Program-made: the position numbers and the translations under genes
Notes under the pieces: generated by a model
What the model was told of the DNA's origin: nothing
Databases searched by the model: none
Seen by the model: only the letters and a program-made list of their open reading frames with translations
Shown: one piece after another, positions 1 to 64,000 of the stretch
Layout: each line of letters starts with the position of its first letter
Position numbering within the stretch: the first letter of the stretch is position 1
DNA from: Synergistaceae bacterium UBA5560
Lineage (GTDB): Bacteria; Synergistota; Synergistia; Synergistales; Aminiphilaceae
DNA: 64,000 bases
Assembly (NCBI GenBank): GCA_002425685.1
Contig: DIMS01000056.1
Span: 16,511 to 80,510 of the forward strand
Direction of reading: 5' to 3'

Positions 1-152
1 CACCCCGGCGCGTTCGCTCCGCCAGCTCCCGTACCAGCCCCTTGCACTCATTGCCGCATGCGCCGCCGAGTTTGACCACGCCTCTCATGATGCATACCGC
101 CCCTTTCGTTCGTTTTTTTCGTTGCGGCCGCTTCGCACGGCCTGTTGTTCCG

Positions 153-1202
153 CTAGGCCGGAAAGACCGGCATCATGTCCAGACCGAGGGTTTCGTCGAA
201 GCCCGCCATGAGGTTCGCGGACTGCAGCGCGCTTCCTGCGGCGCCCTTCATCAGATTGTCCAGGGCACACCCCGCGAGAAGCCGCCTGCCGTCGGGGTGT
301 CGTTCGAAGCCCACCAGTACCCGGTTGCTCCCGAGGACGTAGCGCGGATCGGGAAGGCGCAGATGGGCAGGTTTCGCGGCGGTGCACTGCACGAAGGGCT
401 CGTTTCTGTAGGTGTTCCGGTAGAGGCTCCAGATCTCCCCCTCGCTCAGCGGAGCGGAAAGGCGCACTGAGGCGAGGAGTTGCACGCCTCGGACGAGTTC
501 CACCGCCGTGAGGGAGAGGGAAAGGCACTCCTCGGGAAGCGCCAGTTCCTGGGCGACCTCCGCCAGATGCCGATGGAAGAAGGGTGTGACCACCCGCAGG
601 CTGCGGCTCCGGATGGGATGATGGCTTCCCGGAGAGGGCTCGGCTCCGCCCTCGGAGGAGCCCACCCGCAGGTCGAGATGGACCTCCTCCACCACTCCTG
701 CCCGGGCCAGGGGAAGCAGGCCGAGAATGGCGGAGGTGGCGTTGCATCCCACTCCGGAGACGCACCGGGCCTGCCGCAGCTCCTCCCGGTGCAGTTCGGG
801 AAGGCCGTAGATTCGTTCCGCGAGCAGCTCCGGCGCCTCGTGGGGGTGACCGTACCACCGGGCGTAGCGCTCGGGGTCGGCGAGGCGGAGGCCCGCCGAG
901 AGATCCACCACGCGGACCCTGCGGGAAAGGCAGTTTTGCACCACCGGAAGGGACGCGCCGTGGGGAAGGGCCAGAAACACCAGATCCGGCGCATCGCCCT
1001 CGGTTTCTTCCGGACCGGAGAAACGGAGATCGTCGTAGGCGCCCCGGAGATGGGAATGGACGCTCGTCACGGGATGTCCCGCACGGCTCCGGGAGATCAC
1101 CCGGCTCACTCGAAATCCGGGATGGCGCGCAAGAAGGCGCAGCAGCTCGCCTCCGGTCATGCCCGCGCCGCCCCAGACGGCCACGGTCAGTACGTTCCGC
1201 AT
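153..1202 (-). CDS. argC: N-acetyl-gamma-glutamyl-phosphate reductase family (ArgC / LysY-type [LysW]-aminoadipate-6-phosphate reductase)
   Basis: 349-aa ORF. Rossmann N-terminus VWGGAGMTGGELLRLL. Catalytic Cys context SGVGCNATS typical of the ArgC/semialdehyde dehydrogenase family. RBS AAAGGAGG 8 nt before the ATG at 1202. Lies downstream of lysW-lysX. Confidence 0.8.
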   Translation of the reverse strand: MRNVLTVAVWGGAGMTGGELLRLLARHPGFRVSRVISRSRAGHPVTSVHSHLRGAYDDLRFSGPEETEGDAPDLVFLALPHGASLPVVQNCLSRRVRVVDLSAGLRLADPERYARWYGHPHEAPELLAERIYGLPELHREELRQARCVSGVGCNATSAILGLLPLARAGVVEEVHLDLRVGSSEGGAEPSPGSHHPIRSRSLRVVTPFFHRHLAEVAQELALPEECLSLSLTAVELVRGVQLLASVRLSAPLSEGEIWSLYRNTYRNEPFVQCTAAKPAHLRLPDPRYVLGSNRVLVGFERHPDGRRLLAGCALDNLMKGAAGSALQSANLMAGFDETLGLDMMPVFPA

Positions 1203-1229
1203 GGTTTGACCTCCTTTTTAGGGGTAGGG

Positions 1230-1266
1230 AAAAAGAAAAGACCCGCGCTCCTTCGAGTCGCGGGTC
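1230..1266 (-). terminator. Hairpin GACCCGCG-11nt-CGCGGGTC followed by UUUUCUUUUU on the minus strand, between lysX and argC
   Basis: 8-bp GC stem plus U-run read directly on the minus strand. It ends about 25 nt before the argC RBS. It could be an internal terminator or attenuator, or a processing site. Confidence 0.5.
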
Positions 1267-1441
1267 GTCGGGAAACTCCTTCCGGTATGGGAGAGAACCA
1301 AAGCTCCGGTTCCTCCTCCGCCTCCGCCCACGACCCGTCTGCGGCGCTTCGCTTGGAAGCCCGCTTGCAACGCTTGTTCCGTCTCGTTTTTGTCAGTGTC
1401 CGAGAAATGTTCTCCATCACGGAAGATCCTTTTCCGGACTG

Positions 1442-2299
1442 CTAGGCCGCCGCAGCCGCAAGACTCCAGGCGTGGCGCACCACTGCGCCGGGAATGTCCA
1501 CGCCGGTGGGCTCGATGGAATTGCGGAATTCCGCGCTGTCGTTCACCTCGTTCACGAGCCATCCCCGGACGGAGGCGAAGAGATCCACCGCGAGGAAATC
1601 GCCTCCGATCGCTTCCTGGACCTGCCGCAGCAGGGTTTCGAGTGTCGCGTCGAGAGGGTGTTTTTCCGCCCGTCCTCCCCGGGCGGTGTTGGTGATCCAG
1701 TGGTCGCTCCGTCGCCGGATGGCGCAAAGCGGTTCTCCACCCACCACGAAGGCCCGCAGGTCGTATCCCTCCGCTTTGTTCACGTATTCCTGAAGGTAGA
1801 ACAGCCCGTGCCGTCCCCCGAGATGTTCCTTGTGCTCCACCAGAGCCTCCGCGGCGTCCCGGTCGTTCACCTTCGCCAGAAGGCGTCCCCAGCTTCCCGA
1901 GACGGGTTTCATCACCAGGGGATAGCCCAGTTCGTCCGCGGCGGCGAGGGCGCCCTCCGCGGAAAAGGCCACGCGGTACGCGGGCTGTGGCACTCCGGCC
2001 CGCTCCAGGGCTAGAGTCGTGGCGAGCTTGTCTCCGCAGAGCCGCATCACCGCCGAGGGGTTCATCACCCGTGCGCCCCGGGTCTCCAGAAAGGCCGCGA
2101 GGGATTCGTTGTGCCCGTGGGCGATGCATCGTGCCAGCACGACATCACCAGAAAGAGTCCGCGAGGGATCTCCCCAGGCGTCGTCCGTCACGTCCTCCAA
2201 AAGAACGGGAATGTCCAGGCGCCGGGCCGCCTCGGCAAGGAGTTTCTCCTCCGCACGGAGGCGGGAATGAAAGATCCGGAGGGATCGTGCCTGCCCCAT
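1442..2299 (-). CDS. lysX: RimK/LysX-type ATP-grasp ligase (alpha-aminoadipate--LysW ligase-like)
   Basis: ORF 1442-2572 trimmed to the ATG at 2299 ([10 protein letters not shown]...), preceded by GGTGAG. The ATG lies 2 nt after the lysW stop. ATP-grasp / RimK-like sequence throughout ([18 protein letters not shown]). Confidence 0.75.
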
Positions 2300-2300
2300 C

Positions 2301-2483
2301 CTACTCACCCCAGTCTTCCTGAACCTGGGGGGCTTCCTCCACCGCCACCGGGTCCAGGGACACCACCTCAAGCTCGGTGCCGCAGTCCCCGCAGAGGAGG
2401 ATTTCCCCCACCAGCACATTTTCGGGAAGCGCCACGTTTCCCTCGCAGACCACACAGACCGCCCGTCGTTCCGATTCCGCCAT
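2301..2483 (-). CDS. lysW: LysW-type amino-group carrier protein (zinc-ribbon protein with acidic EDWGE C-terminus)
   Basis: 60 codons at the C-terminal end of ORF 2301-2762, starting at the ATG at 2483. CVVC...CGDC zinc ribbon. The C-terminal [20 protein letters not shown] matches the LysW tail to which aminoadipate or glutamate is attached. Confidence 0.75.
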
Positions 2484-2584
2484 CGTGCTCTCTCCTTTCT
2501 TTTTGTCGCCGCTCTCCACCGCACATCCTCCGGTTTGGTTCTTCGTCCGTCGCCCGGAAAAGCGGTTTTCACCGGTTCCGTGCA

Positions 2585-2618
2585 TACAAAAAGGCCCGTC
2601 CCCTCTCAGGGACGGGCC
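2585..2618 (-). terminator. T-box expression-platform intrinsic terminator
   Basis: 10-bp GC stem with a 6-nt loop, then UUUUUGU on the minus strand, about 100 nt before the lysW ATG. Its 5' arm overlaps the 3' side of the T-box antiterminator. Confidence 0.7.
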
Positions 2619-2931
2619 TTGAACCCGCGGTACCACCCTGCTTGAGCGCACACATGTGCACTCCCGCTCTCGGCCTGTCACGGCGACCGAACTCCGGGAC
2701 GCGTACTCCGGGAAAACCCCTTTCCGCTCCGGCTCCGCGAGCTTTCGGCATTCTCGAAACATTCCCGAAGGCGCCTCGCAGCCGGTAAGCGCCTCTCTCT
2801 GGCGGGATTTTTCCGTGCCTCTCGCTTCATCGCCATTGCCTTTCCGCTCTGTTCCGATCCCATCCCCACGAAAAAAAGCGCTTTCGTGATCGCGAGTTTC
2901 CTCCGGAGGGACCCTGCGGAAATTCTGTTTG
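2585..2931 (-). promoter_or_regulatory. T-box riboswitch leader (probable tRNA-Lys specifier) upstream of lysW-lysX
   Basis: The minus strand carries AAGCAGGGTGGTACCGCGGGTTC, an exact match to the conserved T-box AGGGUGGNACCGCG. It is followed by the terminator GGCCCGTCCC/GGGACGGGCC plus UUUUUGU. Upstream there is a Stem-I-like GGCGAUGAAGCGAG ... GCCGAAAGCUCGC with an AGAGA motif. The candidate specifier-loop 3' strand is G-AAA-G. The leader is low-GC and noncoding. Confidence 0.7.
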
Positions 2932-2937
2932 CGAAGA

Positions 2938-2965
2938 ATCTTACACGACGATCCAAAAATGTCAA
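2938..2965 (-). promoter_or_regulatory. Sigma70-type promoter for the T-box leader (TTGACA-16-TAAGAT)
   Basis: Read on the minus strand: cctcTTGACAtttttggatcgtcgtgTAAGATtc. It is placed about 35 nt upstream of the Stem I GA motif. Confidence 0.5.
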
Positions 2966-3284
2966 GAGGAACGAAGCAGACTTGGAACGAGGCAGGGAGA
3001 ATGTCATCCCTAAGGAACCTCTGAAAAATGCCACGCCGATCTCGGAAAAACGTGATGCGATTCGAGAGAGGAGCAATTCCTGCCTGATCAGAGCGTCCCT
3101 AAAACGGGACAGGGACAATGTCGTCTGTTCTTCTCTGCGGACGATGAGGAGCCAGTGTTTCCTGAGCCTGACGGAAGCGACCAAAGCGGCGATGAGTTGT
3201 GTGCGTCACGTGGTGTAGAAAGGTTTTCATGGTGTTCGGCGGCGAGTCGGCAATGTTCCGGCACGAAAGAACCCGAGAAAGGGC

Positions 3285-4061
3285 TCAGTCACTTTTCCCC
3301 AGGCTGCGGGAGAGCGTCTCCGCAGCGGTTTTCAACCCCTCCGCAAGTTCGGGAAAACGCTCTTCGGAAAAACGGAAGGTGGGGCCTGAAATGGCCAGGC
3401 AGGCCACCATGGCACCGCTTCCGTCGAAGATGGGCGCCGCCGCGGAGAAGACCCCCTCTTCTCGTTCGGCGACGCTGACGGCATAGCCGTTCGCACGCAC
3501 GTTTTCCAGGCGTGATCGTATGACGGCGGGGTCGGTGATGGTGTTCGCCGTGAGGGGTTTCGCCTCGGCGATGATCTGTTCCGCTTCGTCCGGATCGGAG
3601 AACGCCAAAAAACACCGTCCGGACGCCCCTGCCCACAGGGGAAATCTCGAGCCGAGCTGGGCGGAGCGTTTCAGCGTGTGGAGGCTTTCCACCTGTTCGT
3701 AGCAGACGCGGTATTTCCCCTGCTTGATGTAGAGGTTCACCGTTTCTCCGAAGAGATTCCGGAGCGCCACCATGACGGGAAGCGCATATTTGCGCAGGTT
3801 CAGGGACTCCTTTGCGAGTGCTCCGAGATAGATCAGGCGTGTTCCGAGACGGAAAGTCTTTGTCTCCGGATCGCGGTCGAGGAAGTGCTCCTCCACCAGG
3901 GATCCCAGAATCCGGGACGTTGTGGAAAGAGGGAGGTCCAGCTTTCTGGAGAGCTCCGTCATGCTCCATTCCGGAGCTTTTCTGGAGAAGCACAGCAATA
4001 CCGCGAGAGCTTTCTTGATCGAGGTGTTTCCGGCCTCGATCTCCCGTTCTTCGTGAGGCAT
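3285..4061 (-). CDS. IclR-family transcriptional regulator
   Basis: ORF 3285-4160 trimmed to the ATG at 4061 (MPHEEREIEAG...), preceded by GAGGAGG. N-terminal HTH (WSMTELSRKLDLPLSTTSRIL) and a C-terminal IclR effector domain. Confidence 0.8.
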   Translation of the reverse strand: MPHEEREIEAGNTSIKKALAVLLCFSRKAPEWSMTELSRKLDLPLSTTSRILGSLVEEHFLDRDPETKTFRLGTRLIYLGALAKESLNLRKYALPVMVALRNLFGETVNLYIKQGKYRVCYEQVESLHTLKRSAQLGSRFPLWAGASGRCFLAFSDPDEAEQIIAEAKPLTANTITDPAVIRSRLENVRANGYAVSVAEREEGVFSAAAPIFDGSGAMVACLAISGPTFRFSEERFPELAEGLKTAAETLSRSLGKSD

Positions 4062-4166
4062 GGTTCGTTCCTCCTCGTCAAAGAATCTTTCGCCTCCCCG
4101 GAGTGCGGGAGTCGTGTTTCTCCAGGGCTGTCGAAAGCACTGGATACCTCGAGTGTTCAAAAAATC

Positions 4167-4194
4167 TTGACAAGGAACTTCGAAAAGCTATACT
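4167..4194 (+). promoter_or_regulatory. Sigma70-type promoter TTGACA-16-TATACT for the TAXI-TRAP/lyase operon
   Basis: aaaatcTTGACAaggaacttcgaaaagcTATACTtacg on the plus strand, within a divergent low-GC intergenic region. Confidence 0.5.
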
Positions 4195-4204
4195 TACGCC
4201 AAGC

Positions 4205-4240
4205 TTCCATATTTTAGCATATAACTTCCATATTGTGGAA
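4205..4240. promoter_or_regulatory. Candidate IclR operator: TTCCATATT direct repeat and TTCCATATTGTGGAA palindrome just downstream of the promoter
   Basis: Two copies of TTCCATATT, at 4205 and 4226. The second is part of the inverted repeat TTCCA-N5-TGGAA. It is positioned about +5 to +40 relative to the predicted TSS, a classic repressor position. Confidence 0.4.
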
Positions 4241-4473
4241 TTTTGTTGGACCGGAAACAGCGTTTCGCACGAGAGGGCTTTTTTCGGAAAACGATGCAGA
4301 AGGGAGGGGGAAAGGAAGGACCACGCGGAGGAGTTGAGGCATGGGTGGCCGGCGCCGCAGTCTGACGCGACAAGGGAGACGGAAAGGTTCTTCTGTCCGC
4401 GAGCGCTATGGGGATGTTGTGAGACGTTCTGGGTTGTTTGATGTTTTTCGAGAGGGTATGGGAGGTGTTCTTC

Positions 4474-5418
4474 GTGAAGAAATGTGCGATTCTTCTCAGT
4501 CTGATGATGCTCCTCGTTCTCTCCGCCTGTGCCGGTGCGGAGGAATTCGTCCGGATCGGCACGAGCAGTGTGGGAGGCGGCTTCTATCAGATAGGCAACG
4601 TCATCGCCCAGCTTGGCGCGAAAGTCATGCCCGAGGTGAATTTCACCGCTGTCACGGGAGGCTCCATCAAAAACTGCATCAACCTGGACAAGAAAGAGGT
4701 CGAGCTCGGCATCGTCCAATCGGGAACACTGCTCGAGGCCGTTCAGGGCGTCGGCTCCTTCGAGGGGAAGCCGATCACGTCGCTCCGGTACATTACGGCC
4801 ATCTATCCCATGCCCTGCCATATTTTGGTGAACCTCGACGCGGGAATCACCTCCGTAGCGGACATGAGGGGGAAACGCATCGACTTCGGTCCCGTAGGGG
4901 GCGGTATCGAGGTGAACACGGCCCAGATTCTCGACATTTTCGGCATCACGCCCAAGGACGTGAAGGTGGAGCGTTTCGGCAGATCCGAAGTTGCGGAGGC
5001 CATGAAGACGGGCACGTCGGACGCGCACATCTGGGCCACGAACGCGCCGAATGCGGAGGTGACGGACATGATCACCTCCGGCAAGGTGGGGCTCATCGGC
5101 ATCGAGCCGGAGAAAATCAACGAGATCGTGCAGAAATATCCGTCCTTCGCCGCGGACATGATCCCCGCGAAGAGCTATGCGGGACAGGACGGGGACCTCT
5201 TCACCGTTGCCGCCGTGGGTGCTCTCGTGGCAGGCGCGGACATGAGCGACGAACTGGCCTACAAAATCACGAAAATGCTCTATGAAAACGAGGCGTTCCT
5301 GAAGGAGCGGCACAAGTATTTCGCGAACTTCTCTCTTCAGAAGGCCCTCGACGGGCGATGCATTCCCATCCATCCCGGCGCGGAGAAATTCTACCGCGAG
5401 AAGGGGCTTCTGAAGTAG
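4474..5418 (+). CDS. TRAP transporter solute receptor, TAXI family (lipoprotein)
   Basis: ORF 4438-5418 trimmed to the GTG at 4474 after GGGAGG. Lipoprotein signal MKKCAILLSLMMLLVLSAC (LSAC lipobox). TAXI-type periplasmic binding protein sequence. Confidence 0.8.
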   Translation: MKKCAILLSLMMLLVLSACAGAEEFVRIGTSSVGGGFYQIGNVIAQLGAKVMPEVNFTAVTGGSIKNCINLDKKEVELGIVQSGTLLEAVQGVGSFEGKPITSLRYITAIYPMPCHILVNLDAGITSVADMRGKRIDFGPVGGGIEVNTAQILDIFGITPKDVKVERFGRSEVAEAMKTGTSDAHIWATNAPNAEVTDMITSGKVGLIGIEPEKINEIVQKYPSFAADMIPAKSYAGQDGDLFTVAAVGALVAGADMSDELAYKITKMLYENEAFLKERHKYFANFSLQKALDGRCIPIHPGAEKFYREKGLLK

Positions 5419-5539
5419 CGACGACGGCTTGGGAGGGATACATGTCGCTGCCGACGCGGGGCGGGGCGGAACTCCTTTTCCGTCTCTCCGGTTTCACCCG
5501 CTCCGTCCGTTTCTGTAGGATGTCATGGAGGAATGAACG

Positions 5540-7480
5540 ATGATCGGAACGCCAAACGACGGTTCCGCGCAAACGGTCTCTTCGGAAAAAAAACCGGGGC
5601 GGAGGAAGCGCTCCTTCGCCGGGCCCGTGAAGTACGTGGTCACTGCGCTCACGGTGCTTCTCGCCGTCTTCCATCTCTACACGGCGTTCTTCGGGCTCTT
5701 TCCTTCGATGCAGCAACGGAGCTTCCACATCGCCTTCGTGCTGGCGCTGATTTTTCTCCTGTATCCGGCGACCTCCCGTTCTCCCATGGAGCGGCCTTCG
5801 CCGCTCGACTGGATCTGTGCCGGCCTCGGGGCGTTCTGTTCTCTCTACGTGTTCTTCAACTACGACGCCATCGCCTCCAGGGCGGGCATGTATCTGGACT
5901 ACGAGATCTATCTGGGGATCGTGTTCACGGCGCTCGTCTTCGAGGCGGCCCGAAGAACCCTGGGTAATGTCATGCCCGTCTTCTGCAGTCTGTTCCTGCT
6001 CTTCGCCTATTTCGGAAGGTCTCTGCCGGGACCGCTCCGGCACTTCGGGCTCTCCATCCCCCGCATCGTGGAGGAACTCTACCTCACCACGGACGGACTT
6101 TTCGGCCTCGTGGCGGGCGTGTCGGCCACGTACATCTTTCTCTTCATCCTCTTCGGGGCCTTTCTGGACTCCACGAAGACGTCCACGTTCTTCAACGATT
6201 TCTCCATGGCTCTCACAGGGCACATGAAGGGCGGTCCCGCACGGATCGCCGTACTGGCCAGCGCACTCATGGGGACCATCAGCGGCAGCACCTCCGCGAA
6301 CGTGGCCACCACGGGGGCCTTCACCATTCCCCTGATGAAACGGGTGGGTTTTCAACCTCACTACGCAGGAGCGGTCGAGGCCGCGGCCTCGACGGGAGGA
6401 CAGATCATGCCTCCCGTCATGGGGGCGGCGGCGTTCATCATCGCCGATGCTCTGGGGGTTCCCTACATGAAGGTTCTCCTGGCGGCCATCGTGCCGGCAC
6501 TGCTCTACTTCTGGGGTATCTGGTGTGCGCTGGGTATCGAGGCGGACAAGCTGGGAATCAAGGGCTTGGACCGCTCCCAGCTCCCGCGGCTGCGGGACGT
6601 GCTTTTTCGGGACGGCTACAAGGCGATTCCCCTGGCGGTGATCATCTACTTTCTGCTCCGTGGCTACAATCCTCTTTACGCCGCCTGCTGGGGCATCGGT
6701 GCCGCCGTGGTCTTCAGCTACGTGCGAAAGGAGAGCCGTCTCGATCTGAAGGGGTTGGTGGCGACGCTCGAAGCGGGATCGAAAACGGCCCTTTCCGTTG
6801 CCATCGCCTGTACCATCGTGGGTGTGGTCATCGGCATGATGGGTGCCACGGGGGTGGCCCTCAAGATCGGCGACGTGGTACTCGCCGTGACGCAGGGACG
6901 GTTCTTCCCCACCCTGGTGGTCACCATGATTCTCGCGGTGATCTTCGGCATGGGCATGCCCACAACGGCGAGCTACGTCATGACCAGTGCGGTGGCCGCT
7001 CCGGCTCTCATCCTGCTTGGGTCGGAACCTCTGGACGTGCACATGTTCGTGTTCTATTTCGCCGCCCTTTCCTCCATCACGCCCCCGGTCTGCGTCGGAG
7101 CCTACACCGCGGCGGGCATTGCCGGATCGGATCCCAACAGAACGGCGTTCACGTCGGTGAAGCTGGCACTCACAGGATTTCTGATTCCCTTCATTTTCAT
7201 GTACTCCCCGGAGATTTTGCTCACCAATGTCGCCTCTCCGTGGGTCACCGGGCTCGCGGTGTTGAGCGCCTTCGCGGGGGTGTACGTTCTTGCCGTCGCC
7301 ACCGAGGGATACCTGTTCTCCCCTCTGCTTTTCGTGGAGCGCCTGTGTTGTTTTGCCGCGGCGTTGTTCCTTCTTATGCCCGGATCCGCCACCGACGTGG
7401 TTGGTGTGGCGCTTTTCGGAGGAATTTTCATGTTTCAGAAATGGCGTGCGCGAAAAGGGGGCGAAAGCGGACGAGCCTGA
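5540..7480 (+). CDS. TAXI-type TRAP transporter fused permease (DctQ-DctM fusion)
   Basis: 646-aa polytopic membrane protein typical of TAXI-TRAP fused permeases. RBS GGAGGAA. It immediately follows the TAXI receptor gene. Confidence 0.85.
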   Translation: MIGTPNDGSAQTVSSEKKPGRRKRSFAGPVKYVVTALTVLLAVFHLYTAFFGLFPSMQQRSFHIAFVLALIFLLYPATSRSPMERPSPLDWICAGLGAFCSLYVFFNYDAIASRAGMYLDYEIYLGIVFTALVFEAARRTLGNVMPVFCSLFLLFAYFGRSLPGPLRHFGLSIPRIVEELYLTTDGLFGLVAGVSATYIFLFILFGAFLDSTKTSTFFNDFSMALTGHMKGGPARIAVLASALMGTISGSTSANVATTGAFTIPLMKRVGFQPHYAGAVEAAASTGGQIMPPVMGAAAFIIADALGVPYMKVLLAAIVPALLYFWGIWCALGIEADKLGIKGLDRSQLPRLRDVLFRDGYKAIPLAVIIYFLLRGYNPLYAACWGIGAAVVFSYVRKESRLDLKGLVATLEAGSKTALSVAIACTIVGVVIGMMGATGVALKIGDVVLAVTQGRFFPTLVVTMILAVIFGMGMPTTASYVMTSAVAAPALILLGSEPLDVHMFVFYFAALSSITPPVCVGAYTAAGIAGSDPNRTAFTSVKLALTGFLIPFIFMYSPEILLTNVASPWVTGLAVLSAFAGVYVLAVATEGYLFSPLLFVERLCCFAAALFLLMPGSATDVVGVALFGGIFMFQKWRARKGGESGRA

Positions 7481-7575
7481 CCCGGGCAATTCCGCAGGTC
7501 TTTTTTCGCAAGGTTTTTCGAGGGCCGTGCCACATTCGGGACGTGCTCCATTCTCTCTGACGGAGGAGATTTCTC

Positions 7576-8466
7576 ATGAAGACATCGACGAAACTCAAGG
7601 CGCTCATTCAGCAGCGGAAGGCCCTGGTTGTTCCCGGAGCACACGATGTGATCTCCGCAAAACTCATCGAAAAGACCGGTTTCGAGGCGCTCCAGGTCAG
7701 CGGCTTCGGCCTGGCCGCCACGTATCTCGGCCTGCCCGACATGGCTTTCATCACGTTCAGCGAAGTTCAGGCGTTCACGTTCAACATCATCAAGGCCGTG
7801 AAGATTCCCGTCATGGCCGATGCCGACACCGGATACGGCAACAGCATCAACGCCATGTTCGTCACCGAGGGCTTCATTCGCATCGGCGCGGCGGGCATGA
7901 ACATCGAGGACCAGTATTTTCCCAAGCGGTGCGGCCATATGGAGGGAAAGCAGATCATCCCCACGGAGGAGATGGTTCTCAAAATCAAGGCCTGCGCGAA
8001 AGTGCGGAACGAACTCGATCCGGATTTCGTCATCAACGCCCGTACCGATGCCATCGCCGTCTCCGGCATCGACGAAGCGATCCGTCGGGGAAATGCCTAT
8101 GCGGATGCCGGAGCGGACATGATCTTCGTCGAGGCTCCCAGAACCCGGGAGGATATCGTCAAGGCCGTGAAGGAGATCAAGGCTCCCGTGAGCATCAACC
8201 TCTTCGACAATGTGGAGGGAGGCAAGACTCCCCTTATTCCCGTGGAGGAGCTGCGCGAGATGGGAGTCGCCCGGGTGAGCATTCCCGTGGGCACGACCTT
8301 CGCCGCCTTCCGCGGCGTGGAGCGCTACCTTGAGGCCATCAAGGGCGGAGCGCTCGCGCCGGGACGGACCGATCTCGTCTCCTCCTTCGCGGAGTTCAAG
8401 GAGGTTGCGGGATACACTACCTTCCGGACCCTCGAAAAGGAGTTCCTTCCCAAGTTCGTGGACTGA
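7576..8466 (+). CDS. Isocitrate lyase/PEP mutase family lyase (PrpB-like 2-methylisocitrate lyase / carboxyvinyl-carboxyphosphonate phosphorylmutase-like)
   Basis: 296 aa. The ICL/PEPM signature ...EDQYFPKRCGHMEGK... (K-R-C-G-H). RBS GGAGGAG. Cotranscribed with the TAXI-TRAP genes. Confidence 0.8.
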   Translation: MKTSTKLKALIQQRKALVVPGAHDVISAKLIEKTGFEALQVSGFGLAATYLGLPDMAFITFSEVQAFTFNIIKAVKIPVMADADTGYGNSINAMFVTEGFIRIGAAGMNIEDQYFPKRCGHMEGKQIIPTEEMVLKIKACAKVRNELDPDFVINARTDAIAVSGIDEAIRRGNAYADAGADMIFVEAPRTREDIVKAVKEIKAPVSINLFDNVEGGKTPLIPVEELREMGVARVSIPVGTTFAAFRGVERYLEAIKGGALAPGRTDLVSSFAEFKEVAGYTTFRTLEKEFLPKFVD

Positions 8467-8520
8467 GCGCAGACCGTCGCCCAGAGCGAGGGCGACACGC
8501 ATTCCCACCGGTGACGCAGA

Positions 8521-8555
8521 CGGCAGGCGGAGAGGAAGTCCCTCTCCGCCTGCCG
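8521..8555 (+). terminator. 14-bp perfect hairpin GGCAGGCGGAGAGG/CCTCTCCGCCTGCC after the lyase gene (convergent gene boundary)
   Basis: The stem was read directly. It is followed by a weak U tract (GTTTCG). It sits between convergent genes. Confidence 0.4.
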
Positions 8556-8619
8556 TTTCGCTGGCGCGCTGTTCCCTCGCTTTCCAGAGCTTCGAAATTC
8601 CAGGATCCCCCCCTTGCCG

Positions 8620-9357
8620 TCACAGGATCCATTTGCGGCGGATGTTCCGAAGGCTCGCCGCGAAGAGCCCGATGCAGAAGGCGCCGAGGATGGTGAAGTC
8701 CAGCGAATAGGACATGGTGTTGGTTCCCGAGACGGCACCATGGAGAAGATCCGCACCGTAAGTGAGGGGAAGTGCGTAGGACAGGGGGCGGAGAAAAAGG
8801 GGCAACCGCTCCAGGGGAACGAAGAGGCCGCAGAGGAAGAGCATGGGAAAACGGAAAAAGTTGGAAAAAGTCTGGGCCTCGAAGACCTCTCGCACGGCAA
8901 CGGCGATGAAGAGCCCGAAGAAGGTGGAGACCACGGCGAGAAGGAGTACTGTGGGAGCGAAGATGCCCCACGCGACGGGGGGGAGAGTGATGAAAAAGCC
9001 CGCGAGAAGCACGGGGACGAAGGCACCCGCCACGCCGAAGAGGACCGCCCCTGCTGTCTTGGCGAGCATGAGCAGCTCAAGGGAGATGGGCGCCAGAAGG
9101 AGCCGGTCGAAGGCGCGCTCTTTCTTTTCGAAGGTCACCGTCACGGCCAGCATGGAGGTGCTGCCGAAGAGAACGGACACGGCCACGACGCCGGGCAGGA
9201 CGGAGGGGAGATCCTCCATGCCCCTGCCGGAGCGCAGGAAGAACATGCCCGTCCAGGCGAGAGGAAAGAGAATTCCCCAGCTGATGTTGGGCGGTTTCAG
9301 GTAATAGGCCCGCATGTCCTTGACGAGGATGTTCCAGAAGGCGATCCACTGCTTCAT
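8620..9357 (-). CDS. ABC-2 type transporter permease
   Basis: 245 aa with six predicted TM segments, in the ABC-2 family. Overlaps the upstream ATPase gene by 4 nt. Confidence 0.75.
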   Translation of the reverse strand: MKQWIAFWNILVKDMRAYYLKPPNISWGILFPLAWTGMFFLRSGRGMEDLPSVLPGVVAVSVLFGSTSMLAVTVTFEKKERAFDRLLLAPISLELLMLAKTAGAVLFGVAGAFVPVLLAGFFITLPPVAWGIFAPTVLLLAVVSTFFGLFIAVAVREVFEAQTFSNFFRFPMLFLCGLFVPLERLPLFLRPLSYALPLTYGADLLHGAVSGTNTMSYSLDFTILGAFCIGLFAASLRNIRRKWIL

Positions 9358-10337
9358 GACGTTCCCCCCTTCGCTCCCGATTTCTCCTTTTCCCGGTGCA
9401 GTGCATCCGCCTCGATGCCCGTGATCTCCACGAAGACATCCTCAAGGGAGGGGCGGAGCCGTACCGCTTCGAGCACCTGGGCGCCGTGTTCTTCCAGAAG
9501 GCGCACGAGGGGACCGATGGCAACGGGCTGGTCCGCCTCGACGAGAAGCATGTCCTCGGCGGGACAGGAAAAGGTCAGATCGGGAAAGACTGGTGGAAGG
9601 ATGTCGACAACCTCTCCGGAAAGACCGCCGCAGCAAACCCGCAGGCGATGCCGCTTTTGGAGAGGCGTGAGGAGGTGCTCCACCGAGTCGATGCGGATGA
9701 TGCGCCCTTTTACCAGAAAGGCGATGCGGTCGCAGAGGCGCTCCGCCTCCTCGATGTAGTGGGTTGTGAGAAAAAGGGTCGTTCCGTCGCGATGGAGATC
9801 CGCCAGAATGCGACGGATCTGCCGGGCGCTGGCTACGTCGATTCCCGTGGTGGGTTCGTCGAGAAAGAGGATTTCCGGTTTGTGGAGAAGCCCCGCAGCG
9901 ATGGTGAGTTTGCGTTTCATTCCTTTGGAATAGCCTCCGAAGAGGCGATGCCCCGCCTCGGCGAGGCCGAAGATCTCCAGGAGCTCTCCGGCACGGTGTC
10001 GGCGCTCCGTCTTGCCCATGCCGTAGAGCGCACCGCAGAAGGCGAGGTTGTCGAATCCGGACAGTTCCGGATAGAGATTGCTCTCGTCGGAGACGACGCC
10101 GAGAAGGTGCTGGGCGGCCTTGGGGTTTCGTGTACAGTCGAGTCCGCCCACTCGGATCGTTCCAGCGTCAGGGCGCGCAAGCCCCGTGAGAAGGTTGATG
10201 GTGGTCGTCTTTCCCGCTCCGTTGGGGCCGAGGAAGCCGAAAAATTCACCCCGGCGGACCGAGAAGGACACGTCCGCCAGGGCCTGTACGTCTCCGAATC
10301 GCTTGCGCAGCCCTGAGGCGACCAGAACGTCCGTCAT
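9354..10337 (-). CDS. ABC transporter ATP-binding protein (ABC-2 exporter partner)
   Basis: ORF 9354-10424 trimmed to the ATG at 10337 (MTDVLVASGLRKRFGDV...). Walker [13 protein letters not shown] signature LSGGMKRKL, Walker B ILFLDEPTTG. The ATG overlaps the stop of the small upstream ORF (TGATG). Confidence 0.85.
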   Translation of the reverse strand: MTDVLVASGLRKRFGDVQALADVSFSVRRGEFFGFLGPNGAGKTTTINLLTGLARPDAGTIRVGGLDCTRNPKAAQHLLGVVSDESNLYPELSGFDNLAFCGALYGMGKTERRHRAGELLEIFGLAEAGHRLFGGYSKGMKRKLTIAAGLLHKPEILFLDEPTTGIDVASARQIRRILADLHRDGTTLFLTTHYIEEAERLCDRIAFLVKGRIIRIDSVEHLLTPLQKRHRLRVCCGGLSGEVVDILPPVFPDLTFSCPAEDMLLVEADQPVAIGPLVRLLEEHGAQVLEAVRLRPSLEDVFVEITGIEADALHREKEKSGAKGGTS

Positions 10338-10489
10338 CACGAAAGGGGCTTTTCGTCCTCGTTGCAGATACAGGGATGGGGCTTTTCGTCGCCGTGACAC
10401 TCCCGTATCCGTTCGGGCGAACATTCTCCGGGCTTGCCCTTCAGATGCTCAGGTTTTCTGCAGCAGCATTCCTTCTCACACATGGTCAT
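10337..10489 (-). CDS. Small Cys-rich metallothionein-like protein (50 aa: MTMCEKECCCRKPEHLKGKPGECSPERIRECHGDEKPHPCICNEDEKPLS)
   Basis: Not in the ORF table because it is under 60 aa. Its ATG overlaps the arsR stop (ATGA) and its stop overlaps the ABC ATPase start (TGATG). It has 8 Cys and 3 His in 50 residues, with a CCC triplet and a C-I-C motif. The internal DNA repeat GACGAAAAGCCCC encodes DEKP twice. It lies in an ArsR/SmtB-regulated operon. Confidence 0.55.
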   Translation of the reverse strand: MTMCEKECCCRKPEHLKGKPGECSPERIRECHGDEKPHPCICNEDEKPLS

Positions 10490-10848
10490 TCTCCTTTCCC
10501 GAGGGGGTTGCCCTCATCAAGTGCTTTTTGCGCCGTTGAGACGGCGATGCCGTAATGTCCCTCTTCCGGAGGAGCTGCGCCGAAAAGTTCGAGTGCCGTG
10601 CCCCGCCATGCCGCTAGCGTCTCCTCGTTGATGGCGTAATGGACGAAATAGCCGCGCTTGTCCGCCCGGACGAGCGCAGCGGCCCGAAGGATCCGCAGAT
10701 GTTGGGACACCGCCGCGGGGGTGATGGACAAAGCTCGGGCGAGGGCGTTGACGCAGAGCGGACGCTGTCTGAGAAGGGCGATCATCCGCACCCTTGTCTC
10801 CACGGAAAGCACTTTGAAAAGAGCGGCCAATTCCTCCGGAGTCGTCAT
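10486..10848 (-). CDS. ArsR/SmtB-family metalloregulatory transcriptional repressor
   Basis: 120 aa with a winged HTH (LCVNALARALSITPAAVSQHLRIL). RBS AAAGGAGG. Confidence 0.85.
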   Translation of the reverse strand: MTTPEELAALFKVLSVETRVRMIALLRQRPLCVNALARALSITPAAVSQHLRILRAAALVRADKRGYFVHYAINEETLAAWRGTALELFGAAPPEEGHYGIAVSTAQKALDEGNPLGKGE

Positions 10849-10863
10849 GGTGCCTCCTTTTTA

Positions 10864-10890
10864 TTTAAGTATCAACGCAGATACTTTAAA
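10864..10890. promoter_or_regulatory. Candidate ArsR operator: imperfect 10-6-10 palindrome TTTAAGTATC-aacgca-GATACTTTAAA
   Basis: An AT-rich inverted repeat 16-42 nt upstream of the arsR start codon. It overlaps the likely -10 region. This is the typical ArsR/SmtB autoregulatory arrangement. Confidence 0.45.
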
Positions 10891-10998
10891 TCTCCTCTCT
10901 TCATCTGTCAAGGAGGGTGATGAGGTTCGCATTCGCGCTCTTCCCAATTGAAGGACGCACAGAAGCCTTTTTTTACGAACGAACCGAGAGAGTCAAGC

Positions 10999-11036
10999 AA
11001 AAAGGCCCCGAGGCCGGAAAGCCCGGACTCGGAGCC
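10999..11036 (-). terminator. Putative intrinsic terminator for the NapH-like gene (imperfect 10-bp stem, loop AAAG, then UUUUUG on the minus strand)
   Basis: GGCTCCGAGTCCGGGC-ttt-CCGGCCTCGGGGCC followed by TTTTTGC on the minus strand. It lies 240 nt after the stop codon. Confidence 0.4.
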
Positions 11037-11272
11037 TGCGTTCATCTCCATGTGGACACGTAAAATTTCTTGAGCGCTTCGGAAGACCAAGGATAGATCG
11101 ATAACACACAAGATCTCTCGCACAAGTGCGAGGAACGGATCAAAGGGACTTGATCGTCCCCCCTCATTTTTTGCATGTCATGCCTTCCGAGAGAAGAAGG
11201 AAGAAGGTGCGTCTCATCGTTGCCGGACGAACAACATACGGCTGCGGTCTGGCTCGGCTCGAATTCCGGCGT

Positions 11273-12682
11273 TCATCGCTTCAGCAGCCGCGACACGGCG
11301 TCCCGGATCTCCTGAACTTCCTTTCCAGATTCCACCGCCAACTCCTTGAGCGGACGGTCGAGGGAGGATTCTTGCGGCCAGTGTGCCTCGGCGAGGATGG
11401 CTGCGGGGTCGAGTCCGAAGGTGGACCCTACGTCGAGAAGGGTCATGGAACCCCGGATGCTGTCAGGGCTTGACGGAGGAGTGGAGGTACTTCCGGGTTG
11501 TCCCGTAGTTTGTCCCTGCGAGGTTTCCCTGGACTCCAGGGAGGTGAAATAGGCGACGAGAGCATTCTTGACGGCCTCGTCGTTCACGCCGTCGAGTTTT
11601 TTCATGGACACGTCCCTGGGAGTGTCGTCGGGAAGTTCCGCTAGGGCGAGAACCTGTTCCACCGGCAGTCCGACGGTTTTTGCCGCCTGCTCGAAGGTCA
11701 TCCAGCCGAAGACGCCCTCCACGGAACGGACCCCCGTGAGCGTACCCTCCGGCGGCGCGTAGAAGGTCGCCCAGTGTCCCGTCACTTTTGCGGTGCCGTA
11801 GGCACCAAAGAAAAAGAAAAGCCCCACGAGTCCCACCGTCAGGGTGGAAAAACGGCAGGGCGGTTTTTCCGGCTTTCCGGGAGCGGCGAATTCCAGCGTG
11901 CGCGGAACAGGACAGGCGGCGATGCAGCGCCCGCAGGCAATGCATTCGCTGCTCACAGTTCGGACCGTTGTCATCGGATCGAGACGCACCGGGCAGGTCC
12001 ACGTGCAGGCGGCGCAGGAGATGCATGTCGTCTCGTTCCGCTGGATCTTGGCGAGTCCGAGTTTCTGGAGCGGAGCCAGGAGTGCGCCGAGGGGACAGAG
12101 GTAGCGGCACCAGAAACGCTCGATCCAAAGAGAGGCGAGGAGCACGGCTCCGAAGAGGACTCCGTAGGCCCAGGGGCGCTCGAGAACACCCGCCCACCCT
12201 TCCGTGGCATGCATGGCCGCCACCCAGGGATCGACATCGCGCCAGGCGAGCGATCCTGTGCGCCAGGCAAGTCCCACCACGACCGCGAGAACAAGGTATT
12301 TCAGCGCACGCAGTGAACGATCCACTGCCTCGGGAAGTTCCCTGCGCCGGATGCCCAGCCTTCTTCCCAGGGTCGCGCTCCACTCTCCCAGGGTGCCGAG
12401 GGGGCAGATCCAGCCGCAGAAGACACGCCCCACGAGAAGTCCTCCCAGCACGATTCCAGCGAGGAGGACCAAGGTGCTCGGGGCAGTGCGGCGGAGCCAG
12501 TCTCCGGAGGTAAAAACGCTGTACAGGCTCTCGACGAAGCCGAGGGGGCAATAGGCATCCACACTCCCCACTCCCTTGGGGCCACCCCCTAGAACCTGAT
12601 GACGCCATCCAATCCACATGAGAAAGGCGAAAAAGCTCCCCTGTACGGCGTAGCGAAGCCATTGGGTCCGTTTCTCCGTCAT
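11273..12682 (-). CDS. NapH/NosR-like membrane polyferredoxin (CX3CP motifs plus two 4Fe-4S ferredoxin motifs) with a novel duplicated C-terminal domain
   Basis: ORF 11273-12763 trimmed to the ATG at 12682 after GAGGAGGAAAACGACA. Motifs CGWICPLG and CRYLCPLG (CX3CP) plus CISCAACTWTCP and CIACGRCIAACP. The C-terminal 170 aa hold two about 45-aa repeats (GLPVEQVLALAELP... / GLDPAAILAEAHWP...) separated by a Ser/Thr/Pro linker. Confidence 0.75.
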   Translation of the reverse strand: MTEKRTQWLRYAVQGSFFAFLMWIGWRHQVLGGGPKGVGSVDAYCPLGFVESLYSVFTSGDWLRRTAPSTLVLLAGIVLGGLLVGRVFCGWICPLGTLGEWSATLGRRLGIRRRELPEAVDRSLRALKYLVLAVVVGLAWRTGSLAWRDVDPWVAAMHATEGWAGVLERPWAYGVLFGAVLLASLWIERFWCRYLCPLGALLAPLQKLGLAKIQRNETTCISCAACTWTCPVRLDPMTTVRTVSSECIACGRCIAACPVPRTLEFAAPGKPEKPPCRFSTLTVGLVGLFFFFGAYGTAKVTGHWATFYAPPEGTLTGVRSVEGVFGWMTFEQAAKTVGLPVEQVLALAELPDDTPRDVSMKKLDGVNDEAVKNALVAYFTSLESRETSQGQTTGQPGSTSTPPSSPDSIRGSMTLLDVGSTFGLDPAAILAEAHWPQESSLDRPLKELAVESGKEVQEIRDAVSRLLKR

Positions 12683-12861
12683 TGTCGTTTTCCTCCTCTC
12701 AATGTTTCTTCTTATCAGCACTATGCTATTTCGGAGGTAATACATGCCTTTGTTTTTAAGCATACTCCTCTGGGGAACGCGAGAACAGGGGGAAACACTC
12801 TAATTCCGTGTTACAATAAATGATATTCCATATCATTTGACGTGCGGCGAGGTGACGCTCC

Positions 12862-14034
12862 ATGGCGATCTATCTGAACAATGCGGCCACCACCTGGCCC
12901 AAGCCACCCGAAGTGGCCGAGGCCGTGACGGCTTTTCTCGTCGAAGGGGGGGCGAATTTGGCGAGGGGAAGTGCCTCCAAGCGCGATCTGGGCACACTGG
13001 ATCTGGTGACTACCTGCCGCGAGGAGCTGGCTTCCTTTTTCGGCGGCTACGAAAAGGGCGATCCGCGGTACGTGACCTTCACGGGAAACGTGACGGAAGC
13101 CCTGAATCTGGTTCTCAAGGGGTTCTGCAAGCCTGGCATGACGGTGCTCACCACTTCCATGGAGCACAACGCGGTGATCCGCCCTCTGCGACGGCTTCAG
13201 GAGGAGCGCGGCCTGGAGGTGAACGTCCTTCCCTGCGACGACGAGGGATTTCTTCGCCTCGAAGAGCTGGAGTACCGCCTCGGCGAGGGGGCGGACCTGA
13301 TGGTGCTGAGTCACGCGAGCAACGTCTGCGGCGCCGTGCAGGACCTGGAGGAGGTGGCATCCCTCTGTTTCCGGAACGGAGTGCCTTTGGTGCTCGATGC
13401 GGCCCAGACGGGGGGCGAAACTCCCCTTTCGGCGTCGTCGCTGAACCTGGCGGCTCTCTGTTTTACCGGACACAAGAGTCTGTTGGGACCTCCGGGCGTC
13501 GGGGGTGTGGTCTGGCGACCGGACTTCGCCCGGGAAGTCCTTCCCCTGCTGGACGGAGGAACGGGGAGCTTCTCCGCGGAGGAGCGGCAGCCCCTTGTGC
13601 TTCCGGACAAGTTCGAGGCGGGAACGCCGAACCTGCTGGGGGTGGCGGGGCTTCTCGCGGCGCTGCGGGAGGTACGGGGCGATGCCATGGCGGCCCGGAG
13701 GGCCCGGAAGAAAGACCTCGGAGAGATGCTGCGGCAGGAGCTGACGCGGATTCCCGGATGTCGCATCGCCGGAGGCGGGAACGACCCGGAGCGGCGGTTG
13801 TCCGTGGTGGCCCTCAACGTGGACGGATGGGACAACGGCACCCTCGCCTTCGAGCTCGCGGAGCGGTGGGGCATCGAAACCCGTCCCGGTCTCCACTGCG
13901 CTCCCCTGGCGCATCGGACGCTGGGGACCTTTCCGGGAGGGGCATTGCGCCTCTCCCCGGGGGTCTTTACCGAGGAGAGGGAGCTGCGGGTCTGCCTTGA
14001 GGGGCTGGCGACTCTTGCGAAGGAGCGACGCTGA
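12862..14034 (+). CDS. Class V aminotransferase-fold PLP enzyme, SufS/CsdA-like cysteine desulfurase
   Basis: 390 aa. PLP lysine in FTGHKSLLGP. Active-site Cys loop RPGLHCAPLAHR, as in group II cysteine desulfurases. Confidence 0.8.
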   Translation: MAIYLNNAATTWPKPPEVAEAVTAFLVEGGANLARGSASKRDLGTLDLVTTCREELASFFGGYEKGDPRYVTFTGNVTEALNLVLKGFCKPGMTVLTTSMEHNAVIRPLRRLQEERGLEVNVLPCDDEGFLRLEELEYRLGEGADLMVLSHASNVCGAVQDLEEVASLCFRNGVPLVLDAAQTGGETPLSASSLNLAALCFTGHKSLLGPPGVGGVVWRPDFAREVLPLLDGGTGSFSAEERQPLVLPDKFEAGTPNLLGVAGLLAALREVRGDAMAARRARKKDLGEMLRQELTRIPGCRIAGGGNDPERRLSVVALNVDGWDNGTLAFELAERWGIETRPGLHCAPLAHRTLGTFPGGALRLSPGVFTEERELRVCLEGLATLAKERR

Positions 14035-14106
14035 CGGAGTGGAACTGCAAAGGAGGTTTTCTCCGGAAAGCGGATTCCGATCCTGGAAAAAAGAGGAAGC
14101 GCAGTG

Positions 14107-14155
14107 CACACATCCCGTCCGGGGAGATCTTTCCGGACGGGATGTGTCTTTTCAG
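14107..14155. terminator. Bidirectional intrinsic terminator (16-bp stem CACACATCCCGTCCGG/CCGGACGGGATGTGTC)
   Basis: Perfect 16-bp stem. TTTT follows on the plus strand. On the minus strand it abuts the Cof-like stop codon, with a T6 run 14 nt further. It separates convergent genes. Confidence 0.6.
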
Positions 14156-14979
14156 CAGTTTTCCAGGACGTAGCGCTCCAGAGCGAGGGCGACGCCGTCC
14201 TCGTCATTGGATGTCGTCACCGCGTCGGCGGCATCTTTGAGGGATTGTCTGGCGTTTTCCATGGCCACGCGGAACCCCGCAGCCTCGAAGAGCTGCAGGT
14301 CGTTCTCCGAATCGCCGATGGCGAGGATCTCCTCCCGGGAGACGCCGAGGCGTTTGGCGAGGAGTGCCAGGGATTTTCCTTTGTTCACCTCCGGAGAGGC
14401 CATGTCCAGAAAGAGCGGATTGGAAATGGCCGCGAAAAGGCGATCCCCGAAATGGGCCTTCACGCTGTCCCGCATGAGAAGGATCTGCTCCTCGTCGTCG
14501 GCGATGGCCAGGAGCTTTGTGGGTGCATCCTGGGGAACATAGAGTTCGAAGCCGAGGGGAACGGGGTCGGTGAAGGCGAGGTTGCCGTAATACCGGGATT
14601 TGTCGTTCTCCGTGTCCACGTAGAGCACGTCCCGGATGTAGCTTTGGATGTACCAGTGCCGCTCCCGGAAAAAGCGAAGAACTTCCTTGGCGAGCGCGAG
14701 ATCCATGGGATGATGGAAGATGGTTTCTCCAGTTCGGGCTGTGCGGATCAGTGCGCCGTTGTAGGTGATGAGCGGCGCGTCGAGCCCGAGAGTCTCCGCC
14801 ACGGGCGAGGTGGAACGGAACATGCGCCCCGTGGCGATGGTGAGCGTGACTCCCGCCTCGCCGCAGGCCCGGGCGGCGGCGAGGGTACGGGAGGAGACGG
14901 TATTGTCCGACCGGAGGAGCGTGCCGTCCAGATCGATGGCGACAAGTTTGTACTTTTGGGATGTGCATGCGTGGGTCAT
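14152..14979 (-). CDS. Cof-type HAD-IIB family phosphatase
   Basis: ORF 14152-15024 trimmed to the ATG at 14979 (MTHACTSQKYKLVAIDLDGTLL) after AAGGAGG. HAD motif I DLDGTL and a C-terminal GDSENDLQLF motif. Confidence 0.8.
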   Translation of the reverse strand: MTHACTSQKYKLVAIDLDGTLLRSDNTVSSRTLAAARACGEAGVTLTIATGRMFRSTSPVAETLGLDAPLITYNGALIRTARTGETIFHHPMDLALAKEVLRFFRERHWYIQSYIRDVLYVDTENDKSRYYGNLAFTDPVPLGFELYVPQDAPTKLLAIADDEEQILLMRDSVKAHFGDRLFAAISNPLFLDMASPEVNKGKSLALLAKRLGVSREEILAIGDSENDLQLFEAAGFRVAMENARQSLKDAADAVTTSNDEDGVALALERYVLENC

Positions 14980-15036
14980 GAAAGTCCTCCTTGGATTGCG
15001 TCGACGCCCTTTCCGGATGTACACACACCGCCGCTC

Positions 15037-15074
15037 CGGTGAAACCTCACCGGAGCGGCGGTGGACGAGAGAAG
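15037..15074. other. 15-bp perfect GC stem-loop between ilvD and the Cof-like gene
   Basis: ACCGCCGCTCCGGTG-aaacct-CACCGGAGCGGCGGT. On the minus strand it is followed by GUGUGUACAUCC, a poor U tract. It may be a weak terminator or an RNA stability element. Confidence 0.3.
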
Positions 15075-15129
15075 GGGTTCTCGTCGAACGCGGACCGAAA
15101 TGATTACATCAAGTGTACTCTTTTTTCGT

Positions 15130-16791
15130 TCATAACTCCAGTACCGCCCCGCGGGCACCGCTGGTGACGAAATGACGGTAGCGGTTGAGGAAGGGGCTGT
15201 CCACGGGCTGCAGCTTTGGTGTCCAGGATGCCCTGCGGACGGCGAGTGCTTCTTCGGAGACGAGCAGTTCGAGCGTTCTCGCCGGAATGTCGATCCGGAT
15301 GCGGTCTCCGTCCTTCACGAGGGCGATGGGACCGCCCGCCGCCGCTTCGGGGGAGATGTGCCCGGTGCAGGAACCCCGGGTGGCGCCGGAAAAGCGTCCG
15401 TCGGTGAGAAGGGCCACGCTCTTGTCGAGTCCCATGCCCGCCAGGGCGGAGGTGGGGGTGAGCATCTCCCGCATGCCCGGCCCTCCCTTGGGGCCTTCGC
15501 AGCGGATGACCACCACGTCGCCGGAGCGGATCTCCCCTTTCAGAATCGCCTGCGTGACCTCGTCCTCGGAGTCGAAGACCCGGGCGGGGCCCTCGTGGCG
15601 GAGCATTTCCGGGGCCACGGCGGACTGCTTCACCACCGCGCCGTCGGGGGCGAGGTTCCCCTTGAGGATGGCGATGCCCCCCTCGGCGTGATAGGGGTCG
15701 CTCAGGGGGCGGATCACCGTGGGATCCAGCACCCGTGCGTTCACCACGTTTTCGCCGCAGGTGCGCCCCGTGACGGTGAGGCATTCGCCGGAGATCTTTC
15801 CCGCCGCGAGGAGCTGTGCCATGACCGCCTGGACTCCTCCCGCGGCGGCGAGGTCCTGAATGTGATGGGATCCGCCGGGGCTCATGCTGCAGATGTGGGG
15901 GACGATGCGGCCGATCTCGTCGAAGCGTTCGAGAGGAAGGGTCACATCCGCAGCCCAGGCGATGGCGGGAAGGTGCAGCGCCGTGTTCGTGGAGCCTCCG
16001 AGGGCCATATCCACGGCGACGGCATTGTCGAAGGCGTCTTTTGTCAGAATGTCCCTGGGGCGGATGTTCCGCTCCACCAGCGTCATGACGGCGAGCCCCG
16101 CATCCTTGGCGAGGCGCTCCCGGGCGGCGGTGACGGCGGGAATGGTGCCGTTGCCGGGAAGGGCGAGCCCCAGTGCCTCCATCATGCAGTTCATGGTGTT
16201 GGCGGTGAACATGCCCGCGCAGGAGCCGCATCCGGGGCAGGCGCAGTTCTCGATCTCTTCCAGCTCTTCGGCGGTCATGCGTCCCGCCGCGTGCTTTCCC
16301 ACGGCCTCGAAGACGTTGGAGAGGTCGATGTCGCGCCCGCCGTGGCGTCCCGCCATCATGGGGCCGCCGCTCACGATGAGGGAGGGAATGTTGAGTTTCG
16401 CTGCCGCCATGGCCATGCCGGGAATGATCTTGTCGCAGTTCGTGACCATCACGAGGGCGTCCAGAGCGTGTCCCTGCACCATCACCTCGATGGAGTCCAT
16501 GATGAGTTCCCGGCTCGCCAGGGAGAATTTCATTCCGATGTGGTTCATGGCGATGCCGTCGCAGACGCCGATCACGGGGAATTCGAGAGGAAGCCCGCCT
16601 GCGGCGTAGACACCGGCCTTGACGGCCTCGACGAGACGTTCCAGGTGAACGTGGCCGGGAATGATGGAGTTGTAGGCGTTCACCACCCCGATCCAGGGAC
16701 GGCGGATTTCCCAGTCCGTGTAGCCCGCCGCCTTCATGAGCGAGCGGTGCGGTGTCCGATGGGGCCCTTGTTTTGCGAGATCACTGCGCAT
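15130..16791 (-). CDS. ilvD: Dihydroxy-acid dehydratase
   Basis: 553 aa. Canonical IlvD sequence (e.g. ...[15 protein letters not shown]..., CDGIAMNH, Cys ligands). RBS AAGGGGGA. Confidence 0.9.
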
Positions 16792-16905
16792 GTCCGTTTC
16801 CCCCTTTGCAATGTGTAGAACGAGATTCCCCCAAGCCCCTGCCGCCCGTGCAGCCCCTGCCTTTTCCGCGAAAGAATGAGCGGTTGCCTCCTCCGGACTG
16901 CGCGG

Positions 16906-18186
16906 TCAGAGAAGCAGCCGGGGAAGAAGGAGCGTGATTCCCGGCAGGTAGGTGACGAGAAAGAGCACCGCCACGAGGATGAGCACCATGGGCACGATGG
17001 CCCGGCTGATCTGCTCCAGAGTGAGTCCCGTGATGGCGCTGGCCACGTAGATGTTGATCGCCACGGGAGGTGTGGCCATGCCGATGGCCAGGCCGATGAC
17101 GAGGATGAGCCCGAAGTGGATGGGGTCCACGCCGATCTTCTGAATGGTGGGCAGAAAGAGGGGCGTGAGGATGATGAGCGCCGACGCGGTCTCCATGAAC
17201 ATCCCCGCCAGGAGGATGATGATGTTCACCATGAGAAGGATCAGCAGAGGGCGGTTGCCCGCTAGGTTCATGAGTGTTCCCGCCACGGCCTCGGGGATTT
17301 GGTAGAAGGCCAGTCCCCAGCCGAAGAGCTTCGCCGTGGCGATGATGAACATGATCAGGGACGAGGTGATCCCCGCGCCCACGACGATGCGGTAGAACTG
17401 TTTCCACGTGAGGCTCCGGTAGATGAGGAAGGCCACGAGAAGCGTGTAGTCCACGGCGATGGCCGCCGCCTCGGAGGGGGTGAAGATCCCCGAGAAGATA
17501 CCCCCGAGGATGATCACCGGAGTCAGCAGTCCCCACAGGGCGTTGCGGAAACGGCGCCACTTCTCCGCTCCCGGCACGGGGTCGCCCAGGGGATAGTCGT
17601 GCCGGTGGGCGATCCAGATGGCGTAGGCGATGAGCCCCGTTCCCATGAGCGCCCCGGGAAGGAAACCGCCGAGAAAGAGCTTCGCCACGGATTCTCCGGC
17701 GATGACCGCGTAGAGCACCATGGGAACGCTGGGAGGGATGACCACGCCGGTGGTGCCTGCGCTGGCGATGAGCGCCGAGGAGAAGCAGAGGTCGTAACCC
17801 TTGCGCTTGAGCGAAGGGAGCAGAGCCGAGCCAACCGCCGCCGTGGTGGCCGCGCCGGAGCCGGAGATGGCGGCGATGAACATGGAGGCGATGGTGGAGA
17901 CGATGGAGAGCCCTCCCTTGATGCGTCCCAGGCCGCTTTCCGCAAAGGCCACGATGCGCTCCGAAATGCCGCCGCCGGCGAGGATGTCTCCGGCGAGGAC
18001 GAAGAAGGGCACCGCCACGAGGGCGAAGGAGTTGTTTCCCTCGAAGAGGGTCTGGGGCACCATTTCCAGGGGAAAGCCGCTCGCCACGAAGGAGGCCAGC
18101 GCGGCGAGGCCGATGGAGAGTCCGATGGGAACGCCCAGGAGCATGAGCAGAAGGAAACTGCCGCCGAGAAGAAGTCCCATGGTCAT
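16906..18186 (-). CDS. dctM: TRAP transporter large permease DctM
   Basis: ORF 16906-18624 trimmed to the ATG at 18186 (MTMGLLLGGSFLLL...). 12-TM DctM-type sequence. Overlaps dctQ by 4 nt. Confidence 0.85.
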   Translation of the reverse strand: MTMGLLLGGSFLLLMLLGVPIGLSIGLAALASFVASGFPLEMVPQTLFEGNNSFALVAVPFFVLAGDILAGGGISERIVAFAESGLGRIKGGLSIVSTIASMFIAAISGSGAATTAAVGSALLPSLKRKGYDLCFSSALIASAGTTGVVIPPSVPMVLYAVIAGESVAKLFLGGFLPGALMGTGLIAYAIWIAHRHDYPLGDPVPGAEKWRRFRNALWGLLTPVIILGGIFSGIFTPSEAAAIAVDYTLLVAFLIYRSLTWKQFYRIVVGAGITSSLIMFIIATAKLFGWGLAFYQIPEAVAGTLMNLAGNRPLLILLMVNIIILLAGMFMETASALIILTPLFLPTIQKIGVDPIHFGLILVIGLAIGMATPPVAINIYVASAITGLTLEQISRAIVPMVLILVAVLFLVTYLPGITLLLPRLLL

Positions 18187-18704
18187 TCCTCCTGGGGGAG
18201 GCGTTTCGCCTTCCACAATGTCAGAAGTCCCGAGAGAAGATGAAGGATGATGATGCTGCCGAAAAGGGGGTACATGAGATAGACCCAGCTCATGGAGATG
18301 CCCAGGGCCGGCGTGGTCTGGGAGCCCTCGGAGCGGACCAGCGCGGCGCCGTACCAGGCCACCACGGCGAAGAAGGTCACGCCCAGAATGTGCACGAGCA
18401 GGGCGAGGAGTTTCTGGAGCCCCTGGGGAAGGCGCTGCACCAGGAAGTTCACGGCCATGTGACTTCCCCTTTTGAAGGCGCAGGCAGCTCCGACGAGGGA
18501 TGCCAGAACGAGGAGAAAGCAGGTGAGTTCCTCCGACCAGGCGAGGGCGGTGAAGAAGAAACGGCAGACCACCTGAAGCGTGGTGACGGCGATCATGAGG
18601 AGCATGAGGAAGAAGAGGAAACACTCGCTCGCGTCGTTGATGCGGTCGCTGAGAAGAAGGAGGAGGGGGCGAGGCCCCTCCTCCCGGTTCGTCGCTGCGG
18701 TCAT
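18183..18704 (-). CDS. dctQ: TRAP transporter small permease DctQ
   Basis: 173-aa four-TM protein immediately upstream of dctM. Confidence 0.8.
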   Translation of the reverse strand: MTAATNREEGPRPLLLLLSDRINDASECFLFFLMLLMIAVTTLQVVCRFFFTALAWSEELTCFLLVLASLVGAACAFKRGSHMAVNFLVQRLPQGLQKLLALLVHILGVTFFAVVAWYGAALVRSEGSQTTPALGISMSWVYLMYPLFGSIIILHLLSGLLTLWKAKRLPQEE

Positions 18705-18711
18705 GACGCCC

Positions 18712-19683
18712 CTACTTGGTGTCCAGGATCTTCCGGATCAGTTCTTCGCCGAACTGGGGCCCGTACTGCGCGTACACGGATTCCACGGCCATACGGAAGG
18801 CCTCCGTGTCGGGGGTGGTGACTTCCATGCCGTTTTGCTTCACCAGCTCCAGCCATTCCGCCTCGCTCTTGTTGTTCGACGCACGCTCGAACTCCGCGGC
18901 TTTCTGAGCGGCGCTCTTCACGAGTTCCTTCTGGGCGTCGGAGAGCTTGTTCCAGGTCTTCAGGCTCATGATGAAGGGTGCGGGGGCATAGGCGTGGCGC
19001 GTGAGCGCCAGGTGTTTCTGGGTCTCGTAGAGCTTGAAGGCCACGATGACGTTCAGAGGATTCTCCTGTCCGTCCACGGTTCCCTGCTGAAGTGCCGTAA
19101 GGGCCTCCGTCCAGGCCATGGGGACCGCGTTGGCGCCGAGGGCCTTGAAGGAATCCACGTAGACGGGGTTCTGCATGACCCGGATCTTGAGATCCTTCAC
19201 GTCCGCGGGAGCGTTGACGGGCCTCTTGCTGTTCGTCAGGTTCCGGAAGCCCCGTTCCGCGAAGGCGAGTCCCTTCCATCCCTGGGGTTCCAGAGCGGCG
19301 AGGAGTTCCTGACCGATGGGGCCGTCCAGGACCTTGTAGGCATGCTCGGGATCCCGGAACAGGAAGGGCAGGTCGATGGCGCCGAAGGTGGGCACGAAGT
19401 TGATGATGGGACCGTTGGTGATGATGCCCATGTCCACCACGCCCATCTTCATGCGCTCCAGCAGGGTCCGCTCGTCGCCGAGCGTGGCGTTGGGGAAGAG
19501 CGTCACGGAGAGTTCTCCGCCGGAGCCCTTCTCCACAAGTTCCTTGAACTTCTCCGCCGCCAGGTGGAACGCGTCCTTCTCGTTCACCACGTGGGCGAGC
19601 TTGATCTCCGTCGCCGCGAGGGCGTTCCCCGCGAGGGCGAGCAGGAGACACGCGACGGTGCACAACAGCAGAAGACGTTTCAT
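18712..19683 (-). CDS. dctP: TRAP transporter solute receptor DctP (periplasmic binding protein)
   Basis: 323 aa. Signal peptide MKRLLLLCTVACLLLALAGNALA. DctP-family sequence. RBS AGGAGGTG. Confidence 0.85.
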   Translation of the reverse strand: MKRLLLLCTVACLLLALAGNALAATEIKLAHVVNEKDAFHLAAEKFKELVEKGSGGELSVTLFPNATLGDERTLLERMKMGVVDMGIITNGPIINFVPTFGAIDLPFLFRDPEHAYKVLDGPIGQELLAALEPQGWKGLAFAERGFRNLTNSKRPVNAPADVKDLKIRVMQNPVYVDSFKALGANAVPMAWTEALTALQQGTVDGQENPLNVIVAFKLYETQKHLALTRHAYAPAPFIMSLKTWNKLSDAQKELVKSAAQKAAEFERASNNKSEAEWLELVKQNGMEVTTPDTEAFRMAVESVYAQYGPQFGEELIRKILDTK

Positions 19684-19911
19684 ATCCCTACACCTCCTGA
19701 AAGATGAATGACCCCCGACCGCAAGAGAGGAGGAAGGCGCACTTCTTCGAAAGCCGCCTTCCCCCGCGAGCGGTGCATTTTCTATACCTCATCATCGTAG
19801 TGCCGTCAATGGAGAGTTCCGTTGATTTTTCTCCCGGGACATCCCCGGGAAAGAATGCGACGGTCCGGCGGAAAAGCCGCGCATCGAAAGGATTCCGTTC
19901 GGTGTCGCTCC

Positions 19912-21615
19912 CTAGGCGATGGTGTGGAGAAATTCGTCCAGAGCCGCTCCGGCGGGGACCATGGGAAGGACCAGGTCCTTCTGGGGAATGCGGAAATCCG
20001 CCACGGCAGGTCCCTCGGTGTCGAAGAGCCACGAGGCGGTCTCGGCCAGATCCGCATTCGAGTCCACCCGCCGGGCGGGGATGTCGAAGGCGCCGGCCAG
20101 TTTTTCCACGTCGTACCCCTCGGTGCGGGTGAAACTGTACCGCTCGTTCCAGAAAAGCTGCTGCCACTGTCGGACCATCCCCAGGGAGGAATTGTTGAAC
20201 AGGGCGATCTTCACGGGCAGTCCGTAGCGGGCGATGGTGTCCAGTTCCTGGCAGTTCATAAGGAAGCTGCCGTCTCCGGCGATGCACACCACCGGCGCGG
20301 GTCCCCGGGGTGTGCTCCGGGCGAGGGAGATGCCCACCGCAGCGGGAAGGCCGAAGCCCATGGTGCCGAGACCGCCCGAGGTGATGAAATTTCTGGGGAT
20401 CTCGGTCGTCCAGTGTTGGGCGGCCCACATCTGATGCTGTCCTACCTCGGTGACCACCGGCATGTCCTTTCCAGCCCGCTCCCGAAGGGCCGCGAGAATG
20501 TCCCAGGGGGCGAGTTCCTCCCGGGGGAACGTGGACTGCAGTGGGTAGGCCCGGCGCCACTCCGCGATGGCGGCGTGCCACGCCTCCCGCCCCGCCTTCG
20601 TCCGTTCCCGGCATTTTCCCTTCGTTCCTTCCAGAAGCAGGTCGAGCACTTTTTTCGCGTCTCCCACCAGGCGGTACGTGGCGGGAATGTTCTTGTCGAT
20701 CTCCGCGGGATCCCGGTCGATGTGGAGAATCCGCGCCTTCGGGGCGTAGCGGTCCTTGCGTCCCGTGCTGCGTTCGCAGAACCGGGTTCCGACGCCGATC
20801 ACAAGATCCGCGCCCGAGACGGCCAGGTTCGCCCAGGGCATGCCGTGCATTCCCACGAGCCCCAGGGAAAGGGGATGTGTCTCGGGGAACGCTCCTTTGC
20901 CCATGAGGGAGTTGACCACGGGAATACCCTGCTCCTCCGCCAGACGAAGGAGAGAGTCCCAGGCACCGCCGAGGATGACGCCGCCTCCCGCGATGAGAAC
21001 GGGTCGGGACGCGGAGAGCAGTGCGTCCAGGGCGAGGTCGAGATCGGCGAGATTCTCTTTACCCTTGGGGTCGTAGCCGGGGAAAGAGACCTCCGGCGGA
21101 TAGGCGAAGGTACCGGAGGCGCGCTGCACGTCCGCGGGGATGTCCACGAGGACCGGTCCGGGGCGCCCCGACCCCGCGATGTGAAAGGCCCCCCGAATGG
21201 CCCGCTGGAGGTCCTCCGTATTCTTCACGAAGAAGCTGTGCTTCACCATGGGAAGCGTGGCGCCGAAGATGTCCGCCTCCTGAAAGGCATCGGTGCCGAT
21301 GAGGCTCGTCAGGACCTGCCCGGTGAGCACCACGAGAGGAACGGAGTCCATGGCGGCGTTGGCGATGCCCGTGACGAGATTCGTCGCGCCGGGGCCAGAG
21401 GTGGCGATGCAGACTCCGGTTTTTCCCGAGGCGCGGGCGTATCCGTCGGCGGCGTGGCAGGCGGCCTGTTCGTGTCGTACGAGGACGTGTTTGAACTGTG
21501 CGTCGTAGAGCGCGTCGTAGAGTGTCACCACGGTGCCTCCGGGAATGCCGAAGGCCACCTCCACTCCTTCCGCCTCAAGAGCCTTCACCACCATTCGGGC
21601 TCCGGTCATCGTCAT
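19912..21615 (-). CDS. ilvB: Acetolactate synthase large (catalytic) subunit
   Basis: ORF 19912-21717 trimmed to the ATG at 21615 (MTMTGARMVVKALEAEGVE...). ThDP-binding motif GDGSFLMN. RBS GGAGAG. Confidence 0.9.
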   Translation of the reverse strand: MTMTGARMVVKALEAEGVEVAFGIPGGTVVTLYDALYDAQFKHVLVRHEQAACHAADGYARASGKTGVCIATSGPGATNLVTGIANAAMDSVPLVVLTGQVLTSLIGTDAFQEADIFGATLPMVKHSFFVKNTEDLQRAIRGAFHIAGSGRPGPVLVDIPADVQRASGTFAYPPEVSFPGYDPKGKENLADLDLALDALLSASRPVLIAGGGVILGGAWDSLLRLAEEQGIPVVNSLMGKGAFPETHPLSLGLVGMHGMPWANLAVSGADLVIGVGTRFCERSTGRKDRYAPKARILHIDRDPAEIDKNIPATYRLVGDAKKVLDLLLEGTKGKCRERTKAGREAWHAAIAEWRRAYPLQSTFPREELAPWDILAALRERAGKDMPVVTEVGQHQMWAAQHWTTEIPRNFITSGGLGTMGFGLPAAVGISLARSTPRGPAPVVCIAGDGSFLMNCQELDTIARYGLPVKIALFNNSSLGMVRQWQQLFWNERYSFTRTEGYDVEKLAGAFDIPARRVDSNADLAETASWLFDTEGPAVADFRIPQKDLVLPMVPAGAALDEFLHTIA

Positions 21616-21682
21616 GATCGTCTCTCCTCTCTTTTTCTCTGGAGCGTTTTTCGGAGCTTTTCGCGGATCGTCTCCGTTCCGG

Positions 21683-22819
21683 CTACACTGCCGCCGCCAC
21701 GGCGTCCCCGACGGCACTGCAAGTGGCGCCGCCGCCGAACTCCGCGGGAAGCGTGGCCTTGTCGGCCTTGCCGAGGACGTTTTCCACGGCGCTCTCGATC
21801 TTCGCCGCCGCTTCGGTCTCGCCGAGGGAGAAGAGCATGAGTCCCGCGGAGAGAATCGCCGCGAGCGGATTGGCCCTTCCCGTTCCGGCGATGTCCGGCG
21901 CGGAGCCGTGGACGGGCTCGAACATGCCGAGCCCCTTGCCGATGTTCGCCCCCGCAGCGACGCCCAGTCCTCCCGCGATGCCCGCCAGGAGGTCGCTCAC
22001 GATGTCGCCGAACATGTTGGGACAGAGAATGGTGTTGTACTTCCAGGGATTCCGAACCAGGTGGTAGCAGAGGGCGTCCACGTTGGCTACCTGGAAGTCC
22101 AGCCCCTGCCCGCGCACTTCGTCTCCGGCGATGGTCTCCCAGAAGCCGTAGATTTGGGGTAGGGCGTTGGATTTGGACGCCAGAAGAACGCTCTTTTCAC
22201 CCCGGCGCCGTGCGGTGTCGCAGGCGTAGGCGGCGATGCGGCGCACGCCCTCTTCGGTGGCGAGACCGAGCTGCACCGCCGCGTTCGTCTCGGGAGAAAA
22301 GGAAAGGGTCGTGGTGCCTTTGACGGAGTAGAGGTCCCGGGAGATCTCGACGGGAAAGGAGAGATCGCTCCCCCGTCCCTCGCCGCCGATGCCCATGTAG
22401 AAATCCTCCGTGTTTTCCCGGACCACCACGGTGTCGATGCGCTTCCCCTCGGGAATGGCCACGGGAAGGGGTGTGTTGGGAAAGCTGCGGGCGGGGCGCA
22501 GATTCACGAACATGTCGTAGTGGAAGCGAAGTCGCAGCAGAATGCCCCGTTCGAGAAGGCCCGGTTTGACTCTGGGGTCGCCGATGGCGCCGAGGAGCAC
22601 GGCCTGGCACTGCTCGAGTTCGCCGAGAACGGAGTCGGGAAAGATTTCCCCGGTGCGCAGATAGTGGTCCGCCCCGAAGGGATAGGGGTGCCACTCCACA
22701 CCGAAGCCGCAGGCCTCTCCCGCGGCGTTCACCACTTTTTGCGCCTCGGCGGTGACTTCCTTGCCGATGCCGTCGCCGGGGATGACGGCGATTCTGTAGG
22801 ATTTCGAGATCGACTTCAT
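21683..22819 (-). CDS. leuB: 3-isopropylmalate dehydrogenase
   Basis: ORF 21683-23263 trimmed to the ATG at 22819 (MKSISKSYRIAVIPGDGIGKEV...). Isocitrate/isopropylmalate dehydrogenase family motifs. Confidence 0.85.
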   Translation of the reverse strand: MKSISKSYRIAVIPGDGIGKEVTAEAQKVVNAAGEACGFGVEWHPYPFGADHYLRTGEIFPDSVLGELEQCQAVLLGAIGDPRVKPGLLERGILLRLRFHYDMFVNLRPARSFPNTPLPVAIPEGKRIDTVVVRENTEDFYMGIGGEGRGSDLSFPVEISRDLYSVKGTTTLSFSPETNAAVQLGLATEEGVRRIAAYACDTARRRGEKSVLLASKSNALPQIYGFWETIAGDEVRGQGLDFQVANVDALCYHLVRNPWKYNTILCPNMFGDIVSDLLAGIAGGLGVAAGANIGKGLGMFEPVHGSAPDIAGTGRANPLAAILSAGLMLFSLGETEAAAKIESAVENVLGKADKATLPAEFGGGATCSAVGDAVAAAV

Positions 22820-22854
22820 GGATGCGTTTTCGCTCCTCTCGGGATATGGGGCGG

Positions 22855-23415
22855 TCAGGCGGAGACGGCCTGTTCCTGCGCGGCGAGGCGCTTTTTCACA
22901 TAGGGCGCGAGTCCTCCCGTGGCGATGAGTTCCTGGAGAAAGGGAGGAAAGGGCGCGACGGCGTAGGTTTCGTTTCGGGTGAGGTTGGTGATGATCCCGG
23001 CAACTCCGTCCACGGAGAGACGGTCTCCAGGCTGAATCTTCGCGCTCGCCTCGGGAGAGATGAAGATGGGGAGCCCCACGTTGATGGCGTTGCGGAAGAA
23101 GATTCTCGCGAAGGAGGCGGCGATGATGCACGACACCTTCGCTCCCTTCACCGCCAGGGGCGCGTGCTCGCGGCTGGAGCCGCAGCCGAAGTTCTCGCCC
23201 CCGACGATGAAGTCTCCCTCGGAGATCTTGGAGACGAACGCGGGGTCCGCGTCCTCCATGCAATGCTTACCCAGCTCCGCCGCATCGCTGGTGACGAGAT
23301 AGCGGGCGGGAATGATCACGTCCGTGTCGATGTCGTCCCCGAACTTCCAGGCGTTTCCCTCCAGGCGGGTTCCCCGGGGAGATGCCTGGTTGTTCCGGTT
23401 CTCGGTCTCTGCCAT
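22855..23415 (-). CDS. leuD: 3-isopropylmalate dehydratase small subunit
   Basis: 186 aa. ...AWKFGDDIDTDVIIPARYL... typical of LeuD. RBS GAGGAGA. Confidence 0.9.
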   Translation of the reverse strand: MAETENRNNQASPRGTRLEGNAWKFGDDIDTDVIIPARYLVTSDAAELGKHCMEDADPAFVSKISEGDFIVGGENFGCGSSREHAPLAVKGAKVSCIIAASFARIFFRNAINVGLPIFISPEASAKIQPGDRLSVDGVAGIITNLTRNETYAVAPFPPFLQELIATGGLAPYVKKRLAAQEQAVSA

Positions 23416-23430
23416 GAAGAAGGTCTCCTC

Positions 23431-23643
23431 TCAGGCCTGGTCGTCCTGCCAGGGGTCTCGGTACGGTTCTCCGAAGGGACCGCAGAAAAGCCCTCCCAGA
23501 TAGTCGGTCTTCTCCGGCGCGCTCCGTGCGTCCTGTTTCTCCCGGGTGAAGAGCGGAGAACCGTTCTCGAAGGAGAAGGCGAAATGGGAATAAGTCTGGG
23601 GAAACTCCATGCGTTCCTTTCTTTCCGATTCCTTGCGTGTCAT
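23431..23643 (-). CDS. Hypothetical small protein (about 70 aa) encoded between leuC and leuD
   Basis: ORF 23431-23652. The preferred start is the ATG at 23643, preceded by GAGGTGGAG. The stop lies 15 nt before the leuD ATG, so the leuD RBS is inside its 3' end. GC3-rich codon usage fits the genome. No recognisable domain. Confidence 0.4.
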   Translation of the reverse strand: MTRKESERKERMEFPQTYSHFAFSFENGSPLFTREKQDARSAPEKTDYLGGLFCGPFGEPYRDPWQDDQA

Positions 23644-23703
23644 CTTCTCCACCTCATTTCGTCCGGTTGTGTCGATACTGCTGAAAAGGAAAGCCCTTCC
23701 GGC

Positions 23704-24984
23704 TCAAAGGGTCTTCCAGAAATCCCCGGAGACGAGTTCCCGGGGGTCGGTGATGTGCCCCGTCACGGCGGTGGCCGCCGCCACGAGGGGACCCGCCAGA
23801 TAGACTTCGCTCTGGGGATGCCCCATACGTCCCACGAAGTTTCTGTTGCTCGTTGCGAGACAGCGTTCTCCCGCGGCGAGAATGCCCATGTGCCCGCCCA
23901 GACAGGGACCGCAGGTAGGGGTACTCACGGCGGCACCCGCCGCGATGAAGATGTCCAGATAGCCCCGCTTCATGCATTCCGCGAAGACTTCGTAGGAGGC
24001 GGGAATGACGATGCACCGTACCGAGTCGGCGACGCGCCGTCCCTTGAGCAGTTTCGCCGCGAGCTCCATGTCCCGGAGCCTTCCGTTGGTGCAGGAGCCG
24101 AGAAAGACCTGGTCCACCTTGGTTCCGGAGAGTTCCGCCGCACGCCGCATGTTGCCCGGAGAGCTGGGGGCCGCCACGAGCGGTTCCAGCGCCGCCGCGT
24201 CGATCTCGATGCGCTGGGCGTAGGACGCGCCCTCGTCGGGGTAGATCGCCTCGAAGGGGCGCCTGCCCCGGGCTTTCGCGTAGGCGAGGACCGTCTCGTC
24301 GGGAACGAAGATCCCCGCTTTGGCGCCGCCTTCCACGGCCATGTTGGCCACGGTGAAGCGGTCGTCCAGGGGAAGATCCTTCACGGCGCCGCCGCCGAAC
24401 TCCAGGGCGGCGTAGCGTGCTCCCTGAACGCCTATGCGTCCCAGAAGAGCGAGAATGAAATCCTTGCCGGTGATCCAGGGCGCACGCGTTCCCTCGAAAT
24501 CCACCCGGATGGTGGGGGGGACGAGGAACCAGGTTTCTCCCAGTGCCCAGGTGGCGGCCAGGTCGGTGGAGCCCATGCCCGTGGCGAAGGCCCCGAGGGT
24601 GCCGCCGCTGCAGGTATGGCTGTCCGCGCCCACAACGATGTCGCCGGGAAGAATGAGCCCCTGCTCGGGAAGGAAGGCATGTTCCACGCCCACCCGTCCC
24701 ACTTCCCAGTAGAGCATGCCCGTCTCGCGGGCGAAGTCCCGGGCCTCCTTGGCCTGCTGGGCCGCCGCGATGTCCTTGTTGGGCGTGAAGTGATCGGGCA
24801 GAATGGCGCACCGGGCCGGATCGAAGACCTTGCGGGCGCCCATCTCCCGGAATGCGCGCATTGCGGGAGGAGCGGTGATGTCGTTGGCGAAGGCGAAGTC
24901 CACCCGGACGGAACAGATGTCCCCCTCCTTGGCGGAATCCGCCGTGTGCGCCGCCAGAATCGCGCTAGGCAGCGTTCGAGGCAT
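23704..24984 (-). CDS. leuC: 3-isopropylmalate dehydratase large subunit (short aconitase-family type)
   Basis: 426 aa with aconitase-family Fe-S ligand regions (GSCTNGR, CGPCLG). The start overlaps the end of leuA. Confidence 0.9.
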   Translation of the reverse strand: MPRTLPSAILAAHTADSAKEGDICSVRVDFAFANDITAPPAMRAFREMGARKVFDPARCAILPDHFTPNKDIAAAQQAKEARDFARETGMLYWEVGRVGVEHAFLPEQGLILPGDIVVGADSHTCSGGTLGAFATGMGSTDLAATWALGETWFLVPPTIRVDFEGTRAPWITGKDFILALLGRIGVQGARYAALEFGGGAVKDLPLDDRFTVANMAVEGGAKAGIFVPDETVLAYAKARGRRPFEAIYPDEGASYAQRIEIDAAALEPLVAAPSSPGNMRRAAELSGTKVDQVFLGSCTNGRLRDMELAAKLLKGRRVADSVRCIVIPASYEVFAECMKRGYLDIFIAAGAAVSTPTCGPCLGGHMGILAAGERCLATSNRNFVGRMGHPQSEVYLAGPLVAAATAVTGHITDPRELVSGDFWKTL

Positions 24985-26521
24985 GCAGTGTCACTCCCTT
25001 TGCGGCGGCGAGTTGATAGAGGCGGTTCACGGCGTTCACGTAGGCCTTGATGCTCGCCTCGATGACGTCCGTGCTGGCGCCGCGTCCTCTCGCCACGAGA
25101 TTGTCCGTTTTGAGGACGATGTCCGCTTCTCCCACCGCGTCGGATTTTTCGCTCACGGCGGTGATCTTGTAGCTCACGAGTTCGGGCTTGAAGCCCACGA
25201 TGCGCATCATCGCCGCATAAGAGGCGTTCACGGGGCCGTTCCCCGTCGCGGCGTCGCTCCGTTCCTCCGTGCCGTCGTGGAGGGCCACCGAAGCGGTGGC
25301 TCTTCCCTTTCCGGCGAGGTTGACGTTGAAATCCTTGAGGACGAAACGCCGGCTCGGCACGACGGCGAGGATGTCGTCCACCACGAGGGCCTCCAGATCT
25401 CCGTCGGTGACCATCTCCTTCTTGTCGGAAAGTTCCTTGAAGAGGAAAAAGGCCTCACCCACCTGGGTTTCCGTGAGGTTGTACCCCAGATCCTCCAGAC
25501 GCTTCCGGAAGGCGTGCTTCCCCGAGTGTTTTCCCAGCACGAGCTGGCTTCCCGGGGCTCCCACGTCCTCGGGAGTCATGATCTCGTAGGTGGCCTTGTT
25601 GCAGAGCACGCCGTGCTGGTGGATTCCCGCCTCGTGGGCGAAGGCGTTACCGCCGACGATGGCCTTGTTCGGCGGGACCTGCACGCCCGTGAAGCGCGAC
25701 ACGAGACGGCTCGCGCCATAGAGGCGCTTGGTGTCCAGCCGGGTCTCCACGCCGAAACGGTCCTTCCGCGTCCGCAGGGCCATGACGATCTCCTCCAGGG
25801 AGGCGTTTCCCGCCCGCTCGCCGATGCCGTTCACGGTGCACTCCACCTGCCTGGCTCCGGAGGCCACGGCCTCAAGGGAGTTCGCCACCGCGAGCCCAAG
25901 GTCGTTGTGGCAGTGCACGGACCAGATCACGTCGGGTCCCGCGTTCACCCGGGTGATGATCTCCCGGACGAAGGCGCCGAATTCCTTGGAGACCGCGTAG
26001 CCCACCGTGTCGGGAATGTTGATGGTGGTCGCCCCTTCGGTGATGGCGGTTCTGAAGACCTCCACGAGGAAGTCGATGTCCGAGCGGCTCGCGTCCTCCG
26101 CGGAGAATTCCACGTCCGGAATGAGGGACCGGGCGACGGCGACGGCGCGCTTGACCTCTTCGAGGACCTTTTCACGGGTCATCTTCAGCTTGTACTGGAG
26201 ATGGATGTCGCTGGTGGCGATGAACGTGTGGATCCGGGGACGTGCAGCGGGACGAACCGCTTCCGCGCAGGCCTGGAGATCCTCCGTTCTGGTTCTGGCG
26301 AGTCCGGCGATGACGGGGCCGGAAACCTGCTCGGCGATGCTCCGGACGGCCTCGAAATCTCCCGGCGACGCGGCGGGAAATCCTGCCTCGATGACGTTCA
26401 CCTGGAGGCGGGCGAGCTGGTGGGCGATCTGGAGTTTTTCCGCGCAGTTCAGGTTGATTCCCGCGGACTGTTCGCCGTCCCGCAGCGTGGTGTCGAAAAT
26501 GCGTACGAAATCCTCGCTCAT
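24965..26521 (-). CDS. leuA: 2-isopropylmalate synthase
   Basis: 518 aa. N-terminus [11 protein letters not shown] plus an HxH metal site and the C-terminal LeuA regulatory domain. Confidence 0.9.
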
Positions 26522-26551
26522 CTTCTCTCAGACTCCTTCCCTGCCAAGGCC

Positions 26552-26586
26552 CTTCTCCGCTCCGGCGCCTCCCGAAAGCGGAGAAG
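26552..26586. other. Intercistronic stem-loop between ilvC and leuA (10-bp stem CTTCTCCGCT/AGCGGAGAAG)
   Basis: Read directly. There is no U tract after it, so it is probably an mRNA structure or stability element, not a terminator. Confidence 0.3.
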
Positions 26587-26598
26587 GAGCACTGTTCC

Positions 26599-27609
26599 TC
26601 AATCCTCCGGAGCCGATTTGGCCTCCATCCAGGGCATCATCTTGCGGAGTTCCGCGCCGACCTTCTCAATGGAATGATTCTTCTCCCGCTCCATCCACTT
26701 CTTCATCACCGGACGGCCGGACTGGTTTTCGAGGATCCAGTCCCTGGCGAATTCGCCGCTTTGCACCCGGCGGAGGAGTTCCTTCATGTTCTCCCGTACG
26801 TGCGCGTCCACCACCTTGGGGCCGGCGACGCAATCGCCGTACTTGGCGGTGTCGCTCACGGAATAGCGCATCCATCCCAGGCCGCCCTCGAACATCATGT
26901 CCACGATGAGCTTCAGCTCGTTGAGGCACTCGAAATAGGCGATCTCGGGTTGGTATCCCGCGTCGACGAGCGTATCGAATCCGGCCTTAACCAACTCCGT
27001 CACGCCGCCGCAGAGAACGGCCTGTTCGCCGAAGAGGTCCGTCTCAGTCTCCTCCGCGAAGGTGGTCTCGATGATGCCCGCCCGGCCGCAGCCGATGCCG
27101 GAACCGTAGGCGAGGGCCACATCCTTCGCCTTGCCGGAGGCATCCTGGTAGATGGCCAGGAGGCCGGGAACACCCTTCTTCTCCACGTACATGCGGCGGA
27201 CCAGATGGCCCGGCCCCTTGGGGGCGATCATGAAGACGTCCGTGTCCTTCGGGGGCTCCACCTGGTTGAAATGAATGGTGAACCCATGGGCAAAGGCGAG
27301 AGTGGCACCCTTCTTCAGGTTGGGACGCACGTCCTCCCGATAGACCTTCGCCTGGACGTGGTCGGGCATGAGGAACATGATGATGTCTCCCTTGGCGACG
27401 GCCTTTGCCACGGAGAGCACCTCGAAGCCGTCCTTTTCGGCGGTTTTTTTCGAACGGCTGCCCTCGTGAAGACCGATGAGCACCGACACACCACTGTCGC
27501 GGAGATTCTGGGCATGGGCATGGCCCTGACTGCCGTATCCGAGGATGACCACGGTCTTGCCCTTGAGTACCTTCATCTGTGCGTCCTTGTCGTAGTACAC
27601 GTTTGCCAC
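26599..27609 (-). CDS. ilvC: Ketol-acid reductoisomerase
   Basis: 336 aa. GTG start at 27609 after GAAGGAGGAAG. NADPH motif [10 protein letters not shown]. Confidence 0.9.
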
Positions 27610-27803
27610 GTTTCTTCCTCCTTCAGCTTTTTCCTCGATCCGATTCGGGATCTCTCCGAGAAAAGCGCGAATGCGTTCCGGAAAGAATGCCTTGTCCTGT
27701 CTTCGTCCGATGTTGCAGCCCTTTGAACGCGTCTTTTCCGAGACGTTCTCCCCGGGTTGATGCCGGGGTCTTTTCTCCTCCCTTCCTCGGTCGTTTCAGA
27801 TAT

Positions 27804-27837
27804 CGCGCCGGGGAGCACATCTGCTCTCCCCGGCGCG
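27804..27837. other. 12-bp perfect GC hairpin immediately 3' of the ilvN stop codon (CGCGCCGGGGAG-10nt-CTCCCCGGCGCG)
   Basis: Read directly. It lies within the 231-bp ilvN-ilvC spacer, which also holds a second hairpin CCCCGG-gttgatg-CCGGGG. No U tract follows on the minus strand. Confidence 0.35.
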
Positions 27838-27840
27838 GAT

Positions 27841-28416
27841 TCATGCGAATGAAGGTTCGGGATGTCGCAGGGATTCCGTCTCCGTCTCGCGGACGGGAAT
27901 CTCCTGCCGGGACGTGCGGGAATCGGCGGCGAATCCGGCGCGTTCCATGGCGACGGCGCCACTGGAGGCCACTTCCAGGATGCCGAAGGGGCGAACCGCT
28001 TCGACGAAGGCATCCATTTTCCCCTGGTCGCCCGTGAGCTCCAGGATCACCGCGTCCTCCCCCATGTCCACCACGCGGCAACGGAAGACCTCCGCGGTCT
28101 GGAGCACGTGGGGACGGACATCCATGGGAGCGTGGACCTTCACGAGCATCATCCACCGCTCCACGAAGGGATTTCTGCTCAGGCTGCGGACCTCCACGGT
28201 TTCCACGAGCTTCTCAAGCTGCTTCACGATCTGGTCTGCGGGCACATCGTCCCCGCCTACGACCAGGGTGAACCGGGAAAGTCCGGATTGGTGCGTGCGC
28301 CCCACGCTCAGGCTGTTCACGTTGTATCCTCTCCGGGACACGAGCCCGGAAAGCCGCGAGAGAACTCCGGGATGATCTTCCGTCAGAACGCTGATGGTGG
28401 TGTGCTTGTGCCGCAT
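27841..28416 (-). CDS. ilvN: Acetolactate synthase small (regulatory) subunit
   Basis: 191 aa. N-terminal ACT domain (ISVLTEDHPGVLSRLSGLVSRRGYNVNSLSV) plus the C-terminal IlvN/IlvH domain. RBS GAGGAGGGAAGG. Confidence 0.85.
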   Translation of the reverse strand: MRHKHTTISVLTEDHPGVLSRLSGLVSRRGYNVNSLSVGRTHQSGLSRFTLVVGGDDVPADQIVKQLEKLVETVEVRSLSRNPFVERWMMLVKVHAPMDVRPHVLQTAEVFRCRVVDMGEDAVILELTGDQGKMDAFVEAVRPFGILEVASSGAVAMERAGFAADSRTSRQEIPVRETETESLRHPEPSFA

Positions 28417-28540
28417 GCCCTTCCCTCCTCACTCGGATGGTGGTGCGCTGTCGGTGCTTCCCTGCCGCTCTTCGCGGCGCTCGGACTCTCCGCAGTCGTG
28501 TCTCGAACCTTTCTTTGCTACGGTAATTGCGTAAGGTAAA

Positions 28541-28584
28541 ACACATGAAAAAAGGGCCGGAACCCGTCTTGCGGGTCCCGGCCC
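28541..28584 (-). terminator. Attenuator intrinsic terminator of the ilv-leu leader (13-bp stem GGGCCGGGACCCG/CGGGTTCCGGCCC, then UUUUUUCAUGUGUUUU)
   Basis: Read directly. It lies 15 nt after the leader-peptide stop and about 125 nt before the ilvN ATG. Confidence 0.7.
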
Positions 28585-28602
28585 TGGTAGCCCTTCGGTC
28601 GG

Positions 28603-28713
28603 TTACATGCGACCGAGCGCTCCGGGAGGGGACCCGCAGCGAAGAATAAGGACTACAAGCAGAATAAGGGCCAGAGAAGAGCGAATCACTGTTGCGGCCT
28701 GTGTCTCGTGCAC
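28603..28713 (-). CDS. ilv-leu leader peptide (36 aa: MHETQAATVIRSSLALILLVVLILRCGSPPGALGRM)
   Basis: GTG start 7 nt after GGAGGG. Codons 14-24 encode L-A-L-I-L-L-V-V-L-I-L using CTT/ATT/GTA codons that are rare for this genome. Not in the ORF table (under 60 aa). It lies inside the spurious 168-aa ORF 28214-28720. Confidence 0.65.
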   Translation of the reverse strand: MHETQAATVIRSSLALILLVVLILRCGSPPGALGRM

Positions 28714-28776
28714 GAGTCATCCCTCCTTTTCGTGAGCTTCGGTCATCGTTCGGCTGGGCCGTTCGAGTTGTTGGAC

Positions 28777-28805
28777 ATTCTAGGCGCCTTTGCGTTCTGT
28801 GTCAA
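28777..28805 (-). promoter_or_regulatory. Consensus sigma70 promoter TTGACA-17-TAGAAT driving the ilv-leu leader
   Basis: Minus strand: gggTTGACAcagaacgcaaaggcgccTAGAATgtcc. The predicted TSS is about 57 nt upstream of the leader-peptide start. Confidence 0.6.
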
Positions 28806-29113
28806 CCCTCTTTTTCAAAAGTGTCATCTTTTGTTGCGGAAGGAGCAAAAATTCCGTTCTTCCGGGAACTTTCAAAAAGAAGAGGCACAGGCTTTTCGTA
28901 CAGATATTGCAAGGTCGGAGGCGCTCCTCTCCTCCAGGATTGCTCTTCTGGAGGAGAGGGAAAGGAATGGAATTTTTGTCCGCGTGTTCGCGGAATCTTT
29001 CGCGGCATCCCGCGAAATTCCTGCCGCATCCCGCAATCCCGGTAAAAACGCCTTCGGGAACCTTGCGCTCCGGAAACAGGCGGTGCGAGGTGTGTCGGGG
29101 CGGGTTGCTCTCT

Positions 29114-29821
29114 TCAGCGCCCCAGATAAGCCGCACGTACCTCGTCCATGGCGGCCAGGTCCGATGCCTTGCCGCTGAGGACGATGCGCCCCGTCTCGAG
29201 GACATAGCCCCGGTCGGCGATGGCGAGGGCCATGTTGGCGTTCTGCTCCACCAGGAGAATGGTCATGCCGGACTTCCGGACTTCCACGATGGTCCGGAAG
29301 ACCTCCTCGACGAGGATAGGTGCGAGTCCCATGGAGGGTTCGTCGAGAATCATGAGTGTCCCCCGTCCCATGAGGGCCCTGCCCACGGCGAGCATCTGCT
29401 GCTCGCCTCCGGAAAGGGTGCCCGCTTCCTGATGCCGCCGTTCCTTGAGGCGGGAAAAGAGCGAGAAGACCCTCTCCATGTCCTCGGCGATGGCGGCGGT
29501 GTCCTCGCGGATGTAGGAGCCCAGAAGCAAGTTGTCCTCCACGGTGAGATTGGGAAAGACGAGGCGCCCCTCCGGCACGTGGGTGATGCCGGCGCTGACG
29601 ATGTCGTGGGGAGGAATTCCCACGAGGTTCCGCCCCTTGTAGAGGATCTCCCCCGTTTTGGCCGGAACGAGACCTGAGATGGCCCGGAGGATGCTCGTCT
29701 TGCCCGCGCCGTTGGCGCCCACGAGCGTGACGATCTCCCCCTTTTCCACGGAGAAGGAGACGCCCTTCACGGCCTCGATGGCGCCATAGGCGACGCGGAG
29801 GTCCTTCACGTCGAGCATCAT
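29114..29821 (-). CDS. livF: Branched-chain amino acid ABC transporter ATP-binding protein LivF
   Basis: ORF 29114-30199 trimmed to the ATG at 29821 (MMLDVKDLRVAYGAIEAVKGV...). The start overlaps the livG stop (ATGA). Walker A GANGAGKTS. Confidence 0.9.
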   Translation of the reverse strand: MMLDVKDLRVAYGAIEAVKGVSFSVEKGEIVTLVGANGAGKTSILRAISGLVPAKTGEILYKGRNLVGIPPHDIVSAGITHVPEGRLVFPNLTVEDNLLLGSYIREDTAAIAEDMERVFSLFSRLKERRHQEAGTLSGGEQQMLAVGRALMGRGTLMILDEPSMGLAPILVEEVFRTIVEVRKSGMTILLVEQNANMALAIADRGYVLETGRIVLSGKASDLAAMDEVRAAYLGR

Positions 29822-30615
29822 GCCACCTTCCCCCCTTTGCCGAGATAGGCTTCGATGACCTTCGGGTCGTTCTTGATGTCCTCGGATTGTCCCTCGGCGA
29901 TGGTGACGCCGAAGTTCAGGACGGAAATGCGGTTGCAGATCTCCATGACGAGCTGCATGTGATGCTCGATGAGGAGGATCGTCACCTGGAACTCTTTTCT
30001 GATCCAGGTGATGGAATCCGCCAGGGTGTCCACCTCCTGGGGATTCATCCCCGCTGCGGGCTCGTCCAGAAGAAGGAGCTTCGGCGAAGTGGCCAGGGCA
30101 CGGGCGATTTCGAGCCGCCGCTGGATGCCGTAGGGCAGGTTCGTGGCCAGCGTGTCGGCGAAGGGAAGCAGGTTGAGTTTCTCCAGGAGGACGAGGCACT
30201 CCTCCTCCACCTGGCGTTCCGTCTCCGTCACGCTCCGGGAGCGCAGGAAGGCGGGAACGAGTCCGTAGGTGATCCGGGGATGCCGGGCGATCTTGATGTT
30301 GTCCAGGGCGGACAGGTTTTTGAAGAGGCGGATGTTCTGGAACGTTCTGGCGATGCCCCGGATCGTGTAGTCGTGGGTGGGTTTCCCCACCAGATTTTCA
30401 CCGCGGAAGAGAATTTCCCCTTCCGTGGGCGCGTAGATACCCGTGAGCATGTTGAAGACCGTGGTCTTCCCCGCTCCGTTGGGCCCGATGAGCCCCGCCA
30501 GCTCTCCCTCCGGAAGGGAGAGCGTGAAGTTCGTCACCGCCTTCAGACCGCCGAAGGCGATGCTCAGGTTGCGCACGTCGAGAATCGGCCGGGATGTCTC
30601 CTGCGGAGTCGTCAT
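29818..30615 (-). CDS. livG: Branched-chain amino acid ABC transporter ATP-binding protein LivG
   Basis: 265 aa. Walker [10 protein letters not shown] plus the LivG-type extended C-terminus. Confidence 0.9.
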   Translation of the reverse strand: MTTPQETSRPILDVRNLSIAFGGLKAVTNFTLSLPEGELAGLIGPNGAGKTTVFNMLTGIYAPTEGEILFRGENLVGKPTHDYTIRGIARTFQNIRLFKNLSALDNIKIARHPRITYGLVPAFLRSRSVTETERQVEEECLVLLEKLNLLPFADTLATNLPYGIQRRLEIARALATSPKLLLLDEPAAGMNPQEVDTLADSITWIRKEFQVTILLIEHHMQLVMEICNRISVLNFGVTIAEGQSEDIKNDPKVIEAYLGKGGKVA

Positions 30616-30618
30616 GGC

Positions 30619-31599
30619 TCACTGCCCCCCTTCGTAGCCTTCGGGACGCCGGATCTTCGGGATAAGGAAAGGAAGCTCCTTGCCGCCGTAGATGCCCTGC
30701 GGCCTGAAGAGCATCAGGAAGACCAGGGCGATGCCGTAGATGACGAGGCGCCATCCCGAGAGGAAGCGCAGCATTTCGGGAAGAATCGTCAGAAGTGTCG
30801 CTCCCATGATGGAGCCCGTCATGCTTCCCGCACCACCCGCGTAGAGATAGACGAGAAAATCGATGGACTTGAGGTAGTTGAACTGGTCGGGATGGAGATA
30901 GCCCAGCAGATGCGCCAGGAGTCCTCCGGCTACACCGGCGATGGCGGAACCGATGGTGAAGGCCATGACCTTGTACTTGGTCGTGTCCACGCCCATGGTG
31001 CCCGCGGCCAGCTCGTCCTCGCGGCAGGCGATGCAGGCCCTTCCGAAGGAGGAGTAGATGTAGTTCCGCAGAACCCAGATGGTGCCGCCGAAGAAGAGCA
31101 CGATCCAGAGGAGGTTGCTGTACCGGGGAATCCCCGAGAAGCCCCGCGGCCCGCCCACCTGGGGAATGAGTCGGATGAGGGAACGGATGATCTCCCCGAA
31201 GGCGAGGGTCACGATGGCCAGATAGTCTCCCTTGAGGCGCAGGGAGGGTTTGCCGATGAGGTAGCCGAAGATTCCCGCCACGATGCCCCCGATGAAGACG
31301 GAAACGAGAAAGACCAGGGGGCGGAGGGCCGGAACGAGCACCGACGAGGGAAGAAGCAGGGTTGTCACCGCCGCGGAGGTGTACCCCCCCACGGCCACGA
31401 AACCCGCCTGACCTATGGAGAACTGCCCCGTGAAGCCGTTGATGAGGTTCAGCCCCAGGGTGACCATGCAGTTGATCATGGCGAACATGAGAATCTGCAC
31501 GTAGTAGGAGGTCAGAACCCCCGCCTTGCGCAGTGCCATGACGAGGACATAGAAGGCGGCGAGCCCGAGAATCGGGAGATATTTTCGTAGGGTGTCCAT
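30619..31599 (-). CDS. livM: Branched-chain amino acid ABC transporter permease LivM
   Basis: 326-aa polytopic permease of the LivM type. Confidence 0.85.
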   Translation of the reverse strand: MDTLRKYLPILGLAAFYVLVMALRKAGVLTSYYVQILMFAMINCMVTLGLNLINGFTGQFSIGQAGFVAVGGYTSAAVTTLLLPSSVLVPALRPLVFLVSVFIGGIVAGIFGYLIGKPSLRLKGDYLAIVTLAFGEIIRSLIRLIPQVGGPRGFSGIPRYSNLLWIVLFFGGTIWVLRNYIYSSFGRACIACREDELAAGTMGVDTTKYKVMAFTIGSAIAGVAGGLLAHLLGYLHPDQFNYLKSIDFLVYLYAGGAGSMTGSIMGATLLTILPEMLRFLSGWRLVIYGIALVFLMLFRPQGIYGGKELPFLIPKIRRPEGYEGGQ

Positions 31600-31611
31600 C
31601 GCGTTTGCCTC

Positions 31612-32496
31612 CTACACCTTTTCGATCTTGACCTTGCCGAGCAGCCCCGCGGGACGGAAGAGGAGAATGAGAATGAGGATCACGAACCCCGATCCGTATC
31701 CCAGCTCGGAATAGAGGGCCGTGGCCACGACCTCGCAGATGCCCATGATCAGTCCGCCCAGCATGGCCCCTGGAACGGAGCCGATACCCCCCAGAACCGC
31801 CGCGATGAAGGCCTTGGTGCCGAGCCAGATACCCATGAGAACATCGATCATGGGATAGGTCATGGAGTACAGGACTCCTCCCGCTCCGGCCAGGGCCGCG
31901 CCGAGGAAGAAGGTCACGGCGATGATGCGGTTCACGTTGATGCCCATGAGCGATGCTGCGTCTTTATTGAAGGAAACGGCCCGCATCGCCCGTCCGACTT
32001 TGGTGCGGTGCACGATGTAGGTAAGTGCCACCATGAGGGCGACGGAGACGAGAATGTTCACGATCTGAATGGAGTTCAGCACCGCTCCCGTGGGAAGAGT
32101 GAAGTTCTTGAAGGGGATGAGCATGGGAAACGGCCGGTAGTTGGGGCCGATGAAGGGCAGCATGCGGGGAAAATTCTCGAGAAAGATGGACACGCCGATG
32201 GCGGTGATGAGGGCCGAAAGGCGCGGCTTGTCCCGCAGCGGCCGGTAGGCGAGGCGCTCGATGGCCACGCTCAGGCAGGCGGGGATGAGCATGGCCAGGA
32301 AGATGGCCAGGGGGAAATTCGCCCCCAGGAGTTCCGCGGCGAAGTAAGCCACGAAGGCCCCGATCATGACCAGGTCGCCGTGGGCGAAATTGATCAGGTT
32401 GATGATGCCGTAGACCATGGTGTAGCCCAGCGCGATGAGGGCGTAGATGACGCCCAACTGCACGCCGTAGATGAGAAGCTGAAGTGTTTCTCGCAC
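31612..32496 (-). CDS. livH: Branched-chain amino acid ABC transporter permease LivH
   Basis: 294-aa polytopic permease of the LivH type. Confidence 0.85.
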   Translation of the reverse strand: MRETLQLLIYGVQLGVIYALIALGYTMVYGIINLINFAHGDLVMIGAFVAYFAAELLGANFPLAIFLAMLIPACLSVAIERLAYRPLRDKPRLSALITAIGVSIFLENFPRMLPFIGPNYRPFPMLIPFKNFTLPTGAVLNSIQIVNILVSVALMVALTYIVHRTKVGRAMRAVSFNKDAASLMGINVNRIIAVTFFLGAALAGAGGVLYSMTYPMIDVLMGIWLGTKAFIAAVLGGIGSVPGAMLGGLIMGICEVVATALYSELGYGSGFVILILILLFRPAGLLGKVKIEKV

Positions 32497-32574
32497 GTTG
32501 ACCCTCTCCCTGCAGCGATTCGTCTCCGAAAGAGGGCGGCGCCGCCGCCCTCTTTCGGGGTCCGGAGGATGGCG

Positions 32575-33714
32575 CTACGGATTGATGGTGGTGACGTAGG
32601 TGGTGTTGCCACCGGTGAACTGCATGATCACCGCCGCTTTCTGGGGATTGCGGTTCTCGTCGAACTTGATCTTCCCCGAGGGGAGATCGATGTCGATGGC
32701 GGCGATGGCGTCCCGCAGGGCGGGACCTTCCACCTTGCCCGCGTCCTTCAGTCCCTTGAGGACGATGGCCGTGGCCTCGTAGGAGAGGACTGCGTTGGAA
32801 TTGGGCACCGTGCCGTAGTTCTCCTTGTACTTCTCGACGAAGGCCTGCACTTCCGGGCGCTGTGCCTCGTGGGAGAAGGCGGCGGTGAAGGCCGCGCCCT
32901 CCTCGGCTCCCGCGGCGATCTTCGGAAGATCCGGGCTGTCCCAGCCGTCGCCGCCCACGAAGGGAACGGTGATGCCCGCCTTGCGGGCCTGGTTCATCTG
33001 GAGTCCTGTCTCGAAGAACGCGTTGGGCAGGTAGAGCACTTCCGCGTCGCTGGCCTTGATGTTGTTGAGCTGGGCGTTGAAATCCCGGATGTCCGAGCCG
33101 CCGTAGGCCTCGAGTGCGACGACCTTGCCGCCCATGGCCTCGAAGCTCTGCTTGAAGAACTCCGTGAGCCCCTTGGAGAAGTCATTGCCGTTGTTGTAGA
33201 GGATGGCGGCCTTCGTGGCCTTGAGGTTCTCCATGACGTACTTGGCCATGACGCTCCCCTGGAAGGGATCGATGAAGCAGGCCCGGAAGATGTAGTCCCC
33301 CACCTGGGTGACCTTGGGGTTCGTGGCGAAGGTGGTCACCACGGGAACTTCCGCGGTCTGGGCGATGGGACCTCCCGCGAGGGAGGTGGAGGAGGCGTCG
33401 GGGCCGACGATGGCCACGACTTCGTTCTGGTCGATGAGTTTCCGGAAGGCGTTGGCGGTGATGTCGGGCTTGTTCTCGTTGTCCTCGAAGATCACCTTCA
33501 CCTCGTACTTCTTGCCGCCGACCTCGAGCCCGTCGGGGGCGAATTCCTTCACGGCCAGTTCGACGCCGTTCTTGATGTACTGGCCGCCGATGGCGTTCTG
33601 TCCGGTGATGGGAGCCACCACGCCGATCTTGATCTGGTCGGCGGCGAAGGCCATGCCGCCGAAAAGCGTGACCACAAGCAGTGCACACAGGGACAGGAGC
33701 AGATTTCTCTTCAT
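32575..33714 (-). CDS. livK: Branched-chain amino acid ABC transporter substrate-binding protein LivK/LivJ family
   Basis: ORF 32575-33822 trimmed to the ATG at 33714 (MKRNLLLSLCALLVVTLFGGMAFA signal peptide). Leu/Ile/Val-binding-protein-family sequence. Confidence 0.85.
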   Translation of the reverse strand: MKRNLLLSLCALLVVTLFGGMAFAADQIKIGVVAPITGQNAIGGQYIKNGVELAVKEFAPDGLEVGGKKYEVKVIFEDNENKPDITANAFRKLIDQNEVVAIVGPDASSTSLAGGPIAQTAEVPVVTTFATNPKVTQVGDYIFRACFIDPFQGSVMAKYVMENLKATKAAILYNNGNDFSKGLTEFFKQSFEAMGGKVVALEAYGGSDIRDFNAQLNNIKASDAEVLYLPNAFFETGLQMNQARKAGITVPFVGGDGWDSPDLPKIAAGAEEGAAFTAAFSHEAQRPEVQAFVEKYKENYGTVPNSNAVLSYEATAIVLKGLKDAGKVEGPALRDAIAAIDIDLPSGKIKFDENRNPQKAAVIMQFTGGNTTYVTTINP

Positions 33715-33889
33715 GATTCTCCGTTTCCTCCCTTCAGAATTGGCACATCTTCCGCGTTTTGCGCCGGAGCGCTGCGTCGCATTCGGTTCCGTCTCGCCGC
33801 GACTTCTTCCGTCATGTCTCACCTCCAGCCCGAGAAAAGAATGGGTTCCGGGAAATGGCAGTGTTTTCCGTGACGCGAGGCGCGTCGTT

Positions 33890-35047
33890 TCATGCGAGAG
33901 ACGTCAGAAACGCTCTCATGCGCTCCAGCGCCGTTTCGATGGTCGTCTCCGACGCGGCGAAGGAGAGGCGCAAGAACCCCTCTCCCGCGGCGCCGAAGGC
34001 GTTTCCGGGGACCGTGACCACTCCGGCCTTCTCCAGCAGCAGCCGGGCCATCTCCTCGGAGCTTTTGCCGAAGGCGGAGATGTCGGGAAAGGCGTAGAAA
34101 GCCCCCTCGGGCATGTGACAACGCACGCCCGGAATGGAAAGGAGTCCTTTCACGAGAAGATCCCGCCGTCTCTGGTAGCCGAGGCGCATCTTCTCCACCA
34201 CATCCTGGGGGCCGTCCAGAGCGGCGAGACAGGCTACCTGAGCGGCGGCATTGACGCAGGAGGAGAAATTCTCCTGCAACCGGGTCATGGAGGCGATGCT
34301 CTCCTCCGGGCCGTGCACGAAGCCGACCCGCCACCCTGTCATGGCGTAGGTCTTGGAGAAGCTGTTCACTGTAAGAACTCGGTCGGCCATGCCGGGAAGA
34401 GAGGCGAGGCTCACGTGAACGCGCCCGTCGTAGAGAAGGTGCTCGTAGGGTTCATCGGAGATGACCGCAAGGTCGTGACGGCGGATCACCTCGGCGATGT
34501 CCGACAGTTCCTCCCTGCGGAGCACCGCTCCCGTTGGATTGGAGGGTGAGTTGAGAAGAAGCGCTTTCGTGCGGGGAGTAATGGCCTCTTCAAGGGATTT
34601 CGCCCTCATGTGGAAGGCGTCCTCGGCGTAGGTGCGCACGGGGACCGCCACTCCGCCCGCGAGGTGGACCTGGCCGAGATAGTTCGGCCAGCAGGGATCG
34701 GGGATGAGCAGCTCGTCCCCGGGATCGAGCAGGGAGGAGATGCAGAGCATGAGTGTCTCGCAGGCGCCCGTCGCCACCAGGATGTTGCGCTCCGTTCCCG
34801 GAATGGCGTTTTCCGCGGCGAGCTTTGCCGCCAGAGCCTTGCGGAGTTCCGCAATGCCCGCGTTGGGGGTGTATTTCGTCGCTCCCTCGCGGAGGGCCTG
34901 GGCGCCCCGCTCGACAATGTGCTCCGGTGTGGCGTAGTTTGGCTCTCCCACGCCGAGATTGGCCGCGTCGGGATAGTTTGCGGCGAGAGCGAACATGGTG
35001 CGGATTCCCGAAGGGGGGTTCGTGCGGGACCGATTGCTCAGATGCAT
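33890..35047 (-). CDS. Class I/II PLP-dependent aminotransferase (AspC/AvtA-like)
   Basis: ORF 33890-35098 trimmed to the ATG at 35047 (MHLSNRSRTNPPSGIRTMF...). PLP lysine in SFSKTYAMTGWRVG. Confidence 0.8.
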   Translation of the reverse strand: MHLSNRSRTNPPSGIRTMFALAANYPDAANLGVGEPNYATPEHIVERGAQALREGATKYTPNAGIAELRKALAAKLAAENAIPGTERNILVATGACETLMLCISSLLDPGDELLIPDPCWPNYLGQVHLAGGVAVPVRTYAEDAFHMRAKSLEEAITPRTKALLLNSPSNPTGAVLRREELSDIAEVIRRHDLAVISDEPYEHLLYDGRVHVSLASLPGMADRVLTVNSFSKTYAMTGWRVGFVHGPEESIASMTRLQENFSSCVNAAAQVACLAALDGPQDVVEKMRLGYQRRRDLLVKGLLSIPGVRCHMPEGAFYAFPDISAFGKSSEEMARLLLEKAGVVTVPGNAFGAAGEGFLRLSFAASETTIETALERMRAFLTSLA

Positions 35048-35072
35048 GGCACTCGCTCCTTTCCTCTTTGTG

Positions 35073-36101
35073 TCAGCGCTGGACCCTGCCGCTGGCATCC
35101 CCGCCCACGAGAGTGAGCACGTCCGAAACGGAGATGCGGTTGAAGTCGCCGGGGATGGTGTGCTTCAGGGCCGAGGCGCCCACGGCGAATTCCAGCGCCT
35201 CCCGGGGGCCGGCGAGCCTGCGGAGGCCGTAGATCAGCCCGGAGCCGAAGGAATCGCCGCCACCGATGCGATCCACGATGTCGTTGATGGCATACTTCCG
35301 GCTCACGAAGAAATTGTCCCGGTCGGCGAGGATGCCCGACCAGTTGTTGCTGTCCGCACTGAGGCTCTCCCGGAGCGAGACGGCGAGGAAGCGAAGGTTC
35401 GGATAGGCCGCGAGCACTTCCTTCGCGAGTTTCCGGTAGCTCTCCGCTTCGAGGGTGCCCGCCGTGACGTCCACGTCGACCTCGATGCCCAGCGTCTTCT
35501 GACAGTCCTCCTCGTTGCCGATGAGGACCGAGACGAAGCGGACGATCTCGGGCATGACCTCCGAGGGTTTCTTTCCCCATTTCCAGAGTTTCTTGCGGTA
35601 GTTCAGATCGCAGGAGACGGTGATGTTCTTCCTGCGGCATGCCTCCAGCGCCTCAAGGGTGGCCAGGGCGGTTCCCTCGGAGATGGCGGGGGTGATTCCC
35701 GTCACGTGGAACCATTCAGTCCCCTCCAGAATGGCATCCCAGTCGAACTCACCGGGCATGATCTCCGCGATGGAGGAATGGTTCCTGTCGTAAAGCACCA
35801 CCGAGGGGCGGGCGCAGGCACCGGTCTGGGTGTAGTAGATACCCATCCGATTCCCCGAGCGCCGGATGGAGGCGGTGTTCACCCCGAAACCCCGGAGGTC
35901 CCGGATGGCCGCGTCGCCGATGGGGTTCGAAGGCAGGGCCGTCACGAAGGCCACGTCCTCGCCGTAGTTGGCGAGGGAGACCGCCGCGTTGGCCTCGGCC
36001 CCGCCGAAGGTGGCCACGAAGCCCGGCGTCTGGAGGAACATTTCGTGGTGCGGCGGGGAAAGGCGGAGCATGAGTTCTCCGAAAGTGACAATTTTCGACA
36101 T
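35073..36101 (-). CDS. kdgK: 2-dehydro-3-deoxygluconokinase (PfkB family)
   Basis: 342 aa. PfkB motifs GGAEANAAVSL and GGGDSFGSGLIYG. RBS AGGAGG. Confidence 0.8.
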   Translation of the reverse strand: MSKIVTFGELMLRLSPPHHEMFLQTPGFVATFGGAEANAAVSLANYGEDVAFVTALPSNPIGDAAIRDLRGFGVNTASIRRSGNRMGIYYTQTGACARPSVVLYDRNHSSIAEIMPGEFDWDAILEGTEWFHVTGITPAISEGTALATLEALEACRRKNITVSCDLNYRKKLWKWGKKPSEVMPEIVRFVSVLIGNEEDCQKTLGIEVDVDVTAGTLEAESYRKLAKEVLAAYPNLRFLAVSLRESLSADSNNWSGILADRDNFFVSRKYAINDIVDRIGGGDSFGSGLIYGLRRLAGPREALEFAVGASALKHTIPGDFNRISVSDVLTLVGGDASGRVQR

Positions 36102-36116
36102 CGCTCCAAACCTCCT

Positions 36117-36776
36117 CTAGCGGTTCTTTCGAATCCGGGCGATTTCCGCCACCACACGGGCCGCCGCGTCGCGGACGGCCCGCGGATCGTTCTCGCCCCT
36201 GCCCGCCTTGGTGAGGGAGCTTCCCATGCCCACGGCAAAGGCGCCTGCCTTGAACCAGGTTTCCAGGTTCTCCTCCGACACGCCTCCCGTGGGCATCATG
36301 CGGGCGTGTGGCAGAGGGCCGTGGACGGCCTTCACGAACTCGGGGCCGAGGCATTCGCCGGGAAAGACCTTCACCACGTCCACACCGAGTTCCATGGCCC
36401 GGACGAGTTCCGTCACGCTTCCCACGCCGGGCATGTAGGGAACCCCGTAGCGGTTGCAGCAGAACGCCACCTCTTCGGAGAGGTTGGGAGAGATGATGTA
36501 CCGGGCTCCCGCGAGAATGCACGCCCGGGCCGTCGGGGCGTCGAGGACCGTTCCCGCGCCGAGGATCAGCGAGGAGCCCCGGTGGTGCCCGGCGAGAAAG
36601 GCCATGAGTTCCAGCGCTCCCGGAACGGTCATGGCGACTTCGATGGCGGGAATGCCGCCTTCGTAGACGGCATTGGCCACTCCGAGCCCCTTTTCCTTGT
36701 CGCTGGCCCGAATGACTGCCACGACTCCCTTTTCATGGATCGCGTCGAGGATCTGGTACTTGGCGATGGGCAACAT
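36117..36776 (-). CDS. eda: 2-dehydro-3-deoxyphosphogluconate (KDPG) / KHG aldolase
   Basis: 219 aa with Eda-family sequence (GIPAIEV, VKVFPG). Confidence 0.85.
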   Translation of the reverse strand: MLPIAKYQILDAIHEKGVVAVIRASDKEKGLGVANAVYEGGIPAIEVAMTVPGALELMAFLAGHHRGSSLILGAGTVLDAPTARACILAGARYIISPNLSEEVAFCCNRYGVPYMPGVGSVTELVRAMELGVDVVKVFPGECLGPEFVKAVHGPLPHARMMPTGGVSEENLETWFKAGAFAVGMGSSLTKAGRGENDPRAVRDAAARVVAEIARIRKNR

Positions 36777-36813
36777 GTGAAATCCCTCCGAGTGAAATGT
36801 GACGTGATGGTCT

Positions 36814-37605
36814 TCACGGATACGACGGCGGCACGCCGTCGTATCCCAACAGTTTCGAAATCGCCAGAGCCGCTTCGAGGACCTTCTCCCCCAGAGGGCG
36901 AAGCTGGTCGTCGGCGAAGCGATAGGCCGGAGCGGAGATGCTCAACGCTCCCACGGGGTAGCCCTTGGCGTTCAGGATGGCCGACCCGACGCAACGGATC
37001 CCCTCCTCGTTCTCCTGGTTTTCCTCCGCCCATCCCCGTTCCCGAACGGTGCCGAGCATGGCGAGGAGTTCCTTGGGGGTTGTGAGGGTCCGTTCCGTGC
37101 GGGAGACGATCGAAACGGAGCGAAGATAGAGGTCCAGTTCGGCCTGGGGAAGGCTCGCCAGAATGGCCCTTCCCGCGGCGGTGCAGTACATGGCGAGGGT
37201 TGCGCCGATGCGGGAGCGCATACCCACGGGATGGGAGGATTCGAGCTTGTCCAGGTAGAACGTCTCTCCGTTCTGAAACCGGGAGAGATGGATCGTCTCC
37301 CCCACTTCCTGGAGGAGGTTCTTCAGGACGGGTTTTGCCAGGGTGACCAGGTCGGTCTGACGCCGATAGGTCTCGGCCCACAAAAGCGGTGCCGATCCCA
37401 TCCGGTAGCGGCCGTTCTCCGTTCGGAGCACCACCCGGTGCGCTTCGAGGGTGACGAGGAGCCGGTGCACCGTCGCCTTTGAAAGGGCCACGGTGGAGGC
37501 GATCTCCGTGACGCCCGCGTCCTCGCGGAAGTCCACCAGAGCGTTGAGAACGGCCAGGGCGCGGTCGAGAACCCTGATGTTCGAGGAGTCCGTGGCGCCG
37601 GTCAT
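36814..37605 (-). CDS. kdgR: IclR-family transcriptional regulator (KdgR-like)
   Basis: 263 aa. IclR HTH plus effector domain. The start overlaps the HpcH aldolase stop (ATGA). Matching KdgR boxes lie upstream of the operon. Confidence 0.75.
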   Translation of the reverse strand: MTGATDSSNIRVLDRALAVLNALVDFREDAGVTEIASTVALSKATVHRLLVTLEAHRVVLRTENGRYRMGSAPLLWAETYRRQTDLVTLAKPVLKNLLQEVGETIHLSRFQNGETFYLDKLESSHPVGMRSRIGATLAMYCTAAGRAILASLPQAELDLYLRSVSIVSRTERTLTTPKELLAMLGTVRERGWAEENQENEEGIRCVGSAILNAKGYPVGALSISAPAYRFADDQLRPLGEKVLEAALAISKLLGYDGVPPSYP

Positions 37606-38369
37606 GCCCTGTTTCCGCGCATGATCCGCAGCGCGGTGCGGCAGGCGTCTCCGAAGATCAGGCCGTCCACGCTCCAGGCGATGTAGAGGAAGCCTTCATC
37701 GAGGCGGCGCAGCGCTTCCTCGGGAGAGGTGACGAAGATTCCCGTGGGCTTCCCCGCATTGCGGGCCACGGAAAGTACCTGGGCGATGGCGCTTTTCATG
37801 TCCGGATGGTCGATCTGACCGGGGATGCCCAGGGATTGGGAGAGGTCGTAGGGGCCTACGAAGAGCACGTCCACGCCCTCCACGGCGGCGATCTCCGGGA
37901 GCGCCTTCAGGCCGAGCACGTTTTCGCAGTGGGTCACGATGAGGGTTTCCCGGTTGGCTTCCTCGAAGGCGCGGCCCAAGGGCATGAGGCCGTAGGAGGA
38001 GGATCGGGGAAGCGCCACGCCCCTGTTGCCGAGGGGAAAATACTTGGCTCCCCGAACGATGCGCGCCGCCTGTTCGGCGCTGTTCACCTGAGGGAGCTGG
38101 ATTCCCTGGGCTCCCACGTCAAGGGTTTTGAGAATCCAGGTGTCGCTCGTCTCGGGAATGCGTACCACCGGCGTGGCTCCCCGCAGTTCTGCCCCCCGCA
38201 GGAGATTCTGAAGGGACTCCGGGTCCATCGGGCCGTGTTCCGCGTCGATGATGACGAAATCAAACCCGGCGATGCCCGCGATCTCCACAAGGTCCGGAGA
38301 GTTCAGCGTGATGAAGGTTCCCATGACGGGTTTTCCCGCGGCGAGCATTTCCTTGATCCTGTTCTTCAT
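37602..38369 (-). CDS. HpcH/HpaI-family 2-keto-3-deoxy acid aldolase
   Basis: 255 aa. HpcH/HpaI aldolase/citrate-lyase-family sequence (DFVIIDAEHGP, VDVLFVGPYDLS). Confidence 0.8.
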   Translation of the reverse strand: MKNRIKEMLAAGKPVMGTFITLNSPDLVEIAGIAGFDFVIIDAEHGPMDPESLQNLLRGAELRGATPVVRIPETSDTWILKTLDVGAQGIQLPQVNSAEQAARIVRGAKYFPLGNRGVALPRSSSYGLMPLGRAFEEANRETLIVTHCENVLGLKALPEIAAVEGVDVLFVGPYDLSQSLGIPGQIDHPDMKSAIAQVLSVARNAGKPTGIFVTSPEEALRRLDEGFLYIAWSVDGLIFGDACRTALRIMRGNRA

Positions 38370-38435
38370 GATCGTTCCCGCCTCCTCTTTGTTGTGCCTT
38401 CGGGTACTTCAGCGTGGCTTCCATGAAGATCCTGC

Positions 38436-38453
38436 GTTTCATTCAACGGGACA
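38436..38453. promoter_or_regulatory. KdgR-box-like operator copy 1 (GTTTCATTCAACGGGACA), overlapping the TSS region of the HpcH-kdgR-eda-kdgK operon
   Basis: It resembles the KdgR box TGAAACA-N-TGTTTCA. It lies just downstream of the predicted minus-strand promoter. Confidence 0.45.
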
Positions 38454-38474
38454 GCATCTTGCTCTATAGAACAT

Positions 38475-38503
38475 AGTATACGTGACGGCGGGCGGTTTGT
38501 CGA
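38475..38503 (-). promoter_or_regulatory. Sigma70-type promoter TCGACA-17-TATACT for the HpcH aldolase operon
   Basis: Minus strand: aTCGACAaaccgcccgccgtcacgTATACTatg. Confidence 0.45.
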
Positions 38504-38518
38504 TATTTTTAAAACAAT

Positions 38519-38537
38519 GTTTCATTCAATGGAACAC
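38519..38537. promoter_or_regulatory. KdgR-box-like operator copy 2 (TGTTTCATTCAATGGAACA)
   Basis: Second copy of the same motif as copy 1, 84 bp away and upstream of the -35 element. It forms the inverted repeat TGTTTCA-N5-TGGAACA. Confidence 0.45.
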
Positions 38538-38962
38538 AGGGGCCGAGCGTTTTTTCGTCCATGTGCCGGTGCGGGACAGGTGTGGTTCTATAACGACGAG
38601 TTTTGTGTACTCGCGATCTTCCGTTGTTTCCGGAGACACCGTTCCCATTTCCATGAAAGGAGGCCCGACGCACGCGGTTCTTCCCGGGAAAAATCAATTC
38701 GATTCAGTTGTGCCATGCCCTGGACGAGGGGGCTTTTCGGCACGCGACGCGGGACAGACAGGGAGAAGCGAGTTCCGATATGAACCGGGAAGGTGTGCAA
38801 TGATCCATCTTGACAGAAGTGGGGATCCTCGTGTAAGAAAAGACAATCGTGATGTATCCACTTATGGATCCAAAAAACGGAGTGTTCCGGATGGAAGGAT
38901 GGATTCGTGACAGGGCCACGGTCGCGAACGTCTCGAGCCATCCAGGAGGAGAAGGAGAAAAC

Positions 38963-39634
38963 ATGCCGAGAGGACGTGTCGAATCGAAAGCCCGGGACGA
39001 GATCTTTCGTCTCATCGTGGAACGTGAACTCGCCCCGGGCACGAGAATCACCGAGGTGTTCCTTGCGGAGAAGCTGGGCATCAGCCGCACCCCCGTTCGC
39101 ATCGCTCTTCGGGAGCTCATCGCCGAAGGGTTGCTGGAGCGGGACAGCACCAGGGGGTGCATCATTCCTCCGCTGGAATCGGAGGACATGCATCACGTCT
39201 TCTCCCTCCGGGAGAAGCTGGAGGGAATGGCTGCGGCGCAGGCTGCGGAGCATGCTTCCCCCGAGGACGTGAAGAGCCTGGAGCGGATCCTCGAGGAAGG
39301 AGCGGAGGACTACACGGGGTGGCGCAGGGAGGCCTTTGCCAGACACAACGAGGAATTTCACCGGCGCATCGCTCGCATGAGCGGCAATGCCTATCTGGAG
39401 AAATACATCGGAGAATGCTTCTGGCGGTCCCAGATCTACGTGTTCTTCTTCGACACTTTTTTCCTCTTCGGTGCCGAAAAGGGAACCCTGGAGGCCACGC
39501 CCTACTATGGGACATCCTTTACGGAACACGGGGACATTCTCGCGGCCATCCGGGAGCGTCGCTGCGAGGATGCAGGGCGGGCCATGGAACGGCATGTGAG
39601 GGCCTCGTACACGTTGCTGGTCAAAAAACCGTGA
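38963..39634 (+). CDS. GntR-family (FadR/FCD subfamily) transcriptional regulator
   Basis: ORF 38849-39634 trimmed to the ATG at 38963 after GGAGGAGAAGGAG. N-terminal HTH (TEVFLAEKLGISRTPVRIALREL) and a C-terminal FCD domain. Confidence 0.8.
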   Translation: MPRGRVESKARDEIFRLIVERELAPGTRITEVFLAEKLGISRTPVRIALRELIAEGLLERDSTRGCIIPPLESEDMHHVFSLREKLEGMAAAQAAEHASPEDVKSLERILEEGAEDYTGWRREAFARHNEEFHRRIARMSGNAYLEKYIGECFWRSQIYVFFFDTFFLFGAEKGTLEATPYYGTSFTEHGDILAAIRERRCEDAGRAMERHVRASYTLLVKKP

Positions 39635-39687
39635 GCGCAAAGGGAGGAGTGGTGCGCGCGCCACGTCCGCCCTTTGCACTTTTCTGG
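39635..39687 (+). terminator. Structured terminator after the GntR gene (GCGCAAAGGG ... CCCTTTGC then ACTTTTCTGG)
   Basis: 8-bp outer stem enclosing a GC-palindromic inner stem, followed by a U tract. Confidence 0.4.
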
Positions 39688-39886
39688 GACAAAGAAGGGG
39701 CGAAGGGCGCATGCAGAACGGACGGTGCGCGTCGCCACTCCTTGCCGCGAAGCCGGGTGGGACCGGCCCGTGGCGCTCGGCGGCACGGCGGAACAGCATG
39801 ATGACATTGCGGGAAGGGACGTTGCGGAAATGGACAGGGGAAACTCCTGAGGGAGACGTTGCCATGAACGAGAAAGGAAGGTTTTC

Positions 39887-40843
39887 ATGAGCGAGCGGGA
39901 ACATCTTGACTTCGACGATTATGGTGAGAAATGGTTCAGCGACGACGCCTCCTTCGAGGAGGACCTGAAGCACGTCTGGGGACGCCGCTGGAGCGTTTCC
40001 TCCGAGGTGGGCAAGCTCCGGGCGGTGCTTCTGCGGCGGCCCGGCAAAGAGATCGAGAACATGACCGATCCCGCGGCCTGGCGTTGGGGTGCCGTCATGG
40101 ACCCGGAAAGGGCGCGGGCGCAACACGACGCCTTTGCCGAGATCTATCGCAAGGCCGGCGCGGAGGTCTTCTACGTGGAGGAACAGCGGGAGGATCGTCC
40201 CAACGCGCTCTTCATGCGGGACAATGTCCTCGGCACCCCCGAGGGGGCCATTCTCTGCCGCCAGGCCACCCGTTTCCGCCGGGGCGAGGAGCGGGCTGTT
40301 GCTGCGACTCTGGGACGCATCGGCTGTCCCATCGTGCGCACCGTCTCCGGCCGGGGCGTTTTCGAGGGCGCCTGCGGCATGTGGGTGGACCGGCAGACCA
40401 TCATCCTCGGAACGGGAGTGCGCTCCAACGAAGAGGGAGTCCGCCAGGTCGAGGAGACCCTCCGGTACATGGGTGTCACGGACATCCTCCGCTTCCAGAT
40501 TCCCTGGGGACACGCCCATCTGGACGGGCTGATGAACATGGTGGACCGAAAGAAGGCCCTGATCTTCCCATGGCAGACCCCCTACGACGTGATCAAGCCC
40601 CTCGTGGATCGGGGTTTCTCCATCATCGAGGCCCCCTCCATCGAGGAAGTGAAGCGGGGCGCGGCGGTGAACCTGGTGGCACTCGAACCCGGCGTGGTGG
40701 TCCTTCCCTCGGGCAATCCCGAGACACGGAAGGCCTTGGAGAAGGGCGGCGTGGAGGTCATCGAGACGGACGTGACGGAGATCCTCAAGGGGTACGGCTC
40801 CCTGCACTGCATGTCCGCCTTCCTGGACCGGGACGAGATCTGA
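39887..40843 (+). CDS. Amidinotransferase-superfamily hydrolase (arginine deiminase / DDAH / CtlX-like)
   Basis: 318 aa. The C-terminal catalytic Cys context GYGSLHCMSAF is typical of the guanidino-group-modifying enzyme fold. RBS GAAAGGAAGG. Confidence 0.65.
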   Translation: MSEREHLDFDDYGEKWFSDDASFEEDLKHVWGRRWSVSSEVGKLRAVLLRRPGKEIENMTDPAAWRWGAVMDPERARAQHDAFAEIYRKAGAEVFYVEEQREDRPNALFMRDNVLGTPEGAILCRQATRFRRGEERAVAATLGRIGCPIVRTVSGRGVFEGACGMWVDRQTIILGTGVRSNEEGVRQVEETLRYMGVTDILRFQIPWGHAHLDGLMNMVDRKKALIFPWQTPYDVIKPLVDRGFSIIEAPSIEEVKRGAAVNLVALEPGVVVLPSGNPETRKALEKGGVEVIETDVTEILKGYGSLHCMSAFLDRDEI

Positions 40844-40962
40844 GGCGACAGGCCGGTGCCGGGGGACTTCCGGAGCGATGGAGGCTCTTCCGGCCCGGTC
40901 CGCGGAAGGACGGAAAGAGGTGCGCAGGTGATGGTGCGCCGCACCTCTTTCCCGGTGGCCTC

Positions 40963-40997
40963 GCTCCCCCGCTTTCTTCGGGGGCGCTTCTTTTGCG
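40963..40997 (+). terminator. Putative intrinsic terminator (CCCCCG-ctttctt-CGGGGG then CGCUUCUUUUG)
   Basis: 6-bp GC stem plus a U-rich tract after the amidinotransferase-like gene. Confidence 0.4.
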
Positions 40998-41061
40998 ATG
41001 CATCTCCGAAAATGACGCCGTTTGTGAATGGCTCCTATCCCATTTCAAGGGGTGAACGCCT

Positions 41062-41943
41062 TTGGGTACTCTTCTGCAGCAGATCATCAACGGCCTGTCG
41101 CTGGGATCGGTGTACGCCCTCATCGCCGTAGGCTACTCCCTGGTGTACTCGATTCTTCTCTTCTCCAACTTCGCCCACGGAAGCTTTCTCGTCATCGGGG
41201 GCTATTCCTGCTACTTCGCCCTGAAGACCCTTGGGATGAACATCTGGCTCGCGGGTGGACTGTCCCTCATCGCCGCGGGAGTGAGCGCCATCCTCACGGA
41301 AAGACTCGCCTACAAACCCATCCGTGAGCGCACCAACGTCACCCTCTACCTTCTCATCGCCTCCATGGGCATGAGCATCGTCATCGAGAACATCTTCGTC
41401 GTCACCGTGGGAGGCCGCTTCCGTGCCCTTCCTCCGGTCATCCCCACCGATCCCGTGAACCTCTTCGGGCTTGCCACCACCAGTGCCTTCGACCTCATCT
41501 CCCTCGTCGTCGCCGTCATCTGCCTCGGAGGCCTCCAGCTCTTCCTCACCCGGACCAAATGGGGGCTCGCCATCCGCGCCGCCGCGTACAACCTGCGCAT
41601 CGCCGGTCTCATGGGCGTCAACGTGAGCCGCCTCATCTCCCTCGTCTTCTTCGTCGCCGGCGTTCTGGCCGCCGTGGGAGGCATCTTCCTCTCCGTACGG
41701 TACACCCTCTATCCCCAGCTCGGCGGCATCACCATCAAAGCCTTCGTCGCCGCCGTCATCGGCGGACTCGGCTCCCTTCCCGGCGCCGTCGTGGGCAGCC
41801 TCATCCTCGGCCTCGCCGAAATGCTCACCGCAGGCTTCATCTCCAGCCAACTCCGGGATCTGGTGGTCTTCTCGCTCCTCGTGATCACCCTCCTCTTCCG
41901 ACCCACGGGCCTCTTCGGCAAATCCGTGGGCGAGAAAATCTAG
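41062..41943 (+). CDS. LivH-type ABC transporter permease (second, orphan system)
   Basis: 293 aa. TTG start after AAGGGGTGA. LivH-family sequence. Confidence 0.8.
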   Translation: MGTLLQQIINGLSLGSVYALIAVGYSLVYSILLFSNFAHGSFLVIGGYSCYFALKTLGMNIWLAGGLSLIAAGVSAILTERLAYKPIRERTNVTLYLLIASMGMSIVIENIFVVTVGGRFRALPPVIPTDPVNLFGLATTSAFDLISLVVAVICLGGLQLFLTRTKWGLAIRAAAYNLRIAGLMGVNVSRLISLVFFVAGVLAAVGGIFLSVRYTLYPQLGGITIKAFVAAVIGGLGSLPGAVVGSLILGLAEMLTAGFISSQLRDLVVFSLLVITLLFRPTGLFGKSVGEKI

Positions 41944-41956
41944 AGGGAGGCAGACC

Positions 41957-42829
41957 ATGTCCGCCTACACCGAAGGCATCATCACCCTGCTCATGATCAA
42001 CGCCATCGCCGCCATGGGCGTGTGCCTCCTCACGGGCTTCACCGGCGTCTTCACCCTCGGGCACGCCGCCTACATGGCCCTCGGCGGCTACGCCACCGCC
42101 ATCCTCACCGTCAAGTACCACCTCCACTGGCTTCCCGCCGTCGTCGCCGGAGGCATCCTCGCCATCGTCGTCGCCTACGTCATCGGCATTCCCACCCTGA
42201 AACTCATGGGCGACTACTACGCCATCGCCTCCATCGGCCTCGGCGAAGCCATCCGGCTCATCCTCGAGAACTGGCAGTCCGTCACCCGGGGCGCCCGGGG
42301 CTACCCCGGCATCCCCACCTTCACCACCATGCCCGTCGCCGTGGGATTTTTTCTCGTCCTCGCCTTCCTGCTCTTCTGTCTCCTCCACGGCAGCTACGGC
42401 CGCATGTTCAAGGCCTGCCGGGACGACCACATCGCCGCCGCCCTTCTGGGCTACGACACCGCCAGAGTGCGCGTCCTGAGCCTCGTTCTCTCCGCCTTTT
42501 ACTGCGGCGTCTCCGGAGGACTCCTCGCGGGCTTCCTCTCCTTCATCCAGCCCGTCATGTTCGACATGCTCAAATCCACCGAGCTCACCGCCGTGGTCGT
42601 CTTCGGCGGCCTCGGCTCCTTAAGCGGATGCCTCCTCGGCACCACCATCATCACCCTCGTGACCGAACTCTTCCGCCCCATCTCCCAGTACCGCATGCTC
42701 ATCTACGGAGCCGTCCTCGTGATCATCATGGTCCTGCGTCCCGAGGGCATCATGGGGCAGTACGAATTCGGCCCGAAACTCTTCCGGAAACTCTTCGGAA
42801 GAAAAGCTCCCGCGCAGGAGAGGAGGTAG
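41957..42829 (+). CDS. LivM-type ABC transporter permease
   Basis: 290-aa polytopic protein of the LivM family. Confidence 0.8.
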
Positions 42830-42833
42830 CGCC

Positions 42834-43607
42834 ATGGCCTTCGCCCTCGAACTCGGCGGCGTCAACAAATTCTTCGGCGGCGTCCACGCCGTGAACGACA
42901 TGAGCTTCATCCTCCAGGAGGGAGAACTCGCGGGACTCATCGGCCCCAACGGCGCGGGAAAGACCACCATCTTCAACCTCGTCACCGGCGTCTACGACGT
43001 CTCCAGCGGTCACATCACCCTCTTCGGGGAGGACATCACCAACCACAAGACCTACGAAGTGGTGCGCAAGGGCATCGCCCGGACCTTCCAGAACCTGCGC
43101 CTCTTCGCCAGCGCCACCGTCCTGGAAAACGTCATGACCGCCTGCCAGCAGCACCACCGCTACTCCTTCCTCGAAGCCTGCACCCATCTCGGACGCTGGC
43201 GCTCCGTGGAACGGGAGATCCGGGATCGGAGCATGACGCTTCTCGAGCGGGTGGGGCTCGCCGACCGGGCGGACCAGACCGCCACCACCCTTCCCTACGG
43301 GCACCAGCGACGCCTGGAGATCGCCCGGGCCCTCGCCCTGGAACCCCGGCTGCTCCTTCTGGACGAGCCCGCGGCGGGGATGAACCCCGAGGAAGTGCAG
43401 GACCTGAACCGCCTGATCCAGAAGATTCACGCGGACTTCGGCCTCACCATCCTCGTCATCGAGCACCACATGGAGCTCGTCATGGAGATCTGCCCCCACA
43501 TCGTGTGCATGAACTTCGGCGCGCTCATCGCCGAAGGCGATCCCGAGCACATCCAGGGACATCCCGAGGTGCTCAAGGCCTATCTCGGCGAGGAGGTGGA
43601 GGAATAA
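42834..43607 (+). CDS. LivG-type ABC transporter ATP-binding protein
   Basis: 257 aa. Walker [10 protein letters not shown]. Confidence 0.85.
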
Positions 43608-44329
43608 TGGCCCTCCTGGACGTGAAGAATCTCTCCGTGAGCTACGGCGCCATCCGCGCCCTGTCGGACGTGAGCATCGCCGTGGAGGAGCGGGAGATCG
43701 TGAGCGTCATCGGCGCCAACGGGGCGGGCAAGTCCACCCTGATGAACGCCGTCATGGGCATGGTGAAGCGCGACAGGGGCGAGGTCTATCTGGAGGGGAA
43801 GCTCCTGGCGGAGCGGAGTTTCCAGGTTGTCGCCCAGGGCATCGCCCTCTCTCCGGAGGGACGGAAGGTCTTCGCCCCCCTCACGGTGTACGAGAACCTC
43901 CTCATGGGAGCCTTCCCCCGGTCCGACCGGAACAAGATCGCCGAGGACATGGAGTGGGTCTACACGCTCTTTCCCCGGCTTCGGGAGCGCACGGGCCAGT
44001 ACGCGGGAACGCTCTCGGGAGGGGAGCAGCAGATGCTCGCCATCGCCCGGGCGCTCATGGCCCGCCCCCGGGTGCTTCTTCTGGACGAGCCCTCTCTGGG
44101 GCTCGCGCCGATCATCATCAAGGAAATCTTCAAAGAACTCCGGCGCATCAACGAGGAGGGGGTGACGATCCTCCTGGTGGAACAGAACGCCCGCCAGGCA
44201 CTGTTGCTCTCCCACCGGGCCTATGTGCTCCAGACGGGACGGCTGATCCTCTCGGGAACGTCCAAAGAGCTCCTCGCGAATCCAGAGGTGGAGGCGGCCT
44301 ACCTCGGTGGAAAACCCGCAACGCACTGA
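43607..44329 (+). CDS. LivF-type ABC transporter ATP-binding protein
   Basis: ORF 43505-44329 trimmed to the ATG at 43607, which overlaps the upstream stop (TAATG). Walker A GANGAGKST. Confidence 0.85.
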   Translation: MALLDVKNLSVSYGAIRALSDVSIAVEEREIVSVIGANGAGKSTLMNAVMGMVKRDRGEVYLEGKLLAERSFQVVAQGIALSPEGRKVFAPLTVYENLLMGAFPRSDRNKIAEDMEWVYTLFPRLRERTGQYAGTLSGGEQQMLAIARALMARPRVLLLDEPSLGLAPIIIKEIFKELRRINEEGVTILLVEQNARQALLLSHRAYVLQTGRLILSGTSKELLANPEVEAAYLGGKPATH

Positions 44330-44594
44330 AGGAGCCGGAAGAGCGGAGCGCTTCTCTCCGGAGATGACGACGGTTTCCGGTGGAAGCTCCTTCCGGTGGG
44401 CATCCGCAGTGGTACTTCCGCCGAAGAATCGGGGAGGGCGCTCTTAGAGAGGAACGGTGGTCCGGACCGGAGAGCGGATTCGGGAAGACCGTGCTCCCGG
44501 CCAGGAGACGAAGGCCCTTCTTTCCGGAGAGAACGGTACGGACTCGAACGGGCGGCGGGCGTTTTCCGGGAGGCGACGAAAGGAATGAACAGCA

Positions 44595-46019
44595 ATGGAG
44601 CGGATTGAGTGTATTGTCACCGCACCGCACGTTTTCACCATGGCCGGGGAGGGCGTGGGATACCGGCCCGATACAGCTCTCGCGGTGGATGGAGGGCGTA
44701 TCCTCGAGGTAGCGGCCAGAGAAGAGATTTGTACCCGCTATGCGGCCCGCCGCGTTCTGGACGGACGGCATCACGCGCTGTTTCCGGGTTTCCTCGATGT
44801 ACACATGCACATGTCCGCCTGCCTTCTCCGGGGAATGGCCCAGGACGTGGGCAACTGGATGATGCACGGCTTCTTTCCCTTTGCCCTGCATCTCGACGGA
44901 GAGGCATTCCGGGCCGGCACGCGGCTCGCCGTGCTGGAGTCGCTTCGGGTCGGCACGACCACCTTCGGCGAATACGGCATGGAGGCGGATTTCATGGCGT
45001 CCCTGGCGGAGGAGGCGGGTTTCCGAGCCCAGGTGACGGTGCATTTCCGGGAGACCGAGGATCGTGTCTACGCGCCGGAGGAACTCTACGTCTTCGATGA
45101 GGAAAAAGGGTGGGAGGGAGTGGAGCGCTGCCGCGGTGTCTTCGAGCGATGGCACCGCCGCGGGAACGGACGAATCACGGTTCTCTTCGGCCCCCAGGCG
45201 CCCGACGCGATAAGCCTGGAATCGCTGCGGCGGGTCCGGGAACTGGCTCTGGAGTGTGGAACGAAGGTGCATCTCCATCTCGCCCAGGGAGACCGGGAGA
45301 CGAAACAGATGCTGTGGCGTTACGGCAAAAGGCCGATTCCCTGGCTTTTGGAGATGGGCTTCGCGGACGAGCATCTCCTGGCGGTGCACCTCACGGACGC
45401 CACGGAGGAAGAGGCCCGCCTCGTGGCGGAAACGGGGGCCTCTCTGGCGCTCTGTTCCGGCTCCATCGGCATCATCGACGGCATGGTACCTCCCGCGAAG
45501 GCGTTTCAGGACGCGGGAGGATGGGTCGGCCTGGGGAGCGACCAGGCTCCGGGGAACAACTGCCACAATATGCTGAACGAAATGAAGCTCACCGCTCTCT
45601 TCAACAAGATCCGCTACGCCGATCCGGAGGTCATGCCCGCTTGGAAGGTGCTGCGCATGGCCACCATCGAGGGTGCCCGTGCCGTGGGACTCGGCGCGGA
45701 GGTGGGTTCCCTGGAAAAAGGAAAGAGGGCCGATTTCTTTCTGCTGGACCTGAGAAAGCCCACCATGCTTCCCGTGCATGAGGATCCTCTTCGGAACATC
45801 GTTCCCAATCTGGTGTACAGCGCCCGGGGAGACGAGATCTCCCTCGTGGCCGTGGACGGGAACGTGCTCTACGAGGAGGGGCGTTTCCACACCCTCGACG
45901 AGGAGCGGATCGTCGCCGAGGCGATTCGCCTCGCACGTCCCCTTGGCGCCAGGGGAGCCGCTCTGTTCCGCGAACTCCGTGGCCCCAATGCGCGCTCCAT
46001 GGAGGAGGGAAAGCTCTAG
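44595..46019 (+). CDS. Amidohydrolase-superfamily protein (MtaD / SsnA / chlorohydrolase / guanine-deaminase-like)
   Basis: 474 aa. Metal-binding HxH (DVHMHM), with later His/Asp ligands (VHLHLAQG, GLGSDQAP). Confidence 0.75.
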   Translation: MERIECIVTAPHVFTMAGEGVGYRPDTALAVDGGRILEVAAREEICTRYAARRVLDGRHHALFPGFLDVHMHMSACLLRGMAQDVGNWMMHGFFPFALHLDGEAFRAGTRLAVLESLRVGTTTFGEYGMEADFMASLAEEAGFRAQVTVHFRETEDRVYAPEELYVFDEEKGWEGVERCRGVFERWHRRGNGRITVLFGPQAPDAISLESLRRVRELALECGTKVHLHLAQGDRETKQMLWRYGKRPIPWLLEMGFADEHLLAVHLTDATEEEARLVAETGASLALCSGSIGIIDGMVPPAKAFQDAGGWVGLGSDQAPGNNCHNMLNEMKLTALFNKIRYADPEVMPAWKVLRMATIEGARAVGLGAEVGSLEKGKRADFFLLDLRKPTMLPVHEDPLRNIVPNLVYSARGDEISLVAVDGNVLYEEGRFHTLDEERIVAEAIRLARPLGARGAALFRELRGPNARSMEEGKL

Positions 46020-46271
46020 GCATCCGGTTCGCTTTGTCGGGGGACTCGCTTTCCCCCAAGGGAGATGCATCGCTCTCCGGCAACACCTCCGGGTTTGCTC
46101 ACCCCGACGGGGAGGATGCACGCCCATGACATTTCGCCTTGTCTGTTCGATCTGCTCTCGTTTCTTTTCTTCCGAGGCAGATCTCTCCCCGTCCCGCCGG
46201 CGATGTTCCGCCGATCTCGACGCAGTACTCAGGCTTCGGGGAAGTGCTCTCTTCGGAGAGAAGGGATACGG

Positions 46272-46331
46272 AAAAAAGCCGTTCCGGAGGAACGCAGCGG
46301 ACCTCCGGAACGGCTCAGGTGTTTTCTTTCC
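46272..46331. terminator. Strong bidirectional intrinsic terminator (14-bp stem AGCCGTTCCGGAGG/CCTCCGGAACGGCT)
   Basis: A6 precedes it and U-rich sequence follows it on the plus strand. Read on the minus strand it is a hairpin followed by UUUUUU. It terminates the Isf gene on the minus strand. Confidence 0.65.
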
Positions 46332-46352
46332 TGTTTCGCAATACCGCCTTTG

Positions 46353-47123
46353 TCAGGAACGAGTTTGGTCCGGGCCCAGGGCCTCCTCGGCGGAAGGCGG
46401 GGTTTCTCCCGGAACGTTCCAATGAGCGTTTCCCATGAGGACGAAGGATTCAACGGGGATGAGCGGGCGACGCAGAATCTCCGCCGTCTCCGGAGAGAGG
46501 CCGAGGGACGTGACGATCTCGGCCCCGGCGGTCCGAACGGCATCGAAGTACCAGGAAAGGGTTTCCCGCATCTCCGGAACATGGAGCAGTTCTCCGGTGG
46601 TGCAGAGAAGCGAGCCCAGGAAGCGCTCGTCGTCGCCGTTCGCGAGGAGTTCGAACTCCCGCACCAGGGCGTCGAAATGATGCCGTTCGGGAAAACCGCA
46701 GTTGGAAAGAAGAAAGTTCCGTGTCGTGTGCTCGGGATAGCGAGGGGGGTGGGTATAATGCTCCCCTTTTCGGACAAACCAGGGTTTGGCCAGAGGAAGG
46801 GTTCGCTCGAGAATATGTTTCAGGCGGGCCGTCATGCCGTAGTGATAGAGCGGTGTCGCCCAGATCGTCAGGTCCGACGCCAGTATTTTCTCGAGGACCC
46901 GGGGCATGTCGTCCTTGTGGACGCAGACACCGGGTGTCTTGGTCCAGCAGGCGAAGCACCCCAGGCAGTCCCGGATCTCCAGATCCGTCGCGTAGAGCGT
47001 CTCCGACGATGCCCCCTGCGTTGCGGCGCCTTCCAGAAAAGCCTTGAGGAGGATGTCGGTATTGCTCTTCCGCCCCCGGGGGCTTCCGTTCAGGGCAAGG
47101 ATGCGAAAGGGTTTGTCCGTCAT
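46353..47123 (-). CDS. Iron-sulfur flavoprotein (Isf) / NADPH-dependent FMN reductase-like flavodoxin-fold protein
   Basis: 256 aa. Flavodoxin-like N-terminus (ILALNGSPRG). Compact Cys motif CLGCFACWTKTPGVC, as in the Isf family. Confidence 0.7.
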   Translation of the reverse strand: MTDKPFRILALNGSPRGRKSNTDILLKAFLEGAATQGASSETLYATDLEIRDCLGCFACWTKTPGVCVHKDDMPRVLEKILASDLTIWATPLYHYGMTARLKHILERTLPLAKPWFVRKGEHYTHPPRYPEHTTRNFLLSNCGFPERHHFDALVREFELLANGDDERFLGSLLCTTGELLHVPEMRETLSWYFDAVRTAGAEIVTSLGLSPETAEILRRPLIPVESFVLMGNAHWNVPGETPPSAEEALGPDQTRS

Positions 47124-47192
47124 TGGAGCATCCGTCCTTTCTCTACTCGCCAGAGAAGAAATTTTTGCGCGGAAGTGCTTTCCGTGCTCCGT

Positions 47193-47978
47193 TCACTCAC
47201 TGATGAGAGAGCCGCAGAACTCGCACTCCCGGGGATGTCCCGGGGTGACGATGTTGTTGGCGCCACAGCTCCGGCAGGTGACGAGCCGCGGAACCGGCGG
47301 GGGCGCGGAGAGCTCCGTTCGTTGTTGCACGCCTCCGCGGTCCATGAAAGGGGCGTCGTCTCGTGTCCTCTCCTGCGTTCCGCTTTCTTCTGTCCTGTCG
47401 CCCTGTCCTCGTCGCTGCAGATCGGCCTCCATGGCGAGATGGCGTTCCACCGCGGGAACCACCACGCGCTTCGCTCCCTCGTTCAGATAGGCGTCGGGAA
47501 GATAGCCCGTGCGGATCAGGAAGCCGACCTCCGAGGCGACCTTTTCGGGGCGCTTGGAGACGATGCGGGCGATCTCGTCGATCTCGAAGAAACGTTTGTT
47601 CACGATCACGTCCAGATATTCCCGCACCATCTTCCCCCGGTAGACGAGCTTGTTGCCGAAACGCCAGAGGATGAAGCCGAGAAGCGTGAAGGTGATCGCC
47701 AGGCCGACCACGAACTCCCCTTCGCGTCCGAGCGTGTCCCCGTAGAGGTTCTGCTGTTCCTGGTAATAGCCGTACCCACCGATGGCGAAGATCAGCATGA
47801 TGACGATTCCCACGACTTTGAGGATGCGTCCCGTGGAGATGCTCGCATGACGGTCCCGGGCGAGGCGCATCACGAGGAGCAGCACGCCGAGAGGCCAGAA
47901 AATCATGGACACGACGATGAAAGGCCAGGAAAGATACCAGGGAACCTGAAGTCGTTTTGTGTACTCGGAAGAAGGCAT
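47193..47978 (-). CDS. Membrane protein with C-terminal zinc ribbon (function unknown)
   Basis: 261 aa. Three or four TM helices, a cytoplasmic domain and a C-terminal CRSCG...CEFCG ribbon. RBS GAGGAGGAG. Confidence 0.55.
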   Translation of the reverse strand: MPSSEYTKRLQVPWYLSWPFIVVSMIFWPLGVLLLVMRLARDRHASISTGRILKVVGIVIMLIFAIGGYGYYQEQQNLYGDTLGREGEFVVGLAITFTLLGFILWRFGNKLVYRGKMVREYLDVIVNKRFFEIDEIARIVSKRPEKVASEVGFLIRTGYLPDAYLNEGAKRVVVPAVERHLAMEADLQRRGQGDRTEESGTQERTRDDAPFMDRGGVQQRTELSAPPPVPRLVTCRSCGANNIVTPGHPRECEFCGSLISE

Positions 47979-48112
47979 GGGCGTATCTCTCCTCCTCGGA
48001 AGGCTCTGTGCGGGAGCGCTGACGCGCTCGACCGGGAATGTTTTCTTCGGGCTGGCGCTGCGGCGGTCGGGCGGTGAGAGAATTCAGGTCCGTCTCGCCG
48101 CGGTACGTTGTC

Positions 48113-48838
48113 TCACTTGAGACGGAGAAGACGGGCGTTGCGCTCTTTGAGAAGGCGCTCCGCCTCGGAGAGCAACCGCTCCCCTTCCTGTGGCTCGCCG
48201 CCCCCGCCGGAAGAGCCTGCACCCAACTGGCGCAGCGTCTCCAGAAGGTTCGCGAGGCGCTCCTCCTCCGCTGTCAGAGAGGGATGGCTCATGGGATCGC
48301 TGTAGCGGAGCGCTTCCGAAAGGGAGCGGAGACGTGTGGCGAAGGAGCCGGTCTCTCCGCCTCGGGAAAAGGCTTCGGCGGCCTGGTCCGCCTTTGTCGC
48401 GAGGTCCGCGAGGTGCAGGCGGCTGCGGCGCGCTTCTTCGTCGTTGCGGCCCGTGGAGAGGACCACCATGGAAAGAAAGCCTCCGAGGACGAGGAAGAGC
48501 ACGGCGCCCCCCACGTGGAGCGCCACGTAGGCCGGTACGGAGAGCGTCCAGCTGCGGGTGACGAGGACTGCGGCGAGGACGAAGAGATCGTAGAAACAGA
48601 TCATGGTGCCGAGAGAGAAGAGAGACGGCAACGGTGCGACCCGCTCGTCCCCCGCGATCACCTGGAGAATCCCGTAGCCGAAGGAGAGGACGGTACAGAA
48701 GGCGAGCGTGCCGAAGGAGATCCAGAAATGCGTGTTCCGCATCTCCGGAGAGGTGAGCAGAAACGTCACCACCGTCGCTCCCGCCACGGCGATGCCCAGG
48801 AGAAACAGAAGGATCAGGCTGAACGTGAGCTTTCTCAT
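48113..48838 (-). CDS. Membrane protein (4 TM plus cytoplasmic coiled-coil tail), function unknown
   Basis: 241 aa. RBS AAGGAAGGAAG. It lies between the SPFH gene and the zinc-ribbon membrane protein. Confidence 0.5.
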   Translation of the reverse strand: MRKLTFSLILLFLLGIAVAGATVVTFLLTSPEMRNTHFWISFGTLAFCTVLSFGYGILQVIAGDERVAPLPSLFSLGTMICFYDLFVLAAVLVTRSWTLSVPAYVALHVGGAVLFLVLGGFLSMVVLSTGRNDEEARRSRLHLADLATKADQAAEAFSRGGETGSFATRLRSLSEALRYSDPMSHPSLTAEEERLANLLETLRQLGAGSSGGGGEPQEGERLLSEAERLLKERNARLLRLK

Positions 48839-48866
48839 GGCGCGTCTTCCTTCCTTGAGGAGTTTC

Positions 48867-50276
48867 TCACGAAGCTGTTCCGGAGGACTCGTCCGACGGG
48901 CCGGCCATTCGGGCGCCGCACTCGGGACAGAAGCGCGTTTCCGGCGCGACCTCCTTGCCGCATCCCGGACAGAAGCGTTTCGACGGTGTCGCCGCGCTCT
49001 TCGCCTCGTCGCCGTCCACGGCGGTTCCGCAGGAGGGGCAGAACTTCATGGCCCGCGTGACGGGTTCGCCGCACTTGGTGCAGGGAAAGGGGAGCGGTGC
49101 GGCGCACTGCATGCACGCCGTGGCCCGCTCGGGGTTGTCCGCGCCGCATTTGGGGCAGGGACGGTAGGGGTCGCCGCAGGAGGGGCAGAAGCGCGATCCC
49201 TTGGGAAGCGGATTGCCGCATTTGTTGCACAGAGGAACCTCGGAGGGAGTTTCGGGCGCCTTGCGCGGAGGTTCTTCCCCGCGGAGAATGTTGGCCCCGC
49301 AGGTGAGGCAGAATTGGGCGCCCGGGGGGTTGTGCGTGCGGCAGCGGGCGCAGAAGACCGAACCGCCTCCGGTCTGGAGCTGTCCTGCCATCTGTCCCGC
49401 CGCGGCGCCGAAAGCGCCGCCGAGTCCGAAGCCAAGCCCGGCTCCGAGTCCGGCCCCGAGGAGCCCCGAACCGCTTCCTTCGTTTCCTGCGGCGGTCTGG
49501 AGCGTGTCAAAGGTCCGCATCTGCTGGTAGGTGTACCCCATGATCTCCATCTTGGCTCGCTCCGCCAGGGCTTTCTTGAGTTCCTGCACGGCGGGATCCT
49601 CTTCCGGCACGTTGATGGAGTTCACGAAAAAGTTCACCGCTTCGATGCCGTAGTCGGCGAAAATTCCGCCGACGCGCTGTTTCATGTGTTCGGAGATCTC
49701 GTCGAGATAGGCGTTCACCTGGAGAATGCTGATGTCCTTCTTGATCAGGTAGGTGGAGATCAGATCCTTCACTTTGGTGAGGAGCACTCCGCGGAAGAAG
49801 CGCTGGAGAGTGCTCTTGTCGAAGGAGGAAACGGCGCCGACGAGTTTCACCAGAAACTTGCGGGAGTCCTCGATGCGCACGCCGAATTGCCCGTGGGACC
49901 GCACGGGAATGAAGATACGGTATGAAGGATCCTGCAATTGGATGGGATCGGAGGTTCCCCATTTCACGTCCAGAGAGTGCACCTTGTTGATGAACCACAC
50001 TTCAGCCTTGAAGGGGGACTCGCCGCCGAAGGGAAGATTGATGAGCCTGTTCAGCAGAGGAATGTTGTTCGTGCTGAGCGTATGACGTCCCGGACCGTAG
50101 AGGTCGAGGGCCTGACCGTTCTTGAACAGAATCGCCTCCTGTGCCTCGCGGACGACGAGCTGGGTCCATGTACCCAGTTCATCGCTCCGGGAGGGATCGG
50201 CGGCATTCGCATATTTCCACGCGAAAACTTCGTGCGGATCCGGTCCGAGATATTCCACGACCTCCACAATGGCCAT
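48867..50276 (-). CDS. SPFH (band 7/stomatin-like) domain protein with Gly-rich linker and six C-terminal zinc-ribbon repeats
   Basis: 469 aa. The N-terminal 300 aa are SPFH-like. A GLGAGLGFGLGGAFG linker follows. Then come six CxxC...CxxC ribbons (CARC...CLTC, CNKC...CPSC, CPKC...CMQC, CTKC...CPSC, CPGC...CPEC). Confidence 0.7.
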   Translation of the reverse strand: MAIVEVVEYLGPDPHEVFAWKYANAADPSRSDELGTWTQLVVREAQEAILFKNGQALDLYGPGRHTLSTNNIPLLNRLINLPFGGESPFKAEVWFINKVHSLDVKWGTSDPIQLQDPSYRIFIPVRSHGQFGVRIEDSRKFLVKLVGAVSSFDKSTLQRFFRGVLLTKVKDLISTYLIKKDISILQVNAYLDEISEHMKQRVGGIFADYGIEAVNFFVNSINVPEEDPAVQELKKALAERAKMEIMGYTYQQMRTFDTLQTAAGNEGSGSGLLGAGLGAGLGFGLGGAFGAAAGQMAGQLQTGGGSVFCARCRTHNPPGAQFCLTCGANILRGEEPPRKAPETPSEVPLCNKCGNPLPKGSRFCPSCGDPYRPCPKCGADNPERATACMQCAAPLPFPCTKCGEPVTRAMKFCPSCGTAVDGDEAKSAATPSKRFCPGCGKEVAPETRFCPECGARMAGPSDESSGTAS

Positions 50277-50364
50277 GGGGCGGACACTCCTTTCCTGTGC
50301 GTCGCGTCGGGCTCTTCTTCCGCTCCCGAATTCGGGGGCGGAGCAGTGTTTTTCGCAAGCGCTC

Positions 50365-52035
50365 TCAGTTTCTTCGGATGCTCTTCCGCCTGTACGCCAG
50401 GGTTCCCAGAGGAATCAGGAGCAGCACCCATCCTGCAGGAATGAAGCCCAGGGAACAGCCGCCGCCCTCGCCGTCCCCGCTTCCCGTCGGAACGGGAGGA
50501 GGCAGGCCGCCGCTTGAAAGGGCCAGGCAGAGCGGATCCAGGAGGAGGCCGTCGTAGGCGCCGTCATAGATGATCAGATAGCCGATGCCTCCGTCGTCGA
50601 GAGCGACCACCGCTTCGTCGGGAGAATCCACGAGGAGGAGGCGGAAGGTTACGGTGAACCGCCCCGTGGTGGCGTCGTAACCCGCCTCGAAAAAGTTTCG
50701 CCAGGAATTTCCCGCCAGATTCACGAGGTTCACCGCGCCCTCCTCGAAATGTTTGAAGAGATGGATCTTTTCGAAGATGGCCGTGGTCTGGTCCTGGACG
50801 GTCTCCATGGAGGCCTCGAAGTCTGCGATGGTGGCCGCGTCCCAGACGGTGAGAAGATCCGCGCTGGAGAACTCCCAGGAGACCAGGAAGGGCAATCCGG
50901 GGTATTTTCCGGGCGGGATAGTCTGGTCCACGCTGATGGAGAACTGGAACGCCTTGAAGACGTTCCTCACGGAGGGTACATAAAGAGGGTGAACCTCCTC
51001 GAAGGCCACCGGGCCGATTTTCGTGAGGAGCACCACCTCGTCCAGCCCCTGGGGCATATCCGTGCTGATGGCCTGGAGCGTCGCGCTGCCCATGGCCAAG
51101 GGGGTGAAGAGGGGCGTGTAGGGGACGACGTCGAGAGAGATGTCGTAGGTGACGTCCAGGCGGTATCCTCCGACTCCCGTGAGGTGCAGGTCCGGTGAGA
51201 CGGTCATGCCGACAAAGCGGAAGGACCTGAGAAGTGCCCCGAATCCGGGGAAAATGTGGGGAACGTCGGCGCTCGCTTCACCGAAGAGGTAGCGGTTCCG
51301 GACGAGCTCGCTTCCCTCCACGTTCACCGTGTTGGTTCCCCAGTTTCTCAGACGAACCCAGAGACGGTCGTTGGGTGCCGCCAATACCCGGAGCGGAATG
51401 GCCTGATCCGCAGGGTCGAAGGTGTAGGTGCGGAATCGGGAGGGCTCGACGTTGCCCACGGCGAAGCCCACCTCGAAAAGATCAGGACGCCGGAGGAGCG
51501 TCATGACAAAGGGAAGTCGTGCCGCATCCGTGTCGGGAGAGACCGTGTCGGAGGAGACGGCGAGAAAGGCGGGAAAGGTACCGTAGGAACGAGCGCCGAA
51601 ATCCCAGGTGAGTGTGGCCTCCTTGCGGACATCGCCGGAGACGAAGGAGAGGGAATGGGCCGTGATGCCCGTTCCGCCGAGGGTCACATCCAGGGAGCGG
51701 GCCGGATCCTCGTGGGAGACCGGAAGAGCCAGGGTGCCCTTGGGAAGCACCGTGCGCACGAGGAACGGGTCGAGCTGGGATCCGGCGCAGCGGGTGTTTC
51801 CGAAGACGACGAGGGGTGCCTCCGAGGCGACGGTGACGGAAAAGGATTCTGTCTGGGAGGCCCCGCCGTCGAAGACTTCTCCCAGGGCGAAGAGGTCCGT
51901 GTTGCTCTCCAGAGGAAAGGGCGGCAGTTGTGAGATGGAGAAGGCTCCCCCCACGGCGGCTGCCGCGAGGAGACAGAACGCAGGAAGAAGAAAGACGCGG
52001 AAAAATGTGGTCGCCTTTTTCACGACGAACACCAT
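50365..52035 (-). CDS. Secreted cell-surface protein with a C-terminal tripartite sorting signal (GGCS motif / TM helix / RRKSIRR)
   Basis: ORF 50365-52110 trimmed to the ATG at 52035 (signal peptide MVFVVKKATTFFRVFLLPAFCLLAAAAVGGA). The C-terminus is ...GSGDGEGGGCSLGFIPAGWVLLLIPLGTLAYRRKSIRRN. Confidence 0.6.
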   Translation of the reverse strand: MVFVVKKATTFFRVFLLPAFCLLAAAAVGGAFSISQLPPFPLESNTDLFALGEVFDGGASQTESFSVTVASEAPLVVFGNTRCAGSQLDPFLVRTVLPKGTLALPVSHEDPARSLDVTLGGTGITAHSLSFVSGDVRKEATLTWDFGARSYGTFPAFLAVSSDTVSPDTDAARLPFVMTLLRRPDLFEVGFAVGNVEPSRFRTYTFDPADQAIPLRVLAAPNDRLWVRLRNWGTNTVNVEGSELVRNRYLFGEASADVPHIFPGFGALLRSFRFVGMTVSPDLHLTGVGGYRLDVTYDISLDVVPYTPLFTPLAMGSATLQAISTDMPQGLDEVVLLTKIGPVAFEEVHPLYVPSVRNVFKAFQFSISVDQTIPPGKYPGLPFLVSWEFSSADLLTVWDAATIADFEASMETVQDQTTAIFEKIHLFKHFEEGAVNLVNLAGNSWRNFFEAGYDATTGRFTVTFRLLLVDSPDEAVVALDDGGIGYLIIYDGAYDGLLLDPLCLALSSGGLPPPVPTGSGDGEGGGCSLGFIPAGWVLLLIPLGTLAYRRKSIRRN

Positions 52036-52125
52036 CCTTTCACGGGATATAAACCGGCATGGCCTCCAGGAGGCCCGGAGCCTTCCGGCGTGGAACGAAG
52101 AAGACGGCAACGAGTGCTTCGGCCA

Positions 52126-53223
52126 TTATACCGCGTTCGGTTCCTCTTCGAGCACCTCGGTGATGCGAATCTCTTCGCATGCGGCGAGGGGCATCACCAT
52201 GGGAGATGTCAGTTGTCCCATCTCGGGGTGGAACGTCAGGCTCATTCTCGGACGGTGTGGTGCTTCGGCGGGAATGGCCGTGACGAGTCCAACGTGTCCC
52301 GTTGAGAGCCGAAGCCACGTTCCCACGGGGTAGGGGGCCACGACGCGGAAAAAGGCCTCCACCACCCGTGGATCGAAGAGCGAGCCGCTCCCTTCGAGAA
52401 TGAGAGCGTGGGCCTCCCAGGGAGTTCGGCAGGGACGGTAAGGCCTCGGAGAGACGAGGGCGTCGTAGACGTCCGCCACGGCGACGATGCGACTGAGGAG
52501 ATGGATTTCCTCTTCCCTGAGGCCGCCGGGATAGCCGCTTCCATCCCACCGTTCATGGTGCTGCAGCGCCACGATGCGTGCGGTGGGCCAGACAAGGTCA
52601 TGCCCCGCGAGGAGATCCCATCCTCCTCGCGGGTGAAGGTCCACGAGGGAGCGTTCCTCCCTGTCGAGAGGCCCCTTCTTGTCCACGATCTCCGGAGGAA
52701 TGGCGGCCATGCCCAGATCGTGCAGCAGGGCGCCCAGTCCGAGATTGTAGAGCTGCGCGTAGGAAAAGGAAAGCTCTTGTCCGAGCAGCAGACTCGTGGT
52801 GGCCACGAGAGCGCTGTGGGTGAAAATGTACCCGTCGTGTCCACGGAGGGCGAGGAAGCGGAGGACGAGACGGTCGGAGCGGTCGAAGACGTCCTCCAGA
52901 ATGTCCCGAAGGACACTCTGGATCCGCTCCATCCGCTCCGGAGGCAGATGGTTACCCCGTGCGGCCGTGGCGGTGACGAAGAGCTCCTGCAGTTCTTTCA
53001 GGGCACGCCGGAACGTCTCGGGGCGAAGAAGGGGCTCCTCCGCCGCGTCGGGAAAACGCCGATCCCTGATGTACACAAAGGGAACCGCCTGTTTTTTCAG
53101 GAGAGCGATGGTCCGCTCCGTCAGGGTCAGATCCTCCCGGAGCAGCAGGGCTCCCGTGGAGGAGAGTATGGGCAGGGCAAGGAGCATCCCCGCTTCCAGT
53201 GCTTCCGTCCGAACGAGGCGCAT
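52126..53223 (-). CDS. HD-GYP domain phosphodiesterase with N-terminal DUF3391-like domain
   Basis: ORF 52126-54045 trimmed to the ATG at 53223. The upstream extension overlaps cobS in another frame. Motifs HDLGMAAIP ... HHERWDGSGYP. Confidence 0.75.
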   Translation of the reverse strand: MRLVRTEALEAGMLLALPILSSTGALLLREDLTLTERTIALLKKQAVPFVYIRDRRFPDAAEEPLLRPETFRRALKELQELFVTATAARGNHLPPERMERIQSVLRDILEDVFDRSDRLVLRFLALRGHDGYIFTHSALVATTSLLLGQELSFSYAQLYNLGLGALLHDLGMAAIPPEIVDKKGPLDREERSLVDLHPRGGWDLLAGHDLVWPTARIVALQHHERWDGSGYPGGLREEEIHLLSRIVAVADVYDALVSPRPYRPCRTPWEAHALILEGSGSLFDPRVVEAFFRVVAPYPVGTWLRLSTGHVGLVTAIPAEAPHRPRMSLTFHPEMGQLTSPMVMPLAACEEIRITEVLEEEPNAV

Positions 53224-53228
53224 GAGGG

Positions 53229-53996
53229 TCAGCTCCTCACCAGGACCAGGGCGGCGAGAGCCGCCAACTCCCCCGCCACGGCGGCGGCGCCGAGAACGTC
53301 CCCGTTCGTGCCGCCCAGGAGATGCCGGGCGAAACGGCACAGCCCCCAGCCGGCCAGAAAGGCCGCCGTCATGGAGACGAGCCACTGTCGCGGCCCCAGC
53401 GGAAGAAGAAGGGCGGCGCAGAGCAGTCCCCGGAAGAGCTCCACCTTGCCGAAGGGAATCACATAGTCCCGGGCCAGCCCCGTCTCCCAGGGGTAGGTGC
53501 CGAAAAAAGCCGCCCCGAGGAGTGCAAAGCGCCCCGCACAGGCCCCGAGTGCGAGCAGGAGCGGCCACGATCCGGGAGGAAGGGCTTCCGCCAGGGAAGT
53601 CCACAGGCCAAGGGCGACCACCAGAAAAATCGCGCCGTATCCGCCGATGCGGCTGTCTTTCATGACCTTCCGCAGCGCCTCGCCGCGTTTGCCGCTCCCC
53701 CACCCGTCCGCCAGGTCCGTCCAGCCGTCGAGATGGAGCGACCACCCGAGCAGGGCATAGAGTGCCAGCGCTCCCCACGCAGCGGCCCGGGGAGGCATGC
53801 CGAGAGCGCAAAGGGTGCCTCCTCCGCCGGCGAGTCCTCCCAGCAGGGCTCCCACGAGGGGCGCGAACGTGAGGGCCGACGCGGGAGAAACGGGCTGTCG
53901 CGGCCAGAAGCGGGAAGGGATGGGAATTCGGGAGAGAAATCCCAGAAGAAAGATGAATTCGGCGTAGAGGCGCGCCGGAATCGCGGTGGGGATCAT
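53229..53996 (-). CDS. cobS: Adenosylcobinamide-GDP ribazoletransferase (cobalamin synthase)
   Basis: 255-aa polytopic membrane protein with CobS-family sequence. Confidence 0.8.
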   Translation of the reverse strand: MIPTAIPARLYAEFIFLLGFLSRIPIPSRFWPRQPVSPASALTFAPLVGALLGGLAGGGGTLCALGMPPRAAAWGALALYALLGWSLHLDGWTDLADGWGSGKRGEALRKVMKDSRIGGYGAIFLVVALGLWTSLAEALPPGSWPLLLALGACAGRFALLGAAFFGTYPWETGLARDYVIPFGKVELFRGLLCAALLLPLGPRQWLVSMTAAFLAGWGLCRFARHLLGGTNGDVLGAAAVAGELAALAALVLVRS

Positions 53997-54060
53997 GACG
54001 TGAAGATCCTTTCCGTTTCGCCGGGCTCCATTGTGTCCGCAGCACGAGGACGCATCATCG

Positions 54061-54636
54061 TCATAGGTCCGGCATGTCCGGGGGCGTTCCCTTGATCCAT
54101 TGCGGAATGCCCGCGACCACGAAGGCCACCGCGTCTGCCCTTGCCGCAGCGACCTGGTTCGCCCGTCCCTGAAGATCGACGAAACGCCGTCCGAGGCGGT
54201 ACGGAGGAATGGGAGCGTGCCCCACCTCGTTGCTCACCACGAGAAAGTGGGCGCTCCGGGCGGGCGCGTCGAGCAGGTGCTCCAGGAGGTCCAGGATCCG
54301 CTTTTCCGCCGCGTTCCATGCGACAGGGTCCTCTCCATCGGCGGAGGGTTCCGCCAGAAGAAGCCTGGAGAGCCAGAGGGTAAGACAATCCAGCAGAAGA
54401 ATGCCCCGGATGCCCCGGATTTTTTCGGGGATCTTCTCCGGTGTGCCTTCCAGGGTGTGCCATGTCTCGGGCCGTGCGGCCCGGTGCAGGGCGATGCGGG
54501 CCGCCATCTCCGTGTCTTTGACGTCCGCTGTGGCTACGTACGTGACGGTGCTGCCGCCGAGGCGCTCCGCCGTCATCTGGGCGAGACGGCTTTTACCGCT
54601 CCGCATACCGCCGAGAAACAGGGTCAGGGATGACAT
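54061..54636 (-). CDS. cobU: Adenosylcobinamide kinase / adenosylcobinamide-phosphate guanylyltransferase
   Basis: 191 aa. P-loop GGMRSGKS plus CobU/CobP-family sequence. Confidence 0.8.
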   Translation of the reverse strand: MSSLTLFLGGMRSGKSRLAQMTAERLGGSTVTYVATADVKDTEMAARIALHRAARPETWHTLEGTPEKIPEKIRGIRGILLLDCLTLWLSRLLLAEPSADGEDPVAWNAAEKRILDLLEHLLDAPARSAHFLVVSNEVGHAPIPPYRLGRRFVDLQGRANQVAAARADAVAFVVAGIPQWIKGTPPDMPDL

Positions 54637-54904
54637 GTCTCTTCTCCTTCGTCTCCTTCTCTCTCTTGCTCTACTCTTTGCGAGGGTAACGCCCGATGTC
54701 GTTCGTGGCAGAGCTTTCTCGGGTTTGTGCTGTATGCATCAAGGTGTCCGAATTCGAGACAAGTATAGAGCCGGGAGCAGAGAGGGCGCAAGCGCCGTCT
54801 TTTTGCTACGATGGGGTGGTGGCGGAATCCGGTCTCTTTCGCCGGAAAAGGCCCCGCCGGAGGAGCGCTCCCCGGCGACGAATCGGGAGAGGAGTTGGCC
54901 GATC

Positions 54905-55903
54905 ATGGAAAAGCGCGATTGCGCAGAAATCGATCCGCAGATCACCGATGTGCTTCTGGCGAGAAAAACCCTGGAGGGACGTGTCCGGCACACCCCCACG
55001 GAACGTTCCGCGCCGCTCTCGCAGGTTTGCGGCGGAGAGGTGTATCTCAAATTGGAAAATCAGCAGCTCTGCGGTTCCTTCAAGGTACGGGGAGCCCTGA
55101 ATCGGATGGAGCGCCTGACGCCGGAGGAGCGGCGCCGCGGCGTGGTCACCGCCTCCAGCGGGAATCATGCCCAGGGAGTGGCCCTTGCTGCGGTGGAGCT
55201 GGGCGTGGCAGCCACGGTCTGCGTTCCCGGCGTCTGTCCCGAGACGAAAAAACAGGCCATTCTCACCCGGGGAGGCTCCCGGGTGACTCTCAAGGTGGTG
55301 GGACACTACTACGACGACGCCGAAGCCGAGGCGGCCCGCCTCGCTCGAGAGGAGGGGCTCACCTACCTCTCCTCCTTCGAGGATCCCTGGATCATCGCCG
55401 GAGCGGGAACGCTGGGACTCGAACTTTTCCTCGATCAGCCCGATCTCGATCTGCTTCTCGTGCCCGCCGGAGGCGGAGGATTGATCAACGGCGTGGCCAT
55501 CGCCGCCAAAGCCCTGCGCCCCGAGGTGGAGATCTGGGGAGTGCAGTCCACGGCCTCCATGCCCTGGGTCGCTTCCTGGCCGGGGGGAACCGTGGTGGAC
55601 GTGACCTATGAGGACTCCCTGGCGGATGGTCTCATGGGATACATTCCCCAAAGCCTCGTCGATCTGGCGAAGAAGCGCGTCACGGGATTTCTCGCCGTGG
55701 AGGAGAAGGACATCGCCCGGGCCATGGCCTTTCTGCATCGGGAACACCATCAGGTGGTGGAAGGTTCCGGCGCGGTGGGCGTCGCCGCCCTGCTCGCGGG
55801 AAAGATCGACGTGACGGGGCGCCGGGTGGGGGTGGTCCTTTCCGGAGGGAACGTGGACGAGGCGGTTCTCCTCTCCGTGCTCGGAACGGCCCTCGACGGA
55901 TGA
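54905..55903 (+). CDS. Threonine/serine dehydratase-like PLP enzyme (IlvA/TdcB fold, no ACT domain)
   Basis: ORF 54209-55903 trimmed to the ATG at 54905 after GAGGAG. PLP lysine in GSFKVRGA. Glycine loop GGGGLI. Confidence 0.75.
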   Translation: MEKRDCAEIDPQITDVLLARKTLEGRVRHTPTERSAPLSQVCGGEVYLKLENQQLCGSFKVRGALNRMERLTPEERRRGVVTASSGNHAQGVALAAVELGVAATVCVPGVCPETKKQAILTRGGSRVTLKVVGHYYDDAEAEAARLAREEGLTYLSSFEDPWIIAGAGTLGLELFLDQPDLDLLLVPAGGGGLINGVAIAAKALRPEVEIWGVQSTASMPWVASWPGGTVVDVTYEDSLADGLMGYIPQSLVDLAKKRVTGFLAVEEKDIARAMAFLHREHHQVVEGSGAVGVAALLAGKIDVTGRRVGVVLSGGNVDEAVLLSVLGTALDG

Positions 55904-55909
55904 GACGCG

Positions 55910-58900
55910 CTATTCCGAGCTCTCTCCGGGTTTGATGATCTGCTTGATCATCTGCTCCAGGATCTGCTGCTGCACCTGATTCCCCACATCCTCGCTGGAA
56001 CCGCCGCCGGGACCGACGGGGAAGGAAAGGGTGATGCGGACCTGCTCGTTGGTGTTCTTGTTCTTCGGATCTCCCGGGGAGACGGGAATGGGTGAGACCG
56101 TCTCCCTCCGGGAGACGGAAATGTCCTCCAGGGAAGGAGCGTCCAGGGTTCCCTTCACCTTGAAGGAGACCTCCCGGAAATCTCTCCGGGACGCTCCACC
56201 CACAAGGCCGCCCAGAATCTCCTGGAGCAGAAGATCCGACGAGCCGCCTGCCTGGATGAGTCCCCTCAGTGCTCCGAGAAAGGCGTTGAAGGCAGTGACG
56301 TTGATCTCTCCGTAGCACTTCAGATCCAGCGGCCCTCCGAGGGAGACGCTGCCGTCCGCGGAGAGATAGCGATAGGCTGGGTTTCCGGGAGGCGCGGCCA
56401 TGCGGCTTCCCGGGATGATGTAGAACATGCCCGTGTCGAAGGCGAAGGAACCCTTGAGAGAGCGAAAGGGGATCTCCGTGCCTCCCGTCGCCCTCGCCAT
56501 GTCCTGAATGCCCGGAAAGCCCGAGAAGGCGCCGTTCTCGACGTCCAGTGTTCCCTGGGCCTCCGTTCCGAAGAGCCTTCCCAGGGTACCGTTTCCGCGC
56601 ACACGGAAGGTCCCCTTTCCGGAGACGCTTCCTTCGAGGGATGCCAGATCCGCCAGGGCGGGTGCCACGTCCACGCTCTCGATGCGCAGGTTGCCGCCCC
56701 ACTCCCTGGTGAAGAGGTTCATCGTTCCCTGGGCGAAGAAATTTCCGCCGTAGGCTCCGGCGTTTGCGTCCTCCACGGTGACGTATTCGTCCTGGAAGGT
56801 GAAGGGAGCCTTCAGAGATTCCGCCCGGAATCCCCGGAGGGAGATCCGCGTGGCGTCGATGAGGCCGCTGCCGCTGAAGAGTCCCTCCGCGAAGCTTCCC
56901 TTCGTGTCGAAGGAAAACCGCCCGGAAAGGACGTTTTTCGTCGGACCGAACCACTCCCGGGAGAAGGCGGCGAGGTCGAGGTTTTTTCCGGAGGCGGAAA
57001 AGGCGACCTTCCACGTCCCTTCCTCGGAGAGGGCGTCCATGGAAGCCACCACTGGGGAGGCGCCGACGAACCCCTGGAATTTCTCCAGGCGGATTCGTCC
57101 CGCTTCGGCGATGACGAGTGCTTCCGTTTCGGTGAAGGGGAAGCCGTTCGCCACGAGGCGAGGTGCGACAGCCTTCAGGCGGAGCTGTGGCTGTTCGGAT
57201 GTTCCCGTGATCTCCAGCTCACCGCCGGCCTTTCCCCTGAGATAGACCCCTCCCGCGTCGCCCAGCGTGGCGTGGGAATTGGCCATGTCCATGGAGGAAA
57301 GGGTTCCCTTCAGATCGAGCACAGCGGGTTTGCCTCCGCCGGGAAGATCGAGAACGCCGGAAATACTTCCCCTCCCCCCCCAGAGTTCTCCCTGAATGTC
57401 CTGAAGACGGATGCGCCCGAAAGGAGCCGACCCCGGTCCCTTTTCGAGGCGGAGTTTGCCCCGGAGGGACTGGACGGGAAGGGGAACGCCCGCGAGGGCG
57501 CTCACCTGAAAGGCTGTCTCCACCAGCGGGGAAGCGACGTTCCCCGTCACCGCGAAGGTTCCCGCGACGCTTCCGTCGAGGGGGGCTCCTGTGGTGTTCT
57601 TTTCGGAAAGGATGTTTTTCAGGGAAATGTCCTTGTAGGAGCCGTCGATCTTCAAGGCAACGGTTCCGTCGGAACGCCCGAGAGCGACCGATCCCGAGGC
57701 GCGGACCTCTCCGCCTCCGAACTGCGCCAGGGCCTTGGCGATGCGGAATTCCCTCTCCGTGAGGGATCCCTCCAGAAGGACCTTCGAGAGAACCTGCCCT
57801 TCCACGTGAAGGCTGGGTGCCGTGACCTGAAGGGAGAGAGCGGGTTGGGAGACGTTTCCCGAGAGGCGCCATTGGGCGGATCCCTTTCCGGTCAGGCCGA
57901 GGGGAATGCCCGCACCGGACCCTCCCGAGAGAGAGGAAAGAAGCTCCGGAGAAAGATCTCTGGCGGTGCCCCGAAGATCCAGCGTTCCCCGACCGGGGAT
58001 ATCCGCAACAGTTCCCGAGAATTCCAGGGGAACGGTTCTCCAGACAAGGGTCCCTTTCTCAAGAGAGAAACGCTTTTCCTCGTAGGTGGCCTGGATGGCC
58101 ACCGCATCGAGGGGTTCTCCGCGGAAGCGGAACCGTTCCGTCTCCAGAAGTCCCGCCACTTTCGGCGATGCGGCGGGCCCGGTGATCGAGAGGGTCGCGG
58201 TGAGGTTGCCCTCCAGAGCGAGCCCTTCCGCATCGGGAAAGGCCTCCCGGAGGCGATGGAGCGGCACGGACGAGGCGGTGAGCCGCACGTTCAGGGAGGT
58301 CGCGTCATCCGTGCCGGCGGAACCTGTGGCGGTGAAGGGTGCGCCGAGCCAGAGTCCCCTGCTCCGAAAGGCCACATCGACCTCCCGCAATTCAGCCTCC
58401 GCGGTGGTGTCGGCCACGGTGTACCCCGCGACGGAGCCGTCGAGATCCCGCAGGCGGACGTGTCCCCGAAGGGCTCCGTCCAGAGGGCCTGCGAGATCGA
58501 GATCGAGGAAGGCGGCGGTTCCGGAAAGAAAGCTCAGGAAAGGAAATTCTCCGTGCCATGCGTCGAGGGAGAGGGACGACGCGGCGAGCGTCACGGCCAT
58601 CTCCGGAGAGGACGGCTCCAGATCCAGGGAGAGCGTTCCCGAAAGCGGCGACTTCCTCACAAGAGCGGAACAGTCCGAGAGCGTAAAGCGTTTTCCCTGC
58701 CAGGCCCAGCGGGCGGAGTGGATTTCCAGGGGGATGTCCATGAGGGTTCCCGCCTCGAGACGGGCGGTCCCTTCCGCGACGGGTTCTCCGACGGTTCCGG
58801 AGAGGCGGAAGCTCCCGGACAGCGTTCCCCGGGCCGAGAGGAGTGCCTTGTTTGTCGCGTCGTCTCCCGCCAGGGGCGCGATCCATCTCGCCACCTCCTC

Positions 58901-59743
58901 CAGAGAGAGGTGGCGCAGAGTTCCCTCCAGAGAAACGGCTCCCTCGGGGTCGAGGGGCACTTCGCCTTGCAGGACGAGGGTGTCCGTTCCGAGAGTCACT
59001 TCGCCTCGTTCGAGGACGAGCGTCATTCCCCGGGAGGCGGATGTGGACGTTGCCTCGGAGAGTGTTTCGCGGAGGCGCGCCTCTCCTGTGGCGGCGAGGG
59101 AGAGCCCGTCGAGAGCGCCCTCCAGGGAGAGCGCGAAGGACGACGCGTTGTCGGTGATGCGAAGGCGTCCCCGTTCGAGCAGGAACGTTCCCGCCGGAGT
59201 TTCCGCGGTGCTTTCCAGGAAAGAGAGCGACAACGGGGGGACGTTTCCCACTTCCGGTTCGTAGGCGTCGAGGAGTGGTTCGAGGGCGCCCCAAGGGGCG
59301 GAGAGTTTCTGGAGTGTCGCCGTCCGAAGTGCGGGATCTCTCCGGAGCAGGCTGTCCGGATGAAAGGAGAGGCGAATGCCGTCGGCGGTGATCGCTCCGT
59401 TCTTGCCCCGGAGGGTCACGCCGGAGAGCTGAAATCCCGAGAGAGGGTTACCCGAGACCTGTTCCACCGACAGCGCACCCAGATTCTTTGCCTCAATGAG
59501 GCGTTGGAGTTCCCCGAGCAGAAGAGCCCCTCCCCAATCGAACCTGGAGAGGGAAAAGTAGCCCGCAAAGCCCAGGGCTACGGCGATGCCCATGAGAAGG
59601 AGCGACAGGCGCACCGGACCGGACCGAAACCTTCCTGTTCCGGAGGGACCTTCGGGGATGGGTGCGGATGAATTTTCCGGGGGGGCGGACGGGGTCTCCC
59701 CGGGATGCATCTGCCCCCACCTCCGCTCGTCGTTTCTGTCCAT
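55910..59743 (-). CDS. tamB: Translocation and assembly module TamB-like protein (AsmA/DUF490 family)
   Basis: About 1277 aa. N-terminal TM anchor, long beta-rich region and a C-terminal DUF490-like end. ATG at 59743 after GGAGGAG. The table start at 59761 is GTG. Confidence 0.7.
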   Translation of the reverse strand: MDRNDERRWGQMHPGETPSAPPENSSAPIPEGPSGTGRFRSGPVRLSLLLMGIAVALGFAGYFSLSRFDWGGALLLGELQRLIEAKNLGALSVEQVSGNPLSGFQLSGVTLRGKNGAITADGIRLSFHPDSLLRRDPALRTATLQKLSAPWGALEPLLDAYEPEVGNVPPLSLSFLESTAETPAGTFLLERGRLRITDNASSFALSLEGALDGLSLAATGEARLRETLSEATSTSASRGMTLVLERGEVTLGTDTLVLQGEVPLDPEGAVSLEGTLRHLSLEEVARWIAPLAGDDATNKALLSARGTLSGSFRLSGTVGEPVAEGTARLEAGTLMDIPLEIHSARWAWQGKRFTLSDCSALVRKSPLSGTLSLDLEPSSPEMAVTLAASSLSLDAWHGEFPFLSFLSGTAAFLDLDLAGPLDGALRGHVRLRDLDGSVAGYTVADTTAEAELREVDVAFRSRGLWLGAPFTATGSAGTDDATSLNVRLTASSVPLHRLREAFPDAEGLALEGNLTATLSITGPAASPKVAGLLETERFRFRGEPLDAVAIQATYEEKRFSLEKGTLVWRTVPLEFSGTVADIPGRGTLDLRGTARDLSPELLSSLSGGSGAGIPLGLTGKGSAQWRLSGNVSQPALSLQVTAPSLHVEGQVLSKVLLEGSLTEREFRIAKALAQFGGGEVRASGSVALGRSDGTVALKIDGSYKDISLKNILSEKNTTGAPLDGSVAGTFAVTGNVASPLVETAFQVSALAGVPLPVQSLRGKLRLEKGPGSAPFGRIRLQDIQGELWGGRGSISGVLDLPGGGKPAVLDLKGTLSSMDMANSHATLGDAGGVYLRGKAGGELEITGTSEQPQLRLKAVAPRLVANGFPFTETEALVIAEAGRIRLEKFQGFVGASPVVASMDALSEEGTWKVAFSASGKNLDLAAFSREWFGPTKNVLSGRFSFDTKGSFAEGLFSGSGLIDATRISLRGFRAESLKAPFTFQDEYVTVEDANAGAYGGNFFAQGTMNLFTREWGGNLRIESVDVAPALADLASLEGSVSGKGTFRVRGNGTLGRLFGTEAQGTLDVENGAFSGFPGIQDMARATGGTEIPFRSLKGSFAFDTGMFYIIPGSRMAAPPGNPAYRYLSADGSVSLGGPLDLKCYGEINVTAFNAFLGALRGLIQAGGSSDLLLQEILGGLVGGASRRDFREVSFKVKGTLDAPSLEDISVSRRETVSPIPVSPGDPKNKNTNEQVRITLSFPVGPGGGSSEDVGNQVQQQILEQMIKQIIKPGESSE

Positions 59744-60022
59744 CAATCGGAGCTCCTCCACTCGTCGAAATCCTCGAAAGATATTGTATCATCTTGAGCC
59801 ATGGAGCACGTCCGCAAGATTACCCCGGAAGCACCTTCGCTTCCTTGAGATCTTGCCTGCGGTGCAGGTTGAAGGAAACGGCTCTTCGATCCCGAAGGAG
59901 ATCTGCACGGACTGAAAGGCTCCGGCAAGTGAGGATTCGGACGGAAGATCCCTTTTCGGCCGGGTCGGTCCGGAGAGACCGGAGCGCTGAAGGTCAGACG
60001 GTCATGGCGAGGAGGAACATGC

Positions 60023-61159
60023 ATGCTTGTTCTTGAACCACATTGCGGTGTCAGTGGAGACATGCTTCTCGGGGCATTGCTCGACCTCGGAGCTTCCCGG
60101 GCACGTCTCGAGCCCCTGGAGCGGTTCGAAGGGCTCGGTGTCGCCGGAACGGAGATCCGCATCGCGAAGACGGTGAAGCAGGGGCTCTCCGCAACCTGCG
60201 TCGATGTGCTTCCGAAGGAGCACTACCACGCCCGGTCGGGAGAGGAACTCCGGGGGCTTCTGGATGCCGCGGCCACCTTTGCCGATGCGTCGGAGGAGGT
60301 CCGCCGCCGTGCCGGAGCGGCCCTGGAGCTTCTTCTCGCCGCGGAGGCCCAGGTACACGGCAGCGATCCCGAATCGGTGCACCTTCACGAGGCGGGGAGC
60401 TTCGACACCATCGTGGATGTGCTGGGGTTCTTCCTCCTCCTGGAGGATCTGGGGTTTCCGCCACTCTGCTCCCTCCCCGTCCGGGTCGGAGGCGGGACGG
60501 TACGCACCGCCCACGGGCTGCTCGCGGTTCCCGTTCCCGCCGTGGCGGCCCTGGCAGCCCGCTGCGGGGTTCCCCTCGAAGGAGGGCCGGTGCGGAAGGA
60601 GATCGCCACACCCACGGGGGTGGCGCTTCTCGCCTCCTCGGGGGCCCGTTTTCTGCAGGATCTTCCCTCCGTGGTGCCTCTCCGGGTTGGCTACGGCGCG
60701 GGCAGGAAGGATTTCTCCGTTCCCAACGTCTTGCGTGCGCTCCTCTGCAGGGGCGACGCGGAGGGCGAAGAAAAGGGTGACGCTCTCGAAGAGGTCCTGC
60801 TCTTCGAGGTCTCCATCGACGACATGACCGGGGAGGAAATGGGGAGAGTGCTGGCGCTCCTTCAGGAAGTCGCTCTGGAAAGCCATCTCGTGCAGGCCCT
60901 CGGCAAGAAGGGACGTCCGCTCTTTCTTCTGCGCGTTCTGGCGAAGCGGGAGCACTTCGACAGCGTCGCGGACCTTCTCTTCGGGGAAACCTCCACCATC
61001 GGTTTCCGCTACTGGCCCGTGGGGCGACGGAAAATGGAGTACACCGTGGAGCGGCGCCCGATGAAAGGGGAGGAGCGCTTCGTGCGGGTCAAGATCTCCC
61101 GCCTCGGGGATGTGGCGAAGGAGAAGGTGGAATTCGACGACCGCTTCGATCCTCGGTAA
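60023..61159 (+). CDS. larC: LarC-family nickel insertion protein (DUF111; nickel-pincer cofactor biosynthesis)
   Basis: 378 aa. N-terminus LVLEPHCGVSGDMLLGALLDLG is typical of LarC/DUF111. RBS GAGGAGGAA. Confidence 0.75.
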   Translation: MLVLEPHCGVSGDMLLGALLDLGASRARLEPLERFEGLGVAGTEIRIAKTVKQGLSATCVDVLPKEHYHARSGEELRGLLDAAATFADASEEVRRRAGAALELLLAAEAQVHGSDPESVHLHEAGSFDTIVDVLGFFLLLEDLGFPPLCSLPVRVGGGTVRTAHGLLAVPVPAVAALAARCGVPLEGGPVRKEIATPTGVALLASSGARFLQDLPSVVPLRVGYGAGRKDFSVPNVLRALLCRGDAEGEEKGDALEEVLLFEVSIDDMTGEEMGRVLALLQEVALESHLVQALGKKGRPLFLLRVLAKREHFDSVADLLFGETSTIGFRYWPVGRRKMEYTVERRPMKGEERFVRVKISRLGDVAKEKVEFDDRFDPR

Positions 61160-62447
61160 GGACGCACGCGTCCCCCCAACTCCTCTTCGGTCCGGGGCGC
61201 TCCGGAACCGGACCGAAGTGTTGCGTCACCACGATATGCGGCGGTATTCCCGGAAGGGCGCGCAGGGCATGTACCGCCTTTGCGGCGATGTCCCCGTCCT
61301 CTCCGGAGACGACCAACTCGAGGAGGAGCGTTTCGTGCCTGTCTTTCCCGCCGGAGAGGGAAAGGGCGAAATCCCGTACCTGCGGCAACCGCCACAGCAC
61401 CTCCTCCGCGTCGTACAGGCGCAACAGATGCCCTCCTGCCCCCCTCCGGGGAAGGCGTCCCCGGACCTCAACGCGGCGGAGAACGGAGCCGCAGGAGCAG
61501 CATTCCGGGAGGAACCGCCCTTCATCGCCGCTGCGGTACCGGAGAAGTGGAAAGGAGCGGCGCGTCAGGGTGGTGAGCGTCACTTCCCCCCACTCTCCCT
61601 GGGGGAGCACGTTTCCATTCTCGTCCACGATCTCCGGCAGCAGATCGAGTTCCCGCACGTGGCATCCCTCTCGGGCGGCGCATTCCACGGCGCATCCCCA
61701 TCCGGATTCGGTGAGCCCGTAGTGAACGAAGACGCGGCATCCCCACCGTGCCTCGATGCGCCGTCGCAAAGAGGGCGGCGCCATGTCCCCACTGAGAAGT
61801 GCTACCCGAGGGGCGTGGTGCGACAGTTCCGCCGCCGCCGCCACCTGGGCGGGGAGCCCCACCACGACTGAAGGGCGCACTTCGTCCAGCCGCGCCGCTG
61901 TTGCGGCGGGGGGTTCCCCGAGGGGAAACACGTGCACGGAACACCCCAGACGCCGCAGCCCCCGTTTGAGGAGTGCTCCGATGCCGTCGGGGCGAGTACC
62001 TCCCATGAGGACTGCCACAGCGCTTCCCGGCGGGGTGAAGGTGACCATGCCGTGGAGAAAGAACTCCTCCGTCGCCTCGAGATCCTCGTCGGTGAAACAG
62101 AGGCGCTTCGGCGGTGCGGTGGTGCCTGACGTGGCGAGAGTGACCACCCGGCGGATCTCGGACTGCGAGACCGTGAGAAAGCGTGATTCCGCCCCGGCGA
62201 GATCCGATGGAAAGGTGAAGGGCAATTCCCGGAGAGGGGCGTCCTCAAGGCCGCGAAGGCGTTCCCGGTAGAAAGGGGCGTTCGCGGCGGCATGGCGGAC
62301 GAGAACACGCAACGCCCTCTCCTGGGCTGCCGCCAGGGTTTTTCGGTCCACCGGTCGAAGGGTTTCGGCGGAGTAGCCGACCCCCGGCGTTCCATCTTCC
62401 AGGCGGCGGGCGATCCAGGCGTCGAGGGGGGTGATGGGGATACTCAC
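61089..62447 (-). CDS. Phenylacetate-CoA ligase (PaaK)/F390-synthetase-like adenylate-forming enzyme
   Basis: The ORF runs 61089-62492. The likely start is the GTG at 62447, which overlaps the radical SAM stop (GTGA). Adenylation P-loop variant TSGTTAPPK. The 3' end overlaps larC convergently by 70 nt. Confidence 0.65.
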   Translation of the reverse strand: MSIPITPLDAWIARRLEDGTPGVGYSAETLRPVDRKTLAAAQERALRVLVRHAAANAPFYRERLRGLEDAPLRELPFTFPSDLAGAESRFLTVSQSEIRRVVTLATSGTTAPPKRLCFTDEDLEATEEFFLHGMVTFTPPGSAVAVLMGGTRPDGIGALLKRGLRRLGCSVHVFPLGEPPAATAARLDEVRPSVVVGLPAQVAAAAELSHHAPRVALLSGDMAPPSLRRRIEARWGCRVFVHYGLTESGWGCAVECAAREGCHVRELDLLPEIVDENGNVLPQGEWGEVTLTTLTRRSFPLLRYRSGDEGRFLPECCSCGSVLRRVEVRGRLPRRGAGGHLLRLYDAEEVLWRLPQVRDFALSLSGGKDRHETLLLELVVSGEDGDIAAKAVHALRALPGIPPHIVVTQHFGPVPERPGPKRSWGDACVLTEDRSGRRIPPSPSPHPRGGRS

Positions 62448-63796
62448 GGGCGACGGTGCAACGGTGTACCATCCCGGGCGGTGAGGTTCCACGCGCAGAA
62501 GGGGACGAGGCGTCCATCCGGCGCGGCTGCATGGACGCAGCAGAAGCGGAGCCGCTCGAGGTCGAGGTTCTCCGCGTCCTGGAAGGCCATGGCGCTGATG
62601 CTGAAGTTGCCCCTTTTTCCAAGGCGGAGAAACCGGTCGAGATCGTCCTCCGGCGACGAGGCGGAGGCGCAGTGGTTCGCAACACCTTCTCCGGAGACGG
62701 AGACTTCCCGGGAGACGTTCGCTCCCCAGCGTCGCCGGATGCTTTCCACGGCTCTGAGCGGGCCTTCCTCCCTGGGCCGTGTCCCGCAGCAGGGTTCATG
62801 TCCCACGGGGAAGATCCGGTCCGGGGCTTCCACAAGGTACACCGCGCGGAAGGAGCAGCGTTCGTGCTCGCATCGGGAGGGACGGAAGTGCGAGAGCTCG
62901 GTGAGCCCCCCGGTCTGTGCGACAAGATGCCGCAGGATCCGGGGCAGAGTCAGGCGCGTCTCGTCCCGGGGTGGGTCGGGATAGCGGCCGAAGAAGCTCA
63001 GGGGCTGAAAGTGCACGCCCCGTACCGTGGGAAAGAGAGAAAGACCGTATCGGACGATATCCCCTATCTCGTCGTCGTTCACTCCCCACTGAAGGGTCGG
63101 CACGAGAACCACCCCCAGTTCCGCCCCGGCGCAGGCGCGGAGAGCATCTGTCTTAACCGCTCCGAGGTGTCTTCCCCGAAGTGCGAGATGCGTCGTCTCC
63201 CGAAGGCCGTCGAACTGGAGGAACACCCATCCCAGCCCCGCCTCCCGAAGCCTTCGGGCGTATCCGGGCTCTTCGGCGAGGCGGAGGCCGTTCGTGTTGA
63301 GCTGAATTCCTGGAAAACCGAGACCGGATGCCAGGCGGAGGAGTTCGGGCAGATCGGATCGTTCCGTGGGTTCACCGCCGGAGAGTTGGAGAATCGCGCC
63401 CTCAGCCCTGTCCCGGATCTTTCGGAGCAGCGTCTCCAGGGTGGCGAAATCCGGTTCGTCCCCGCTCCCCGCATCGGCGAAACAGACCGGGCAGCCGAGT
63501 CGGCAGCGCTCCGTCACCTCCACCACAACGGTGCAGCTCCGCTGTTCATGGAATTCGCAAAGGCCACAGCTCCGGGGACAGTCGTCGGGCGGTGTGTTCT
63601 CCGGGCCGGAAAGGGGAAATCGAGAGGATGTCCAGGCGTGGAGATCCGGTGCTCCCTCCCAGACGAGGCAGGAAAAATCTCCATGGTCGGGGCATCGTTT
63701 CCGGAGAAAGACGTTTTCCTTCTCCGTATCCAGAGCGGCGGGAATTCGCCTGAGACAGACGGGGCAGAGGCTGTGCGTACGTCTCAGGAGTGCCAT
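62444..63796 (-). CDS. Radical SAM protein with N-terminal zinc ribbon (function unknown)
   Basis: 450 aa. CPVC...CPDHGD ribbon, then CRLGCPVC (CxxxCxxC). SAM motifs LSGGEPT and NTNG. Several extra C-terminal Cys. The start overlaps the end of the upstream gene. Confidence 0.75.
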   Translation of the reverse strand: MALLRRTHSLCPVCLRRIPAALDTEKENVFLRKRCPDHGDFSCLVWEGAPDLHAWTSSRFPLSGPENTPPDDCPRSCGLCEFHEQRSCTVVVEVTERCRLGCPVCFADAGSGDEPDFATLETLLRKIRDRAEGAILQLSGGEPTERSDLPELLRLASGLGFPGIQLNTNGLRLAEEPGYARRLREAGLGWVFLQFDGLRETTHLALRGRHLGAVKTDALRACAGAELGVVLVPTLQWGVNDDEIGDIVRYGLSLFPTVRGVHFQPLSFFGRYPDPPRDETRLTLPRILRHLVAQTGGLTELSHFRPSRCEHERCSFRAVYLVEAPDRIFPVGHEPCCGTRPREEGPLRAVESIRRRWGANVSREVSVSGEGVANHCASASSPEDDLDRFLRLGKRGNFSISAMAFQDAENLDLERLRFCCVHAAAPDGRLVPFCAWNLTARDGTPLHRRP

Positions 63797-64000
63797 CAGG
63801 AGGGGCGTCCTTCCTGGAGGCCGAAGCCCTGTTCTACGAGTAGTTGCAGTGTCTTTTCGAGCGTTGCGGCGACCATGGAGGAACAGACGATCGGATCGGG
63901 AGCGGCTGTGTCGCCCAGAATATCGCCGCAGCCCACGCGCTCTCCTCCGGTGCCCCAGCGTTCACGGAACCAGCGGTGCAGCTCCTCCGCCATGAAGAGA
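63796..64000 (-). CDS. 3' end of an unidentified gene truncated by the window edge
   Basis: ORF 63796-63993 is in frame to the window end. Its stop overlaps the radical SAM start. There is too little sequence to name it. Confidence 0.35.
   Translation of the reverse strand, partial: LFMAEELHRWFRERWGTGGERVGCGDILGDTAAPDPIVCSSMVAATLEKTLQLLVEQGFGLQEGRPS

Follow-up and report, generated by a model that had tools for sequence, protein, structure and literature searches.

A probable tRNA-Lys-specific T-box leader of a LysW-dependent lysine biosynthesis operon in Synergistota

Introduction

The leader of a lysW operon in Synergistaceae bacterium UBA5560 is very probably a class I (transcriptional) T-box riboswitch that is specific for tRNA-Lys and controls the lysW-lysX-lysY-lysZ(-lysJ-lysK) operon of this Synergistota bacterium, which encodes the carrier-protein half of the alpha-aminoadipate route to lysine; we put the probability of this reading at roughly 0.88. 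The T-box motifs, the covariation of the helices, the specifier of AAR followed by a purine, the mutually exclusive terminal helices and the identities of the genes are directly demonstrated in the sequences described below. The T-box mechanism and the family itself are well known, and it is the specificity and the target that are unusual. The classical regulator of lysine biosynthesis is the L-box riboswitch. The leaders analysed here suggest that lineages of Synergistota and of a Chloroflexota type place the LysW/aminoadipate lysine pathway under the control of a tRNA-Lys T-box instead.

The window, that is, the whole 64,000-nucleotide stretch of DNA that was analysed (DIMS01000056.1:16511-80510), carries the operon at its left end. 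The RNA features and operon genes described here lie on its minus strand, and positions are counted from the first letter of the window.

Results

Architecture and conservation of the leader

The complete T-box leader occupies ~250 nt (2839..2586) and comprises a K-turn, an AG bulge, a distal loop, Stem II, Stem IIA/B, Stem III, an antiterminator and a terminator. A T-box upstream of lysW had been proposed in an earlier, sequence-only reading of this DNA from a handful of primary motifs, all of which were recovered: the T-box motif is present exactly (AGCAGGGTGGTACCGCGGG / AGCAGGGUGGUACCGCGGG, 2642..2624) and includes an exact match to the 14-nt T-box consensus AGGGUGGNACCGCG at 2639..2626, the start of the Stem-I-like helix (GGCGATGAAGCGAG) is found at 2834..2821, the AGAGA motif is part of AGAGAG at 2800..2795, and TGCC-G-AAA-G-CTCGC is located at 2750..2737, with AAA at 2745..2743.

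The proposal is also borne out by the Rfam T-box model (RF00230), the whole of which (model positions 1-219) could be aligned to 2839..2605 in an E-value-mode search of 701 nt; the score was 55.7 bits and the E-value 2.1e-11, or ~2e-9 once scaled to the whole window. This match is significant, though it falls below the gathering score of the model, which is 93 bits in Rfam 15; a default gathering-threshold scan of the whole window accordingly returned no match, and none of 13 related loci reached the cut-off in the same scan. Despite the sub-threshold score, the E-value and the full-length alignment still show homology of the leader to T-boxes.

Stem I (2731..2834), as delimited by the Rfam alignment and by covariation among relatives, carries at its base a K-turn/GA motif formed by GGCGAUGAA (2834..2826) and GGAGCC (2736..2731), which is visible in the Rfam alignment as GCGAUGAA...GGAGC. 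The basal helix of the stem is GCGAG/CUCGC, with GAUGA/GGA on either side of it. The same alignment assigns the AG bulge to AGAGAG (2800..2795) and the distal loop to UACCGGCUGCGAG (~2787..2775). Stem I is followed by a block (2644..2730) made up of Stem II (2730..~2697, with GAAAG and GGAGUA), the Stem IIA/B region (2689..2672, with CCGUGA) and the Stem III hairpin (2667..2644). The T-box sequence, which is exactly AGGGUGGUACCGCG in the Rfam alignment, lies within the bulged antiterminator, and the 7-nt bulge UGGUACC contains, at 2635..2632, the UGGU predicted to pair with the 3'-terminal ACCA of a tRNA.

For comparative analysis, 160 LysX loci (designated by L numbers below) were collected from genomes and metagenomes; by its LysX the organism falls in Synergistota, the closest relatives, 68-70% identical, coming from Synergistales and Synergistaceae MAGs. 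A covariance model, R1, built from seven Synergistota leaders gave strong matches directly upstream of lysW in L001, L003/L004/L082/L083, L008, L009/L088/L126, L011 and L090/L093/L094; apart from that of the window, ten distinct homologous leaders thus precede lysW in other Synergistota, at 55-68% LysX identity. In the resulting alignment A4 (13 sequences, 11 distinct rows), which was fitted to the covariance model, a procedure that favours the structure, 94.6% of the cells are paired and compensatory changes occur in 27 of the 44 pairs; when the 3' partners are slid by one to three columns, pairing drops to 35-52%, and none of 500 shuffles reaches any of the observed measures. The helices of Stem I, Stem II and IIA/B were also recovered by an independent MAFFT/RNAalifold run. 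Within Stem I of A4, compensatory changes are seen in 3/5 pairs of the basal helix and 5/8 pairs of the distal helix, and in Stem II and the IIA/B helix every pair varies, with a compensatory change in 14 of 15. The AG bulge is conserved as CAGAGAG (CAGCGAG in L090 and L093), as is the core of the distal loop, CGG-UG, which reads CCGGCUG in most copies.

Antiterminator, terminator and promoter

The antiterminator (2639..2608), identified by the Rfam alignment and by fold energy, and the intrinsic terminator hairpin AAGGCCCGTCCCT-GAGA-GGGGACGGGCCTT (2620..2591) have CCCGUCCCU in common, which is the 3' strand of the former and the 5' arm of the latter, so that the two helices are mutually exclusive. 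The hairpin and its TTTTTGT run, which extends to 2586, had been correctly identified from the sequence, but the stem had been given as 10 bp, whereas it consists of 13 pairs, 9 of which are G-C. The U-tract UUUUUGU (2592..2586) lies directly 3' of this stem. As had been anticipated, the canonical bulged antiterminator can form between the T-box segment and the terminator's 5' arm; the energy of this structure is -9.7 kcal/mol, that of the best fold of the same segment -11.7 kcal/mol, and that of the terminator -26.9 kcal/mol. Among 11 distinct relatives, the pairing of the antiterminator is kept at 100% in the distal helix and 89% in the basal helix. A weaker antiterminator, which needs the acceptor end of the tRNA in order to win, is the usual arrangement in T-boxes.

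We infer that the leader binds tRNA, discriminates between its charged and uncharged forms and responds to lysine limitation. Transcription would start at the promoter described below, and Stem I would dock tRNA-Lys via the AAA specifier together with the platform formed by the AG bulge and the distal loop. If this tRNA were uncharged, its free ACCA end could pair with UGGU of the T-box bulge and stabilise the weak antiterminator (~-10 kcal/mol), allowing RNA polymerase to read into lysW; if it were charged, the stronger terminator (-27 kcal/mol) would form and transcription would stop at the U-tract.

A sigma-70-type promoter (2938..2965) is composed of TTGACA (2965..2960), a 16-nt spacer and TAAGAT (2943..2938). 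With 10/12 matches, it is the sole such site in the 1 kb between 2300 and 3300, compared with 0.1 expected by shuffling. Its location and composition agree with the sequence-only reading, which had however placed it about 35 nt upstream of Stem I; the -10 box in fact ends ~100 nt upstream, leaving a 5' extension of ~95 nt (2840..2937) between promoter and Stem I. TTGACA-17-nnTAnnAT is found at the equivalent position in the relatives L001, L003 and L008, and the interval between promoter and Stem I in relatives is 50-75 nt, without conserved sequence. The description of the leader as low in GC was mistaken, the GC content being 0.60 in the leader and 0.64 in the T-box itself versus 0.63 in the window. 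A 153-aa ORF (2301..2762), like the other ORFs overlapping the leader, was discounted as a mechanical prolongation of a reading frame into structured RNA. Downstream, 100 nt that include a ribosome-binding site (GGAGAGAG, 2495..2488) separate the T-box leader from lysW.

Genes and predicted product of the operon

The identities of lysW, lysX and lysY were confirmed by NCBIfam and Pfam. The 60-aa amino-group carrier protein LysW (2301..2483) matches TIGR01206 with 59.1 bits (cutoff 53.2) as well as PF21344, and terminates in QVQEDWGE, in agreement with the zinc ribbon and acidic C-terminal EDWGE tail that characterise LysW. LysX, the 285-aa LysW--aminoadipate ligase (1442..2299), matches TIGR02144 with 279.9 bits (cutoff 275.6), both scores thus lying above the NCBIfam equivalog cut-offs, and LysY, the LysW-aminoadipyl-phosphate reductase of the ArgC family (153..1202), matches TIGR01850 with 321 bits. 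The left end of the window then truncates the operon after the first 29 codons of lysZ (1..88, starting MRGVVKLGGACGN...); the translation of this fragment matches the LysZ N-termini of L001 and L011, which in turn match the [LysW]-aminoadipate kinase model. In relatives, the gene order is lysW-X-Y-Z-J-K; because the window ends inside lysZ, the full lysZ, lysJ and lysK are known only from these relatives, namely L001 and L011.

According to a 2025 study, five residues, corresponding to F182, I192, T203, N258 and S259 of TtLysX, form a signature that reads F-I-T-NS in aminoadipate-specific LysX, I-Y-V-GF in glutamate-specific ArgX and Y-I-T-NA in bifunctional enzymes (PMC12998189). Aligned to Thermus LysX (alignment and tblastn), the enzyme of the window reads F-I-T-NS, and so do the products of 18 of the 18 T-box-linked lysX genes. 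LysX paralogs without a T-box carry I-M-T-GS (L090, L093, L094), V-M-T-GS (L016, L025) or T-I-T-SS (L012-L014 and others), and these ArgX-like paralogs (I/V-M-T-GS, T-I-T-SS) are never found with a T-box. The claim that these genes make lysine via alpha-aminoadipate is thus supported by the LysX signature, by the lysWXYZJK operon of relatives and by the gene arrangement of L122, an unrelated locus in which a T-box heads genes for homocitrate synthase, the large and small subunits of homoaconitase, lysX and lysY. Since the specifier of the RNA and the signature of the enzyme agree, both point to a lysine operon. The specifier may therefore serve as an independent functional label that marks LysW operons as lysine rather than arginine operons. 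Within the window, no gene for homocitrate synthase, homoaconitase or homoisocitrate dehydrogenase was seen to adjoin the operon.

It is also conceivable, albeit unlikely, that the T-box senses tRNA-Lys on an operon that is bifunctional or that represents an arginine/ornithine LysW system (compare Thermococcus and Sulfolobus), in which case the lysine signal would control only part of the output. Such a system would be compatible with the promiscuity or bifunctionality of LysY, LysZ, LysJ and LysK homologues in several organisms (PMC12998189), with the argC and argD models being the best NCBIfam matches of LysY and LysJ, with a Lys/Arg-rich attenuator-like element in front of lysY (see below) and with the ArgX-like paralog that adjoins the T-box operon in L090. 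However, the signature of the window's LysX is neither that of ArgX nor that of the bifunctional enzymes, the window contains no ArgX paralog, and in L122 homocitrate synthase and homoaconitase stand under a Lys T-box, all of which favours a lysine operon.

Specifier and tRNA specificity

The predicted specifier is the Lys codon AAA (2745..2743); together with the conserved purine G (2742) that follows, it immediately precedes the 3' strand of the basal helix. In A4, the corresponding columns (100-103) read AAA or AAG, then G or A, in 11 of 11 distinct Synergistota sequences, and the specifier varies among these leaders at the synonymous third position only. With AAG followed by A or G in five Chloroflexota-type T-boxes as well (L030, L062, L113, L140 and L122), the Lys specifier suggested by the sequence-only reading gains comparative support, and the element most likely reads uncharged tRNA-Lys, which would be a rare specificity. 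UGGU is present in the bulge of all copies and points to a tRNA whose discriminator is A, in keeping with the A73 of bacterial tRNA-Lys. A search for tRNA genes in the window and in 40 related loci found none.

The geometry in which the codon is presented is not the textbook one. The canonical S-turn pattern AGUA/GAA is absent beside the codon in the specifier loop; a purine-rich internal loop (AGAA in the window) sits one 4-bp helix further up, and this helix (GGCA/UGCC in the window) divides the purine-rich loop from a loop of 2x6 nt that bears N-N-AAR-R. This atypical specifier loop probably accounts for the low Rfam score. In the register of RF00230, UGCCG occupies the consensus codon columns, which would make GCC, and not AAA, the codon, and AAAG is treated as an insertion.

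That register raises the question of whether another tRNA might be read, either tRNA-Ala through GCY located 5 nt upstream of AAA or tRNA-Glu through GAA, which overlaps AAA. GCC or GCU is indeed kept in all Synergistota copies, and the discriminator A73 of tRNA-Ala likewise fits UGGU. Nevertheless, reading of either tRNA appears very improbable. The G and C of GCY are taken up in helix 3, where their partner is an invariant 5' GC and the pairs on either side show covariation. GCY is followed by G, C or U in place of a conserved purine, and it lies five nucleotides away from the basal helix, so that it fails as a codon register. GAA occurs in the window only, with CAA or UAA in other copies. 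AAR followed by a purine, in contrast, lies right against the basal helix, the position by which a specifier is defined, and is common to the canonical Chloroflexota-type copies; an operon of the LysX type would, furthermore, have no use for a signal from tRNA-Ala or tRNA-Glu. On conservation and pairing, both GCC (Ala) and GAA (Glu) were thus rejected as specifiers.

Distribution of T-boxes among LysW operons

Weaker matches to R1 proved to be canonical T-boxes with AGUA and GAA-N S-turn signatures (GAG-N in L062). They precede lysW in a Thermomicrobiales MAG (L030), in Thermogemmatispora (L062, where two occur in tandem) and in two metagenome contigs, L113 and L140; the T-box of L122 is of this kind as well. 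Taken together, the Synergistota and Chloroflexota-type copies make the Lys T-box on LysW/aminoadipate genes recurrent in at least two phyla. In roughly half of the related lysW operons of Synergistota that have a LysX-type ligase the T-box is missing, so the element is not essential to the pathway; in L002, L005, L006 and L010 it is replaced by an AT-rich leader of ~250 nt with inverted repeats. An Rfam search of the lysW leader of Anaerolineae gave no match.

A gene for an IclR-family regulator (4061..3285) lies directly upstream of the operon region. It could be held, together with the sub-threshold Rfam score, the atypical specifier loop and the existence of related operons that function without a T-box, to suggest that the T-box is a decayed, non-regulatory relic, its hairpin a constitutive terminator or pause site, and that control resides elsewhere, for instance in the IclR gene or an internal attenuator; this is the least probable of the explanations weighed here, because every invariant T-box position is intact, the helices (through compensatory changes) and the specifier are kept across ten further distinct leaders, which indicates purifying selection on function, and a biosynthetic operon placed behind a constitutive terminator of -27 kcal/mol could not be expressed without a mechanism of antitermination.

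An attenuator-like element between lysX and lysY

A spacer of 240 nt (1203..1441) between lysX and lysY has the appearance of a second attenuator. It contains, in order, a Lys/Arg-rich micro-ORF (...TKTRRNKRCKRASKRSA..., starting at GTG 1420 or ATG 1417), a putative antiterminator strand CGGGUCG (1337..1331), a candidate terminator GACCCGCG...CGCGGGUC (1266..1240) and, directly 3' of it, the T-run UUUUCUUUUU (1239..1230). The spacer measures 190-256 nt throughout the 22 loci that share 57.6% or more LysX identity with the window, whether a T-box is present or not, and at most 60 nt in most other loci. The long spacers all end in a GC hairpin and a T-run just before the lysY RBS. An upstream segment is complementary to the 5' arm of this hairpin: in a test that used hand-defined terminators, the mean z was -2.3 versus dinucleotide shuffles, and the value was negative in 17 of 17 sequences. 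No match was found in an Rfam search of the spacer.

The complementary segment is preceded by a stretch rich in Lys-Arg pairs, which is always translated. It forms a micro-ORF coupled to the lysX stop in the window and in L001, L002, L003/L004, L006, L007, L008, L010, L085, L087 and L089, whereas in L009, L011, L126, L090 and L093 it makes up the C-terminal tail of LysX. Between L090 and L093, three Lys codons show synonymous AAG/AAA changes, with no K or R residue lost, and L003 and L004 are distinguished by an in-frame 9-nt indel.

By its sequence, the element looks like ribosome-mediated attenuation inside the operon: a ribosome would translate the Lys/Arg-rich stretch, be it a micro-ORF or the LysX tail, and its position would select either the antiterminator or the terminator. 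The AAGCG repeats of the spacer could instead be an RNA motif. The frame of the micro-ORF in the window has no stop codon before the terminator, and this is a misfit with the classical attenuation model. As a tentative extension of the main reading, which we regard as possible but rather doubtful, two RNA controls may act in series, with the tRNA-Lys T-box gating lysW-lysX, the lysine-committing step, and an undescribed intercistronic attenuator (1441..1203) gating lysY-Z-J-K. If true, the enzymes that serve both lysine and arginine/ornithine synthesis could respond to both amino acids.

Discussion

The leader shares with class I transcriptional T-boxes (RF00230), such as those of Bacillus subtilis tyrS and glyQS, the K-turn at the base of Stem I, the specifier followed by a purine, the AG bulge and the distal loop, Stem II with GAAAG/GGAGUA, the IIA/B region and Stem III, as well as the exact T-box consensus, the 7-nt bulge and the competition between antiterminator and intrinsic terminator. 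It differs from them in its score, which is below the gathering score, in the 4-bp helix that takes the place of the AGUA/GAA S-turn beside the codon, in the ~95-nt 5' extension ahead of Stem I and, with respect to tyrS and glyQS, in its host phylum, which is Synergistota and not Firmicutes. Because all of the leaders lie under the Rfam 15 gathering score, pipelines that rely on curated cut-offs leave these T-boxes unannotated. The variant specifier loop without an adjacent S-turn could inform how Stem I presents the codon.

Lys, Glu and Gln are the least common T-box specifiers in TBDB (PMC7778990). For the T-box of Bacillus cereus lysK, experiments have shown transcription antitermination in response to uncharged tRNA-Lys, and partial induction by tRNA-Asn; in the same study, 891 genomes yielded only 4 species with LysRS under T-box control (Foy et al. 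2010, PMC2916919). The B. cereus element is Lys-specific as well, but it controls a class I lysyl-tRNA synthetase, whereas the element described here would control biosynthesis. The lysine riboswitch (L-box, RF00168) is likewise a cis-acting leader, which causes premature termination of lysine biosynthesis and transport genes at high lysine; it has, however, an unrelated fold that binds free lysine directly, while the present element would sense the charging of tRNA-Lys and resides on aminoadipate/LysW genes. No match to RF00168 was returned by the Rfam scan of the window.

Among the papers covered by full-text searches, none connects T-boxes with LysW, with LysX or with the aminoadipate pathway; the Lys T-box on LysW/aminoadipate genes may already be tabulated in the main comparative T-box surveys (Vitreschak 2008, Gutierrez-Preciado 2009), in TBDB or in RegPrecise. 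The "lysW" and "lysX" of PMC5584792 are unrelated transporter genes.

In Thermus thermophilus, the lysine gene cluster, which also consists of LysW/aminoadipate genes under transcription attenuation, is reportedly controlled by a leader peptide (Tsubouchi et al. 2005, J Biol Chem), so that the 5' control differs from the T-box found here. The same leader-peptide attenuation is the closest analogue of the lysX-lysY spacer element, with its translated Lys/Arg-rich stretch and alternative helices. Unlike the Thermus system, the candidate peptide attenuator is located inside the operon, is fused to the LysX C-terminus in some relatives, and mixes Lys and Arg codons.

Conserved element in the lysX-lysY spacer

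A conserved attenuator-like element occupies the spacer between lysX and lysY in the window (1203..1441, minus strand), and further examples lie, among the LysX loci fetched from other genomes and metagenomes for comparison (L-numbers), at L001 6850..7048, L003 4297..4545, L009 6847..7072, L010 6817..7037 and L090 7215..7408; additional loci also carry it. The element comprises a Lys/Arg-rich translated stretch and a GC hairpin, the latter followed by a T-run directly 5' of the lysY ribosome-binding site; between the two lies a segment that is complementary to the hairpin's 5' arm. Depending on the locus, the Lys/Arg-rich stretch forms either a micro-ORF or the C-terminal tail of LysX; the micro-ORF of the window has no stop codon ahead of the terminator. 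In total, the element was found in 22 loci, all belonging to the LysX clade of the window and none outside it, and no Rfam family matches it.

ArgX-like ligases adjacent to the T-box operon

In three loci, a second ligase of the LysX family is encoded directly upstream of the T-box-lysW-lysX operon (L090 4908..5870, L093 3..326 and L094 545..1375), carrying the ArgX-like signature I-M-T-GS. In L090, its gene adjoins that of 2,4-diaminopentanoate dehydrogenase, an enzyme of ornithine metabolism. The presence of an ArgX-like ligase beside the T-box operon, together with this neighbor, suggests that the LysW/LysYZJK system is common to lysine and ornithine/arginine synthesis.

Upstream region of the operon in the window

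Between the promoter and Stem I, the leader in the window includes a segment of ~95 nt (2840..2937, minus strand) containing small hairpins, CCTCCGGAGG and CACGAAA...TTTCGTG; the corresponding stretch in relatives spans 50-75 nt and shows no obvious conservation. The neighborhood upstream of the operon (3285..8466) encodes an IclR-family regulator (4061..3285) on the minus strand, like the operon itself. A further three ORFs run in the opposite direction and by eye look like a TAXI-type solute receptor (4438..5418), a fused TRAP permease (5540..7480) and an enzyme of the isocitrate-lyase/PEP-mutase family (7576..8466). No link of these genes to lysine is evident.

Other lysW leaders

Some lysW operons of Synergistota lack the T-box despite encoding a LysX-type ligase. 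In L002 (5250..5870), L005, L006 and L010, lysW is preceded by an AT-rich leader of ~250 nt, located downstream of a TTGACA promoter and containing inverted repeats that resemble ATGAAC...GTTCAT, which may represent a protein operator in place of the T-box. In Anaerolineae, a conserved structured leader precedes lysW (L131 4622..4793 and L038 553..724); it is not a T-box, fits no Rfam family and has a strong terminator at its 3' end, formed by GGGGCCGGCCCTCCGG...CCGGAGGGCCGGCC and a T-run. In Thermogemmatispora (L062 944..1572), a tandem pair of T-box-like elements is found upstream of lysW-lysX; most of Stem I seems to be absent from the first, and the second has the specifier AAG.

Follow-up and report, generated by a model that had tools for sequence, protein, structure and literature searches.

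A widespread Cys4-His2 mini-protein encoded with, or fused to, ArsR-family repressors: a candidate trans-acting sensor for an ABC-2 exporter operon

Our computational analysis of a 64,000-nucleotide stretch of the genome of Synergistaceae bacterium UBA5560 (contig DIMS01000056.1, positions 16,511 to 80,510; hereafter the window) points to a protein of 48 aa as a free-standing Cys4-His2 module that works with one subfamily of ArsR repressors, most likely as a ligand-binding sensor acting in trans, a reading to which we give about an even chance. The gene is conserved, in most loci it is fused to, overlaps or follows the gene of an ArsR, and both the operator and the downstream exporter genes are conserved along with it. 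The recurrent fusion with ArsR argues for a regulatory (sensor) role rather than metal storage, and the small gene is more likely to encode a detachable sensor of ArsR than a metallothionein. According to the proposed mechanism, ArsR would bind an inverted repeat lying over the -10 hexamer and repress a four-gene operon (arsR, the module gene and the genes for the ABC ATPase and the ABC-2 permease); a thiophilic signal, such as a soft metal, a metalloid or possibly an Fe-S or redox signal, would be captured by the module, either unaided or together with the one conserved alpha3 Cys of ArsR; and repression would be relieved, so that the exporter is made. We infer, in particular, the contact between the module and ArsR, the binding of a ligand and its identity, the derepression and the substrate of the exporter. 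The features of the region are collected in Table 1.

Table 1. Predicted genes and sites of the arsR-module-exporter region (window positions)
Feature	Position	Strand	Description
ABC-2 type permease	8620..9357	-	4-nt overlap with the ATPase gene
ABC transporter ATP-binding protein (DrrA-like)	9354..10337	-	start overlaps the peptide stop (TGATG)
Small Cys/His protein gene	10337..10483	-	48 aa with the likely start (second ATG), 50 aa with the first ATG (10489)
25-nt direct repeat, two copies	10338-10362 and 10371-10395 (span 10338..10395)	.	80% identical, 33-nt spacing
Conserved 31-residue module CRKPEHLKGKPGECSPERIRECHGDEKPHPC	10370..10462	-	register C1-x12-C14-x7-C22-H23-x5-H29-x-C31
arsR	10486..10848	-	120-aa ArsR/SmtB-family repressor; single alpha3 Cys (LCVNAL, Cys31)
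Peptide-gene Shine-Dalgarno AAGGAG	10491..10496	-	within the arsR 3' end, 7 nt ahead of the second ATG; read directly
Operator-like inverted repeat TTAAAGTATC-tgcgtt-GATACTTAAA	10864..10889	.	overlaps the -10 hexamer
Sigma70-like promoter	10883..10911	-	-35 TTGACA (10911-10906), 17-nt spacer, -10 TAAAGT (10888-10883)
Terminator-like hairpin and T run	11003..11024	-	separates the arsR promoter from the NapH-like gene upstream

The first-pass annotation of this DNA had described a 50-codon frame with 8 Cys and 3 His, a CCC triplet and a C-I-C motif, and the frame at 10337..10489 on the minus strand translates exactly as quoted. Its start is likely the second ATG (10483), giving 48 rather than 50 aa, because the Shine-Dalgarno sequence lies 7 nt before the second ATG and only 1 nt before the first one, and because the N-termini of the family begin with 'MC' and public gene calls give 48 aa. 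In fact, a 96%-identical 48-aa protein is already present in these gene calls (NCBI and JGI) as 'hypothetical protein [Aminiphilus sp.]', so the statement that the gene is missed by the ORF track does not hold as a general claim. That the small Cys-rich gene is genuine, as the first reading supposed, is borne out by conservation of the protein and not by the length of the ORF. The DNA repeat reported in the same place is present as well, albeit not in tandem: two 25-nt direct copies are spaced by 33 nt. This 11-codon local duplication created the lineage-specific tail of the peptide (...ICNEDEKPLS), which is missing from other family members, and the extra Cys of the window peptide (CCC and C-I-C) are likewise variable across the family or lineage-specific. 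The four closest loci (L001-L004), being 98-99.9% identical to the window, are too close to inform on selection.

The conserved part of the protein is a module of 31 residues. Among 103 distinct copies (extracted with a pattern that imposes the register given in Table 1, and used to compute the conservation of non-ligand positions) the module is defined by 4 Cys and 2 His alone; P4, L7, P11, Q18 and G24 reach 90% conservation or higher, and the 31 residues are evenly conserved, with no split into a leader and a core. The family spans 1,617 protein clusters, and in a genome set with one representative per species it turned up at 318 places across many phyla; almost all of these genome matches are metagenome-assembled genomes (MAGs) from sediment, groundwater and similar settings, and the lineages that carry the module are largely anaerobic. 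All 1,617 clusters are without a Pfam domain, and the names shown for them are 'hypothetical protein'. A scan of the window peptide, 75 relatives and five fused or double-module proteins gave no Pfam or NCBIfam match for the module; five weak RGM_N matches, to a eukaryotic Cys-rich domain, were treated as compositional. A profile search of the PDB with the module gave 0 matches at E<=10. The literature was equally silent: a full-text search with module motif strings returned 0 papers, and searches on ArsR with cysteine-rich or ABC-2 terms, on TsoR and on ArsR with internal translation returned nothing describing a module-ArsR-exporter system (one ArsR paper that was examined concerns a different regulator). 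Thus, the family is large and has no function described in the literature searched. Tandem double modules are common among its top-scoring stand-alone members and recur in split loci, and one relative (P0089) has a His/Cys-rich N-terminal stretch. Many of these mini-proteins are easily missed by gene callers.

The arrangement of the module relative to ArsR was compared across 79 species-level genome loci, 74 of which had enough context. In 33 of the 79 (about 40%) the module forms the C-terminal domain of an orthologue of the window ArsR (for example, the ArsR half of the natural fusion P0125 shares 53% identity with the window ArsR), in 19 it is encoded just downstream of that ArsR, often overlapping, and in 4 it lies near an ArsR; in 14 of the 74 the module is an orphan, lacking both an ArsR and an ABC pair in its vicinity. 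At least 72 other fused clusters were found, all named merely 'ArsR family regulator'. A conserved ArsR-peptide-ABC synteny, the search for which had been proposed at the first pass, was indeed detected across related loci. One lineage shows fused, 1-nt-frameshifted overlapping and module-deleted states: the module is fused to ArsR in loci L090 and L091; a 1-nt indel relative to these two turns L089 into a 120-aa ArsR overlapping a 44-aa module ORF, with the gene order unchanged; and in L087 the module is deleted while ArsR and the ABC pair are kept. A strong Shine-Dalgarno sequence stands 6-9 nt before the internal ATG of the module in 26 of the 33 fusions, as compared to 19 of 743 controls, and the fused genes keep the same internal layout as that of the arsR/peptide junction in the window. 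Since these 26 fusions retain both elements, the fused genes probably yield free module as well.

The window operon is as compact as the first-pass annotation had it, linking the peptide gene to ArsR and an ABC-2 exporter through gene overlaps and a conserved gene order. The TGA of arsR (10488-10486) overlaps the first ATG of the peptide frame (10489-10487), and the peptide TGA (10339-10337) and the ATPase ATG (10337-10335) together form TGATG; arsR has a Shine-Dalgarno sequence of its own, AAGGAGG, at 10859-10853. Its product scores above the curated cut-offs for an ArsR/SmtB winged helix-turn-helix protein (49.7 bits with PF01022, HTH_5, cut-off 22; 79.7 bits with NF033788, cut-off 55); weak TIGR02702 (SufR) matches at the level of the HTH were also seen (E about 0.002-0.015). 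When the window ArsR was read for a complete canonical sensing site, neither the CVC-type site of alpha3 nor the Asp/His/His/Glu site of alpha5 was found, only the one alpha3 Cys. In 72 fused relatives, no Cys of the HTH part is invariant except the equivalent residue (C32), which is also present in every split-form ArsR that covers the region. As the window ArsR has no canonical sensing site beyond this Cys, the module could supply the missing ligands.

The TTGACA-17-TAAAGT element is the only promoter match between 8300 and 11400 (10/12 matches, with 0.3 expected from shuffles). The palindrome noted earlier ahead of arsR was confirmed; its 10-nt arms (10864-10873 and 10880-10889) are 90% complementary, separated by a 6-nt spacer and located 16-41 nt before the arsR ATG. 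Near-identical 24-mers occur upstream of arsR in two further loci, L005 and L074 (one of the two from Ignavibacteriaceae), and related TTAAG-N6-CTTAA sites do so in 13 of 53 loci, with a shuffle mean of 0.07. This conservation upstream of arsR in other phyla indicates that the palindrome behaves as an operator, which would give arsR a predicted inverted-repeat site at its own promoter. The hairpin farther upstream probably marks the 5' boundary of the transcription unit, judging from a consensus scan that found 6 terminator-like sites in the region against 3.1 expected. With a predicted 5' UTR of just about 28 nt, regulation by a riboswitch or a leader peptide is unlikely.

The exporter has a DrrAB-like layout, with an ABC_tran ATPase (PF00005, 102 bits) adjacent to an ABC2_membrane permease (PF01061, 94 bits). 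No named exporter subfamily applies, because the best NCBIfam subfamily models score below their cut-offs (drrA, 286.8 vs 312; drrB, 53.6 vs 223); a PDB search with the window permease returned nothing. In 35 of 65 loci, the module is followed by genes for orthologues of both proteins. The fetched loci contain 41 homologues of the permease, nearly all of them downstream of the module and none seen upstream of it, with a median identity of 62% to that of the window, and for L074 identity to the window is 64-70% for all four proteins. Recurrent neighbours are ArsP_1 permeases, SAM methyltransferases, DsrE, ECF sigma factors with zf-HC2 anti-sigma proteins, and the PF13801 'heavy-metal resistance' protein, a set with a metal or metalloid flavour. 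No substrate can be named from them, since the methyltransferases score far below every curated cut-off (ArsM-like and DVU_1556-like models rank top), and no dominant theme emerged from 85 upstream neighbours of arsR.

Several observations support the role of a sensor: the Rosetta-stone fusions, the transition between L089 and the fused L090 and L091, the split loci with the module directly 3' of arsR, the lone invariant alpha3 Cys of these ArsRs, the conserved operator and ABC cassette, and the metal- or metalloid-flavoured neighbours. Others count against it. The orphans (14/74 loci) indicate that the module can work without an adjacent ArsR, and L087 has lost the module yet kept ArsR with the ABC pair; the internal start in fusions fits a chaperone or a buffer equally well; tandem double modules are common among stand-alone members; and ABC-2 systems are not the usual exporters of metal cations. 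The low AlphaFold confidence for the module also belongs here: AlphaFold2 gave a pLDDT of 59 for the window peptide alone, and in a model of the fusion P0274 the ArsR part exceeds 90 while the module reaches only 57-69, leaving a docking mode or a metal site without structural support, whether the module is alone or fused. A more elaborate version of the sensor hypothesis, which we offer only tentatively, would be a two-part metalloregulator in which the Cys4His2 mini-protein serves a dedicated ArsR clade as a separable sensor subunit, anti-repressor or ligand buffer. Such a system would toggle between fused, frameshift-overlapping and separate states; the fused genes would be 'nested', releasing free module from the internal start, and the ratio of free to tethered module would set the response threshold of a conserved ABC-2 detoxification exporter that is widespread among bacteria of sediment-type habitats.

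Among the alternatives, the one that survives best, although we consider it rather unlikely, is a small protein that binds metal autonomously, as a metallothionein-like buffer or CopZ-like chaperone, and is co-expressed with the exporter, with ArsR sensing alone. The peptide would sequester a thiophilic metal or metalloid, or pass one to the ABC-2 system or to ArsR. This reading is consistent with the 8 Cys and 3 His within 48-50 aa of the window peptide, with the 14 loci having orphan modules, with the frequent tandem modules and the N-terminal stretch of P0089, with the free pool of module implied by the internal Shine-Dalgarno and ATG of the fusions, and with neighbours that include the PF13801 protein and metal or oxyanion transporters. 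However, neither the metallothionein nor the chaperone families gave any match. The membership in the former suggested at the first pass found no backing from Pfam at E<=1, bacterial metallothionein model included, for the peptide and 75 relatives, and the Cys density typical of metallothioneins is not a family trait either, as the conserved ligands are limited to 4 Cys and 2 His and many other residues are conserved to the same degree, which points to a defined fold or interface rather than a cluster-forming metallothionein. In addition, a protein that served storage alone would hardly be expected to fuse covalently with a repressor again and again, and the ArsRs of module loci have no canonical sensing site that is complete. 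Metal binding or a chaperone role is possible as such, and either could coexist with the sensor role.

We attach a still smaller probability to an oxygen-labile Fe-S cluster in the module, in which case the ArsR-module pair would sense redox state, O2 or iron in the manner of SufR or WhiB, and not a toxic metal. The four invariant Cys and the precedent of SufR, a winged-helix repressor with a C-terminal Cys-ligated cluster, are compatible with it, as are the sediment- and groundwater-like origin of nearly all genome matches in largely anaerobic lineages, the Fe-SOD or Mn-catalase genes divergently upstream in a few loci (L090, L091 and L006) and the RsrA-like zinc anti-sigma factors downstream in several. 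On the other hand, it is Zn- or Cu-type sites that more typically show a CH/HxC arrangement with two invariant His, the 85 upstream neighbours include no recurring set of genes for Fe-S biogenesis or oxidative stress, and an exporter output with optional methyltransferases and ArsP-type permeases fits detoxification better.

A ribosomally made peptide (RiPP- or bacteriocin-like) exported by the adjacent ABC-2 transporter, an alternative also raised at the first pass on account of a small Cys-rich ORF immediately upstream of an ABC exporter, is highly improbable, given that in those 33 loci the module is joined to a DNA-binding domain that acts in the cytoplasm, that no signal or leader was read in this very hydrophilic and uniformly conserved peptide, and that neither a conserved modification enzyme nearby nor a peptidase domain match in the transporter was found. 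Nothing but the short length would speak for an ORF that arose by chance in GC-rich DNA and yields no product; this reading has a negligible probability and is refuted by a motif shared by 1,617 clusters and 318 genome matches across many phyla, by a proper Shine-Dalgarno at the right spacing and by the conserved position and gene order.

Returning to the trans-acting sensor, its parts can be compared with those of known systems. In Synechococcus, the ArsR-family repressor SmtB and the bacterial metallothionein SmtA are transcribed divergently. The likeness drawn at the first pass extends to the genetic linkage of an ArsR-family repressor with a small Cys/His-rich protein and to the similar Cys/His counts (8 and 3) of the window peptide and SmtA. 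The layout differs, the pair being co-directional and coupled in the window, and there is no sequence relationship (the window peptide has no Pfam match at E<=1); moreover, only 4 Cys and 2 His are conserved here, the module is often fused to the repressor, and the exporter is within the unit. Another parallel may be seen in ArsR/SmtB metalloregulators with a sensing site in a terminal extension, such as the A. ferrooxidans ArsR (C-terminal Cys), CmtR and NmtR/KmtR, which share the winged-helix ArsR core (HTH_5, NF033788), the control of efflux, Cys/His outside the core fold, and an inverted-repeat operator overlapping the promoter with autoregulation (predicted here). In contrast to these, the Cys/His part in our case is a discrete 31-residue module without a Pfam or NCBIfam model, which is fused, overlapping or separate, with internal Shine-Dalgarno and ATG kept in the fused genes; the operon encodes an ABC-2 exporter in place of ArsB/Acr3, a P-type ATPase or a CDF transporter.

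The CopY-CopZ-CopA-CopB system of Enterococcus hirae comprises a repressor, a metallochaperone and exporters, and CopZ delivers metal to the repressor. The order of a repressor, a small metal-binding protein and export machinery is alike, and metal delivery by CopZ is the kind of trans-sensing proposed here. The families are unrelated, however: the winged helix of CopY is of the BlaI/MecI type, CopZ folds like a ferredoxin and carries MxCxxC, and export is by P-type ATPases; we know of no CopZ-CopY fusion. SufR, a winged-helix repressor that binds a [4Fe-4S] cluster through a C-terminal Cys motif, shares a helix-turn-helix with a Cys-rich C-terminal sensor region, and the TIGR02702 resemblance is weak; the motif and its spacing differ, no suf genes lie nearby, and the module described here can be a separate polypeptide.

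ArsR/SmtB repressors are a textbook case of sensing sites evolving repeatedly on one scaffold, and, to our knowledge, every characterized site lies within the repressor chain. If the proposed role is true, a separate and translationally coupled sensing module would represent a new architectural class of the ArsR/SmtB family, particularly if fused genes also produce it from an internal start; the fused genes with such a start would make good test cases for mapping translation-initiation sites. The conserved ABC-2 exporter (as judged by the permease identity across phyla) implies a specific substrate, which could bear on metal and metalloid cycling in sediments, for example of arsenic, antimony, mercury or their thiolated or methylated species. 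Overall, the sensor hypothesis, if correct, would provide a function for more than 1,600 clusters of 'hypothetical' mini-proteins across many bacterial phyla.

The small open reading frame quoted in the first-pass annotation is present exactly as given, and family models confirmed its neighbours as an ArsR/SmtB repressor, a DrrA-like ABC ATPase and an ABC-2 permease. Its overlapping junctions were likewise found in the window sequence: the arsR stop overlaps the first peptide ATG (ATGA), the peptide stop overlaps the ATPase start (TGATG), and the ATPase and permease genes share 4 nt. The Shine-Dalgarno (SD) sequence is spaced 7 nt from the second ATG (10483) and merely 1 nt from the first; because relatives also start with 'MC' and the length in public gene calls is 48 aa, the product is most likely a 48-aa protein made from the second ATG. 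The repeat described as tandem is real but is a 25-nt direct repeat with a spacing of 33 nt, and this 11-codon duplication produced the lineage-specific tail of the window peptide. The gene is genuine and had not been missed everywhere: Aminiphilus sp. assemblies already list it as 'hypothetical protein'. Curated family models place the regulator firmly in the ArsR family; the transporter is a generic ABC-2 system, scoring below every named-subfamily cut-off of NCBIfam.

Features of the window operon and its control region
Feature	Position	Strand	Remarks
Small Cys/His ORF	10337..10489	minus	uninterrupted, 50 codons, 8 Cys + 3 His
ArsR/SmtB repressor gene arsR	10486..10848	minus	PF01022 49.7 bits, NF033788 79.7 bits
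DrrA-like ABC ATPase	9354..10337	minus	family models
ABC-2 permease	8620..9357	minus	family models
Shine-Dalgarno AAGGAG of peptide gene	10496-10491	minus
Inverted repeat 10-6-10	10864-10873 and 10880-10889		90% complementary

Upstream of the operon, beyond a terminator-like hairpin that precedes the arsR promoter, lies a gene (11273-12763, minus strand) for a 496-aa NapH/MauN-like membrane polyferredoxin (Fer4_5 twice and a 4Fe-4S dicluster), whose C-terminal extension of ~200 aa has no family match; this gene also adjoins the operon in two other loci (L001 and L003). Convergent on the operon end, the opposite strand (5540-8466, plus) encodes a 646-aa DctM-type TRAP permease, assigned through the Pfam match of its L001 counterpart, and a 296-aa member of the PEP-mutase/isocitrate-lyase family; no link of these to the present finding was seen.

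The peptide belongs to a large family without a described function. An initial homology search returned 7 relatives, and profile searches extended these to 314 clusters (at 50% identity) among 1.84 billion representative proteins and to 1,617 clusters in a 5.8-billion-protein database; the 120 of the latter that were listed carried no Pfam domains, and their few named members were all 'hypothetical protein'. Whole-protein alignments, in window numbering, have invariant Cys at positions 10, 23 and 31 and conservation of at least 90% for H32, G33, H38 and C40. We extracted 130 copies of the conserved module, 103 of them distinct and of exactly 31 residues, with the register C1-x12-C14-x7-C22-H23-x5-H29-x-C31; the extraction pattern demanded, and thus imposed, these Cys and His positions, and the non-ligand residues P4, L7, P11, Q18 and G24 show conservation of 90% or more. 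Proteins of the family have either one module or two in tandem, usually preceded by an 'MC..C(C)' cap. It had no match in Pfam or NCBIfam (peptide, 75 relatives and fused proteins), in PDB sequences (profile search at E<=10) or in a full-text literature search for its motif strings; the peptide belongs to neither of the small-protein families it was tested against (metallothioneins and RiPPs), and the module has no family model. AlphaFold2 confidence for the module is low (pLDDT 59 alone, 57-69 within a fusion), as would be consistent with a fold needing a metal or cofactor, though it is no argument for such a fold. One 124-aa relative from the 50%-cluster search (P0089) carries a His/Cys-rich N-terminal stretch (…CHDHHGHHRVNHCCC…CGCHHHGH…), a hint of metal binding, followed by an apparent coiled coil and the module. 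Weak matches of five family members to the eukaryotic RGM_N Cys-rich domain (best E 3e-5) were taken as compositional.

In GTDB, scanned at one genome per species, 318 places for the module were confirmed. The best 79, on which context classes were counted, are nearly all from MAGs of sediment, groundwater and similar samples, and span Desulfobacterota, Bacillota, Chloroflexota, Planctomycetota, Armatimonadota, Verrucomicrobiota, Spirochaetota and Ignavibacteria. The module forms the C-terminal part of an ArsR fusion (roughly 152-196 aa, judged from those with a clear start) in 33 of them, and in 19 it lies immediately 3' of arsR on the same strand, commonly overlapping it. ArsR lies within about 3.5 kb in 4 loci, an ABC-2 permease homologue is nearby with no ArsR detected in 4, neither was found in 14 (mostly Chloroflexota), and 5 offer too little context. 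The window ArsR is alignable along its length to split-form ArsRs from other phyla and shares 53% identity with the ArsR half of the fusion P0125. The proposed link to ArsR and the exporter holds up across genomes: homologues of the window ATPase and permease follow the module in the same orientation in 35 of the 65 loci with at least 2.5 kb of downstream sequence (17/28 fused, 18/37 split), and no permease homologue was seen upstream of the module in the fetched loci. These permeases are closely related, the median identity of 41 hits to the window permease being 62%. An Ignavibacteriaceae cassette (L074) has a counterpart of every gene of the window operon, with identities of 69% for both ArsR and the peptide, 64% for the ATPase and 70% for the permease.

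In loci without the ABC pair, recurrent downstream neighbours are ArsP_1 (PF03773) permeases, mostly split into two half-size ORFs, and, now and then, MFS_MOT1 or chromate transporters; repeatedly (L007, L024, L030, L036, L065) ArsP_1 appears as two neighbouring ORFs of ~160-190 aa each in place of a single gene of ~300-350 aa. SAM methyltransferases (5 loci) or DsrE-like proteins (3) stand between module and ATPase, and ECF sigma (7), zf-HC2 anti-sigma (5) and PF13801 'heavy-metal resistance' (3) genes 3' of the permease. In Desulfobacterota (L025, L045, L058, L051 and others) an ECF sigma, a zf-HC2 (RsrA-like) anti-sigma and a PF13801/LTXXQ protein follow the exporter as a trio, which may together make up a larger stress island. 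Some genomes have paired module genes ~0.4-1 kb apart, e.g. two near-identical orphan copies (L075:4974-5108 and L075:6011-6145), or a double-module gene (L031:4866-5105) followed by an ORF with a more divergent module (L031:5507-5935).

A single sigma70-like promoter was found in 8300-11400, TTGACA-17-TAAAGT, with 10 of 12 consensus positions matched (0.3 expected from shuffles); the inverted repeat noted before arsR overlaps its -10 hexamer. Two further split loci have near copies of the window 24-mer TAAAGTATCTGCGTTGATACTTAA upstream of arsR, TAAAGTATCTGCGATAATACTTAA in L074 and TAAAGTACCTGCATAAATACTTAA in L005. Thirteen of 53 loci have a shorter-spaced form, T[TA]AAG-N6-CTT[TA]A, at 0-34 nt from the arsR start on its upstream side (mean 0.07 in composition-preserving shuffles), and these sites make up most of the 18 occurrences counted over the whole of those loci. 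Since a non-coding palindrome at the arsR promoter is conserved across phyla, there is good evidence for a putative autoregulatory operator.

A search with P0125 returned mainly 147-155-aa fusions and 120-aa ArsRs (these mostly with 58-78% identity to P0125 in the ArsR part), the organism-named sources being Desulfobacca, Desulfobaccales or related Thermodesulfobacteriota. Three locus states can be read from the DNA of this one lineage. ArsR and module are fused in L090 (2380-2630) and L091. In L089 (4280-4520) a 1-nt indel directly before the module ATG splits the gene into overlapping frames, so that ArsR continues out of frame over the module gene start, ending in a tail ...PCVPVKPNAKNRKS common to at least 25 clusters returned, and the 44-aa module has its own ATG with GGAGG in front. 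In L087 (4280-4400) the module is deleted down to a remnant MCNCKTEYQQPEELKGK adjoining the ATPase start.

The internal ATG of the 'MC' cap has an SD core of 5 nt or more (AAGGAGG or AAGGAGGT in most cases) 6-9 nt upstream of it in 26 of 33 fusions, as against 19 of 743 other internal ATGs in the same loci (Fisher p = 4e-30). Perfect or near-perfect AAGGAGG(T) precedes this ATG in, for example, L026:4647-5111 and L045:4644-5120, among the fused loci L008-L084. The motif is read in two codon registers ('ERR' in 15 loci; 'KEG', 'KEV' or similar in 11), and the constraint on it therefore acts on nucleotides rather than protein. The internal Met, too, shows conservation of 90% or more across 72 fusions. 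Fused genes thus probably yield the free module as well, which suggests a nested gene with a small product made apart from the full-length regulator.

The ligand-type residues that these 72 fusions conserve are a single, invariant alpha3 Cys in the HTH (C32), a Cys in the linker (at least 90%), the invariant cap Cys after Met, and the four Cys and two His of the module. The window ArsR retains the alpha3 Cys (LCVNAL); as read from sequence, the other two Cys of the classical As(III) site (the second and third) are missing, and no alpha5 site was seen. Four observations together argue that the module works with ArsR: the two domains are found fused, gene order is invariant, translation is coupled, and the HTH domain has no complete sensing site. 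We give about even chances to the simplest form of this reading, a ligand-binding part supplied in trans. In this model a bound ligand would free ArsR from its operator and switch on the exporter. Cys/His chemistry and the neighbouring genes favour a soft metal or metalloid as the candidate ligand, with an Fe-S or redox signal as a minority alternative.

A role of the module as a chaperone or buffer, with which sensing would be compatible, is rated clearly less likely but keeps a fair share of the probability: orphan and double modules, the free module that the internal start implies, and the lineage that lost the module are all equally compatible with it and weigh against a pure sensor. The metallothionein-like identity first proposed fails the metallothionein tests for the peptide and 75 relatives. 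An exported or modified peptide, the other early suggestion, fails the RiPP tests and is effectively excluded; a chance ORF is effectively excluded too. Overall, the original observation is confirmed and its interpretation partly supported, metal binding by the peptide being plausible; its best-supported role is that of a detachable partner of the repressor, not a metallothionein.

The operon logic resembles that of ArsR/SmtB regulators with terminal sensing extensions, of SmtB-SmtA and, especially, of CopY-CopZ, in which a small metal protein feeds the repressor and exporters follow. The system is a variant within the known type of the ArsR metalloregulators, and the nested gene that it may contain is unusual.

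What the first reader, a model, noticed from the sequence alone, without database searches (positions are those of the whole stretch)
28541..28805. Classical leader-peptide transcription attenuator in front of the 13.7-kb ilv-leu operon
On the minus strand a near-consensus promoter (TTGACA-17-TAGAAT) is followed by GGAGGG-7nt-GTG and a 36-codon ORF, MHETQAATVIRSSLALILLVVLILRCGSPPGALGRM. Its codons 14-24 are eleven consecutive Leu/Ile/Val/Ala, encoded largely by CTT, ATT and GTA, codons that are rare in this GC3-rich genome. Fifteen nt after its stop lies a 13-bp GC hairpin plus UUUUUU, about 125 nt before ilvN. The segment CGGGTCCC (peptide codons 26-29) is complementary to the 5' arm of the terminator (GGGACCCG), giving the mutually exclusive antiterminator expected for ribosome-stalling control. 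The ORF is absent from the ORF table (under 60 aa) and is hidden inside a spurious 168-aa ORF. This is E. coli/Salmonella-style ilv/leu attenuation in what looks like a Synergistetes-like organism, where such leaders have not, to my knowledge, been catalogued.
Basis: partly seen in the sequence, partly recalled or inferred. Interest (0 to 1): 0.8.

Follow-up and report, generated by a model that had tools for sequence, protein, structure and literature searches.

The report
Leader-peptide attenuator of ilv-leu operon
A short upstream reading frame rich in leucine, isoleucine and valine codons, followed by two mutually exclusive RNA hairpins, very probably switches the branched-chain amino-acid operon of this Aminiphilus-like (Synergistota) bacterium on when those amino acids run short; this is a textbook mechanism, here found conserved across a phylum where I found no record of it.

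Summary
On the minus strand a TTGACA-17-TAGAAT promoter is followed by GGAGGG-7-GTG and a 36-codon ORF (28713-28603). Codons 14-24 of the ORF are Leu/Ala/Ile/Val. Then comes a 14-bp terminator with T6, 131 nt before ilvN.

The transcript cut before the terminator's 3' arm folds into an antiterminator (-48 kcal/mol). It pairs ORF codons 26-32 with the terminator's 5' arm, and the stop codon sits in its apical loop.

The same design precedes ilvN in every Synergistota locus examined:
- 5 genome loci;
- about 10 metagenome loci;
- 7 loci chosen only by IlvN homology (Acetomicrobium, Thermovirgaceae, Cloacibacillus and others, down to 48% IlvN identity).

Both alternative helices show compensatory changes. 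The peptide's N-terminus drifts freely, while the hydrophobic run and the rare GTA and ATT codons are kept.

No Rfam family matches, and I found no paper describing it. It is a new member of a known kind, analogous in layout to E. coli ilvL.

No expression data exist, so the response to amino-acid supply is inferred.

The same scaffold also precedes a 55-aa ORF of unknown function. A Phe/Tyr/Ile-run version precedes a membrane protein.

The parts
28777..28805 (-). Sigma-70-type promoter: TTGACA (28805-28800), 17 nt, TAGAAT (28782-28777)
   Evidence: 11 of 12 consensus positions, the only hit in 3.5 kb. TTGACA-17-TAnnAT lies at the same place in all related loci.
28721..28726 (-). Shine-Dalgarno GGAGGG of the leader ORF, 7 nt before the GTG. 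It is also the 5' partner of the predicted 1:2 (anti-antiterminator) pairing.
   Evidence: GGAGG is invariant in 24 distinct leaders. In the full-length MFE it pairs with CCUCC of region 2. That helix is 88.6% paired across alignment A2 but shows no covariation.
28603..28713 (-). Leader ORF: 36 codons plus TAA, MHETQAATVIRSSLALILLVVLILRCGSPPGALGRM
   Evidence: Homologous ORFs of 22-36 codons occur in all relatives. Twenty-three of them, found with the RNA pattern, are exactly 30 codons long, with the run at codons 11-19.
28642..28674 (-). Regulatory codon run, codons 14-24: L A L I L L V V L I L (6 Leu, 2 Ile, 2 Val, 1 Ala)
   Evidence: unusually rare synonymous codons (P = 0.002), and the only such run in the window. 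The run is conserved in character in all relatives, and GTA and ATT codons are conserved.
28619..28638 (-). Region 2, the 5' arm of the antiterminator: UGCGGGUCCCCUCCCGGAGC, ORF codons 26-32
   Evidence: in the nascent transcript it pairs with 28584-28570; the 2:3 helix is 88.6% paired in 14 lineages, with 5 pairs changed on both sides.
28593..28617 (-). Inner hairpin of the antiterminator, with the stop codon UAA in its 8-nt loop
   Evidence: In relatives an equivalent hairpin of different sequence also presents UAA or UAG in its loop.
28548..28585 (-). Intrinsic terminator: 5' arm 28585-28572 (region 3), loop 28571-28567, 3' arm 28566-28553 (region 4), T6 28553-28548
   Evidence: 14 pairs, 11 G-C.: -30.6 kcal/mol; 90.1% paired in 14 lineages, with 6 pairs changed on both sides.
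27841..28416 (-). ilvN (acetolactate synthase small subunit), first structural gene of the controlled ilv-leu cluster
   Evidence: Pfam ALS_ss_C and ACT_AHAS_ss; 100% identical to a protein that NCBI names as from Aminiphilus sp.

Best explanation
This is a ribosome-mediated (leader-peptide) transcription attenuator that sets read-through into ilvN-ilvC-leuABCD-ilvB-(TRAP)-ilvD according to the supply of charged Leu, Ile and Val tRNAs.

Proposed sequence of events:
1. Transcription starts about 7 nt after TAGAAT, and a ribosome loads at GGAGGG-N7-GTG.
2. When branched-chain amino acids are plentiful, the ribosome runs through the codon run and over region 2 (codons 26-32) to the UAA, which lies in the apical loop of the would-be antiterminator.
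3. A ribosome anywhere from about codon 22 to the stop covers region 2 or sits between regions 2 and 3. Region 3 then pairs with region 4, and the 14-bp hairpin plus U6 terminates transcription at about 28548.
4. When a cognate charged tRNA is scarce, the ribosome stalls with its A site at codons 14 to about 21. Region 2 stays free and pairs with region 3 as it emerges. The terminator cannot form, and RNA polymerase reads into ilvN.
5. Without any translation, region 2 is predicted to pair first with the SD/start region (1:2). That leaves region 3 for the terminator and hides the SD.

Shown directly: the sequence elements, the alternative folds, their conservation and their covariation. Inferred: ribosome stalling, the timing, the footprint geometry (I assumed +12 nt beyond the A-site codon), the role of the 1:2 pairing, and the physiological response.
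For: - **Elements present.** Promoter, SD, ORF, run and terminator are all there.
- **Full-length fold.** The MFE has SD:region 2 plus the terminator.
- **Nascent fold.** Cut before region 4, the transcript forms the 2:3 antiterminator: -48 kcal/mol in the window and about -40 in relatives, against -31 to -35 for the terminator. It stays intact when the ribosome's A site is at or before codon 21.
- **Pattern-found relatives.** The same architecture precedes ilvN-ilvC-leuA in 5 Synergistales genome loci and about 10 metagenome loci.
- **Independently chosen relatives.** Seven loci picked only by IlvN homology all have it, including one (L109) whose arm sequences are entirely different.
- **Covariation.** The 2:3 helix has 5 pairs and the 3:4 helix 6 pairs with changes on both sides. 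Only 3 of 500 shuffles reach each value, and the slid controls are far lower.
- **Peptide evolution.** Codons 2-10 differ by about 25% per site, equally at all three codon positions. The run is nearly invariant, and the length is fixed at 30 codons in 23 leaders.
- **Rare codons kept.** GTA (3% of Val) and ATT (12-15% of Ile) are retained in the run across lineages.
- **Run tracks operon content (one case).** In the Cloacibacillus locus the visible operon is ilvN-ilvC-ilvB with no leu genes, and the run (IVVVVRII) has no Leu codon.
- **Parallel with E. coli.** The layout matches ilvL: run, then a Pro/Gly/Ala-rich tail encoded by region 2, then the stop inside a hairpin.
Against: - There is no expression, 3'-end or ribosome-profiling evidence of any kind.
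- At equilibrium the full-length RNA always folds into the terminator, whatever ribosome mask is applied. The switch therefore has to be kinetic, as in known attenuators, and that cannot be tested here.
- In the untranslated nascent transcript the 2:3 fold, not 1:2, is the MFE. The role of the 1:2 pairing is therefore uncertain, and it shows no covariation.
- Many pattern-found relatives were selected by requiring the three core 8-mers, so the invariance of those 8-mers is not evidence.
- The same scaffold with a BCAA run also precedes a 55-aa ORF with no known link to BCAA metabolism.
- A hydrophobic 36-aa peptide also looks like a small membrane peptide.
- A CodY-like regulator has been predicted for ilv genes in this phylum (PMC9318921), so attenuation need not be the only control.
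Confidence: 0.85

Rival explanations
1. The small ORF encodes a functional hydrophobic membrane peptide (a small membrane protein or type I toxin-like peptide) with its own promoter and terminator. Its position in front of ilvN is incidental.
For: The peptide has an 11-residue hydrophobic stretch flanked by polar and charged residues, of transmembrane-helix length. It has a strong SD and its own terminator. Variants with other hydrophobic runs exist, such as FFIYIYIYF in L016.
Against: - The N-terminal 9 codons evolve without codon-position bias, so the amino-acid sequence there is not under selection.
- The C-terminal tail is conserved at the nucleotide level, exactly where it forms region 2.
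- The 5' arm of an antiterminator lies inside the ORF and covaries with the terminator.
- No other promoter for ilvN lies between the terminator and the gene.
- The ORF is always on the same strand directly upstream of ilvN, although the upstream neighbours differ among lineages.
Confidence: 0.04
2. Termination is controlled by something other than the ribosome: a ligand-binding riboswitch, a T-box-type tRNA sensor, or an RNA-binding protein acting on the 2:3/3:4 switch. The ORF would be a by-product.
For: BCAA operons in Firmicutes use T-boxes or ppGpp riboswitches. The leader is strongly structured (z = -4.05). A CodY-like regulon including ilv genes is predicted in Synergistota (PMC9318921).
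Against: - No Rfam family matches, even at E up to 10 (T-box, ykkC/ppGpp and others).
- No conserved structured domain remains outside the ORF and the switch helices.
- The most conserved feature apart from the helices is a run of cognate codons in a fixed frame at a fixed distance from region 2.
- No canonical CodY box occurs in the window, even with 3 mismatches. CodY would in any case act on DNA, in addition to attenuation rather than in its place.
Confidence: 0.06
3. Chance: an intergenic ORF that happens to lie between a promoter-like site and the terminator of some other transcript.
For: Single promoter-like and terminator-like hits are expected at about the observed rate in shuffled sequence (0.6 and 3.7 expected in 3.5 kb).
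Against: All the elements are conserved together in more than 30 loci from several families of the phylum, with compensatory changes. The run is unique in the window.
Confidence: 0.01

Closest known systems
E. coli/Salmonella ilvGMEDA leader (ilvL, peptide MTALLRVISLVVISVVVIIIPPCGAALGRGKA)
   Same: - It is multivalent, with Leu, Ile and Val codons in one run in the middle of a peptide of about 32 aa.
- The run is followed by a Pro/Gly/Ala-rich tail encoded by the GC-rich 5' arm of the antiterminator.
- The stop codon lies inside a hairpin between regions 2 and 3, followed by a GC-rich terminator and a U-tract.
- It controls a BCAA biosynthetic operon.
   Different: - There is no detectable sequence homology. 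The E. coli region matches Rfam RF02744 and the Synergistota leaders do not. Peptide similarity is limited to composition.
- The first gene here is ilvN, and leu genes are in the same operon.
- Region 2 here carries CCUCC, which can pair with the leader's own SD.
E. coli leu operon leader (Rfam Leu_leader RF00512) and ilvBN leader (ivbL)
   Same: The mechanism class is the same, with the control codons well upstream of the stop so that the translating ribosome melts the antiterminator.
   Different: Those leaders are monovalent or bivalent (Leu only, or Val/Leu; from established knowledge). No covariance-model match was found.
Leader-peptide attenuators of ilv operons in Gram-positives: Corynebacterium ilvBNC uORF (PMC10272879, PMC11857589), actinobacterial ilvB leaders (PMC1262725), S. 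aureus and Listeria ilv-leu leader peptides (PMC5794164, PMC5864092)
   Same: A short BCAA-rich uORF with terminator/antiterminator alternatives precedes the ilv(-leu) genes, outside Proteobacteria. In Firmicutes it is combined with CodY control.
   Different: These are different phyla with unrelated sequences. I did not compare the structures in detail. Whether the predicted Synergistota CodY-like regulator (PMC9318921) acts at this promoter is unknown.

Membership tests
Ribosome-mediated (leader-peptide) transcription attenuators (functional class) | Short ORF with SD and start codon in the 5' leader, downstream of the operon promoter | tested here: met
   Conserved in all relatives.
Ribosome-mediated (leader-peptide) transcription attenuators (functional class) | Cluster of codons for the amino acid(s) made by the controlled operon | tested here: met
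   Ten Leu/Ile/Val codons in an 11-codon run. The run is conserved in character across lineages. The operon encodes Ilv and Leu enzymes.
Ribosome-mediated (leader-peptide) transcription attenuators (functional class) | Intrinsic terminator between the leader ORF and the first structural gene | tested here: met
   14 bp plus T6, 131 nt before ilvN. Covariation.
Ribosome-mediated (leader-peptide) transcription attenuators (functional class) | Antiterminator mutually exclusive with the terminator, with its 5' arm within reach of a ribosome translating the end of the leader ORF but free when the ribosome stalls at the control codons | tested here: met
   (nascent-transcript folds with the footprint assumption). 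Covariation.
Ribosome-mediated (leader-peptide) transcription attenuators (functional class) | Upstream segment (region 1) able to sequester region 2 when the leader is not translated | tested here: inconclusive
   SD/start:region 2 pairing appears in the full-length MFE and is 88.6% paired across A2, but without covariation. It is not the MFE of the nascent transcript.
Ribosome-mediated (leader-peptide) transcription attenuators (functional class) | Read-through rises when the cognate aminoacyl-tRNA is limiting and depends on translation of the leader | not testable with these tools
   This needs term-seq, reporter or in vitro coupled assays.
Rfam amino-acid leader families (Leu_leader RF00512, Thr/His/Trp leaders, RF02744 covering enterobacterial ilvL) | Match to the family covariance model at gathering score | tested here: not met
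   no such hit, even at E up to 10; none in 8 related loci, while E. coli ilvL hits RF02744 at 157 bits.
T-box leader / ppGpp (ykkC-type) riboswitch controlling BCAA genes | Match to the Rfam model; conserved specifier or T-box sequence, or aptamer | tested here: not met
   no match.

The most novel reading that the evidence does not exclude
The window's leader may be one member of an old, phylum-wide Synergistota family of homologous attenuators built on one scaffold: region 2 CGGGUYCCCUCC, a hairpin displaying the stop codon, and the terminator GGGACCCG...CGGGUYCC.

The family may have been re-targeted by swapping the codon run and the downstream gene:
- a Leu/Ile/Val run before ilv-leu;
- an Ile/Val-only run before ilvNCB;
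- a Leu/Phe/Val/Ile run before a 55-aa protein of unknown function;
- a Phe/Tyr/Ile run before a membrane protein.

An SD:anti-SD pairing may limit the leader to one round of translation. If so, the 55-aa protein and the membrane protein would be newly implicated in amino-acid homeostasis.
Probability: 0.45. Interest if true: 0.5.

Novelty: new member of a known kind. Interest (0 to 1): 0.38.

Why it matters
- **Range of the mechanism.** It extends classical leader-peptide attenuation of branched-chain amino-acid synthesis to Synergistota. For that phylum, only a predicted CodY-like regulon had been proposed for ilv genes in the papers I could search.
- **A possible new RNA family.** More than 30 sequences with covariation would be enough to found one.
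- **Genome annotation.** It corrects spurious calls: 31-33-aa "hypothetical proteins" in some assemblies and the 168-aa ORF here.
- **Evolution of attenuators.** Because the scaffold recurs with different codon runs, it offers a natural series for studying how attenuators are re-programmed.
- **New candidates.** It flags two uncharacterised genes as candidates for amino-acid-responsive functions.

The mechanism itself is textbook, so a specialist would not be surprised.

Tried and rejected
- **Rfam scan at permissive E-value.** The leader gave only chance-level hits on the opposite strand.
- **Equilibrium folding with a masked ribosome footprint.** The full leader always kept the terminator. 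This says nothing about a kinetic switch, so I replaced it with folds of the nascent transcript. My first script for that placed the cut wrongly for 3 of 4 sequences and was redone.
- **Canonical CodY box.** AATTTTCWGAAAATT with up to 3 mismatches gives no hit in the window. AT-rich stretches upstream of -35 (e.g. AATTTT-N15-AAAAGA at about 28860-28830) were seen by eye only and not tested.
- **Second copy of the scaffold.** A relaxed-pattern search of the window and all loci found none in the window. One unrelated terminator turned up in L092.
- **Link between the two small ORFs.** The 70-aa ORF between leuC and leuD is not significantly similar to the 55-aa ORF of groups C/D (E = 1.0).
- **Pfam on small ORFs.** The 55-aa and 70-aa ORFs and the partial L016 membrane protein gave nothing usable.
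- **Firmicute outgroup.** L110 (Thermovenabulum) looks T-box-like by eye but has no Rfam hit at gathering score, so I make no claim about it.
- **Pattern-scan noise.** About two thirds of the 93 pattern hits were unrelated GC-rich sequence lacking both a T-tract and an ORF.

Full report
**1. The observation**

- The consensus scan finds one sigma-70-type site in 27000-30500: TTGACA (28805) - 17 nt - TAGAAT (to 28777), an 11/12 match. It also finds one strong minus-strand terminator, 28585-28553, with 14 pairs (11 G-C), a 5-nt loop and then T6.
- GGAGGG (28726-28721) lies 7 nt before the GTG at 28713.
- The ORF runs 36 codons to TAA at 28605-28603 and reads MHETQAATVIRSSLALILLVVLILRCGSPPGALGRM.

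Corrections are minor. The stem is 14 bp, not 13. It begins 17 nt after the stop, not 15. The T-tract ends 131 nt before the ilvN ATG at 28416.

The run at codons 14-24 uses CTT x4, ATT x2 and GTA x1.
- In 11 genes of the window these codons are 14%, 15% and 3% of their synonymous families, and GC3 is 0.82.
- A random synonymous draw is this rare in 0.2% of trials.
- It is the only such hydrophobic run in six frames of 64 kb.

The leader folds more stably than all 200 shuffles (z = -4.05).

**2. Context**

Pfam identifies the minus-strand genes downstream as ilvN, ilvC, leuA, leuC, leuD, leuB, ilvB, a TRAP transporter (dctP and a dctQM fusion) and ilvD. Upstream lies a liv-type branched-chain ABC transporter ending near 29114.

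No other promoter-like site and no convincing minus-strand terminator lies between 28550 and 13500. A single transcription unit of about 13.3 kb is therefore plausible but not shown.

The overlapping 168-aa ORF has no family match. No Rfam family matches the leader, even at E up to 10.

IlvN is 100% identical to a protein that NCBI names as from Aminiphilus sp.. Aminiphilus belongs to Synergistota, Aminiphilaceae.

**3. Alternative structures**

The full-length leader folds into three parts: the SD/start region paired with region 2, a small hairpin holding the stop codon, and the terminator.

Masking a ribosome footprint never removes the terminator at equilibrium. That is expected for a kinetic switch and is not informative.

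Cutting the transcript just before the terminator's 3' arm gives the decisive picture.
- UGCGGGUCCC (codons 26-29, 28638-28629) pairs with GGGACCCGCA of the terminator's 5' arm.
- The helix is extended by CCC/GGG and by an inner hairpin whose 8-nt loop contains the UAA.
- The whole antiterminator is -48 kcal/mol, against -30.6 for the terminator.

I assumed the footprint reaches 12 nt beyond the A-site codon.
- The antiterminator is then fully available with the A site at codons 14-21.
- It is progressively covered from codon 23 on.
- A ribosome at the stop codon sits between regions 2 and 3.

**4. Relatives found by protein and by RNA pattern**

A genome scan with IlvN returned five Synergistales/Synergistaceae MAG loci at about 65% identity. 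Each has four elements about 230 nt upstream of ilvN:
- a TTGACA-17-TATNAT promoter;
- AAGGAGGGG-N7-GTG;
- a 30-codon ORF MK[PT]S....LVLVLALIIGHGFPPGAAGA;
- the terminator GGCCGGGACCCGC...GCGGGUCCCGGCC-U6/7.

The spacing between region 2 and region 3 is identical to the window's.

A metagenome scan used the pattern CGGGTYCC-N40-60-GGGACCCG-N3-15-CGGGTYCC. It returned 93 loci.
- Every hit followed by a T-tract has an SD-preceded small ORF spanning region 2.
- One hit is the window's own organism (L008, 100% identical).
- About ten are of the group above, all followed by ilvN-ilvC-leuA-leuC...ilvB.

Twenty-four distinct leaders align over 191 columns (A2).
- The ORF is exactly 30 codons in 23 of them, with the run at codons 11-19.
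- Codons 2-10 differ by about 25% per site, equally at the three codon positions.
- The run is nearly invariant. It ends in GTA-GCN-CTG-ATT-ATT, although GTA is 3% of Val and ATT 12% of Ile codons in those genomes.

This is what is expected of a peptide that must be translated but has no function of its own.

**5. Relatives chosen without reference to the RNA**

The three core 8-mers were imposed by the search pattern, so I also took IlvN homologues from a protein search and fetched their contigs. All seven Synergistota loci have the same design upstream of ilvN:

| Locus | IlvN match or identity | Leader peptide |
|---|---|---|
| L102 | Acetomicrobium flavidum IlvN | MLHQDVIRMELVLVLALIIISCGSPPGA |
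| L103 | Thermovirgaceae | MSTSAACQRNNANLIAILVLVLIIGSGSPPGALTG |
| L104 | Cloacibacillus | MRKDMMVNVSNIVVVVRIISSGSPELAGA |
| L105 | 76% identity | MMILSGFCAVVVLILVLLITCGSSPGVPVVR (called as a 31-aa gene) |
| L106 | 79% identity | MYKQSLVLTLVLSILVVLISCGSPPGASVFA |
| L108 | 59% identity | MRRNGIIIDSLSNLVLVLVLLISSGSPSEVAGA (called as a 33-aa gene) |
| L109 | 48% identity | MTGRFSSVLVIVVVIILAGLLG |

In each locus the nascent transcript forms an antiterminator (-28 to -45 kcal/mol). It uses the terminator's 5' arm (terminators are -20 to -32 kcal/mol) and encloses the stop codon.

In L109 all three arms have a different sequence (GGGUCUGCUUGGAU / AUCCAAGCCGGCCC / GGGUCGGCUUGA), yet the logic is kept.

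On a 14-lineage alignment (A3):
- the 2:3 helix is 88.6% paired, with 5 pairs changed on both sides;
- the terminator is 90.1% paired, with 6 such pairs;
- each value is reached by 3 of 500 shuffles;
- sliding the partner by one column drops pairing to 54-64%.

Examples, read from the A3 rows:
- L103 changes C:G to A:U in 2:3 and G:C to U:A in 3:4 at the shared position.
- L104 and L105 change A:U to G:C in the terminator, while region 2 keeps U (U:A becomes U:G).

In the Cloacibacillus locus the visible operon is ilvN-ilvC-ilvB without leu genes, and its run has no Leu codon. This is a single but suggestive case of the codon run tracking operon content.

A Firmicute outgroup (Thermovenabulum, L110) has ilvB-ilvN-leuA behind a structured leader without such an ORF.

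**6. Mechanism**

The best-supported reading is classical multivalent attenuation, as set out in the Best explanation section.

Shown directly:
- the elements;
- the two competing folds;
- their conservation and covariation.

Inferred:
- stalling at the run;
- the steric exclusion of 2:3 by a ribosome at or near the stop;
- the kinetic order of folding;
- the role of the SD:CCUCC (1:2) pairing;
- the physiological response.

The 1:2 pairing is conserved (88.6% of cells). However, both partners are constrained for other reasons, nothing covaries, and it is not the MFE of the nascent transcript. I rate it as plausible only.

**7. Comparison with known systems**

The E. coli ilvL leader, fetched for comparison, has the same layout.
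- It is 32 codons long, with a mixed Leu/Ile/Val run in the middle.
- It has a PPCGAALGRG tail encoded by the antiterminator's 5' arm. Compare SPPGALGRM in the window's peptide.
- Its stop codon lies within a hairpin.

There is no detectable sequence relationship. E. coli ilvL matches Rfam RF02744 at 157 bits, and none of the Synergistota leaders matches any family. The Pro/Gly/Ala tail is what GC-rich helices encode in frame, so the resemblance may be convergent.

Leader-peptide control of ilv genes is documented or predicted in Proteobacteria, Actinobacteria and some Firmicutes (PMC1262725, PMC10272879, PMC5794164, PMC5864092, PMC2965389).

Searches combining Synergistetes with leader peptide, attenuation or ilv found no description of this element.
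- A structured-RNA survey that included Thermovirga lienii does not mention it in its main text (PMC6429828).
- For Synergistetes, the only ilv regulation I found proposed is a predicted CodY-like regulon (PMC9318921).
- The library is incomplete; for example, Lopatovskaya et al. 2010 is not held. "Not catalogued" therefore means not found.

**8. Verdict**

This is a new, well-conserved member of a known kind of regulator. It is of moderate interest: ordinary in mechanism, useful for annotation and as a new RNA family. The side finding is that the scaffold has been reused with other codon runs and other genes.

Noticed in passing
L021 3291-3733 (-), L054 7603-8025 (-), also L025, L042, L044, L059, L067, L069, L076, L080, L087, L089: The same attenuator scaffold precedes a different gene: a conserved 55-aa ORF (MLNEKLIFQAVKMSQ...EHRRGIPWSWLAFRGPFEGYR) with its own terminator, not ilv genes. 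The leader peptides are MKGFNALNNGLLVVVALIISRGSPPGVAGV or MKGYSSSNNGLFAIVALIIRRGSPPGEAGA. The 55-aa protein has no Pfam match. Its 13 homologues are all unnamed or 'hypothetical'; the only organism named for any of them is Synergistaceae.
   Followed up: partly
L016 2643-2811 (+) and the gene starting at 2903: The same scaffold carries a different codon run, MRSEITTALSFFIYIYIYFMCGSLPVSTGI (Phe/Tyr/Ile). It lies upstream of a membrane protein cut by the contig end, which has no usable Pfam match. It may be an aromatic-amino-acid or Ile-responsive attenuator of a transporter.
   Followed up: partly
L104 2823-2963 (Cloacibacillus sp. MAG): The leader peptide MRKDMMVNVSNIVVVVRIISSGSPELAGA has Ile and Val codons but no Leu codon. 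The visible operon is ilvN-ilvC-ilvB without leu genes. This is a single case suggesting that the codon run tracks operon content.
   Followed up: partly
window 23431-23652 (-): A 70-73-aa ORF with a Shine-Dalgarno sequence fills a 288-nt gap between leuC and leuD: MTRKESERKERMEFPQTYSHFAFSFENGSPLFTREKQDARSAPEKTDYLGGLFCGPFGEPYRDPWQDDQA. The group-B relatives appear to lack this gap. The ORF has no Pfam match and no significant similarity to the 55-aa ORF above.
   Followed up: partly
window 16906-19683 (-); L103 1-2536: TRAP transporter genes (dctP and a dctQM fusion) sit between ilvB and ilvD inside the ilv-leu cluster. In a Thermovirgaceae locus, dctP-dctQ-dctM lies immediately upstream of the ilv leader. 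The substrate is unknown; uptake of a 2-oxo acid or BCAA precursor is a guess.
   Followed up: no
window about 28806-28870 (-): AT-rich stretches lie just upstream of the -35 hexamer in a 63% GC genome (GGAATTTTTGCTCCTTCCGCAACAAAAGATGACACTTTTGAAAAAGAGGG). They loosely resemble the AATTTT-N15-AAAATT motif reported for a Synergistetes CodY-like protein (PMC9318921). No canonical CodY box occurs within 3 mismatches. They could equally be an UP element.
   Followed up: partly
L105 2805-2900; L108 2822-2923: In some public assemblies the leader ORF has been called as a 31- or 33-aa gene with no annotation. In the window it is masked by a spurious 168-aa ORF (28214-28720).
   Followed up: yes
L110 900-1335 (Thermovenabulum, Firmicutes): The ilvB-ilvN-leuA operon is preceded by a long structured leader with a terminator but no BCAA-run ORF. 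By eye it looks T-box-like (GGGTGGTACCACGGG), yet no Rfam family reaches gathering score.
   Followed up: partly
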